Part shown: one piece after another, positions 1 to 64,000 of the stretch | How the letters are laid out: each line of letters begins with the position of its first letter | Position numbering within the stretch: the first letter of the stretch is position 1 | From: Octopus bimaculoides | Taxonomy: Eukaryota | Assembly (NCBI RefSeq): GCF_001194135.2 | Contig: NC_069003.1 | Span: 5,327,208 to 5,391,207 of the forward strand | DNA length: 64,000 nt | Direction of reading: 5' to 3' | Notes under the pieces: model-generated | What the model was told of the DNA's origin: nothing | The model's input: only the letters and a program-made list of their open reading frames with translations | Databases searched by the model: none | Program-made: the position numbers and the translations under genes

Positions 1-35
<35 letters not shown>

Positions 36-127
36 GCAAAAGACTGAAAATGCTGCATCACAAATGGTATATATATACACACACACACAAACATTATATA
101 TATATGTGTGTGTGTGCATGTATGTAT

Positions 128-210
<83 letters not shown>
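1..210. repeat. Compound (TG)n/(TA)n/(CA)n/(GA)n microsatellite; one example of dozens in the window
   Basis: Directly visible dinucleotide runs; they explain the YIYI/ERER ORFs. Confidence 0.95.
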
Positions 211-212
<2 letters not shown>

Positions 213-387
213 GATAGGGGAATAAGGATAAACACGAGCTTATATTATAGTTCCTGTGTGCATTTCATCAGTAAGGTTGTTTGGAGTCCTACAATAGGTG
301 TTTTGAGTGCACTTAGATGCAGAACATTTTATGGCATTTGGTTACAGATAATCATCATCCTCATTTAACGTCTATTTTCCAACAATT

Positions 388-424
<37 letters not shown>

Positions 425-1232
425 CATATACAGATAAAGAGAGAGAAAGGGAGGATGTAGCCATCCAACTTGGTCTTGGAGAGCAATAACTGCGAACAAG
501 AACTCATTCCAAACTGGAATGACCCACCTAATTCATGCCAGCCTAGAAAACGGGTACAAAAAGGAAGCTGATGTAAAAAAGCATGCGTGCGTGCATCTAT
601 GTATGTGTGTATGTTCGTCAATGTTTACAAATGAAAATCAAGTCAGATTTATTGACTGAACCAACAAAAAGGAAACGACAAAAAATAAAATAAACAAAAC
701 TCCAACGTCATCCAGTTAGATAAATCCACAAGCTTTTTTTCGGCTGAAATACTACCTATCTAAATTTCATCTAATTTTATCCTAATTCCACCACATCTGA
801 TCAGCTTCATTGCAAAAACATATAATCCAGATTGGAAAGACTGGAATCATATTCCACCTATTTTGGGAAAGCCAGAAAGATAACGAAGAAGTTAGATTGG
901 TTTCCAGTTCTTTGCGTTTTTAGTTGGGGGTTTTTTTTTTTTTTTGCTGTTGTTTTTTTAAATTACTTAATCTGATTAAGATATTATATAGATGTGGATG
1001 CAGCCAGGGCTATCTGGTTGAGAAGTTCTCACAGCGAGTTTGAGACTAGGTTTCAAGTTTGAGCCATGATTTTAGGTTTGATTCGCTCAGTGCTTTGGGT
1101 GAATGTCTTAATAAGGCGTTGGTTTGGTTAATGTCTTGAGAAGGAAATTTGGTAAACAGAAACAATAACTGGCAGTTACTGCATGAGAGAGAGAGAAAGA
1201 AGAAGGGTGAGACAGACAGACAGACTGTGTGT

Positions 1233-1566
1233 TCGCATGTGGTTGTGTGGTAAGAAGCTTGCTTCCAAACCACATGGTTCCAGGTTCAGTCCCACTACAT
1301 GGCACCTTAGGCAAATGTCTTCCACTATAGCCTCGGGCCAACCAAAGTCTTGTGAGTTGATTTGGTAGACAGAAACTGAAAGAAGCCTGTCATGTGTGTG
1401 TGTCTGTTTGTCCCCATCCCACTACTTGACAATCAGTACTGTTGTCTTTACAGCCGCTGAAACTTAGGTGTCTGACAAAAAGAGACCAACAGAATAAGTA
1501 GTGGGGCCAATTCGTTTGACTAAATATTCTTCAAGGCACTGCCAAACCCAAGTAAAAGCTAAAAAG
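1233..1566 (+). mobile_element. SINE family A (tRNA-like head, CORE-like segment, internal microsatellite, conserved tail), diverged copy
   Basis: Head gtggtaagaagcttgcttccaaaccacatggttccaggttcagtccc and caccttaggcaaatgtctt match the other A copies in the window. Confidence 0.85.
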
Positions 1567-1603
<37 letters not shown>

Positions 1604-1642
1604 NNNNNNNNNNNNNNNNNNNNNNTATATAAAAATTACTAA

Positions 1643-1676
<34 letters not shown>

Positions 1677-2133
1677 GGCGTAGGAGTGGCTGTGTGGTAA
1701 GTAGCTTGCTTACCAACCACATGGTTCCAGGTTCAGTCCCACTGCGTGGAACCTTGGGCAAGTGTCTTCTACTATAGCCACGGGCTGACCAAAGCCTGGT
1801 GAGCGGATTTCATAGACGGAAACTGAAAGAGGCCCGTCCTATATATGTATATGTATAAGTATATATATATGTGTGTATATGTTTGTGTGTCTGTGTTTGT
1901 CCCCCCAACATCGCTTGACAACCGATGCTGGTGTGTTTACGTCCCTNNNNNNNNNNGCTTGACAACCGATGCTGGTGTGTTTACGTCCCTGTAACTTAGT
2001 GTTTCGGCAAAAGAGACCGATAGAATAAGTACTAGGCTTACAAAGTACAAGTCCTGGGATTGATTTACTCGACTAAAGGTGGTGCTCCAGCATGGCCGCC
2101 GTCAAATTACTGAAACAAGTAAAAGAGCAAAAG
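1677..2133 (+). mobile_element. SINE family A, near full length
   Basis: ggcgtaggagtggctgtgtggtaag (A-box-like), ggttcagtccc (B-box-like), central TA/TG run, tail ...ccagcatggccgccgtcaaattactgaaacaagtaaaag; more than 15 related copies in window. Confidence 0.9.
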
Positions 2134-2143
2134 ATATATATAC

Positions 2144-2182
<39 letters not shown>

Positions 2183-3189
2183 GATACACAAAATGATGTA
2201 TACATATACAAGCGTTTTGAACTTTTGTTCTTTTGGTTGTTTCAGCATGGCAAATGGGTGTGTGTGTGTGTTGTCAGTAGAGGACTGCATGTGATGTATG
2301 GTAGTGCAATATGGACAAGTAGCCATTTAGAGAGAGCTACATGTGATGTATGGCTAGTGTAACATGGTGCCATGAACAGAGAGGCTTTGCCTCCGACGGC
2401 CCTCCCCCCACCTCCCACTTGATAACCGGCGATGAGAAACCGACCGATGGAATAAATACCAAATCTTTAAAATGATGTATTGGCGAGAAGGGTGGGGGTG
2501 GTGGAATCGATTCGTCTGACTAAGCATTTCAAGGAAGGGGGGGGGGGGAACTTGCCTCCACCCACCCCCATACCTACCCTATCCCAGCATGGCTGTAGTC
2601 CAATGAGCGAAATAAGTGAAAGATGAGAGGTGAGAGAAGGATAAAAACAAACATCGTCAGATACCGTCTGACCCAGGACGAAAAAGAAAAGAATGAACAA
2701 AGAAAGGTAAAAAAAAATTAAATCGTCCTTGCTTCCATCTAAAATCAGTTTTAATTCAAAGAGTAATTCTCCTGTCTTGAGGAAACAACACAAAAGCATG
2801 AGTAAGAAGAAGAAGAAGAAAAAAAAAACACGGGTCTTACGTAAAAGAGAAAGAAGAAAATTTGAATAGAGCAGTTTAGTTTTACAATAAACAGGGCGAC
2901 TATTTGAGAAATGCGCTGTTAGTAAACAGTGTTTTTACATAGCTATCTGGGGTAAGGGTAGACGAGAGAGAGAGAGGGGAGGATGGAGATATACCCAGGG
3001 TAGATGTTCTCAGTCAGAACGGCTGCCGGTAGTCAGCAGTTCTGGTGATAAATTACGGTAGGAATATACTGTTACTAGCAAACATAATAGCATACAGTAA
3101 GTTATATTACATTGAACACACACACATGCATAGTGATGTATCACATTATATTGCGCGAAACCAGTGCTAGAAATAGAAGCTTAACTGAG

Positions 3190-3350
3190 CCGAGGGAATC
3201 ACTGCCGGCTAGAAATAGCAGTTAAACTCACTTAATTTCTGCTGTGTCATCTTGGGAATGTAATTCTTGATATTTGAAGAAAGCGGAATGCCTTTGATTG
3301 TAGTAATCATAGGCTTGCTTGAACCAGAACTGACCTGGCAGCCAAACGAC
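3190..3350 (+). mobile_element. SINE-like family F (core gctagaaatagcagccaaa, (AAC)n tail), diverged copy
   Basis: Same core or tail recurs at about 19370, 25730, 35500, 45950, 46720, 53630, 58930, 62480, 62820. Confidence 0.6.
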
Positions 3351-5027
3351 AGTCAATGTCATCACTATCATCGCTGTTATAGACATTATTAACGTTAGCT
3401 TCGTAACAAAAGCCCGTCTCCATCACCGACACTATCATCATCAGAATCATCATCCTCAACTCCATTATCATCCCCACCACCACCACCACCACCGTATTCC
3501 TCCATGACAAGTAAAGGGAATGGGGAAAGAAAAGAGAAAAGGGGTTTTATTAGAGCTATTTATCAATCGCTGTGGTATCAGTCAGTCTCCACGGTAACAA
3601 ATGTTATCAGTTTCTGGCTCTACCATAAAGACAAAAAATTTAACATCTTAATAGCAATTCCCCACCGCCATAATCATTAAAATAACTTTGNNNNNNNNNN
3701 NNNNNNNNNNNNNNNNNNNNNNNNNNNNNNNNNNNNNNNNNNNNNNNNNNNNNNNNNNNNNNNNNNNNNNNNNNNNNNNNNNNNNNNNNNNNNNNNNNNN
3801 NNNNNNNNNNNNNNNNNNNNNNNNNNNNNNNNNNNNNNNNNNNNNNNNNNNNNNNNNNNNNNNNNNNNNNNNNNNNNNNNNNNNNNNNNNNNNNNNNNNN
3901 NNNNNNNNNNNNNNNNNNNNNNNNNNNNNNNNNNNNNNNNNNNNNNNNNNNNNNNNNNNNNNNNNNNNNNNNNNNNNNNCACAGAAATGGTAAATGGTTT
4001 ACGGCACAAAATAAATCACTTTAAACTTGCTAAAGTAATATTCGAAGTGTTCATGGTGTCATTGTGAGGATTTGATAAAAGATCGGTAGGTGAAAACTTT
4101 TCAAATATAGATAAAGTGGAATTATACAAAAAAAAAAAAAAACATTATTTTGAAAGTTGCTGTTTGTTTTGTTTCATTTTGAATAATAAAATTTAATTTA
4201 TGGTTTATTATCATTTATATTTTGAATTACATTATTAATGGGGGGCACCAAAATCTTTTAAGTGCTTTGGGCCGCTATAGGTCTTAATCTAACCCTGTTG
4301 GGTCTAGTGGTCATGACCTTCATAATCCCTATGTCACTGGGACTAGTAGCTGTGGCCTTTACAGGCCTTCCTAAAGCACCGAGACTGAAGGAAGTAAAGC
4401 AGTGCACACGAGCAGCAGTAAAGACAATCATAACTGGCATGTTTCACCTGTAGATTACTCCCAGGTATTCAATTACTTACCTGTGTGATATAAATTTATG
4501 AAAGCCAAGTTGGCCACAACCACCTTAGTGCCTGCCTGGCTGTCTCTAGTGAGATTTGAACTAATGGTCTATTGGTTTACATATATAGCAGAATTTTATT
4601 TAACCATACTTCATTCAACATTGCTTAGCACTCCTCCAATTAAACACAGTAATTTGTTTTCATTTAATTTTCTAAGTTAAAAATAATTTTGTCAAAATAA
4701 TTACGTCATTATTAAGTTAATATCTGGAACATAAATTAACATAGAATTCTGATGGAAGGTTTTCACTTGAGGTCCATTTCAAAATAGGGAGCGTATATCA
4801 CAGAACCAGGTGTGGCTTCAGTCGGATTCATAACAAACGGGTTATTGTTGAAATTAGAGAAGAATGCATTATGAGAAGAGGAGGGAAAAGCCACCAAGTC
4901 CATCCCTCTGACAGATTTGCTAATTTTACAATTTGCAAAATTCCATCGTTAAATCTTTCCAGACTTACATTTTTCTAGCCATTAGACTGTTGCCTATGTA
5001 TTTTGATTAATTCACTATAACTGGACA

Positions 5028-5074
<47 letters not shown>

Positions 5075-5084
5075 NNNNNNNNNN

Positions 5085-5129
<45 letters not shown>

Positions 5130-5264
5130 GAGTAGCTCCACTACTTTTGCTACCTCTGCATGACCCCCTTGCATATTTTTAAGTTTGGTGCTGGCACCTT
5201 TTCTATTATTCTCTTCTGTTAAATCACTAAGTTACAAGGATGGAAACAAACCAACAATACAGTT

Positions 5265-5525
5265 CTATATTTAAGAGATGAGGAATTATTTACATTATTT
5301 ACATTCGACGGATATTTGTCCTCATCTTCTTTGTTGTTAACACAACATTTTGGCTGATATACCCTCCAGCCTTCATCAGGTGTCTTGGGAAAATTTCAAA
5401 CCCGGTTTCTCATTCGTAAGGTATTTTTCGATGTTACTATTATTATTATTATCATTCAGGTCACTGCCTGGAATTGAACTCAGAATCTTGGGGTTAGTAG
5501 CCCACACTCTTACCACTACGCCCAC
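5265..5525 (-). mobile_element. tRNA-headed Penelope-type element, left arm of inverted dimer; hammerhead core decayed
   Basis: Minus strand reads ggcgtagtggtaagagtgtgggctactaaccccaagattctgagttcaattccagg (A/B boxes), (AAT)n, then gacac-ctgatga-aggctg..cagcc-aaaa-tgtt-gtgtt; inverted match to 5526-5851. Confidence 0.8.
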
Positions 5526-5584
5526 GAGCATATGGCATAGTGGTTAAGAGCACGGGCTATTCTGAGTTCGATTGCAGACAATAT

Positions 5585-5693
5585 AACCCATGCTAGCATG
5601 GGTTGGACGAATTGACTGAGGACTGGTGAAACCGGATGGCAACACCAGGCTCCAAATCTAAATTTGGCAGAGTTTCTACAGCTGGATGCCCTT
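5585..5693 (-). mobile_element. Family C (V-domain-like) SINE fragment inside the right arm
   Basis: ccatgctagcatgggttggacg...tttctacagctggatgccctt; same motif at 53290-53395, 29020-29130, 60790-60880. Confidence 0.8.
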
Positions 5694-5762
5694 AATAATA
5701 ATAATAATAACAACATCAAAAAATACCTTAGGAATGAGAACCCAGGTTCGAAATTTCCCCAA

Positions 5763-5808
5763 GACACCTGATGAAGACTGGAGGGTATATCAGCCGAAAC
5801 GTTGTGTT
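5763..5808 (+). ncRNA. Minimal type I hammerhead ribozyme motif
   Basis: Stem I gacac(5763-67)/gtgtt(5804-08); CUGAUGA 5768-74; extra A 5775; stem II gactg/cagcc with one mismatch; GAAA 5796-99; palindromic stem III AACGUU; predicted GUU cleavage after 5803. Confidence 0.75.
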
Positions 5809-5954
5809 AACAACAAACAAGACAATGACAAATATCTGTCAAACCAACAAGCAGTGGAGAGACAAATACAAAGATACATACATTATATATAGGTGTGTGT
5901 GTGTGTGTGTGTGTGTGTATGAGTTTATAGATATGTATATACATGTGTGTGTAT

Positions 5955-6185
5955 ATCTGTGTGTGTACTTCCTTGTCTTGACATCTCATGATAATTGTCA
6001 ACAAGTGTTATTTGTTTCCAATCTTCCATGGAAACATGTCTGGCCACCAAGAAATATTGGCTTGCTTGGAAACAAGCGAGGATTAGCAACAAGAAGGGCA
6101 TCCAGCTGTAGAAAATTTGTCTCAACAAATTCCAATTCCGGCTGACCTGTGCAAGCATGGAAAAGGGGACGATGATGATGATGAC
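5955..6185 (+). mobile_element. Family C SINE 3' half ending in (GAT)n
   Basis: aagaagggcatccagctgtagaaaa (V-domain-like) then gcaagcatggaaaaggggacgatgatgatg. Confidence 0.8.
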
Positions 6186-6425
6186 AACAGCTACAATAAA
6201 GACGATGATGATGATAATGGCAATGGTGATGATGAGGATGATAAACAATAATGATAGCTATGATGATGATGAAGATGATTATGATGACAGTGATAATGAT
6301 GATCTTGACAACAATGACAACAACGAAAGCAACAACAATGATGATTGTGATGATGGTGATTATGACAGCGATGATGATGATTATGACAACAATGATGATT
6401 ATGCCGATGACGATGATACACCAAA
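6170..6425. repeat. Degenerate (GAT/AAC)n trinucleotide tract grown from the SINE tail
   Basis: Visible; source of the poly-D/N/M/H ORFs. Confidence 0.9.
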
Positions 6426-6884
6426 CATCTACAGACTGATGACAGATGAGAGACAAGCCCTGGTGATTTAGCTACCCACCAGGTGTAAAGTTGCCGACTG
6501 ACGAGAGGTGAGAGGTGGACAGACAGACAGACAGAGGAATCAGGCTCTTATTTCCCAGCCATATCACTTCATTAGTTCCAGGTTCTGTGGTGAGGAATGT
6601 GAAGCATCTTTCAATAACATTTCATTTCAAAAGCCATCACCATTTTGTTTGTTGCTTTTCTTTTTCCTTCCATATTTTATTTTTTTTTTTTTTGGTGAGG
6701 AGGGGTTGTTTTGTTTTGCTTTTGCTTTTTAGAGTTACTTTTTTTAGTTTTTTTTTTTTGTTTTCTCTTGCCACATCTCACATTCTTGATTGCTGCCCCC
6801 ACATCAACTTTATTACATCATCACCTTCATATCATCATCACCACCATCATCATCATCATCGTTGTCAGCCCCCTCATATCCTTT

Positions 6885-7128
6885 ATCGTTTACTTATTTC
6901 AGCCATTAGACCGTGGCCATGTTGGAGCACTGCCTAAAAGAATTTTAACCGAACAAATCGACCCCAGTACTAATTTTTAAAGCTTGGTTCTTATTATGAC
7001 AGTCTTTTTTGCCAAACTGCTAAGTCTCTTTGTGTCTGTATTTGTCCTCCACCACCACCGCTTGACAACTGGTGTTGGTGTATTTATGTCTCTGTAACTT
7101 AACAGTTCAGCAAAAGTGACTGATAGAA
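6885..7128. mobile_element. Two family A tail fragments in opposite orientation
   Basis: 6885-7027 matches A tail on minus; 7030-7128 matches A body on plus. Confidence 0.7.
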
Positions 7129-7240
7129 TGTTGCACTCACAGTTGCAAGATCATGGTTTCAGATCCTAGACTGACTGGTGCATTGCATTCTTGAGCAAAA
7201 CACTTCATCTCGCGTTGCTCTGCAATTACTTTGACACACC

Positions 7241-8490
7241 TGAATGGTGGAGAAAAGTAGTTGGTGGTCTATGCTCCACAGGGAGAGGATGGCTTATGTA
7301 AGTAATACATGACATGCTGCCTGCTACCTTCACTGCACTATGTCACTCTGCCAAATATCCTGACATCCACCATATCCGTTCCTCTAGAATTTTTTCTCAC
7401 TTTAAATTCTTTCATTCAGTTTTCAATTGCTATACCATGACACCACTTTCAAGGGTTTCGATCAATTAAATTAACCTGCATAGGCCTTCTTTCAGGGCAA
7501 CAAAATCCAAAAGGATAGCTGGAAGCAGGATACTGAAGCAGAGCTGAAAAAGCAAAGATCTAACTGGAGAGAAGCAGAAAAAAAACAGCCTGGTGTTGAG
7601 AACAGGAGAGAAATGTAGTAAATGCATTATACTCCATGGGGAGCAAATTGCTTCTGTAATACATTACATGTTGCCTTCTCCATTCCCTGCACCATGTGCC
7701 TCTGCCATACATCCTGGTTATTCACCACATTTGTTCTAGTTTATTTTTCTTGCTTTTATACTCGTTTATTCTCTTTTTATTTCCATGCTGCAGCCCCACC
7801 TTTAAGGGTTTCATCCAATTAAATTAACCCTGATAGGCCTTCCTTCAGTGCAGCAAAATCCAAAAGGACAGCTGGAAGTCAGATACCACAGCAGGACTGA
7901 AGAAGCAGGGATCCAACGGGAGAGATGCGGAAAAAGACAGCCCAGGTTTGAGAACAGTATGGAAAAGTCATTGAATGTCCTACACTACATGAAGAGCAAA
8001 AGGCTTCAGTAATACCCCACATGTTGCCCTCTACATTCACCACACCATATGACTCTACCATACATCCTGGTTATTCACCACATTTGTTCTTCTACTTTAT
8101 TTTTCTTGCTTTTATACTCTTGTATTCAGTTTTCAATTGCAATGCTATGCTACCATCTTCAAGAGTTTCATTCAATTAAATTAACCCTGATAGGCCTTCT
8201 TTTAATGCAGCAAAATCCAAAACCATAACTGAGGACAAGGCCCGAAATTTGGGGGGGGGGGGCAGTCGATTAGATCGATGCCAGTACGCAACTGGTACTT
8301 AATTTATCGACCCTGAAAGGCTGAAAGACAAAGTCAACCTCAGCGGAATATAACTAGGGACAGGGTACTGAGGCCGAAATGAGAAAGGATCCAAAAGGAG
8401 AGAAGCAGAAAAGACAGCCCAGAGTCAAGATCAGAGTAGAAAAGTGGTCGCTGAACTCACTCCATTACAAGTGAAGTGCTTTAGCAAGTA
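7241..8490 (+). repeat. Diverged ~355-bp tandem array (about 3.5 units) containing an RTE LINE 3' end
   Basis: caattaaattaacc at 7463, 7816, 8173 (periods 353 and 357); units translate PKDSWKQDTEAELKKQRSNWREAEK and EWWRKVVGGLCSTG, resembling the RTE ORF C-terminus. Confidence 0.75.
8230..8350 (-). mobile_element. SINE family B fragment inserted in the third array unit
   Basis: actggtacttaatttatcgaccctgaaaggctgaaagacaaagtcaacctc is the reverse complement of the B core. Confidence 0.85.
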
Positions 8491-8494
8491 AGTA

Positions 8495-8534
<40 letters not shown>

Positions 8535-8679
8535 ATATTGCTTTAGCAAGTAATATATATATAGCATCAATTAACTTGATACACAAAGCATCTTAACATA
8601 AGTATAAACTCAACTGACACACATAGCATTTAGGAATACAGCTTGGTGAACTGGTACACATGACATCTATAATCTAGGG

Positions 8680-9613
8680 CAGTGGTTCTCAACTGGGGGT
8701 CCAAATGACCCCTGGGGGTCCATGCAAGCAAAATAGTAAATTGGGTGCCCAATGTAGTATATTAAGGGACCATGGAAAAAGTTTTGCTTTAGATGTATTC
8801 ATTGCAGGAAATGGCTGAATTCCTTTTTCTTTCTCTAATGTTCGACCTACACAAGTAAACATGTGAAAAGTAAAATAAGCATTTTGAAAGAGGTAGCTAT
8901 AAAACTAATTTATGAACATGGAATGGCTATGGGGGTCCATTGGAATAAAATAGTAATCAAAGGGAGTCCATGCAAGCAATATAGTAAATTGGGAAGCCAC
9001 AATAATATTTTAAGGACCCCTGAAAAGATTTAGTTTTAGATGTATGTAATTGGTATGTATTGCAGGAAACAGCCAGGTTTTATTCTCTGATATTTTACAT
9101 AGTTTAACCTACACAAGATAATACATGAAAAGCAAAATGGGAATTTTGAAAGAAGTTTCTATAAAACTAATTTATGAACATGGAATGGCTCTGGGGGTCC
9201 ATCGGAATAAAATGGTATTCAAAGAGAGTTCATAGATAGAAAACGGTTGAGAACCACGTTTTACCATAGTTCAACCTACATAAGTGAATGTGTGAAAAGC
9301 AAAATAGGAATTTCGAAAGATGTTTCTATAAAACTAGTTTATGAACATGGAATGGCTCTGGGATAGGGTCCATCAATAAAACAGTAATCAAAGGGCACCA
9401 GAGATCACAAAAAAGAAAAAGTGGTTGAGAACCACGTTTAACAGAGTTCAACCTACACAATACATGAAAAGCAAAATAGGAAATTTGAAAGAAGTATTTA
9501 TAAAACTAGTTTATGAACATGGAATGGCTGTGGGGTGGGGTCCACTGGAATAAAACAGTAATAAAAGGGATCCCTAGATTTAAAAAAAAAAAAAAAGCAG
9601 TTGAGAACCACTG
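8680..9613. mobile_element. hAT (Charlie-like) non-autonomous element with internally amplified modules
   Basis: 16-bp TIRs cagtggttctcaactg (8680) and cagttgagaaccactg (9598-9613); flanks atctaggg/acctatga are a 5/8 degenerate TSD; four ~150-180 bp internal repeats. Confidence 0.85.
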
Positions 9614-9746
9614 ACCTATGAAGTATTATTTTGACTGTAAGAGATGTACAGCATCAATGACTAAGGAATATAGTGTGAATCTTTTTTTTTAAGTGTTACA
9701 TCAAAGAAGTATTTAAAAATGTCTGTGCCCCCATCTGTATTCTTAC

Positions 9747-9771
9747 CTCATAAACGCAGGCATTATTAATC
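9747..9771 (-). other. Candidate 25-nt micro-exon
   Basis: Minus: ttctgtctacttcag|gattaataatgcctgcgtttatgag|gtaaga; splice signals only. Confidence 0.25.
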
Positions 9772-9872
9772 CTGAAGTAGACAGAACATATCCAAGGTGA
9801 ACATTTTAGAATAACTTTTTAAAAGCGTGTTAAGACTCCTCACTGTTTGTCATAGATATATACATAAACACA

Positions 9873-9905
<33 letters not shown>

Positions 9906-10532
9906 ACATGCATATATAGATGCCTGTACGATGCGTGTGCCTGTATACTATAAACACTTGTGTCACAGAACTTATAAGTTCGCTGGCAGCTTGACAATAC
10001 TTTGGTTGTGTATGCGAGAGAGTGTGCACTTGGCTGTGTGCGTGTGTGCGTGTGTGAAGTTGGTTTTGAGTGTGTCAGTGTGTGCAGTTCTAGATGTGTG
10101 TATGCATGTGTGAGGGGGGAGAGAGAGAGAGAAAGAGAGAGTTTGCTAATAGTGGTAGTAGTATCCTAAGAATTAAGCAACAGAGGAAGTAGGATGAGTG
10201 AACAAGTGTGGAAGCAGGAGATGATGAGATGAGGAGCGGGAAGAGTATAATTAGAACATGTACGTGTGTGTGTGTGTGTGTGTGTGTGTTCGCGTGCGAT
10301 GGGATGGGGGTGGATCGAAAGGGAGTGGAGTGAGAATTTGAACAGAACAAAAATGCAAACCAAGACAAAAAAAACAGAAAAGCAAAGATACAAAATATGT
10401 AAAAGAAAAAATAAAATGAAAATAAAAAAAGATAAAAGTTAAAGAAAATGCAATTAAATTTAATTAAATATTTTCCATTCGTTGAATAATATAGTCTTTT
10501 TTTTATTTATTTACTTTTTTTGTTTCTTTCAT

Positions 10533-10900
10533 CTTGTACTTATTTCAGTCGTTAAACTGTGGCCATGCTGGGGCACTAGCTTGAAGAATTCTTAGACAAA
10601 TGAATCGACCCCAATACTTTTTTTTCATAAACTTGGTACTTATTCTATCGGCCTCCTTTGCCAAACTGCTAAGTTACAGAGAAGTAAACTCAAACACTAG
10701 TTGTCAAGGGTGGTGGAGGACAAACGCATATATATATATATATATATATATATACACGACAGGCTTCTTCCAGTTTCCGTCTACCATATCCACTGACAAG
10801 GCTTTGGTTGGAAACGAGGCTACAGCAGAAGACACTTGCCCAAGGTACAACATAGTGGGATTGAACCTAGAACTATGTCGTTGAGAAGCAAGCTTATTAC
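10533..10900 (-). mobile_element. SINE family A
   Basis: Tail, (TA)n centre and head present in reverse orientation. Confidence 0.88.
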
Positions 10901-11886
10901 TTGGTAAATATTCTATTTCCAAGAACAATCTGCTTAACATCCAAAGCGACCCCATTCTGCTTCCATGTGAGCCCACAGTGCCACCAAGTTAAGTGGCACT
11001 ACCCTGGTTTAAAATCCACTGACTCAGAACATGGTTATGTCATTTGCGTGTGCCATTCACTGCTTGGCATTTGTCAAGTAAGCCAACTGAAAAGACGGGA
11101 TGGTCACAATTGGAGAGGCTTTCACTCAGTGGTCTTCTTGCTTCCAGTGGTAAGTTCAGAGGAACACTTGATGCTACGTTCAGACAAAGGACATGTTTTC
11201 CACCTTTGTTTGTAGCCAATACGAGAATCTAGACATACAGAAACGGAGGGCACAGCGAGAAGACCACAACATCACCTGGCTGCATCTTACTATAGTGGGC
11301 GTTATGTCCATCTGTCTGTCTGTGTGTCTGTACCCTCTTCATGGTCAAATGGCTAGACCAATGATCACAATGTTTTTTCAGGATTATGTAGGAGGGAATC
11401 AGTAAGGTTTTTAGCGGCAAAAATGTGAAGAAGTATGATTATTTGGTAGATACTGAGGGTAATTGTTCAGTTTACAGGCATAAAAAAAGTAAATAAAAAT
11501 TAAGGGGGAGAGAACTAATAAAAGAAGCAAAGGGAAGTAAGTCAACTTCCTACTATAATGGCCATTATGTCCGTCTGTCTGTCTGTCTGTCTGTTCCCTT
11601 TTCACGGTCAAATGGCAGCACCAATAGCCATGATGTTTTTCAGGATTACAAAAGAGGTAATCAGGGAAAAATGTGAAAAAGTATGATTATTTAGTGGATA
11701 TCAAGTTTTGTATTAATAAACCGCCTTTGATGTTTTTTCTTTTATTAAAATTCCAGCGACAAGGATTAACTCTGGATTCCTCCCCCGTATAGTTTGTGAA
11801 TTTAGAGGGTTTAGATTTGTGATACTATCCCTTTATTTCCCATCATAGATGGGCAGATTCCTAAAGATTCTGTTCGCACGTTCCCA

Positions 11887-12008
11887 GCAAACAAGGCACA
11901 AGGCCCAGACTTTAAATCGTGTAGGTGTATATTTTCACCCACTCCGATCTTTACACATGGTCAGTTATACGTCACAATGAGTAGAGCAACGGATGCCAAT
12001 AATTTTTA
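11887..12008 (+). pseudogene. Frameshifted Helitron RepHel (Pif1-like helicase) C-terminal motifs
   Basis: Across two frameshifts reads NKAQG / QTLNRVGVYF / PIFTHGQLYVTMSRAT, matching the TINKSQGQ...FSHGQLYVALSR motif. Confidence 0.85.
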
Positions 12009-12069
12009 AAATTAGTGTCAACCAAACAGAAACTATTGTCTACAAAGATGTTTTGTAATTGTATTGATA

Positions 12070-12357
12070 TTATCGAAAGGAATATTTCCCACTTCCTGAT
12101 GTTTAGTGCGTCTTTCTTCCAACCAGTTCATCGGGCTTGACACAAGTATCGTTCTTCTTCCTCTGTTTCTTCTTTTCCCTTCAATCTTTCCGGTCTTTGC
12201 TAAATTCTCCAGGTCCTCTTTCCTCATCACATGACCAAGAAACCTCAGTTGCTTGGCTCTTATCTCACAAAGCAGTTTCCTATTTACCAAGGCCTGCATC
12301 ATCACTTCTTCATTAAACACTTTGCCAGTCCATCCCATCCTCAATATCCTCCTTATA
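12070..12357 (-). mobile_element. RTE-clade LINE 3' fragment
   Basis: RRILRMGWTGKVFNEEV...QLRFLGHVMRKEDLENLAKTGKIEGKRRNRGRR is typical of the RTE ORF C-terminus. Confidence 0.88.
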
Positions 12358-12363
12358 TACACA

Positions 12364-12590
12364 CACGACGGGGGTGCTGGAAAGTTCATGACTTTGGGTA
12401 AAAGAAAATACAGGAGGAGGATCAGTTAATTTATGATTTTATTCTACATATTCCCCTCTCAGATTCACACACTTATTGCAGCAATCCTTCAGTTTTTCTG
12501 AGTCCTGTAAAAGAACTCTGAGGGTTGGGCCTCCAGCCAGGCCTTTCACGATAGCCTTAAGGCCCAAAACTTTTCAGTACCCCACTCATA
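12364..12590. mobile_element. Mariner-type MITE
   Basis: Imperfect TIRs acgacgggggtgctggaaagttc / aaacttttcagtaccccactcata, ending in TA. Confidence 0.75.
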
Positions 12591-12825
12591 AGTTAAGTTC
12601 TTTAACCCTCGGCAATGGAGTAATGGGTCACTGATAAAGATTAATCAAATCCGAAATCAGCACTGATATGACTCCATCTCATTTGCCAGTCATTAGAAAA
12701 ATGCTAACACGTGACTGAAAGCATTACTCCTAGCAATGCTGGTGCTGACTAGTACCCTCACTCACTTTAGTGAAGATTATACTTGTTACATTTCAGTTGT
12801 AAATTGTGAATAGCCACCTTAACAA

Positions 12826-12861
<36 letters not shown>

Positions 12862-13340
12862 GTTAAAGAGGACAACAAACGTTAAGGCAAGGCAAACATC
12901 TCAAGCTGTACACATTATTATTATTATTGGAAAAAATGCTTCTTTTTTTCTTCTCTTTCTTCTCTCTCTCTTCATCTCCTTATTCCTTTACTCCTGTCCT
13001 CTATGTCATCATTTCATTAATCTATACCCTTCTCATTTTCCCTATTTGTCTCTGATGATGGAATATCCCATACTCATGGATATTCCAGAAATAGCTGTAA
13101 GACTTTGAATTTTTTCCCACATACGACAGTTTTGCAAAAAATATTTCTGACTGAAAATATCATACATGCATGGAATTAAGATTTTATGCACCCAGCAAAG
13201 TATTATTGTTAAGCTGAAACTGTTGCTTATGTAAACAAACGAAATGGTAAGGTGAAACTATTTTTTCGCTTTCTGAAAAAGCAATGTTTTTGGACTTACG
13301 ACACTTTTGCATAATAGCAACAATATGTGTGTGTGCATGT

Positions 13341-13385
<45 letters not shown>

Positions 13386-13898
13386 TACAAATGTAGATTT
13401 AGTTTTTTTTATTTGGTTTGCAATATTCTTGCATTGTTTGGATTAGCTCATCCTTTCTTTCTTATTCTTGTATAAATATTGCTTCCCAGTGCAACAGCAG
13501 TAAGGAATGCTCAATCCAAAAGATTGATGGTTCAAATCTACACACCTCTGACCCTCCTAACGTCACTTCAACATCCAGAGGGAAGATTTCTAGAAACTAT
13601 GCAGAGCTTAGAAGTAGGATGATTCCCTGGAAGGAGGAGGACGGATAATGTCTTTATTGGAATTATTGACATCAGACACCGAAAGTAGAGTAAGGTGAAA
13701 CAGATACAGCGAAACGGCATATTTAAAGGATTTCATACTGAGATGTGAATGTGGAATTCATGTGTACTTTTATTAGTCTTATTTTGGCTGTTTCTACTTT
13801 TATAATCATGTAATATTTCAAGACACATACACACAAACACACACATATATAAATGTATATATGTGTGTGTGTATGTATATATATATATATATATATAT

Positions 13899-13943
<45 letters not shown>

Positions 13944-14094
13944 TCTATATATATAAACACGAAATTATCCCTAATTGTGGTTTGGAGTTTGACTGCTTCT
14001 TCTAGCAGGTTAGATGTCCTATTATGGACATCTCTCTAATGTGTTTAAATGTAAACTGTATGTATTTATATATATATATGTATATATATTATTT

Positions 14095-14310
14095 TCTGTT
14101 GTTGTTTCAGTCATTTGACTGTGGCCATGCTTTAGCGCCACCTTTAGTCGAACGAATCGTCCCCAGGACTTATTCTTTGTAAGCCTAGTACTTATTCCAT
14201 CAGTCACTTTTGCCGAACCACTAAGTTACGCAAATGTAAACACACCAGCATCGGTTGTCAAGTGATGGTGAGGGAACAAACATAGAGAGAGATAGATAGA
14301 TAGATATGTA

Positions 14311-14357
<47 letters not shown>

Positions 14358-14499
14358 GCAACAGGCTTCTTTCAGTTTCCATCTACCAAATCCTCTCACA
14401 AGGTTTTGGTCAGCCCGAGACTATAGTAGAAGACTATAGTCTTCTACTATAGTCTTCTACTGCCCAAGGTGCCACGCAGTGGGACTGAACCTAGAACTA
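14095..14499 (-). mobile_element. SINE family A with internal 34-bp palindrome, followed by a B head fragment to 14542
   Basis: Full A tail and head on minus; palindrome 14420-14453. Confidence 0.88.
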
Positions 14500-15704
14500 A
14501 GCATTCCATCCAGCGTGCTAACGATTCTGCCAGGCCACCACTTTACAATCGTATTGTATAATGCTTAGCATACATATCAGTCCAGACATGTAAACATAAT
14601 TTATTATTCGCTGAAAGTTTTACTACACGATAAAGGTTGTGAAACAGTCACAATCATAAGATTTGACAACTGGTTAAATAAATATGTTCACATCTCATAT
14701 CTTCTGACATTTTATGGTTTATATATATATATATATATATGTATATAATCACCATTTAACATCCTTTTTCGTAACGCTGGTATATAATACCATTTGTGTA
14801 TCACAAGACACATCCCAAGATATCTTGCAGCAGACACTGATATGCGTCATAGAGGAGTGCACTTCATAAATAAAACGAGAACATGTAAAAAGATACAGTC
14901 ACAAGCAAGACAAGAATCGGATATGGAAAGCAAATACTTCTAATAGTGTATCAAAGGTCTCCGACTGACATTGAATTTCTAAGAAAGTGGAACAAGAATA
15001 AGAATAGTACTTGTAAGAAAAGGCGGGAAACCAGTGCCGCAAGTCCATTTTTAGGTCTTGCATTATCATTATCATCATTCAATGTTAGTGTTCCATGTTG
15101 GCATGAGCTAGATCACTGGTACCCGAAGTGGGCGGTACCATCCCCTCACTCTGGGGGCAGTGGAAAGAGATGGGGAGGGAGGGGCGTTGAAGAAAGATGA
15201 GGTGATAATAGGTGACCAAAACGGGTCAATGGATGTAAAGAAAACAAACAAAATAAGGGTTAATTAGGTTACGTCTTATTTGTGAAATACTGCTGTTTTT
15301 TTTTATTTGCTGCAGAAAATGGTCTGTGTCGGTGATGGTGAGGGGTGGGGCACTAGGAATATGACCTTAGAACCAAGGGGGCAGCAGCCTGAAAAAGTTT
15401 GGGAACCACTGGGCTAGATGGATGAACAGGAGCCAACAGGACAGAGGACTGTTTCAAAATTTAATGTCGGCTTTGGCATGGTTTCTTCGGCTGGCTGCCC
15501 TTCATAATGTCTAACACCCTTCCTAGCATGACAATCCAAAGTGCTGAAGATATATTCTGAAAAAATTCATTATATGGCTAAATTTTGACAGGATCTAACA
15601 ATCCATCACCGGAGATATCCCAATACTGTTGGATGACAAGTTTGTTGCCCTAATACTGTAGGGTGTCAAGCTGCATTTATGTTAACATGTGTGTGTGTGT
15701 GTGT

Positions 15705-15972
15705 GTGTTGTGTTCTTGAGCAAGACACTTTATTTCACGTTGCTCCAGTTGACTCAGCTGTAGAAATGAGTAGTGACGTTGCTGTTGCTAAGCTGAATCG
15801 GCCTCTTTGCCTTCCCCTTGGATAACATCAGTGGCATGGAGAAGGCAGGCCGATATGCATGGGTGACTGCTGGTCTTCCATGAACAACCTTGCCTGGACT
15901 TGTGCCTCGGAGGGGGACTTTCTAGGTGCAAATCCCACGGTCATTCATGACCGAAGGGGGTCTTTATCCCTT
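15705..15972 (+). mobile_element. SINE family D body and tail
   Basis: cttgagcaagacactttatttcacgttgctccag...tcattcatgaccgaagggggtc; reverse copies at 32713-33050 and 46940-47275. Confidence 0.85.
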
Positions 15973-17513
15973 TATTGACACTGACATCAATGTCTCAGAC
16001 ACTGCAGTCCGACGATGGCTTAACCTACCAAAACTTCAAAGTCACTATCAAGAAAGTACAGAATAACTCATCAGATTAATGTAAAATTGTTTCTATTATA
16101 ACTGAACATAAAAACAAACATTAACAATATATGTANNNNNNNNNNNNNNNNNNNNNNNNNNNNNNNNNNNNNNNNNNNNNNNNNNNNNNNNNNNNNNNNN
16201 NNNNNNNNNNNNNNNNNNNNNNNNNNNNNNNNNNNNNNNNNNNNNNNNNNNNNNNNNNNNNNNNNNNNNNNNNNNNNNNNNNNNNNNNNNNNNNNNNNNN
16301 NNNNNNNNNNNNNNNNNNNNNNNNNNNNNNNNNNNNNNNNNNNNNNNNNNNNNNNNNNNNNNNNNNNNNNNNNNNNNNNNNNNNNNNNNNNNNNNNNNNN
16401 NNNNNNNNNNNNNNNNNNNNNNNNNNNNNNNNNNNNNNNNNNNNNNNNNNNNNNNNNNNNNNNNNNNNNNNNNNNNNNNNNNNNNNNNNNNNNNNNNNNN
16501 NNNNNNNNNNNNNNNNNNNNNNNNNNNNNNNNNNNNNNNNNNNNNNNNNNNNNNNNNNNNNNNNNNNNNNNNNNNNNNNNNNNNNNNNNNNGACGGTGGT
16601 GGGAGTGGTGGTGGGGTTGGTGGTGGTGGTGTCCAGACATGTCCACTGCCCTCTACCAGTCATATGAATATAAATACATGTATAAATATACACGTGAACA
16701 ACATATATACATGTACATACATCTACATGTAAGTCAATATACATAAATAGGTGTGTACATACACACACTCACAAACCCATACATACATTCATATACACAC
16801 ACAGACACACGCGCTCACACACATTCACATATATACAAATACACACACACATATATACATACACATATACACACACATATATATATAAACACATATACAC
16901 ACATGCATATATACATACATACACATAAAAATACACATACATACACATAAAATTACACATATTCATACATATAAAAATACACATATTCACACACACACAC
17001 ACACACACTACAACCTTGCATAAGATGCTTTGTAGCATTCTTTCCATCTCTGCGATATTCTTCCCCTCATTTCCCCCCTCTCCCCCTCCCTCTCTATCAG
17101 TCTATCTACCAATCTATGTAGTTCTCCAGAGGAAACTAGCTGTGCTCAGCCTTACAGACGGATGGGCTCCCTCAATCTGACCTGGGGCTAAACAGCACCA
17201 ACAATAACAAGCTGAACAGAGTGAAGTTATGACAAAGACAGTGATTGGTTATCAAAATGTAAAACTGTATATACACTCTGCTGAGGTATAAAGTGTAGGT
17301 GGAAGTCAGCATGATTTAAATGGTTCCAGGTTCAACCCTAATAATATCCAGCATCTGAGCAAGTGTCCTCTACTGTGCCAAACCAACCAGTGCTTTCAAC
17401 CAGTGAATTTGGTAGAAGGAAACTGTGCAGAAGACCATTGTGTTTATTCAAATACACATATATATATATAGATAGATAGATAGATATATAAGCAAATAGC
17501 TTCATTGCCAAGT

Positions 17514-17546
<33 letters not shown>

Positions 17547-17594
17547 GCATGGATATATATATATAGCTGCATCTAAGAAAGTAACAGCTAGTTC

Positions 17595-17625
<31 letters not shown>

Positions 17626-17842
17626 TGGATGGATGGATGTGTATGTGTGAATGTAAGTATGTGCGTATGCATGCTTGCACACCTGTATGCATGTATGTTA
17701 TGTATGTGTGCACATATGTATCTATGTACTTACGTATGTATGTGAGTATATAGGCATGTAAGTTAGAAGATGTGCCTGTGTGTATATGTGTATGTACATG
17801 TGAACGTATATCTATGTACTGATATGTGTGTCTGCATGTATA

Positions 17843-17906
<64 letters not shown>

Positions 17907-17919
17907 AAATAGTGGACAA

Positions 17920-18062
17920 TGGTTGGTGTTAGGAATGAAATTCAGCCATAGAGCCCATATCAATACAGACAATGCAAGCCTGGTGTGGCTCCTGTCAAAC
18001 TGTCCAACCCATGCCAGCATGGAAAAACAGACATTAGAAGATGATGATGACGATGATGATTA
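17920..18062 (+). mobile_element. Family C SINE tail
   Basis: ctgtccaacccatgccagcatggaaaaacagacattagaagatgatgatg. Confidence 0.8.
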
Positions 18063-18229
18063 TGAAAGGCCAGCAGTCTTGAAGGGAACAGGGAGTGGGG
18101 TTAAGACTTGAGAGGCCGATCCTAGACCTGCACAATCAGAACTTGCCTGGGGTTAAACAACAAGGACAAAACAAAAAAATTTAAAACAAAAAGATAGAGT
18201 AAAAAAAAAACAACCATGAAAACTAAATA

Positions 18230-18390
18230 TATACGAAAATTGGCCAAGTTCTCACAGCAAAGTGTCAAACGCTTAGCCATTAAGACGCTTCCTTCATCTT
18301 CAGAAACGGTCAGCATGTCTCCAAGATGTTTGAAAGAGTCTGTCTTCACACTTTGTTTTACGATTTCTTCGTTATTGTTTTCTGATGCAA
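18230..18390 (-). pseudogene. Decayed LINE (RTE-like) reverse transcriptase fragment
   Basis: VKQSVKTDSFKHLGDML...MAKR resembles EQVDSFKYLGS...AMAK of non-LTR RT. Confidence 0.5.
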
Positions 18391-18519
18391 AGGCAGAGAT
18401 ATTAGGATACAACTAAAGTGACATGCACGCACGCGCACGTGTGTGTGTGTGTGGTGTGTTATGTGTGAATACGATTGTGCGCGTGTGTGTATGCCAGCAC
18501 AGATATGTAATACACATGA

Positions 18520-18580
<61 letters not shown>

Positions 18581-18937
18581 NNNNNNNNNNNNNNNNNNNN
18601 NNNNNNNNNNNNNNNNNNNNNNNNNNNNNNNNNNNNNNNNNNNNNNNNNNNNNNNNNNNNNNNNNNNNNNNNNNNNNNNNNNNNNNNNNNNNNNNNNNNN
18701 NNNNNNNNNNNNNNNNNNNNNNNNNNNNNNNNNNNNNNNNNNNNNNNNNNNNNNNNNNNNNNNNNNNNNNNNNNNNNNNNNNNNNNNNNNNNNNNNNNNN
18801 NNNNNNNNNNNNNNNNNNNNNNNNNNNNNNNNNNNNNNNNNNNNNNNNNNNNNNNNNNNNNNNNNNNNNNNNNNNNNNNNNNNNNNNNNNNNNNNNNNNN
18901 NNNNNNNNNNNNNNNNNNNNNNNNNNNNNNNNNNNNN

Positions 18938-18988
<51 letters not shown>

Positions 18989-19079
18989 TATATACATATA
19001 TATATATATATAAAGTATATATATGTATGTATTTAAATATATATATACATGCATATATGTGCTTGTGTGTGTGTGTATG

Positions 19080-19118
<39 letters not shown>

Positions 19119-19469
19119 AGTATTTGTACATGCATGTATCTGTGTGTGTGTGTGTGTGTACACATACATACTCCTACACCCATACACCCATATTATTACA
19201 CTGACCTAGAGTCCTTCTTATTATATACAGTCTTCCGTCGTCCGCTTACATTTCACTCTGAGGACTAAGGACCCTTCAGTTCATCTTTAAATTAGGAAGT
19301 AAAAGGAGAGACAAGCAGAAATCGCCACAACCTGCACAACACGAGAAACCAGCCACTAAATGGTCACTCCATTTGCTAGAAGTAGTAGCCAAATCTCTCT
19401 CAAATTGTATTGTACTGACTTAAAAGAAGTAAATAATGACCGTTTTTAAATTCTGGTACAGGGACAAGC

Positions 19470-19682
19470 AATGGTGGAGGGACAAACACACACACATTGA
19501 CACATATATAAGACATGCTTCTTTCATGCTTCTTTCAGTTTCCATCTACCAAATCCACTCACAAGGCTTTGGTCAGCACAAGGCTATAGTAAAAGACACT
19601 TGCTCAAGGTTCCATGCAGTGGTACTGAACCCGGAGCCATGTGGTTGGTAAGCAAGCTACTTACCACACAGCCACTCCTATA
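19470..19682 (-). mobile_element. SINE family A 5' half
   Basis: Reverse complement of the 1677 head, highly similar. Confidence 0.9.
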
Positions 19683-20658
19683 AATATAAATTTATATATT
19701 ATATATATATATATATATATATNNNNNNNNNNNNNNNNNNNNNNNNNNNNNNNNNNNNNNNNNNNNNNNNNNNNNNNNNNNNNNNNNNNNNNNNNNNNNN
19801 NNNNNNNNNNNNNNNNNNNNNNNNNNNNNNNNNNNNNNNNNNNNNNNNNNNNNNNNNNNNNNNNNNNNNNNNNNNNNNNNNNNNNNNNNNNNNNNNNNNN
19901 NNNNNNNNNNNNNNNNNNNNNNNNNNNNNNNNNNNNNNNNNNNNNNNNNNNNNNNNNNNNNNNNNNNNNNNNNNNNNNNNNNNNNNNNNNNNNNNNNNNN
20001 NNNNNNNNNNNNNNNNNNNNNNNNNNNNNNNNNNNNNNNNNNNNNNNNNNNNNNNNNNNNNNNNNNNNNNNNNNNNNNNNNNNNNNNNNNNNNNNNNNNN
20101 NNNNNNNNNNNNNNNNNNNNNNNNNNNNNNNNNNNNNNNNNNNNNNNNNNNNNNNNNNNNNNNNNNNNNNNNNNNNNNNNNNNNNNNNNNNNNNNNNNNN
20201 NNNNNNNNNNNNNNNNNNNNNNNNNNNNNNNNNNNNNNNNNNNNNNNNNNNNNNNNNNNNNNNNNNNNNNNNNNNNNNNTCTACAAGTGAGGAATTTCTG
20301 TTTGGTTTTTGTTTAAGTAAATAGGCAAACAGAGCAAGAATTGCACCCTTTTATGTGCACGAATCAACATCCAGCATTCCTGCAATTCCAAAGAGAAAGA
20401 CTACAATAAGAGAAGAGCCGAAGATAAATTCAAGATAATGATTACATGTGTGTGTGTGTGTGTGTGCATGACTGTATTGTTTAAATATATATATATGCAT
20501 GTCTGTGTATCTGTATGTGTGTATGTATATGCATGTGTGGGTGTGTATTCATATAAATATATGATGGCATGTATGTGTGTGTGTGTGTGTGTGTGTGTAT
20601 GCATGTATATAAGTATATATATGCGTGTGTGTATACATATATATATTTATATATATAC

Positions 20659-20692
<34 letters not shown>

Positions 20693-21379
20693 GTATGCAT
20701 ATATGTATGTGTGTGTATGTATAGATATTTATATATATATTTATGTATATATATGTATGTATATATGTGTGGTGTGTGCATATGTATATATATGTGTGTG
20801 TGTGTATGTATATATATGTATGTATGTATATATGTTTGGTGTGTGCATATGGATATATATGTATGTGTGTGTATGTATATATATACACACACACACACAC
20901 ATACACATACACACACGCACGCACACATAATATGAGTGTGTATTTGTGTATATATGTGTGTGACATATACAGCTGTAAGAAAAATTCTAAGACATCATCG
21001 TTTCTTCATTGCATACTTTTGTCAGAGTTTTGCTTTCGAGAAAGTGAGAAAGCCGAAAGCCGGGGTGTATTTTTGTGCTGTGTGTAGGAGGAGGGTATCT
21101 TATTTTGAGAAGTGAAAGTGAGAGGCTGAAGGGGGGTAAGGGGAGCGGGGTTAGGGAAGAAGTGTAAGTTCGTTCTGACAGCCACCACCCCTCCGTCTAC
21201 ACCATCCCCACCGCTACCTCTACCACCACCACCCACAGGCATCATCCATCAACAGATTCCTTCCTTATTTTCGATGTGTGTGGGNNNNNNNNNNTGGGTG
21301 GGGTGGGGGTGTAATATCTCATTATCTCATATCAAAACCCTAAAATATATTCACAGCAGAAATATTTACATAGAGGTGA

Positions 21380-21829
21380 ATGATGATAATGATGATGATG
21401 ATGATGGTGCTGATGGTGATGACGACGGTGGTGATGGTGGTCGTGAAGGTGGTGGTGAGGGAGGTCGTTGTCACTATGGTCATCATCATATTGGTAAGGA
21501 GCATGATGGTGGTGTGGGGGACGAGGGGGATGCTGGTGATGATGGTGTTGGTGATGATGATGGTAGTGGTGATGATGGCAGCAGTGCTGGCAGTAGTAGT
21601 AGTAGTAGTAGTGGTGATGGTGGTGGTGGTTGAAGGGAGGTAGTGACAGCAACAGCAGCAGTAGTAGTGTTGGTGGTGATGATGATGGAGGTGGTGGTGG
21701 TGAAGGTGGTGGTGATAGTAGTTAGTAGTAGCAGCAGCAGTAGTAGTAGCGGTGGTAGTTATGGTGGTAAGTAGTAGTAGTAGTAGTAGTAGTGGTAGCA
21801 GCAGCAGCAGCAGTTGTAGTTAGTACTAC

Positions 21830-21861
<32 letters not shown>

Positions 21862-21862
21862 T
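21380..21862. repeat. Mixed (GAT/GGT/AGT/AGC)n tract switching to (ACT)n at about 21824
   Basis: Directly visible. Confidence 0.9.
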
Positions 21863-21881
21863 CACCGCAACATCCAGTCAC

Positions 21882-21921
21882 CGGTTTGACAGTGGAATAT
21901 GATGCTGATAAACTGAAGTTC
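21882..21921 (-). other. Candidate 40-nt micro-exon
   Basis: Minus: ggtttttacag|gaacttc...caaaccg|gtgact; strong acceptor, weak donor. Confidence 0.15.
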
Positions 21922-22377
21922 CTGTAAAAACCCTGAAGATAAAATTTATTCAGAAATTCTTACATTTTCTACAAGTTTCAAAACACAACCCTGGGGGGAA
22001 GCGAGTCTATTCGGACCAGTTTTTTATTTATTTTATTCCATTCCAGTTCATTTTCTCATTTTTTTTTTCTTATCTTACTTTCATTTTTTTGGAAGAGTGT
22101 TATTTAATCCCATAACCCTTTCACACATTCATAGAATATGAAAAGCGCTATTCCCATCCTTATTCCAGCATGGACAGGTTTTTGGGGTGGGTGGGATTTC
22201 CTTTATTTTTTTGCTGCTATGAAAAAGTACCCTATTTATGCATTAGTCACTCACTGCAGGATACAGGGTAAGGAATGACCCCCCCCCCCAACACACACAC
22301 ACATCTTCCTTCACCTGTCTCTGTTTTTCGGTTTTCCGCTTCTTGTACAATTCTGAACCATACATATTCTTTTGTTC

Positions 22378-22604
22378 TTTTATTCTTTTACTTGTTTCAG
22401 TCATTTGACAGCGGCCATGCTGGAGTGCCGCCTTTAGTCAAACAAAATCGACCCCCACCCCCAGGACTTATTCTTTGTAAGCCTGACACTTATTCTACAG
22501 TCTCTTTTGCCAGACCGCTAAGCTACAGGGAAGTAAACTCACCAACATCGGTTGTCAAGCGATGTGTGTGGGGTGGGAGGGGACGAACAGACACACAAAC
22601 ATAT

Positions 22605-22635
<31 letters not shown>

Positions 22636-22790
22636 CACACACAACAAGTTTCTTTCAGTTTCCGTCTACCAAATCAACTCACAAGTCTTTGGTCAGCCTG
22701 AGGCTACAGTAGAAGGCACTTGCCCAAGGTGCCATGCAGTGGGACTGAACCTAGAACCATGTGGTTGGTAAGCAAGCTACTTACCACAAA
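22378..22790 (-). mobile_element. SINE family A, near full length
   Basis: Complete tail, (TA/CA)n centre and head on minus. Confidence 0.9.
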
Positions 22791-23299
22791 GATACTTTTG
22801 CGCCTATATATACATATATACACGCACATATCTGTATACATAGGTAGATATACATATATGCATATATATAAATATATATACATATGTATACACATACATG
22901 TACACATATGCACACCATACATATATATATACATACATATAAATATACATACACACCCTTACATACATACATACAGATATATACACACATACACACCCAT
23001 ATATACATAAACACGCATCCATACATACATAAACACGCATCCATACATACATACATATATATACATACACACATACATATGTACACAGACACATACATAC
23101 CCATACATATATCCACACATGTACATCTATATATCACCAGTAAAATAGCTATTTCAGGTAGACAGTGGGAAAGGATAGGTGAGTTTTGGTGAAACTACCG
23201 ATTAGTGACAGCCATGCCTAGCTACCTACCTATCTGCCAATCCTATGAAAAACCAAAATAAATACAGCACCTGAAAAGTATCTAGGCAGGATGGCCATA

Positions 23300-23500
23300 T
23301 ATTGGTATTGACAATATATAACCCAACGTTAGAGGCATTTTGTCTGTCTTTCACTGTGAATTCAAATTCCACCAAGGTCAACTTTGCCTTTCATCCTTTC
23401 AGGGTTGGTAAAGTGAGTACCAGTCGAATACTGGGGTTGATGTAATCGATTTAACCTCTCTTTTGAAATTACTGGTTCTGTGCCAAAATTTGAAACCGGT
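23300..23500 (+). mobile_element. SINE family B, diverged
   Basis: ttcaaattccaccaaggtcaactttgcctttcatcctttcagggtt...gagtaccagt. Confidence 0.8.
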
Positions 23501-23511
23501 ATATATTCCAA

Positions 23512-24735
23512 CAACCATTTAGCATTTAAACCGGCCATATCTGGCCAAAATATTCTACGTGTTTTATGTCCAAATCAGATTCATTCTGGCCTTTCACACC
23601 TACCCTACAATGTCATTCTAAAATAAACAATCACATCATTAAAATCTCAGAGTAACAACACAATGCATGATTAATTCAAAACAATGTGAATCAATAAGTA
23701 TCATATTTGTTGGAGTAATCTGAATGTTAAACGGCTAACTCTTTAGCATTCAAACTGGCCATATCAGGCCCTCATAGTCTACCTGTTTCATGTTCAAACC
23801 AGCCAGATCCAGCCTCTCACACCTACCCTATCATGTCGTTCTAAAAGTAAACAATAACATCATTGAAACCATGAGATAATACCTGATTAATTCAAAACAA
23901 TGTGAATAAACAAACATTACATTTGACAGTAATTTAATAAAACCAGCTCAGATAATCTTGTTTAATGTTTAAACTTGCTAGATTCAGTCTCTTGCACCTA
24001 TCCTACAATGTCATTTTAAAAATAAACAATTACATCATTGAAAGCCTGAACCCATGAGATAATACCTGATTAATTCAAAGCAATGTGTATAAATAAGGAT
24101 CCCATTTGATAGAGTAATCGGAATGCTAAAGGGTAATTAATCCTTTAGCACTTAAACCGGCCAGAACTGGTCCAAATATTCTACATGCTTTATATTCAAA
24201 CTGGCCAAATCTGGTCCTTCACATCTACTTTAAAATGTCATCATAGAAATAAATAATCACATTATCAAACACTTGAAGCTACAAGGTAAGGCAAGATTAA
24301 TCCAAAACAATGTGAAGAGCACTCAGAGAGCGCAAACCTCTGCCAAGGCAACACCAACGTCCTCTCAACGATTAGCCAGAGATGATTTTTAAAATGAGAA
24401 TATCTGAAATAAACTCAACTGCTCTCACAAATGAGAATACTAAAAATGAACCCGACTGCTCTCAAAAATTAAGTAAAACAACAGGAAAAATAATCCAGAA
24501 TCCTTGTCTGGTACTGGATCAATCCCAAAATCTAACCAGTTTCTGCAAGTCACGGGGCCAAACATCCTTGAAAGTTTCATCCGAATTCATCCAGTGGTTC
24601 TTGAGATGTCTTATCCATGAACAAACAAACAAAAAAACAAACACAACTGAAAACAATACCCCTGCCTTCACTAAGGCAGAGGTAATAAATCAGCAATTAT
24701 ATTTTACAGAATATTCTGAATTCTAAAAGGTTAAA
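23512..24735. mobile_element. Head-to-tail array of about four TTAA-type (piggyBac-like) MITEs, family P1
   Basis: Units start taaccctttagcatt-like and end gaatgctaaaggg(t)taa; junctions at about 23737 and 24135; last unit split by a HINE. Confidence 0.75.
24315..24688 (-). mobile_element. Helentron-associated (HINE/DINE-1-like) non-autonomous element
   Basis: Minus: 5' hairpin acctctgcc..aaggcagg, (GTTT)n, subterminal cttggcagagg, 3' stem-loop gcgctctctgagtgc; second copy 43934-44306. Confidence 0.75.
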
Positions 24736-25173
24736 CAACAACAATTAAAGTAAAACTTCAGTTTACAAATTTAATTTGTTCCTAAAGGCTGTTCATCAGC
24801 TGATATATTCATAAACTGAAATTACTTTTTCTATAGAAAATTCAAAAGAGGACACAGTGAATTCGAGCAGGGATGTACACTGAGCAAAAACTACAAAGCA
24901 AACAATGATCAGCTGCTGATGATGTTACCAGCTTGGTGCCAGTTTGTGTGTTCGTTGCACAAGACTCCATCCATCACTAGAAAATTTGGAAAATTGCTTA
25001 TAAACTGATTTGTTCGTGATGAGAGGCATCTGTAAACTGAACTTCCAATGTAATCATCTATTATGAAATGGTAAGAGTGCACCTGACCCCAGGTCAGAAG
25101 ATATTCTGATCCAGTCATCAGATGAAACATGAATAAAATTTGATGAATCAGTATATATGTGTGCATATGTGTG

Positions 25174-25247
<74 letters not shown>

Positions 25248-26084
25248 GGAATGTGTGATGTGCATGAGTGTTACATAACCAACCAAAACACACACACACC
25301 GAGGAGGCAGCATTTCAAAAGATAACAGAAAAAGCTCAATTGCCCTAAAAAAACAATAAAAATAAAATTATTCAAACAGTGAATAATTGTGAAAAACTGA
25401 ATAATTAACGCAGTACATTACAGAAATTAATTACTGGTTGATGTACTTCGAAGGAAACCATCCATAAATTCTATTCATACAAGGACAGAGAGAACAAGAG
25501 AGAGAGAGAGAGGGAGAGAGATAGTAAGTGATGTGTAAGAGAGAAAGAGAGAGAAACATAGTCAAGTGTGATCCAACAGAGCCAAGATGTGATGCTAAGA
25601 ATGTACTATTTATGAAAAACCACAAAATGTAATGAAGTTAAAGAATTATCTATTTATTTATTACGAGGATAGAACACAGAAAAAGACTGTACAATGTAAT
25701 GAGGTGAGCTTGGAGGGAGTTACTTGACTAGCTAGAAATAGCAGCCAAATCTTCAAATTTCACTCAAATGTCTTACAGAGAAAAGGTGGGAGGAAAGACA
25801 CCAGATACTGTAGCGCAGGCTTATTACACAGAGCTGAAAAAAAGAAGGTCCATTCAATAAGGGTTGAACTAGGGCAAAATGCAGACAACGACAATAACAA
25901 CAACATTACCAACAATGACAACAGAGATGCCTAAAACCTTCACAATTGCAGAACATACAAACAGTGTCATTCGTTCCCAGATTCTACAAGAATAGGTTTG
26001 GAGATGGGGGAAATATTATCTTGCCTGGAAGCAAGTGAGGGTTGATGGAACCAACTTACTCCCCACCCCCACCAAATTGCTGGA

Positions 26085-26635
26085 CTTGTACAGCAAGCTG
26101 GCAGAGTCGTTAGCATGATGGACGAAATGTTTAGTGGCATTTTGTCTGTCTGTCTGTATGTTCTGAGTTCAAATTCCGCCGAAGTCAACTCTGCCTTTCA
26201 TCCTCTCAGGGTCAATAAAACAAGTACCAGTTACACACCAGGGTCAATAAAATAAGTACCAGTTACACACCGGGGTTACACTGTCCCCCTCACTACAAAT
26301 CTGAGCCCTTGTGCCTATAGTAGAAAGGATTATTATCATCATCATCATCATCATCTCTTATAACATATAAAGGCAGTGAGCTGGCAGAATTGTTACTGTG
26401 CCAGATGAAATGCTTAGCAACATTTCTGTTAGCTTTATGCTGTGAGTTCAAATGCCACCGGGGTTACCTCTACCTTTCATCCTTTTTTTTTTTCTTAGGG
26501 AACAGTGGGGGATGTCAATGAAATAAATATCAGTCGAACATTAGGGTCAATATGTATGTAATCAACTCGCCCCCCCCACACGCACGTCCCCCCCGCCAAA
26601 TTTCAGCCCTTGTGCATAACCAAAGAATGGATTAT
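26085..26635 (+). mobile_element. Two tandem SINE family B copies separated by (ATT/ATC)n
   Basis: gctggcagagtcgttagc at about 26097 and gctggcagaattgttac at about 26380. Confidence 0.85.
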
Positions 26636-26734
26636 ATGTCAGCCTGAGAAACTATGTCGAAGCAAACACTGGCGTTAATTACAGTTTCTCCAACTTGTAG
26701 GATCCAGCCAAAACAGACATTAAACAATGATGGT

Positions 26735-26772
<38 letters not shown>

Positions 26773-27014
26773 ACTCTGTGCTATTAAGTGTGCTTGTTAA
26801 AATATTATCAAATGCAAGGAGTCACAAGTTATACGGAACAGTACAGCAGCATTAACCGGTGGAGCGATAACCATAAAGTACATTGCCATCCTATGAGAGC
26901 CGAGGATGTTAGGAGGTTATGCAGTATTGTGTTAGTTCTGTAACAATATATGCTCCACATTTTATCTCATAACAACAGATGGTTGCTTCTCTGCTTCTCA
27001 CTCTCTTTCTCTCC

Positions 27015-27060
<46 letters not shown>

Positions 27061-27178
27061 CACACTCACATATGCATTCTTTGTTTCTCTCTCTATCTCT
27101 CTCTCTCTCTTACACACGCATACACACACAGAGTCTTTGTCTCTCTCTCTCTCTCAGTAGATCACATACACATGCATA

Positions 27179-27218
<40 letters not shown>

Positions 27219-27458
27219 CTCTCTCATCCGATCACACACACACACACACACTTTTGTATCTCTCTCCCTCTCATACACACACAATCTTTCTCTCTCTCTC
27301 CCTCCCTTCATTCCTCTCTCTCTCACTCTCTCACCACATGACACACCTACATACAGTGTCTATATGACTGTGTCTATGTACTTACATATGTAATAGCATG
27401 TATGTGTCTGCAAACTTCTTTGTAAGTGTTTATGTTTATCTGTGTATGCGTATATATA

Positions 27459-27489
<31 letters not shown>

Positions 27490-27519
27490 GAATCCGCTCT
27501 AAGCATTTCTGCCACAGTA

Positions 27520-27725
27520 TGATGTGTGTATGTGTGTGTACCCCCACCATTGCTTGACAACCAATGCTGCTGTGTTTATGCTCCCATAACTTGCCAGTTC
27601 AGCAAAAGATACTGATAGAATAAGTATTAGGCTTACATACAGTAAGTCCTGGGGTCGATTTGTTCAACTAAAGGTGGTGCTCCAGCATGGCCACAGTCAC
27701 ATGATGGAAACAAGTAAAACAATAA
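27520..27725 (+). mobile_element. SINE family A tail
   Basis: gcttgacaaccaatgctg...ccagcatggccacagtc...gaaacaagtaaa. Confidence 0.85.
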
Positions 27726-27746
27726 AAAAAACTATGCCACCTTAAT

Positions 27747-27774
27747 CCCAAGCAACGCCGGGTACCTCTGCTAG
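27747..27774 (+). mobile_element. Orphan Helitron 3' terminus
   Basis: cccaagcaacgccggg hairpin, then tacctctg CTAG|T. Confidence 0.6.
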
Positions 27775-28157
27775 TATATAATACATATATACATACAATG
27801 TGGACAAACAGATCTACAAACAAACTCCACTGTGAAATCCTATTGAGGCTGAATGTAGAAGCCCTGCCCCCGCCCATCCTTGTACGTGTGAAGAGTTCAA
27901 ACGGTTGATAGGGACCAGCTGTTTATGAAAATTTACTACAAATGAACTTTACTTAACATTACTAACTAAGCTATTTCACTTATCTAAAGGCGGCACTCCA
28001 GCATGGCCGCTGTCAAATGACTGAAACAAGTAAAAGAATAAAAAAGGAAAAAGGATAAAATACTGCCATGAAATAAAATGCGTGGCTTTTAAAAAAATGC
28101 AGAAGTGATTCTCTCCCTTTTAATAGTAAATTCACCAGAAGTAAACCACATGCTCAA

Positions 28158-28977
28158 CATTTTTGATAACTTCCTTAACTTTTGCAAATAAATGCATGAA
28201 ATTTTGATACAATATGAAGGACATGATGGAAATTAATATGCACAAGTCAAATTTCGCAACACCACTACATCACATATGGAAAATGACATCGCTTAAATGG
28301 CTGCCATTTTTGGCGTCGTACGCCTGTGCTCTTTCCAAAACTTGCACCATAACGCCCTCAAGAGTTTCAGACCCCTACTTCTCTGATTTCTCTGTTGATG
28401 TTCTCCTTCAGCTGCACCAGGGTCTCTGGTTTGTTGACGTAAATCCTCTCTTTCAGGTATGCCTACAAGAAAAAATCCAGGCTAGTCAAGTCTGGGGGCC
28501 GTGAAGGCCATTGCCGTTTCTCTCTCCAAAGCACTGCCATAGCAACCGCATTGTTTCTCTTGCAGTATGAGCAAGTTGCCCCATCTTACTGGAACCATGT
28601 GTGAGGTCTACTTTGAATGGCTGGGTGCAAAAAGGTCTCATTCATGGATACCTGAAAGAGAGGATTTATGTCAACAAACCGGAGACCCAGGTGCAACTGA
28701 AGGAGAACATCAATAGAGAAATCAGAGAAGTGGGGTCTGAAACTCTTGAGGGTGTTATGGTGCAAGTTTTGGAAAGAGCACAGGCATGTGGAAAATGGCT
28801 GTCATTTAAGCAATGTCATTTTCCATATGTGATGTAGTGGTGTTGCAAAATTTGACGTGTGCATATTAATTTCCATTATGTCCTTCATATTGTATCAAAA
28901 TTTCATGCCTTTATTTGCAAAAGTTAAGGAAGTTGTTAAAAATTGAAACCCATCAGTGACTTTGGGGACACCCTGTA
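28158..28977. mobile_element. Foldback derivative of a Tc1/mariner-superfamily (DD37D/rosa-like) transposon: two 3' ends in inverted orientation
   Basis: Arms 28158-28460 and 28648-28945; minus strand reads WFQ*DGAT...WPSRPPDLTSLDFFL*AYLKERIYVNKP; right terminus gggacaccctgta. Confidence 0.88.
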
Positions 28978-28984
28978 CCTATAT

Positions 28985-29190
28985 CATTGTCATCGTCATC
29001 ATTTAGTGGCCCCTTTCCCATGTTAGCATTGGTTGGATGGTTCGACAAGAGTAGATAAGCCAGTGGGCCACACCAGATTCTAAATCTACCTTGGCTTGGT
29101 TTTCTACAGTTGAATGCCCTTTGTAATGTCAACCGCTTAACAGAGAGCACTGGGTGCTTTTTATGTGGCACCAGCACTGGTGAGGTTGCC
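28985..29190 (-). mobile_element. Family C SINE 3' part
   Basis: (CAT)n, ccatgttagcattggttgga, ttctacagttgaatgccctt. Confidence 0.75.
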
Positions 29191-29349
29191 AATTCACTGT
29201 TAGATAAGACCCCCACAACTGAGCGGGATATAGAATGGAGGAATAAGAGACTACGATGGAGGGAGAGGAGCAAGTGTCTTGCTGAAGAGGTAAATACATG
29301 CCTTGCCCACCTGGAGAGAGAGAAGTCCAAGTACAAAGTGAATATAAGA

Positions 29350-29380
<31 letters not shown>

Positions 29381-29399
29381 CATATATATACAGACAGAT

Positions 29400-29575
29400 A
29401 CACACTGCACAAGAGGCCTCTTTCACTGCCACCTACCAAATCCCCTCACAATGCATCGATCAGCCTGAGGCTGAAGTAGGAGACATTTGCCCAATGTACC
29501 ATGCCGCAGAACTGAACCTGGAACCACTTGGTTGAAAAATAAACTTTTTAAATACACAGCCATGCCTGGAAGCAA
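29400..29575 (-). mobile_element. SINE family A head
   Basis: Reverse-complement match to the A head. Confidence 0.75.
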
Positions 29576-29735
29576 CATAATGGATATATGTGATGCATTT
29601 AATTATGACTAAATTCTCTGAAAGCAACAAGGATAGGCTTAAATCAAGAAATGAGCAGCCAATCTTGTGTATCATTTCTTTTACTTAGAAATCATAAAAA
29701 ATTCTCAAAACTTCCAAGAATTTTCTCACCTATAG

Positions 29736-29860
29736 GATGATTGAAAGTTCTGGGATGAGGATGTTGACTCAGTCGAAGAAGGAAGGGCAGTATCTTACAA
29801 CTTTTTTGTCAGATTTCCAAGATTGTTGGGGAAAATTGGGAGAGCCTACATCACTCACAC
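29736..29860 (+). other. Candidate 125-nt exon (open frame MIESSG...EPTSLT)
   Basis: ttttctcacctatag|...cac|gtaagt; could equally be a decayed transposase. Confidence 0.15.
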
Positions 29861-30059
29861 GTAAGTTCTAAAAGCTAAGACTTTATGCCAAGTGCTTGCA
29901 AAAAAAGTGGTCTTTGCAAATGGCACTGAGGAGCCAGAGGGTGATGTTGAATCAGAAGACAGACGAAGACTACTACAAAACAAAACGCACAATCCATTCG
30001 GTAGGCTTCCACACAATTTCCTTTTTTACCAAATAATACTCACACGATCTGCGCTGACC

Positions 30060-30562
30060 TTTTATCTTTGACTGTGTGGCCATGTTGGAGCACTGTCGTG
30101 AAGGGTTTAGTCTAATAAATTTAAGCCCAGTACTTAGTGGCAAGTTTGATACAAATTCTTTCATTCTCGTTTACTAAACTGCTAAGTTATGGGGACATAA
30201 ACAAACCAACATCAGCTGTCAACCACTGGCAGAGGACAAACACAACCACATGCATATATATGTGTGTATATAAGTATAAATGTATATAAGTATATATATA
30301 CACACACAGCCATATATTCATATACATACACATGCATGCACGCACACAAACACAAACCCACACACACACACACACACACATGCAGACACACACATATATA
30401 TTACATAAATGCACAAAGGGCTTTCACAGTTTCTGTTAATTTCACTCGCAAGGCACTAGATGGCCTGGGGCTATAGAAGACACTTGCCCAAGGTGCTGTG
30501 TTGTGGGACTGAACATGAAACAACATGGTTGCAAAGCAACCTTCTTAACCACACAGCCATGT
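30060..30562 (-). mobile_element. SINE family A, full length, diverged
   Basis: Tail, central microsatellite and head on minus. Confidence 0.82.
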
Positions 30563-30572
30563 CTACACTTAC

Positions 30573-30631
30573 CTTCATAACCACAGACCTCTCTAACGGC
30601 CATTTTTAATTTCATGCTTACCCTCATTAAA
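30573..30631 (-). other. Candidate 59-nt exon
   Basis: Minus: ttgttatttacag|tttaatg...gttatgaag|gtaagt; one open frame LMRVSMKLKMAVREVCGYE. Confidence 0.3.
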
Positions 30632-30918
30632 CTGTAAATAACAATTCTGTTTGCTGATCTGTGGTTTGTCTCAGTCTGGTAAGGGCATGAGAAATTTGAG
30701 AAAGGTTGATGGAAATATTTCATGAAGGAGTGAACTAATTAGAGAGAGAGAGGATTGTTTGCAAGTAATGAGAAATTAAAACAAAACTGACACAACCAAT
30801 TATTTACCATCATTAAACACATTGACTAACCAATGATATTGAAATACTCGTTACTGTCTGTAGAACTAGATTAATTTATGTGCTAATAACAAATCTCTCT
30901 CTATACATTTGTGTGCAC

Positions 30919-30979
<61 letters not shown>

Positions 30980-30981
<2 letters not shown>

Positions 30982-31330
30982 CATGGCTGTGTGGTATGAA
31001 GTTTACTTCCTAATTATATGATTCCAGGTTCAGTTTCACTGCGAAGCACCTTGGACAAGTGCCTTCTACTATAGCCCCCAGGCTGATCTTGTGACCAGAT
31101 ATGGTAAGCAGAAACTGAAAGAAGCCCATCATAAATATGTGTGTGTGTGTGTCTGCACCCTTGTCTTGACATCATGTGATTGTTGTAAACAAGCATCACT
31201 TTCATACAAGCAGGGTTGTTAATTTCCAGTTTTTCCCTGAAAAACAGGTCTAGCTATAAGGAAACATTACTTTGCTTGAAAATAGCTGAGGATTGACAAC
31301 AGGAAAGGCATCTGGCTGTAGAAACTCGAC
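30980..31330 (+). mobile_element. Composite SINE: family A head joined to family C (V-like) body
   Basis: A head to gaaagaagccc, (TG)n, then cttgtcttgacatc...aggaaaggcatctggctgtagaaac as at 5955-6185 and 54500-54610. Confidence 0.7.
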
Positions 31331-31657
31331 TTCAATACCAATGCCAGTGTCATGGGGCGATAGTAGATGGCACTCACCCAAGGTGCCACGCATTGGATTG
31401 AACCCAGAAATATGTAGCTGGGAAGCATATTTCTTACCACACAGCCACAGATCAAACATCAAGCAACACACTCTGTATCAAGAGCTGATACAATCATAAA
31501 ATCAGAAACACATACACACATATACCTTATTCACACACATACATACAGGTATACACACATATATATATACACACATACACAAAAAATACACATACAAACA
31601 TACATAAGTACATAAACGTATATGCGTGTTGATACATATGTACTCACACACACACAC

Positions 31658-31701
<44 letters not shown>

Positions 31702-31749
31702 GGGTAGATAGATGGATAGATGGATAGACAGATAGATAGATGGATAGAC

Positions 31750-31796
<47 letters not shown>

Positions 31797-32199
31797 CAGA
31801 TAGGTACATAGATAAACAGACAGATAGAGAACGAAAGAGAGAGACTAAAACTCGGAGAAATAGAGAGAAATGGGTCATCATTTGAAGACAACCGGAAATT
31901 GGCCATTGAAAATGTAGCATGAATCAAGCATGTGTGTAGCGTAATGGCCAAAAATATGGAAGATTGGCTAATTAGTGGGGTGTATAGATGAAGAAAAATC
32001 TAACCTATATTTCCTGTTCAGCTTACTCATTAAGGTTAATTTTCCAGAAATAGACATTTTAAGAGGTGAAAACAGTAGAAGAGATACATTATCAACATCA
32101 CAAAAGTCATGGCTAGTGATTCTATATCTACGACAAGTATCTCAATCTATTTTCGTGGGAAGGAGAATTAATTTGATTTCAATAAATGGACACAGTCGC

Positions 32200-32510
32200 A
32201 AGGCTTGGCTGTGTGGGAAGAAGCTTGCTTCCCAACCACATGGTCCTGGGTTCAGTCCCACTCTTCTACTATAGCCTTGGGCTGACCAAAGCCTTGTGAG
32301 TGGATCTGGCAGACGGAGACTGAAAGAAGCCCATTATATGTATGTATGTATGTGTGTGTGTGTGTGTGTGCATGCATGCATGTGTGTGTGTGTGTGTGCG
32401 TGCGTGTGTGTCTGTGTTTGTCCCCCCACCATTGCTTGACAACTGATGTTGGTGTGTTTACGTCCCTGTAACTTAGCGGTTCGGCACAAAAGTCCGATAG
32501 AATAAAACCA
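32200..32510 (+). mobile_element. SINE family A, 3' truncated
   Basis: Head and body match 1677-2030. Confidence 0.88.
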
Positions 32511-32588
32511 TCTGAATGGATTTGGTAGATAAAAACTGAGATAAGTCAGTCGTGTGTGTACATGTGTGTATGTGAAAGTGAGTATGTG

Positions 32589-32638
<50 letters not shown>

Positions 32639-32712
32639 ATGTTTGCATTTGTGTGTATGTACACATGTATGTGTATATATGTGTGCATGCACATACACAT
32701 AAAAAAGAGTAA

Positions 32713-33050
32713 AGACCCCCTTCAGTCACAAATGACCATGGGTTTGCACCTAGAAAGTTACCCTCCAAGGTATAAGTTTGGGCAAGGTTGTTTATGGAAG
32801 ACTAGCAGTCACTCATGCATACCGGCCTCCACTCTCTCCACACCACCGATGTTATCCAAGGGAAAGGACAAGGGGCCGATACAGCTAGGCACCAGTGACG
32901 TCGCAACTCATTTCTACAGATTAGTAAACTGGAGCAACGTGGAAATAAAGTGTCTTGCTCAAGAACACAACACACAGCCAGGTTCGGGAATCGAACTCAC
33001 AACCTCAGGATTGTAAGCCCGATGCTCTAACCACTGAGCCACACATCTTC
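32713..33050 (-). mobile_element. SINE family D, full length
   Basis: Minus head tggctcagtggttagagcatcgggcttacaatcctgaggttgtgagttcgattccc is clearly tRNA-like (A and B boxes). Confidence 0.9.
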
Positions 33051-34134
33051 ACATACACATACTTGTGCATAAAAACGTTGGTGCATTGAACTAAAATGCC
33101 TTGTGGTATTTCAATCCATCTCAGTTACCGCCCTTTACACATTTTCTTTGTCGTTCTTTTTCTCCAAGGCCAGTATAAAGAAACACCAGCCAGACAAACA
33201 CGCAATGAGAAAATGGAAGATGAATGGGATCGCCATAATTAGCAAAAATACCACCACCATAAATAACAATAACAACAGCAACTCCTCCCATAGAGGAAGT
33301 GCTCCAGTATGGCTGCAATCCAATTAGAGAAATCAGTACAAAAGAAAAAAAGAGAAGAATATAAGAAAAATTACGTTCATCTTAAGCCCATCCACCCACC
33401 TGCCAAAGCAAACCAAAAAATATAAAATTTTGAAAAGAAATATTTTAAAAAAAATTTGAAAGAAAAAAAGAGAGAGAGAGAGAGAGAGGGGGGGATACAG
33501 AGAGGGGGAAAAAGTATGTCTGCCATGTATAAATTCTGATAATTTTGGTAATTTTGCATTTGAATTCATCAGGATTGTGAATGAGCAGCGACAAAGAATG
33601 GAGGAGATTATGTAGCGGAACTAAGTCCGTATGAATGTCATATTTCCAGTTTTTCTAGTTTGGCTGATGACGATCGACACGGAATGTTCAAGGTTGAGTC
33701 ACTGCGATTAGGGTTACTGCTGCTTGATAAAATATGCTAATTTCTGAATCATTTTCTCCAAACTAGTACAGAAACAATTCGACAAGGTGCTCAGCTTTAC
33801 ATTGCTCTCCCTCCCTCTCTCTCTCTACAACTCTCTGCTCTCTTTTCGGCTGTCTGTCTCTCTCTTTCCACCACACATACGCACGCGCACACATGCACAG
33901 CAAACCGCACGCTGCTGTTACGCCATCAAAACTACTCCTCGTGAACTGGTCTACCTGTAATCAGACTACAAGCTATTCACCCTATGTACAATAGTCTTCC
34001 CACACTGTTTGCTTATATCCACATGTTGTTGTGGCATTTGTCATTGATAATATTGTTGTCATTGTTGCTGTCACCAGCAAAAAAAAAAAAAAAAAAATAA
34101 TAATAATAATAATAATAATAATTTCTAATTTTTT

Positions 34135-34455
34135 CCATGAGGGCAGCTTGGGGGAGGTGGGGATGAGTCGATTACATCGACCCCAGTGTTCAACAGGTAG
34201 TTATTTTATCAACCTCGAAATGATGAACGGCAAAGTCAACCTTGGCGGAATTTGAACCCAGAATGTAGCTTGGGCAAAATACCACTAAGTATTTTGTCCA
34301 GTGTGCTAACGATTCTGCCAGGCCGCTGCCGCCTTCAATAATAATAATAATAATAATCCTTTCTACTATAGGCACAAGGTCTGAAATTTTGGGGGAAGGG
34401 GCAAGTCAATTACATCGACCCCAGTACTCAACTGGTACTTAATTTATTGACCCCA
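34135..34455 (-). mobile_element. SINE family B, full copy plus partial copy, flanked by (AAT)n
   Basis: gtgctaacgattctgccaggccgctgccgcctt then (AAT)n then tcctttctactataggcacaagg. Confidence 0.85.
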
Positions 34456-34751
34456 ATACTTAATTTATTAGTCCAGTAGATTAAAACAGGGGATTGAAGG
34501 GTTCCATGGGCAAAAAGATGGTTGAAAACCACTGACGTAAACTGTGACTGGAGAGAGATATGACTGTTATTTCTAGCAGATTGAGTGACCATGTAAGGCA
34601 ATGGTTCTCCACTAGAGTCCATATGAGATTTTGTTGTTAAAATTTACGTGCAATAAATTGGTTGCACTTCTATAAAAACAAAATATTTTAACGTTTTTTT
34701 TTTAATACAATTCCTAATAGTATTTAATTATGGAAATATAATAGGATATTT

Positions 34752-34990
34752 TTAACCTTTTGGCAATCAGATTATCCTGTCAAATGTAATGCTTACATAT
34801 TCACGTTGTTTTGGATTAACCATGAACGTTCTGAAAGCTTTGAGATTTTCAAGATGTAAATGTTTATTTTTAAAATGACATCGTAAGGTATGTGTGTGTG
34901 AGAGAGAGGCTGGATCTGGCCAGTTCGAACATAAAACCAGTAGGATATTTGGGGCCTGATATGGCCAGTTTAAATGCTAAAGGGTTAAAC
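34752..34990. mobile_element. P1 MITE (TTAA ends)
   Basis: ttaaccttttt...aatgctaaagggttaa; reverse orientation relative to the 23512 array. Confidence 0.75.
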
Positions 34991-36004
34991 ATCAAATGGC
35001 CATAGGGAGGGGTCCACTTGAATAAAATAGGGATCAAAGAGGTCTAAAGGGAAAAAAACATGGTTGATAACCACTGAGGGCAAATAGAAAAGGTTGTTTG
35101 TATGAGGGCCAGAGATCACAGAAGTGGTGACAATAGGCAGAGAGAGAGAGAGAGAGAGAGAAATGAGATAGTATGGTTGAGTAACAGGCAGAAAGAGAGA
35201 GAGAGAGAGAGAGGAGACAGTATAGCTGAGCCAGAGGTCATAGTGTGTTGGAGAGTGAGTCAATAGTCCTATATAAATATTGACAGAGCATTGTTAGACA
35301 CAACGTCAAACTTAGGCAGGCTGTATAAATATCAAAAGGAAACTGATAGACAATATATACGTGAAATACAAATAGACGTATACAAATATGGAACGAAAAA
35401 GAAAAGACCTGGAAAATATAGCCTTATTGGGTTGTGACATTTTCTCACTATCAAAACACAAACAGGCAACAAAGAACCAACTATGTGGTTGCTTGACCTG
35501 CCAGAAATAGCAGCCAAATTGCCCCCAAATTACACCTTGCTATCTTACAGAAAGAAGTCAGATGGAATAATTTAGTCCTTAGCTATATTGTGTCTGAAAG
35601 TATACTTATCTACATTGTTTTAAGTTAACCTTTTGAGACACACAGTGTTTTGGTACATGTAGCCAAAAAGACCAAACTTTTTTTTTCTGTTGAGATACAT
35701 CTACAGAAAGACAATCTCTGATTAGCCATTACACTTCAATACCAACCATTCATAACATTTATCCCATCGGGCCAATGGATCGGCCTCAAAGTCCTCTCAG
35801 CTTGTATCATGTGGGCCAATGAATCAGCCTGGGTGTCCCAAGAGGGTTAATCACGCATCACCTTGTAGTTGTGTTTTCGATGATGTGATTCTTTCTTTTT
35901 AGAATGGCCTTGTAGGGTAAGTGTGAGAAGCTAGATGCGACTGGTTTCAACATAAACCAGAAAGAATATTCAGGCCGGTTGTGGCCAGTTTGAATGCTAA
36001 AGAG

Positions 36005-36170
36005 CAGTGTTCTGTAACCTTTTTTTACTTGCGGTACACATATTCTTTTCAAAATTTAGCAACACACCTGAACTAAGAATAGAACCAAATGTATAAGGAA
36101 AAAAATTATATTCAGGTTACACTGCGGCACACCTAGCATTGTCTCGAGGCACAATGGTTGTGGAGCACTG
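36005..36170. mobile_element. hAT MITE with perfect 8-bp TSD
   Basis: ctaaagag|cagtgttctgtaacc ... ggttgtggagcactg|ctaaagag (35997-36004 and 36171-36178). Confidence 0.9.
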
Positions 36171-37080
36171 CTAAAGAGTTAAACAATCTTAGACGAGAGG
36201 TGAGGAGAGAAAATCCTTTACTTACATATTCTTTAAAAGACGATAAACCAGTAAACCAAAGAACTGTGAAGTATTCAACACGTCCTTCCTTTAAACCTCC
36301 AGGGTTAACAAAATAAGCAAAGTCCTTATTTAGAAATTCTTCAGAAGAAAGTAAATCATTGAATCCATGAACCGATTTGAGCAACAAGTCGAATGTTGGA
36401 ATTTGAGAGAAAATTCTTTCTCAAAGTTTGTTTATATAAATAACCACAGGGATAAGGTGAAAAAAAAACAAAAAAGATAGGCTTCCTCTGGTAATTTATG
36501 TAAAAATGAAATTACACCGTTCCAGCCAGTATCACAAAACTTGGTGAATATGGAGGAAGGCTGTGTTTCATTGACGTTTGTATTAAATAACACACTGTCA
36601 CACATACACGCAAATCCACACACACACAATATAACTGGCACTTAGATTACAGAATGGTTTTTCATTTTTATGTAATTCAGTATTTTTTTTTTAATTATAG
36701 TAATGAGCTTCTTGGTAAAATACCCTCACTGACACCCTCTCAAGCCATTCTAAGTTTAACTACTCCTATCTATTTGTTCAGTATTATCAGCAAACATTCT
36801 CTCTCTCTCTCTCTCTACCTCTGCCTCTCTCTCTCTTTACCTCTCTCTGTCTCTCTCTACCACTACCGGTCTCTATCTCTGTCTCTCCCTGTCTTTCTCT
36901 CTCTCTGCCTACCCTTATCTCTCTCTGTCTACCCTTATCTCTCTCTCAACCTTGCTCTATCCCTCTACCTCTTTTTCTCAACCTTTCTCTTCATCCCTCT
37001 ATTTGTCTCTCTCTACCTCTCTCTCTCTACTTCTCTCTATCCATTTACCTGTATCCCTCTATGGATCTCTCTTTACATGC

Positions 37081-37156
<76 letters not shown>

Positions 37157-37880
37157 GATCCTACCCAAAACCAGATTTTTCTTTCCTCCCTATTAAACAA
37201 AACAATACAAAAAACAAAACTCGTTCCACTCTGCAAACTTTTCCCCACTTACTATTTACCGATGCCAAAGCCAAAGTGAAAGAGCATCCCTACTTTCCTC
37301 GGAACCTGTACCATTCCACCATTGTTACATAACAACAACAACAACAGCAGCAACTGTAGAAACTTTCTATTCATCATTTTGCTTTCATTGCTTTCCACCA
37401 CCATTAACGGACTGAAATACCTCCTCCAAACGAAACAATGGAATCGGTCTAAATTAAAAACAACCGAAACATAAAACTATTTTAAGTCACAAATGAACTA
37501 AATTAGACTCTCTTGTTCTCTCTGATGCCTTTTATTGGTGAGGAAAAGAAAAAAACAAGAAAACTAGTGTTCTCTTCTTTCGTCTTTTGGATACAACGAA
37601 ATAATGGTATGTTTTCCTCATAACACTTTGTTAAATAGATATACATTCCTGATATTATTACAATTTGTCTTTATAAAATTATAATTATAACAGGATGCTA
37701 ATTAGCTGTCGTTATTTACCAGATATATAAAACATCACCATCAAGTAATTTAATAAACAAACATTTGTCTAATTACTGGAGAGACAGACAGCCAGACAGA
37801 TGTAGATAAGTATTTAATTGTTACTGTCAATGTTAGGATGAAAAATACCCACAACATAGAGTGACCTTTATAAGAGATAG

Positions 37881-37915
<35 letters not shown>

Positions 37916-51263: not shown

Positions 51264-51785
51264 CTATATTTTTGAGGTGAGGAATTATGTACATTATTTA
51301 CAATGAATGGATAGATGTTCTCATCTTGTTTGTTGTTACTGCAACACTTCAGCTGATGTACTCTCCAGCCTTCATCAGGTGTTTTGGTGGAATTTCAAAC
51401 CCAACCCTTTATTTGACTAATGGGGTACTCTCTTCTCATTTGAAAGGTATTCTTTTTCACTGATGCTATTTTTTCTGTTGATATCATTCCCCAAGTAGGC
51501 TACGGGCATATAGTGTAGTGGATAAGAGTGCAGGCTACTAACCCTCAGATTCCGAGTTCAATCCCAGACAGGGACTCGAAAAGATAATATCAACAGAAAA
51601 ATAACATCAGCAACATACCTTAGGAATGAGAAAAGACGACCCCATAAGCCAAATAAAGGGTTGGGTTCAAAATTCCACCAGAACACCTGATGAAAGCTGG
51701 AGAGTACATCAGACGAAATGTTGTGATAATAACAAACAAAGTGAGGACACCTATCTGTCTATTGTTAATAATGTAGAGTAATTTT
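51264..51785. mobile_element. Second inverted dimer of the tRNA-headed Penelope-type element (variant subfamily; hammerheads decayed)
   Basis: Minus tail 51264-51490; plus head gggcatatagtgtagtggataagagtgcaggctactaaccctcagattccgagttcaatccc at 51504; plus tail with aacac-ctgatga(51687)...gaaa(51715)-tgtt-gtgat. Confidence 0.8.
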
Positions 51786-52053
51786 TATTTGAAAACACCA
51801 AAGTGGAGATTATTTATTATCGTTTTTATTCATTCATTTTGCCAAAAGATACAGCCACGTATTTTTGATTATCTTTTGTTGGTGTTAGCAAGGGCATCAA
51901 GCCATAGAAACCAAACCAAAAATACAAAGTGCAAGCAAGATGTGTCACTGCCACCCATCTAAGGGAGCAACAAAGCTCCCTATGTCACCCATACTAGCAT
52001 GGAAAATAAATGTCAAACAAAAAATGATTAGGATGATGGCAGGGATGACGGTG

Positions 52054-52092
<39 letters not shown>

Positions 52093-52769
52093 TTATGGCA
52101 GTTGCCCATGTAGTTTCCATCCTTCCAGTTCTACAAATTCTTCTCACAAGGTTGTGGTCAGCTTGAGATCATAGGAGACACTTGTCTGTAGTGGTGCCAC
52201 ACACACACACACACACTGCGATCAATCAAGGCACCACACAGTCTCAAAGAGAACATCTTCAAGACAAAACCAGGCCAGGCACCCATTATGACTATTTCAA
52301 CCAAAATAGTTTCTGGGGAAAATCCAGGAAGAAGAAGAAGAAGAAAAAAAAAACTTAAAACAAAAAACAAAACAAAATACATACATCAAATTTAGTAAGT
52401 GGAATGGTTTCTGTGAAGGTTCCAACAGTAATGGCCATGAGCCAATTGTGAAGAATTGGCTTCACCAATTCCTCAGCTACAGAGACTAACATCTGTTGAA
52501 TTTTAGAAAACATTTCAAGTCTTCACAGGTTTCGCTTTTTATCAATTCTACCTTCATCTCTTTAATGTCTTTATATACACACACAGCGGCAGACTGTGTG
52601 TGTACATACATGTATATATATACATGTGTGTGCACCTGTATCAGTATGTGCATATTGCATGTGTTTGTATGTATATGTGTACAAGTGTCTATTGATGTGT
52701 CTGTGCCTGCATGCATGTATGTGTGTCTGCATACACATGTATGTATATACATGTGCGTGTGCCTGTATG

Positions 52770-52826
<57 letters not shown>

Positions 52827-53254
52827 CTGTTGATATATGCATATTGCATGTGTTCTTTTATGTATATGTTTATGTCTTTATTATGTGTGTGTGTGAAACA
52901 GTGGGTACATACACATGTACATGTGTATATGTCTATGCATCTGTACGTATATCTGTGTCTGTTGATATGTGTATATTGTGTGTGTTTGTATGTAGAGGTG
53001 CATAAGTGTATTTATTTACACGTGTGTGGGTGTGCATATGACTAAGTGTGTGTGTGTGTGTGTGTGTGTGTAGAACACTGCATGAGTCAAAAGCACTGAA
53101 ATAAATTTGAATATTAAAAAAAGCTTCAGCTGCAATAATGAACTGCAAGAATGAAAACACCATTCCGCCTCTGTTTTGATGTGAAGATAAAATAGGTCTA
53201 TACACATACATACATGTATGCATATATATCCATATGCGGATACACACACATGAA

Positions 53255-53395
53255 ACTCATCATCGTCGTCGTTTAACGTCCACTTTCCATGCTGGCATGG
53301 GTTGGATGATTTGACTGAGGACTGGCAAGCCAGAAGGCTGTACCAGACTCCAGTATGATCTGGCAAGGTTTCTACAGCTGCATGCCCTTCCTAAT
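53255..53395 (-). mobile_element. Family C SINE tail with V-like domain
   Basis: tttaacgtccactttccatgctggcatgggttgga...ttctacagctgcatgcccttcc. Confidence 0.85.
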
Positions 53396-54194
53396 GTAGT
53401 TCAGTTCTGGGTCACTTCTCTTCTGAAGACATTCCAACCATAACCATCCAGCTTGTTTTTTTATTTTTTTTAAATCTTTTTTTTTTTTTCTATAATTTCA
53501 GATGTAATCTTCCTTTTATTTTTTTAGATATAGTCAACACAGAACTTCATTATACCAATCACCATCACCATCATCATCATCATCATCATCACTTTACATC
53601 CACTTTCCAAGCTGACCCAAATTTCAGAGAAGATTTGGCAGCTATTTCTTGTAGGTCAAGCAATTACCTTCAAACTTCCTTATTTGCATGTCTGCCCGTC
53701 GTGAAGTTGTTCTGTTAGAATGTTTGGTGGGTCAGCAAGACACTTGTCACTGCTCTAGGCACAATGCCAAAGAACCTTCTGGTTGGTCTATATGCATATC
53801 GTGACCAAATACTATTATTATTATTATTATTGTTATTATTATTATTGTTGTTATTGTATAAATTCCAATATGACATGCAAACTGTCCTACTTCCAGTAGA
53901 AATTGCTCATTTGTCAGTAAAGACAGTCGGTGTTGATGAAAAAATACAAACAGTAGCAAGATTTTTACTACTAAAATATTCAGTTTTAACACACGCATAC
54001 ACACGTGCGCACGCGCGCACGTGTGTGTGTGTGTGTGTGTGTACATGAGAATAAAAATAAAAGGCACCTTAAATAAATAAGGAGGCAACGGAATTAGTCG
54101 AAATGTAATTTTAGGATCATTAATTATGAATAAGTGTAAAAACTTAATTAGAGCCAGTTTATATTTGTCACTTGTAAAAACACACATACATGTA

Positions 54195-54233
<39 letters not shown>

Positions 54234-54633
54234 GTGTGTGTTTATACACACACAAAACATATACAAACATAATACATATGTACACATGAAACATATACAC
54301 ACATACAAACATATATCCACATACACATAAAATATTATATATATGTATGTATATATATCATAGAGAAGAGATACTGGAAGTGAGAATATGGTAACTGTGA
54401 ACTAGATATCATGATGTTTTAAGAAGCACTCTCTGTGATGATGACGGTCTTTTTTGGCTTATTTTGTTAGCCTGGTGTGTGTGTGTGTGTGTGTGTACAC
54501 TCACTTTGCTTGAAAACAGGTGAGAGTTGGTGACAAGAAGGGCATCTCTGGCCACAGAAAATTTGCCTCAATGAATTTCCATCTGACCCATGCAAGCATG
54601 CAAAAGTAGAAGTGAGAAACTTTGTAATCCCAT

Positions 54634-55411
54634 CAATGATTCTCACCTGGGTCCATTATGACCTTTGGGAATCCATATGACCCTGAGGGATCCATATGAG
54701 ATTTCGTTACCATAATTTATACACAAAGTAGCAAGCTGGCAGATTCTTTAGGACACCAGACGAAATGCTTAGCTGGATTTCATCTGTCCTTACCTTCTGG
54801 GGTCAAATTCCACCCAGGACAACTTTGTCTTTCGTCCTTTGGGTGAGGAATTGATAAAATAAGTACCAGTTGAGCCCTGGGTGTTAATGTAACTGACTTA
54901 ACTACTCCTGGGTATGAGTACAAAAACTGCATCCTTCTGCCAAGCCGTCCTGAGCCAGGGTGGCAGAGTTGGCTCATAGAAACCAGTATGATCTCAAGCT
55001 CAGGCTCATGGACTCTGCATCAGACCATGGATGATGGAGAGAATATGCCGAGGGTTTTGACCTGCAGTGGACAAAACATAGGCAATCCAATCCAAGTGAC
55101 AGCAGAGAAAGGCTCAACAAAATCGACCTTGACCGCCACCAACATCACCGTGCAGTCAATGCCATCGATTCTTCTGAGCAAGAACCAGTCCACAGAGTCA
55201 TCAATGCCATCACCATAATTCTTGGATGTGAGACGATGCTGACAACAATAAACAAGATATTTCAACAATTTTTGTTACACAATTCCGAATAATATTTAAT
55301 TCTAAAAATATAATAGGTTTTTTTTTAAACACTGAATGGCTATGAGGGTCCAGTTGAGTGAAACTGAATTCAAAGGGGGGTCGACAGGCGTAAAATGGTT
55401 GAGGGCCACTG
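54634..55411. mobile_element. Decayed Charlie-like hAT element (related to 8680) carrying a B SINE (54725-54915) and an RTE 3' end (about 54940-55092)
   Basis: Ends caatgattctcac / ggttgagggccactg; gaatggctatgagggtcca module; insert reads WREYAEGFDLQWT followed by atccaatccaa. Confidence 0.55.
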
Positions 55412-56172
55412 GAGGAAAGCAGTCAAGAAAAACAAGAAGAAGTAACTCTCCTGAACCAGAATGATTCTACATTATCCCAACTCTCTCTCTTTCCATTTTC
55501 TTCTTCTTCTTCTTCTTATGTCCATTGTGTTTTCCTANNNNNNNNNNNNNNNNNNNNNNNNNNNNNNNNNNNNNNNNNNNNNNNNNNNNNNNNNNNNNNN
55601 NNNNNNNNNNNNNNNNNNNNNNNNNNNNNNNNNNNNNNNNNNNNNNNNNNNNNNNNNNNNNNNNNNNNNNNNNNNNNNNNNNNNNNNNNNNNNNNNNNNN
55701 NNNNNNNNNNNNNNNNNNNNNNNNNNNNNNNNNNNNNNNNNNNNNNNNNNNNNNNNNNNNNNNNNNNNNNNNNNNNNNNNNGGTAGATGGAGAGACCGAG
55801 AAAGTCACAGGGTACACAGAGAATTCTACTAAAGTCAGGGTACTCAGACAGGCCTGCTGGCCTGTTACAGTCACGGGGTACATATAGAGGCTTGATAAAA
55901 TCACAGCATAATCTGAGGGACCTAAGATCTCTTTCCTCCTCACTAAACCCTGAACATCAACAGTATTACTTCACTTCAGTCTCAAAGGGCTTCGTGTGTG
56001 TGCGTACATGCACACACATATATCTATATGTGTGTGTGTAAATATATATGTGAGTGTATGTGTGTATATATGTTTGTTTGTAAGTAAACATGAGATCTGG
56101 GTCACTGATTGGAGACATATGGAAAGGCAGGAATGATTTCACCAATGGGGTTTCAATCGCATGCCGGGTACC

Positions 56173-56400
56173 CAATGGCATATGTATTTAAGTGACACTG
56201 AAGTCCTCAAACACAGTCAATCTGTCACAATAGAGTCCCTAGTATGCCAGCGCTGATTACAATGGAATGGTCATGTGGTCAGAATGGAAGATGATCAGAT
56301 CCTTAAGCAATTGTTGCAGTGAGTTAGTCCAGGGTAAAAAGACCAGTGTACAATACAAATTGAAATTGGGGTTTAAGGACTGCATCAAGAATACACGAGA
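56173..56400 (+). pseudogene. RTE LINE ORF fragment with stops
   Basis: SDTEVLKHSQSVTIESLVCQR*LQWNGHVVRMEDDQILKQLL...FKDCIKNT. Confidence 0.82.
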
Positions 56401-56499
56401 GAAGGTGAAAATGGAGAGGAAACCCTCATTCTAGATTGTTGATAATGGATGAAAGCAGTGCATGATGGGAAGAGGGAATTCAAACAAAATTTCGATAAA

Positions 56500-56880
56500 A
56501 TTTCAGTTTATGAGGACCCAGTTTACGAGACCCTGGGTTTACAAGTTTTATTTTTCAGCTCACTTTTGTATGGTGAGCTGAAATTTTTCAAGCACAAGAT
56601 CCAAATTTTGAACAAAATGCCAAAGTTTCTGCTACCATAACAAATGCTTCTGTGTGTTACCAAAAAATTGATAGAGAGCGAAATAAAGCTTCTTCCAAGC
56701 AAACAACTCTAGACTTGTTTTTTAGAAAGAAATCTACAAGTCTGTCTATGAGTGCTTGTGAATCAACAGTCGCATTTACATGTACGAGTGAAAGTGATTC
56801 AGAAAAGAATTATAATAATAATGTTTTTATTATAAATTATTTTGACATTCTTTTTACTTTACATAAAATATTCTTCATAT
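56500..56880 (+). mobile_element. pogo/Tigger-like internally deleted transposon
   Basis: From 56577: IFQAQDPNFEQNAKVSATITNASVCYQKIDRERNKASSKQTTLDLFFRKK, resembling the Tigger transposase C-terminus; runs into a gap. Confidence 0.75.
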
Positions 56881-57287
56881 TCTACTGTTGNNNNNNNNNN
56901 NNNNNNNNNNNNNNNNNNNNNNNNNNNNNNNNNNNNNNNNNNNNNNNNNNNNNNNNNNNNNNNNNNNNNNNNNNNNNNNNNNNNNNNNNNNNNNNNNNNN
57001 NNNNNNNNNNNNNNNNNNNNNNNNNNNNNNNNNNNNNNNNNNNNNNNNNNNNNNNNNNNNNNNNNNNNNNNNNNNNNNNNNNNNNNNNNNNNNNNNNNNN
57101 NNNNNNNNNNNNNNNNNNNNNNNNNNNNNNNNNNNNNNNNNNNNNNNNNNNNNNNNNNNNNNNNNNNNNNNNNNNNNNNNNNNNNNNNNNNNNNNNNNNN
57201 NNNNNNNNNNNNNNNNNNNNNNNNNNNNNNNNNNNNNNNNNNNNNNNNNNNNNNNNNNNNNNNNNNNNNNNNNNNNNNNNNNNNNNN

Positions 57288-57319
<32 letters not shown>

Positions 57320-58731
57320 AATATATATGTGTCAATTCAGTATAGGTATAAACCTTGTAGCTTGCTTTGTAAAGCTCGGCTACAGGTGTGTGTGTGTGTG
57401 TGTGTATGTCTGTGTGTGTGTGTTTGTATATGTGAAAGTGTGTGTGTGTGTGTGTTTGTACTTAGTGTCAAGGACAAAATGAATGCTTTATATTTCAGCA
57501 CTGGATGTTTTCAAAGACAACAAAAGCAATTACAAATGCCAACTTCTGTTGCTTGGTTGGCAAATTCTTGAAGAAACAAAAAAACCCCTGAAACTTAAAC
57601 AATGCAACAACACAACGAGAACACTAGATTATCAGTTTGTTGTTGTTGCTATTGTTGTTGTTTTCGGTAAAAGGCTTTGCTAATAATTAGTATGGGATGA
57701 GTAATTGGAGCCAAATGAATCTTACTAATTGACAAAGAATACAACATCTGTCCATCATTTAACAAGAGAAACCCTTCAAAAATGAAGGAATCCTAAAGAA
57801 TGTTCTTTTACCACCAACAGAATTTCTAAATTGGATTTTTGTTTCTTTGTATTTTTAGGGGTTTTTTTGAGTAAGTCGGAAGAGGCAGGCCAATCCATCT
57901 CATGCCAATCCCTCATGGTTTTCAAGCCCCTGTGACTCATTATCATCAACCACAGAGCATTATTGTTTCAATTTCGAAGACTCATAGGATGGGTTACTGA
58001 GCATCTATGGCGCATAAGTGACCAAAATCGTAATATTCTTCCCTGGATGGGATGCCAGTCCATCACAGAGTTACTCACTGATAGGTGAGTGGACTGGAGC
58101 AATGTGGAATGAAGTATTTTGCTCAAGAACCCAACACAACACCCAGCCCAAGAATTGAAATCACTATCTTGCAATGAAATTGGTAAGGAATAAATTATCT
58201 TCAAACAGGACACCTGGCTTTGAATGTTTGCAAAGGAAAGGAGATAAAGCACCCAAAAACCAACATAAATTTCTCCAACATTAACCCCCACAACATTAAT
58301 CCCTCCAACATCAATACATACACAAATGAATAAAGGTATTCCAAACATGACCATCCCATCTTTTTCGTATATCTAGGTACACAATAGACATTATACAGCA
58401 CATCCTTCATTTTCTAAGACAATAGGACACGATCAGAAAAAGCAATAGAGAGAGAGAGAAAGATTTGGCTGCTATTTCTAGCTGACTCAAATAATGTAGT
58501 TCATACATATATAGTTCAGCAAAGAGGTGTGCTGTATATAACAGCCAGCTATATATAATTTCTAAATATTAATACCTTTATTTAATGCTGAATATGAGAC
58601 AGTGTTTTATAGACAGACAGATGTAATAGCTGAAGGTAACAGGGAACAAGAATTGAGGATGAGAGGAAGTGGTGGTGGGGTGGATAACCCAGATTTATGA
58701 CATTTTTCTTAGTAAAGGGCTATATTTATGC

Positions 58732-58764
<33 letters not shown>

Positions 58765-59139
58765 CATCATCGCTGATATTATATCATATAAAATGAAAAG
58801 CAGATAATAATTCTAGCGTTAAATTATGGATTAATAACAGATTAATTATATCAGGATTACAGCTATGTATCGTAGTGGATTTCGTGAAATTAACTTGTCA
58901 AAAGAAAGTGGCTGTGTTTAAGATGTTGTTGTTGCTGTTGTTGTTGTTTAGCTGCAGATCTGTTGTTTAGCAGATTTGTGATCACAGACATTCCAGCTGT
59001 GGCCAGTCTCTCTTTTTGTCCAGAGAGCATATCTGTGAGACTATATTATCCATTGTCTCCTTCATGTGTACCTTTAACATAGTTTCCAGGGAGATCCAAC
59101 ATGACACAGAATGTAACAACACTAGCCCTTCTGAATTAC

Positions 59140-59285
59140 GGGTACAACAAATTTTTACCAGGTGAGTGAACTGGAACAACGTGAAATAAAGTGTCTTGCT
59201 CAGGGACACAACGCATTGCCAGGAATCGAACTCGTGACCTTACAACCGTGAGCCAAATGCCCTGACTACTAAGCCACATGCCTTC
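59140..59285 (-). mobile_element. SINE family D head
   Basis: gtgaactggaacaacgtgaaataaagtgtcttgctcagg...ggaatcgaactc. Confidence 0.82.
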
Positions 59286-59812
59286 ACTATTGTCTATAAA
59301 CACAGACAAATATACACCCACAGATGCATAGAAAGTATCTGTCGGTTACTTACTGTAGTAATCCCCCTGAATTAAAAGTGTCGTCTACGGAGGTTGTGAG
59401 GTGTAATTATAGTTCCAACATAATAACCTAAAATATCAACAGCAAGGAATGAGACTGTGTCACTGAGGTGGTGGGAGACAGAGAAGGGGGGGGGCTTTTT
59501 ATTTCTGTGTTTGGTAAACAGCTGTCAGAGAAGTGTGCGTGTGTTTATGTAGGCTTGTGTATGTATATGTGTGTGTATATGTGAGAGTGTGGAGGGGTTT
59601 CGAGAGAGAGAAAGAGACAGACAGTGAGGTTTGGAAAGTAATATAAGAACTCCCAGCATCTGCTGCCATATTTTAATACATTCTCCAGTTCTATAGTTTT
59701 GGTAAAAAAAAACAAAAATTACTGGAATTCTTTCTCAGAGAAATCGGCAGTGGTGTCATCGAGGAGAAACGGCAATCAGAAAGGAAGTGTAAAAAAGAAC
59801 AACAACGGCGGC

Positions 59813-59843
<31 letters not shown>

Positions 59844-60756
59844 GCAACAACTAAAATAGCCTGTAATTAGTTTTACAGTACTTCTTCACATGATAAGGAG
59901 TGCAAGACAGTCTGATTCCCCCCAAACCCCCACNNNNNNNNNNNNNNNNNNNNNNNNNNNNNNNNNNNNNNNNNNNNNNNNNNNNNNNNNNNNNNNNNNN
60001 NNNNNNNNNNNNNNNNNNNNNNNNNNNNNNNNNNNNNNNNNNNNNNNNNNNNNNNNNNNNNNNNNNNNNNNNNNNNNNNNNNNNNNNNNNNNNNNNNNNN
60101 NNNNNNNNNNNNNNNNNNNNNNNNNNNNNNNNNNNNNNNNNNNNNNNNNNNNNNNNNNNNNNNNNNNNNNNNNNNNNNNNNNNNNNNNNNNNNNNNNNNN
60201 NNNNNNNNNNNNNNNNNNNNNNNNNNNNNNNNNNNNNNNNNNNNNNNNNNNNNNNNNNNNNNNNNNNNNNNNNNNNNNNNNNNNNNNNNNNNNNNNNNNN
60301 NNNNNNNNNNNNNNNNNNNNNNNNNNNNNNNNNNNNNNNNNNNNNNNNNNNNNNNNNNNNNNNNNNNNNNNNNNNNNNNNNNNNNNNNNNNNNNNNNNNN
60401 NNNNNNNNNNNNNNNNNNNNNNNNNNNNNNNNNNNNNNNNNNNNNNNNNNNNNNNNNNNNNNNNNNNNNNNNNNNNNNNNNNNNNNNNNNNNNNNNNNNN
60501 NNNNNNNNNNNNNNNNNNNNNNNNNNNNNNNNNNNNNNNNNNNNNNNNNNNNNNNNNNNNNNNNNNNNNNNNNNNNNNNNNNNNNNNNNNNNNNNNNNNN
60601 NNNNNNNNNNNNNNNAGTTGCACCGCAAGACACCTTGGGCAGGTGCCCTCTACTTTAGCTTCAGGCCAACCAAACAAAGCCTTGTGGGTGCAGTTGGTAG
60701 ATGAAAACTGAAAGAAGCCTGTCGCATTTATGTATGTAGGTATGTATATATCTATC

Positions 60757-61360
60757 TATCATCATCATCATCATTTAATGTCTGTTGTCCATGCTGGTAT
60801 GGGTTGGACAGTTTAACCAGAGCTGGGAAGCTGGAGAGCTGCACCAGGTTCCAGTCTGATTTGGCTTGACTTCTACATGCCAACCACTTCATAGAGTGTG
60901 CTGGGTGCTGTTATGTGGCACTGCAAGGGTGCATGGGCACTTTTATATGGCACTGCACAGGCACTTTAACTTGGCACCACCTCTGTGAGACCCAACTTTC
61001 AAGTGTTGGGCCCCATGGAGGCAATTACTGACACCTTTGGCATTATGTTGCGCTTGAGAAGAAGACCCATCGAGTTGAGCAAAATTGCAGTCATGGCAGA
61101 TAATGATCTTGCACAAATGGCACCAATGAGTGACATGTAAAAGCACCCTGGTGTCACACAAATGGCACCTGTGCCAGTGGCACATGAAAGCACCCATTAC
61201 ACTCTTGGAGTGGCTGGCATTAGGAAGGGCATGCAGGCATAGAAAACTATGCCAAATCATACTGAAGTCTGGTGTAGTCTTCCAGCTCTCCAGCTCCGGT
61301 CAGACTGTCCAACCCATGCCAGCATGGACAATGGATATTAGATGATGATGATGATGATGA
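60757..61360. mobile_element. Inverted pair of family C SINE tails (both tails pointing outward)
   Basis: (CAT)n-ccatgctggtatgggttggacag at 60770-60810 versus ctgtccaacccatgccagcatgg-(GAT)n at 61305-61360. Confidence 0.75.
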
Positions 61361-62261
61361 TGTGTGTGTGTGTGTGTGTGTTGTCTCCCACCACTGCTTG
61401 ACAACCAGTGTTGGTGTGTTTACATCTCCATAACTTAGCGATTCGCCAAAAAAGAGACTGATAAAATGAGCATCGAGCTTGAAAAAATGAGTACTGTACT
61501 TGATTCCTTCAGCTAAAATCCTTCAAAGCAGTGCCCCAGCATGGTCGTGATCTAATGATTGAAACAAGTGTTTTTTTTTTTTCCCTGCATGTTTTGGTAT
61601 CTTTCCTGAGGAGTGTAATCAAGAAGCTCGCTTTGTAACCACAGGGATTCCGGTTCAGTCCCACTACTATTATTACAATTATTATTATTATTACTATTAT
61701 TATTACTATTATTATTATAATTATTATTATTATTATTATTATTAGGCAGTGAGCTGGCAGAATCATTACATTCTGTGTTCAAACACTACTGAGCTTAGCT
61801 TTACCTTTCATCCCTCCATGGGCCATAAAATAAGAACCAGTTGAGCACTTCCCTCAAAACTGCTGGCCTCATGCCAAAATTACAAAGAATTATTAATCTT
61901 ATCGTTATTATTATAATCATTATCATAATTATTAGTAAGGTTAATTGGAAAACAGTTTGCTTTCATGTTTTTCTATGAATTTCGCAGTCGAAAACAAGTC
62001 TGACCCCAAAAGTACATATTTAATATATTTTCGCTGTAATAGCAGTAGTAGTAGTAGTAACAGCAGCAGCAGCAGTAGTTTCTGGCACTTGTGAGGTTCA
62101 ATCAATTCAAACGATCTAATTAACCAAATTATTTATTCATGACTTCCGTAGCTGGACATCTTCCAAGCATCATCTACTGGTTCTAGAAACAGCTTCCATA
62201 GAGATGCAGGAGTGGAATAGAAATGACGACGATGACGACTACAACAACAACAACAACAACC

Positions 62262-62293
<32 letters not shown>

Positions 62294-62329
62294 ATTAACG
62301 GTGAACTGCAGAGTTATTGTTGGCAGGTG

Positions 62330-62352
62330 TTGTTGTTTGAACCACAAGTCTT

Positions 62353-62384
<32 letters not shown>

Positions 62385-62890
62385 GGTGGGTTTTTTTGGC
62401 AGTCATAGCATATCATGGACTACAGTATCCAAAGTATCATCCATTTTCCTCCTTTTTTAAAGCAGGTAGGATGCAGTTTCAGAGAAATTTAGCTGCTATT
62501 TCCAGCAGGTTGAGTAACCTCCTTAAGGCTCCATCGTTGGCTTATTCCATCTCATAGCGATGATGATGATGATAACAATTATGATGATGATGATAAAGAT
62601 ATTAATGGCACGGTGGTGGTGGTGGTTTCATTTAAACCCCAAGTCAGCCCCAGCAGAGCAGATCTCTAATCAAAGACCTTTCCAGCCATAACTGTTTTGT
62701 TGTTTTTTGGGGATTTTTTTTTTGGCAGACATAGTGTATCTTGGACAACATTATCCAAAGTGTCCTCTATTTTATTCCCTTTTTTAAAGAAAGTTAACAG
62801 AATGTGGTTCAAGAGAAACTTAGCTGCTATTTCTAGTAGTTCGTGTGACCTACTAAAGGTTCCATCATTGGCTTGTTCCAGCCACTGATG
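62330..62890 (-). mobile_element. Two tandem family F copies
   Basis: agagaaatttagctgctatttccagcagg at about 62480 and agagaaacttagctgctatttctagtag at about 62812. Confidence 0.72.
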
Positions 62891-63479
62891 ATGTCAAGAA
62901 GGAAGAGGAGCAGGGCGAGGAAGAGGAGCGGGAAGAGGAGCAGGACGAGGAGGAGGAGCGGGAAGAGGATTATCACAATTTGATGATATAATAGTGTTAC
63001 ACTGTCAACCAGAATGTCAGCGCCACCAGTTCCACAGACAGACTGTTATTGTCATCGAACTGAATTTCATGGTCACGGCTCAGTCTGCTTGGCTGTAAAC
63101 AGGTATCACATCAAGATATAGTCAGTGATGATGAGAAAGATAAAGATGATAAAGATGATGATGACGATAAAGATCACACACACCTGTACACACACAATGG
63201 GCTTCCCTACAGTTTCACTTTACCAAATTCACAGGCAAGGCACCGGTTGGCTTGCCCAGGGCTATCATAGAAGACACTTGCCGATGGTGCTGCTGCAGAG
63301 TGGGACTGAACCTGGAACCATGTGGTTGCAAAGCAAGCTTCTAAACAACACAGAAGACAAAAAGGCAAAAAGGAAAAAGAAAAAAAAAAACCCTAAAATT
63401 CTACAAAGCTGCCAATTAGCATTTCCTTTTACTCAATAAAGATGATTCATTTCCGCAGATAACAAAATATGAAATGATA

Positions 63480-63482
63480 ATA

Positions 63483-63518
<36 letters not shown>

Positions 63519-63945
63519 CCTTTCTACTATAGGCACAAGGCCTGGAATTTGGGGGAGGTAAAGTCGACCTCGGTGGATTTGGAACTCAGAACGTAGCGAC
63601 AGACAAAATACCACTAGGTATTTCGTCCAGTCTGTTAACAATTCTGCCAGTTTGCCACCTTATAATAATAATAATTATAATAATAATAACAATAATAATA
63701 ATAATCCTTTATACTATATGCACAAGGCCTGGAATATGGGGGAGGGGAACTAGCCGATTACATCAACCCCAGTGTTTCGCTGATATTTAATTTATTGACC
63801 CTGAAAGAGTGAAAGGCGAAGTCGACCCCCAGCAGAATTTGAACTCAAAAGAGAGCAACAGGAGAAATACCGCTAAGCATTTCGCCCGGCGTGCTAACGA
63901 TTCTGCCAGCTTGCCACCTTAATAATAATAATAATAATAATAATG

Positions 63946-64000
<55 letters not shown>
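63480..64000 (-). mobile_element. (AAT)n-SINE B-(AAT)n-SINE B-(AAT)n tandem
   Basis: Two B copies (about 63518-63661 and 63705-63921), each bounded by AAT runs. Confidence 0.9.

What the first reader, a model, noticed from the sequence alone, without database searches (positions are those of the whole stretch)
5265..5851. tRNA-headed, hammerhead-bearing element arranged as a head-to-head inverted dimer: a possible Penelope-mobilised SINE
Seen: each ~260-nt unit has a tRNA-like head (A box tggcgtagtgg, B box gagttcgattcc-like), an (AAT)n spacer, and a tail without poly(A) that contains a hammerhead core. The two units lie head-to-head as a palindrome, and the architecture recurs at 51264-51785. 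Established: minimal type I hammerheads with a palindromic stem III, and inverted terminal copies, are hallmarks of Penelope-like elements (PLEs); SINE tails usually derive from LINEs. Inference: a Pol III-driven, self-cleaving non-autonomous retroelement using PLE machinery. I do not know of a description of this combination, but I cannot search to confirm novelty.
Basis: partly seen in the sequence, partly recalled or inferred. Interest (0 to 1): 0.9.

Follow-up and report, generated by a model that had tools for sequence, protein, structure and literature searches.

The report
tRNA-headed SINE with Penelope-type tail
Two old insertions of a roughly 270-base non-coding mobile element, probably in an octopus genome, start like a tRNA, end like a Penelope-type retrotransposon with its minimal hammerhead motif, and each went in as a back-to-back pair; this is an interesting variant of known elements, not a new kind.

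Summary
Window 5263-5840 and 51262-51774 are the only two loci of this family, and both are head-to-head inverted pairs. Each whole pair is flanked by a ~15-bp target-site duplication, so each pair went in as one event. The unit is a tRNA-derived head (A and B boxes, no cloverleaf), a linker, and a ~170-nt tail. The tail carries a minimal type I hammerhead that fits every published feature of Penelope-like-element (PLE) hammerheads. That motif was never found in 1000 shuffles of the window. A 44-nt extension at only one outer end, and an inverted partner that is 5'-truncated at locus 2, are further PLE insertion signatures. Three arms begin within 4 nt of tRNA position +1, which argues for a defined RNA 5' end.

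Best reading (0.6): a Pol III SINE that borrows a PLE 3' recognition module and integrates by reverse transcription primed from both target strands.

No autonomous partner or further copies could be retrieved. Schistosome Sm-alpha SINEs, retrozymes and paired opposite-strand minimal hammerheads are already published.

The parts
5248..5262 (+). Locus 1, left target-site duplication (AAACCAACAATACAG)
   Evidence: Matches 5841-5854. The best direct repeat between the flanks was reached by 1 of 500 shuffles. Coordinates.
5263..5529 (-). Locus 1, left unit, full length (267 nt): tRNA-derived head, (AAT)n linker, hammerhead tail, 44-nt terminal extension
   Evidence: The 5' end falls at predicted tRNA position +1 (5529), from the alignment to the Rfam tRNA hit.
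5263..5306 (-). 44-nt terminal extension ('tail'), present on the left arm of locus 1 and absent from the right arm
   Evidence: In the alignment the right arm stops at ...ATATCTGTC. This matches the PLE tail found at one end only.
5339..5384 (-). Minimal hammerhead, locus 1 left copy (decayed: G12A, C15.2U)
5460..5529 (-). tRNA-derived head of the left unit; A box 5513-5523, B box 5470-5481
   Evidence: Local alignment to the RF00005 hit at 33048-32979 gives z = 10.1. Coordinates. No cloverleaf is detected.
5526..5840 (+). Locus 1, right unit (315 nt, chimeric): head with a 13-nt deletion, foreign repeat fragment 5588-5693, (AAT)n, hammerhead tail ending at the short 3' end
   Evidence: It shares a 4-bp junction overlap (GAGC, 5526-5529) with the left unit.
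5763..5808 (+). Minimal hammerhead, locus 1 right copy; core intact, one helix II mismatch; predicted cleavage between 5803 and 5804
   Evidence: This is the only window sequence that passes the descriptor. There were 0 matches in 1000 shuffles.
5841..5854 (+). Locus 1, right target-site duplication (AAACCAACAAGCAG)
51247..51261 (+). Locus 2, left target-site duplication (AGAGTAAGTTTTCTA)
   Evidence: 12 of 15 bases match 51775-51789. The score was reached by 3 of 500 shuffles.
51262..51489 (-). Locus 2, left unit: 5'-truncated (no head), with the full 44-nt terminal extension (51262-51305); hammerhead at 51338-51383 (A15.1G)
51490..51503 (+). 14-nt filler between the two arms of locus 2 (CCCAAGTAGGCTAC)
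   Evidence: Read directly from the sequence. It partly repeats the head motif AGGCTAC.
51504..51774 (+). Locus 2, right unit: starts at tRNA +1; head with A box 51511-51521 and B box 51554-51565; hammerhead at 51682-51727 (G10.1A, C15.2U); 3' end 15 nt into the extension
51775..51789 (+). Locus 2, right target-site duplication (AGAGTAATTTTTATT)

Best explanation
This is a non-autonomous retroelement: a SINE with a tRNA-derived head whose 3' ~170 nt mimic the pseudo-LTR/ORF junction of a Penelope/Poseidon-type PLE. That module comprises a minimal hammerhead, an AC-rich hairpin and a terminal 'tail'. It lets the element be copied in trans by a PLE reverse transcriptase / GIY-YIG endonuclease.

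Proposed cycle:
(1) Inferred: RNA polymerase III starts at tRNA position +1, directed by the internal A and B boxes.
(2) Inferred by analogy with Poseidon_Ac: the PLE protein binds the hammerhead-proximal 3' module.
(3) Shown as a footprint: the target is nicked on both strands about 15 bp apart, which gives the duplication.
(4) Shown as a footprint, with the mechanism inferred: both nicks prime reverse transcription. Each starts at one of alternative internal sites, so the outer ends differ by 29 to 44 nt of 'tail'.
(5) Shown as a footprint: the two cDNAs run towards the RNA 5' ends and are joined head-to-head. At locus 1 the join is a 4-bp overlap. At locus 2 it is a 14-nt filler next to a 5'-truncated arm.

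The hammerhead is most likely kept as part of the structure the protein recognises, or acts only with protein help or in trans. It is probably not a cis-acting processing site. Both loci are old, decayed copies.
For: Hammerhead. The architecture matches every non-descriptor feature listed for PLE minimal hammerheads. It shares GAA-ACGU-H with Poseidon_Ac. It did not occur in 1000 shuffles. The MFE fold of the 64-nt consensus contains helices I and II. 84% of cells are paired, against 50% or less for slid registers.

Single-event insertion. Duplications of ~15 bp flank each whole pair (p about 0.002 and 0.006).

PLE footprints. The insertions show an inverted adjacent copy (5'-truncated at locus 2) plus a one-sided extension, reported as 30-40 bp and 44 bp here. 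Poseidon protein cleaves and extends both strands, and starts reverse transcription at two internal sites that delimit the tail.

Defined 5' end. L1-left, L1-right and L2-right start within 0-4 nt of tRNA +1.

Two RNA templates. The arms of a locus share subfamily indels but differ in structure. L1-right carries a chimeric insert. L2-left lacks the head that L2-right has.
Against: There are only two loci (four arms), and all are decayed. No compensatory base changes are seen. Rfam and ARAGORN do not recognise a hammerhead or a tRNA. No PLE reading frame is in the window. No further copies turned up in the 24-kb Octopus vulgaris locus, the two metagenome loci or the public contig scans. So a partner sharing the tail is not demonstrated, and Pol III transcription is not demonstrated. 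The whole-tail fold is not unusually stable (z = -0.77). The tail is 44 nt, slightly outside the published 30-40. The locus 1 target is not AT-rich.
Confidence: 0.6

Rival explanations
1. These are simply 5'-truncated insertions, or a Pol II-dependent non-autonomous derivative, of a PLE whose pseudo-LTR happens to contain a tRNA-derived segment. The tRNA-like part would be a passenger with no Pol III role, or would define the 5' end through RNase P-type processing.
For: Dispersed minimal hammerheads are usually read as truncated PLEs. Non-autonomous PLE derivatives without Pol III heads exist, such as MRC1 and the non-LTR retrozymes. The heads fail the tRNA covariance model at E<=10.
Against: Three arms from two independent insertions start within 4 nt of tRNA +1. 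Random 5' truncation should not do that. Nothing PLE-like lies upstream of any head, and tblastn finds no PLE coding remnant. Both A and B boxes are kept at a normal spacing.
Confidence: 0.2
2. This rival accepts the same element but proposes a different origin for the pair. One cDNA reached the RNA 5' end, snapped back and copied itself. So the pair would be a hairpin cDNA made from one template, not two priming events.
For: At locus 1 the junction lies exactly at the RNA 5' end with a self-complementary 4-bp overlap. In both loci the arm without the full extension is the right one.
Against: L2-right carries a complete head that L2-left lacks. L1-right has a 106-nt foreign block and a 13-nt head deletion that L1-left lacks. 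A self-copy would start out identical. Extension from both strands is shown biochemically for Poseidon.
Confidence: 0.12
3. This is an ordinary LINE-mobilised tRNA SINE. The hammerhead-like motif is a coincidence, and the inverted pairs arose by LINE-type twin priming.
For: Octopus genomes are rich in tRNA SINEs and LINEs. Inversions are known for L1 (my own knowledge).
Against: The full minimal-hammerhead descriptor was never met in 1000 shuffles. There is no poly(A) or LINE-type 3' repeat. Twin priming gives an inversion within one copy, not two full units with outward-facing 3' ends and a one-sided extension. The tail has no match to other repeats in the window.
Confidence: 0.05
4. This is a foldback or MITE-type DNA transposon with ~200-bp terminal inverted repeats.
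For: There are long inverted arms and flanking duplications.
Against: The duplications are ~15 bp and imprecise in length. The two termini of one insertion differ by 44 nt (locus 1) and by 29 nt (locus 2). The inner parts differ between the arms.
Confidence: 0.03

Closest known systems
Sm-alpha / Sj-alpha SINE-like retroposons of schistosomes
   Same: Short non-coding elements with a tRNA-derived, Pol III-type head and a type I hammerhead.
   Different: Those carry a canonical hammerhead that Rfam-type models recognise, and they often sit in direct tandem arrays where the ribozyme releases monomers. The element here has the helix-III-less minimal variant that Rfam misses. It sits in inverted pairs with PLE-type ends. 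It comes from a different phylum.
[quoted passage not shown]
   Same: Helix I of 4-5 bp, CUGANGA, an unpaired base before G10.1-C11.1, a long helix II, and GAA-ACGU-H. An inverted partner copy and a one-sided tail are also shared. Pairs of motifs 100-700 bp apart on opposite strands were already noted.
   Different: There is no RT/EN reading frame here. The unit begins with a tRNA-derived head instead of PLE sequence. There is no detectable primary-sequence similarity to Poseidon_Ac beyond the motif.
Metazoan non-LTR retrozymes
   Same: Non-coding, hammerhead-bearing elements proposed to parasitise PLEs.
   Different: Retrozymes are direct tandem repeats with canonical type I hammerheads and are expressed as circular RNAs. 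No tandem arrangement is seen here, and a single ribozyme per unit lies 37-81 nt from the 3' end.
Non-autonomous Chlamys elements (MRC1) of Chlamydomonas
   Same: Non-autonomous PLE derivatives that share only the 3' end with autonomous families.
   Different: They have no tRNA head and no canonical hammerhead, they form pseudo-LTRs and head-to-tail arrays, and they come from the green lineage.
tRNA-derived SINEs of cephalopods (tRNA-Core, tRNA-Deu; the OK/OR families of Ohshima and Okada 1994, cited from memory)
   Same: A tRNA-derived head with A and B boxes, a length under 350 nt, and target-site duplications.
   Different: Their tails are LINE-derived or simple repeats. I could not compare sequences because no Repbase, Dfam or SINEBase copy is available here.

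Membership tests
PLE-type minimal hammerhead (Cervera and de la Pena 2014) | Conserved core CUGANGA ... GAAA with H17 after U16.1 | tested here: met
   The consensus and the copy at 5763-5808 have CUGAUGA, GAA, A15.1, U16.1 and U17. The other three copies each carry 1-2 core or core-adjacent mutations.
PLE-type minimal hammerhead (Cervera and de la Pena 2014) | [quoted passage not shown] | tested here: met
   There is an extra A after CUGAUGA. Helix II is GGCUGG/UCAGCC (6 bp) and helix I is GACAC/GUGUU (5 bp). 84% of cells are paired, against 50% or less for slid controls.
PLE-type minimal hammerhead (Cervera and de la Pena 2014) | No helix III loop; palindromic 15.2-16.2 | tested here: met
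   ACGU follows GAA directly in L1-right. It reads AUGU or GUGU in the other copies, and the two AUGU copies are consistent with CpG decay. Poseidon_Ac also has ACGU.
PLE-type minimal hammerhead (Cervera and de la Pena 2014) | Covariation across family members; self-cleavage as a dimer | tested here: inconclusive
   Only four related sequences are available, with 0 compensatory pairs. Cleavage cannot be tested in silico.
Non-autonomous derivative mobilised by a Penelope-like element | PLE insertion signature: an inverted 5'-truncated copy at the 5' end, a 30-40-bp tail at one end, and a duplication around the whole complex | tested here: met
   Both loci show it. The extension is 44 nt at 5263-5306 and is missing on the right arm. 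L2-left is 5'-truncated. The duplications have p about 0.002 and 0.006.
Non-autonomous derivative mobilised by a Penelope-like element | 3' end shared with an autonomous RT + GIY-YIG element of the same genome | not testable with these tools
   No PLE reading frame is in the window. The source genome is not searchable. Contig scans and protein routes gave no copies.
tRNA-derived SINE | Internal Pol III promoter (A and B boxes) in a tRNA-related 5' region | tested here: met
   A box GGGCGTAGTGG and B box GAGTTCAATTCC lie 31 nt apart. Similarity to the in-window RF00005 hit gives z = 10.1, 8.4 and 4.2.
tRNA-derived SINE | Recognisable tRNA cloverleaf | tested here: not met
   There is no tRNA hit at E<=10 in either locus. 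ARAGORN finds none even at lowered thresholds. This is common for old SINE heads and is not disqualifying.
tRNA-derived SINE | Defined 5' end at the transcription start; short length; target-site duplication; many dispersed copies | tested here: inconclusive
   The 5' ends at +1 in three arms, unit lengths of 267-315 nt and the duplications are all met. Only two loci could be examined, so copy number is unknown.
tRNA-derived SINE | Transcription by RNA polymerase III | not testable with these tools
   No expression data are available.
Non-LTR retrozyme | Direct tandem repeats of ~170-400 nt, each with a canonical type I hammerhead, giving circular RNAs | tested here: not met
   No direct tandem copies are present. 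No Rfam hammerhead match is found.
Sm-alpha-type SINE-like element | Canonical hammerhead with helix III and loop-loop contacts, recognised by the Rfam Hammerhead_1 model | tested here: not met
   No Hammerhead family match at E<=10.
Foldback / MITE DNA transposon | Identical precise termini and a short duplication of fixed length | tested here: not met
   The termini differ by 44 nt (locus 1) and 29 nt (locus 2), and the duplications are 14-15 bp.

The most novel reading that the evidence does not exclude
This would be the first explicit SINE/PLE partnership. A Pol III tRNA-derived SINE has captured the ~170-nt hammerhead-to-tail module that a Penelope/Poseidon reverse transcriptase recognises. 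Its head-to-head pairs, with the duplication outside and the tail on one side, would be in vivo footprints of the two-strand cleavage and extension so far seen only in vitro for Poseidon_Ac. Families like this could account for part of the thousands of 'orphan' minimal hammerheads in invertebrate genomes.
Probability: 0.4. Interest if true: 0.65.

Novelty: new variant of a known kind. Interest (0 to 1): 0.5.

Why it matters
PLE integration is the least understood mechanism among retrotransposons. A 270-nt natural substrate would delimit the RNA determinants that the PLE enzyme needs. It would also give a compact reporter for retrotransposition assays. The inverted pairs bounded by one duplication would be genomic support for reverse transcription primed from both strands.

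The finding would add PLEs to the list of SINE partners. SINE classifications I know of list only LINE clades (my own knowledge; Repbase and Dfam were not checked). It also suggests the hammerhead is kept for protein recognition rather than for cleavage.

Practically, such palindromes give false microRNA-precursor hits and can disturb assembly and repeat annotation in cephalopod genomes.

Tried and rejected
(1) Rfam at the gathering threshold on the whole window, and at E<=10 on both loci, gave no hammerhead or tRNA at the loci. It gave only weak mir-885 and similar hits caused by the palindrome.

(2) ARAGORN found nothing at the default threshold and only noise at lowered thresholds.

(3) I tried to fetch more copies by searching a translated reading frame of the element. 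There was no candidate.

(4) A LINE remnant at 12036-12425 gave only three metagenome proteins at 49-58% identity. I fetched the contigs of two of them (L001, L002); they are unrelated to this genome and hold no copies.

(5) An octopus rhodopsin query gave a 24-kb Octopus vulgaris locus. It shares window repeats at 85-88% identity but holds no copy of the element.

(6) Exact-pattern scans of the prokaryotic genome, viral and metagenome contig collections gave 0 hits.

(7) An exact look-up of a window ORF to identify the source record found nothing on record.

(8) tblastn with Poseidon_Ac protein against the window and the loci found no PLE remnant.

(9) A relaxed CUGANGA descriptor on the window, L003 and L001 found no other minimal hammerheads. 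The script stopped with an error before reaching L002.

(10) Folding the whole tail gave an unremarkable z-score of -0.77. Cofolding did not recover the 4-bp intermolecular helix III.

(11) I first thought the head derived from tRNA-Arg, from memory. I dropped this: the nearest testable relative has a Val-type (UAC) anticodon loop, so the source tRNA is left open.

(12) Eight literature searches found no description of a tRNA-headed SINE with a PLE-type minimal hammerhead. Lunse 2017 and Ferbeyre 1998 were not held. The cap on papers was reached.

Full report
WHAT IS THERE

The window is eukaryotic: 38% G+C, dense microsatellites and 3369 N. It shares repeats at 85-88% identity with a locus on an Octopus vulgaris chromosome. 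It is therefore most likely from an octopod. Recognising its commonest repeats as octopus SINEs rests on my memory only.

BLAST of the finding against the window shows exactly two loci of this family, 5263-5840 and 51262-51774, and both are inverted pairs. A 30-nt degenerate hammerhead pattern hits four times, once per arm, and never in shuffles. A covariance model built from the four copies finds only those four in the window, at 80-87 bits against 13 or less for everything else. It finds none in three other loci.

ANATOMY OF THE UNIT

This comes from the alignment and the coordinates. The best-preserved arm, locus 1 left on the minus strand (5529 down to 5263), reads as follows.

- A ~70-nt tRNA-derived head, with A box GGGCGTAGTGG and B box GAGTTCAATTCC.
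- A linker, GAATGAT(AAT)n.
- About 65 nt of unique sequence.
- The hammerhead: GACAC CUGAUGA A GGCUGG-AGGGUAUA-UCAGCC GAA ACGU U GUGUU.
- An AC-rich hairpin, GUUGU-GUUA-ACAAC, which overlaps the 3' strand of helix I.
- About 25 nt ending in ...AUAUCYGUC.
- A further 44 nt ending in ...UAAAUAUAGAA.

There is no poly(A).

The two loci belong to different subfamilies. Both arms of locus 2 carry a 27-nt block that both arms of locus 1 lack, and only locus 1 has the AAT run. Tail identity is 88.6% between the arms of locus 1, 80% between the arms of locus 2, and 76-80% between loci. So both are old insertions, and locus 2 is the older.

IS THE HAMMERHEAD REAL?

Rfam finds none, even at E<=10. But the published minimal hammerhead of Penelope-like elements lacks helix III, so those models do not capture it. 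Cervera and de la Pena list features that emerged beyond their search descriptor:

- a conserved G10.1-C11.1 pair;
- a long helix II and a short (4-5 bp) helix I;
- palindromic positions 15.2-16.2.

The consensus here has all of them. The Anolis Poseidon_Ac element, whose ribozyme has been tested, has the same layout: ACCU CUGAGGA U GCCUGCC...GUGGGC GAA ACGU C.

I wrote a descriptor from those features. The consensus passes it strictly. The copy at 5763-5808 passes with one helix II mismatch. There were no matches in 1000 shuffles of the window. A relaxed version finds no other such motif in the window.

The minimum-free-energy fold of the 64-nt consensus contains helices I and II. 84% of pair cells are standard pairs, against 50% or less when partners are slid.

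Limits. With four related copies there are no compensatory changes. Three of the four copies carry inactivating or weakening changes: G12A, A15.1G, G10.1A and C15.2U.

IS THE HEAD tRNA-DERIVED?

No cloverleaf is detectable. However, the heads align significantly (z = 10.1, 8.4 and 4.2) with a sequence at 33048-32979 that passes Rfam's tRNA gathering score. The match runs through the D arm, anticodon arm and T arm. That alignment places tRNA position +1 at 5529 (left arm, locus 1), 5526 (right arm, locus 1) and 51504 (right arm, locus 2). All three arms begin there, within 0-4 nt. The source tRNA cannot be named.

INSERTION FOOTPRINTS

Each whole pair is flanked by a direct repeat:

- Locus 1: AAACCAACAATACAG / AAACCAACAAGCAG (5248-5262 / 5841-5854).
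- Locus 2: AGAGTAAGTTTTCTA / AGAGTAATTTTTATT (51247-51261 / 51775-51789).

These scores were reached by 1 and 3 of 500 flank shuffles. Each pair is therefore one integration event.

The 3' ends face outwards and the 5' ends meet in the middle. At locus 1 they overlap by the self-complementary GAGC. At locus 2 a headless, 5'-truncated left arm is joined to a full-length right arm through a 14-nt filler.

The outer ends are unequal. Both left arms carry the 44-nt extension. The right arm of locus 1 stops before it, and the right arm of locus 2 stops 15 nt into it.

This matches published descriptions of PLE insertions: heavy 5' truncation, an inverted 5'-truncated copy abutting the 5' end, and a 30-40-bp 'tail' at one end only. 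Biochemistry of Poseidon_Ac supplies a mechanism. The protein cleaves and extends both DNA strands. It starts reverse transcription at two internal RNA sites downstream of the hammerhead. The stretch between those sites is the tail.

MOST LIKELY MECHANISM (confidence 0.6)

The element is a Pol III-transcribed SINE whose 3' module imitates the pseudo-LTR/ORF junction of a Penelope/Poseidon-type element, so the PLE enzyme copies it in trans.

Shown as sequence footprints: staggered nicks about 15 bp apart, priming from both sides at alternative start sites, and head-to-head joining of two cDNAs.

Inferred: Pol III initiation at +1, binding of a PLE protein, and the existence of the partner.

Two templates fit better than a snap-back of one cDNA, because the arms of a pair differ structurally (head present or absent; a 106-nt foreign block in one arm only).

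ROLE OF THE RIBOZYME

The two ribozymes of a pair lie on opposite strands. One transcript therefore cannot contain two sense copies, and the pair cannot supply the dimeric active form. A read-through transcript would instead fold into a long hairpin.

Cleavage after U17 would also cut the body from the last 37-81 nt, where reverse transcription must start. For Poseidon, ribozyme mutants insert normally, and the ribozyme cleaves only with protein present.

I therefore think the motif is retained mainly as part of the structure the enzyme recognises. This is inference.

RIVALS

- A truncated PLE, or a Pol II-dependent PLE derivative with a passenger tRNA-like piece (0.2). The coincident 5' ends at +1 in two independent events, and the absence of any PLE sequence upstream, argue against it.
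- Snap-back origin of the pair (0.12).
- A LINE-dependent SINE with a chance motif (0.05).
- A foldback DNA transposon (0.03). Unequal termini and ~15-bp duplications argue against it.

COMPARISON WITH WHAT IS KNOWN

- tRNA-derived, hammerhead-bearing SINE-like elements exist in schistosomes: Sm-alpha and Sj-alpha, with a canonical ribozyme and tandem arrays.
- Non-LTR retrozymes are proposed non-autonomous PLE derivatives.
- Non-autonomous Chlamys elements share 3' ends with autonomous PLEs.
- Pairs of minimal hammerheads 100-700 bp apart on opposite strands were noted in Schistosoma in 2014.

What I did not find in eight searches of the held literature is a tRNA-headed SINE carrying the PLE-type minimal hammerhead and PLE insertion footprints, in cephalopods or elsewhere. 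Repbase, Dfam and SINEBase could not be consulted. The family may already be catalogued, for instance among the octopus SINEs described in 1994, without the ribozyme having been noticed.

VERDICT

I rate it a new variant of known kinds, of moderate interest (0.5). The evidence is limited to two decayed loci and no identified partner.

Noticed in passing
window 5588-5693: The right arm of locus 1 contains a ~106-nt fragment of a different, abundant repeat between its head and the (AAT)n run. Other copies lie at 29017-29127, 53287-53395, 61219-61327 and 17994-18022. In those copies homology extends on both sides and starts next to an (ATC)n run, so the fragment here is internal and probably antisense. 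It could be a template switch, a filler or a chimeric subfamily. This is unresolved.
   Followed up: partly
window 32979-33048 (-) and 47187-47240: The only Rfam tRNA hit in the window (33.2 bits, Val-type UAC anticodon loop, imperfect T stem) has an 87%-identical partial relative at 47187-47240. It is probably the head of another tRNA-derived SINE family. It is the nearest testable relative of the heads studied here.
   Followed up: partly
window 5498-5559: The head-to-head junction of the two tRNA-like heads forms a hairpin. It gives weak Rfam microRNA-precursor hits on both strands (mir-885 at 27.1 and 24.9 bits, mir-253), far below gathering scores. These are false positives caused by the palindrome.
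   Followed up: yes
window 12036-12425 (-): A decayed C-terminal remnant of a LINE reverse transcriptase. Its nearest proteins in the 5.8-billion-protein collection are only 49-58% identical and come from ENA metagenome assemblies. Of the two contigs fetched (L001, L002), L001 also holds Helitron- and endonuclease-like genes.
   Followed up: partly
window 5038-5125 and 5890-5925: Locus 1 lies between a (CT)n tract, interrupted by a 10-N gap at 5076-5085, and a (GT)n tract. A microsatellite insertion bias is reported for the Naiad and Chlamys PLEs, but microsatellites are so dense in this window that this may mean nothing.
   Followed up: no
window 51490-51503: The 14-nt filler CCCAAGTAGGCTAC between the arms of locus 2 repeats the head-internal motif AGGCTAC, and CCCAAG resembles the anticodon-arm sequence of the locus 1 head. 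It may be a short template-switch product.
   Followed up: no
window 5263-5330 (-), also 51262-51330 (-): In the centroid fold, GAUGAGGA just downstream of the AC-rich hairpin pairs with UUCCUCAUC near the 3' end. This encloses the short 3'-end site and most of the 44-nt extension. The locus 2 copy keeps 6 of 8 pairs without compensation, and the overall fold z-score is unremarkable (-0.77).
   Followed up: partly
locus L003 2060-2240 and 7480-7680 (Octopus vulgaris OX597836.1, upstream of rhodopsin): Long (AAT)n microsatellites flank the O. vulgaris rhodopsin gene. They were the only matches of the element in that 24-kb locus, so AAT runs are a general feature of the genome and not a marker of this family.
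   Followed up: yes
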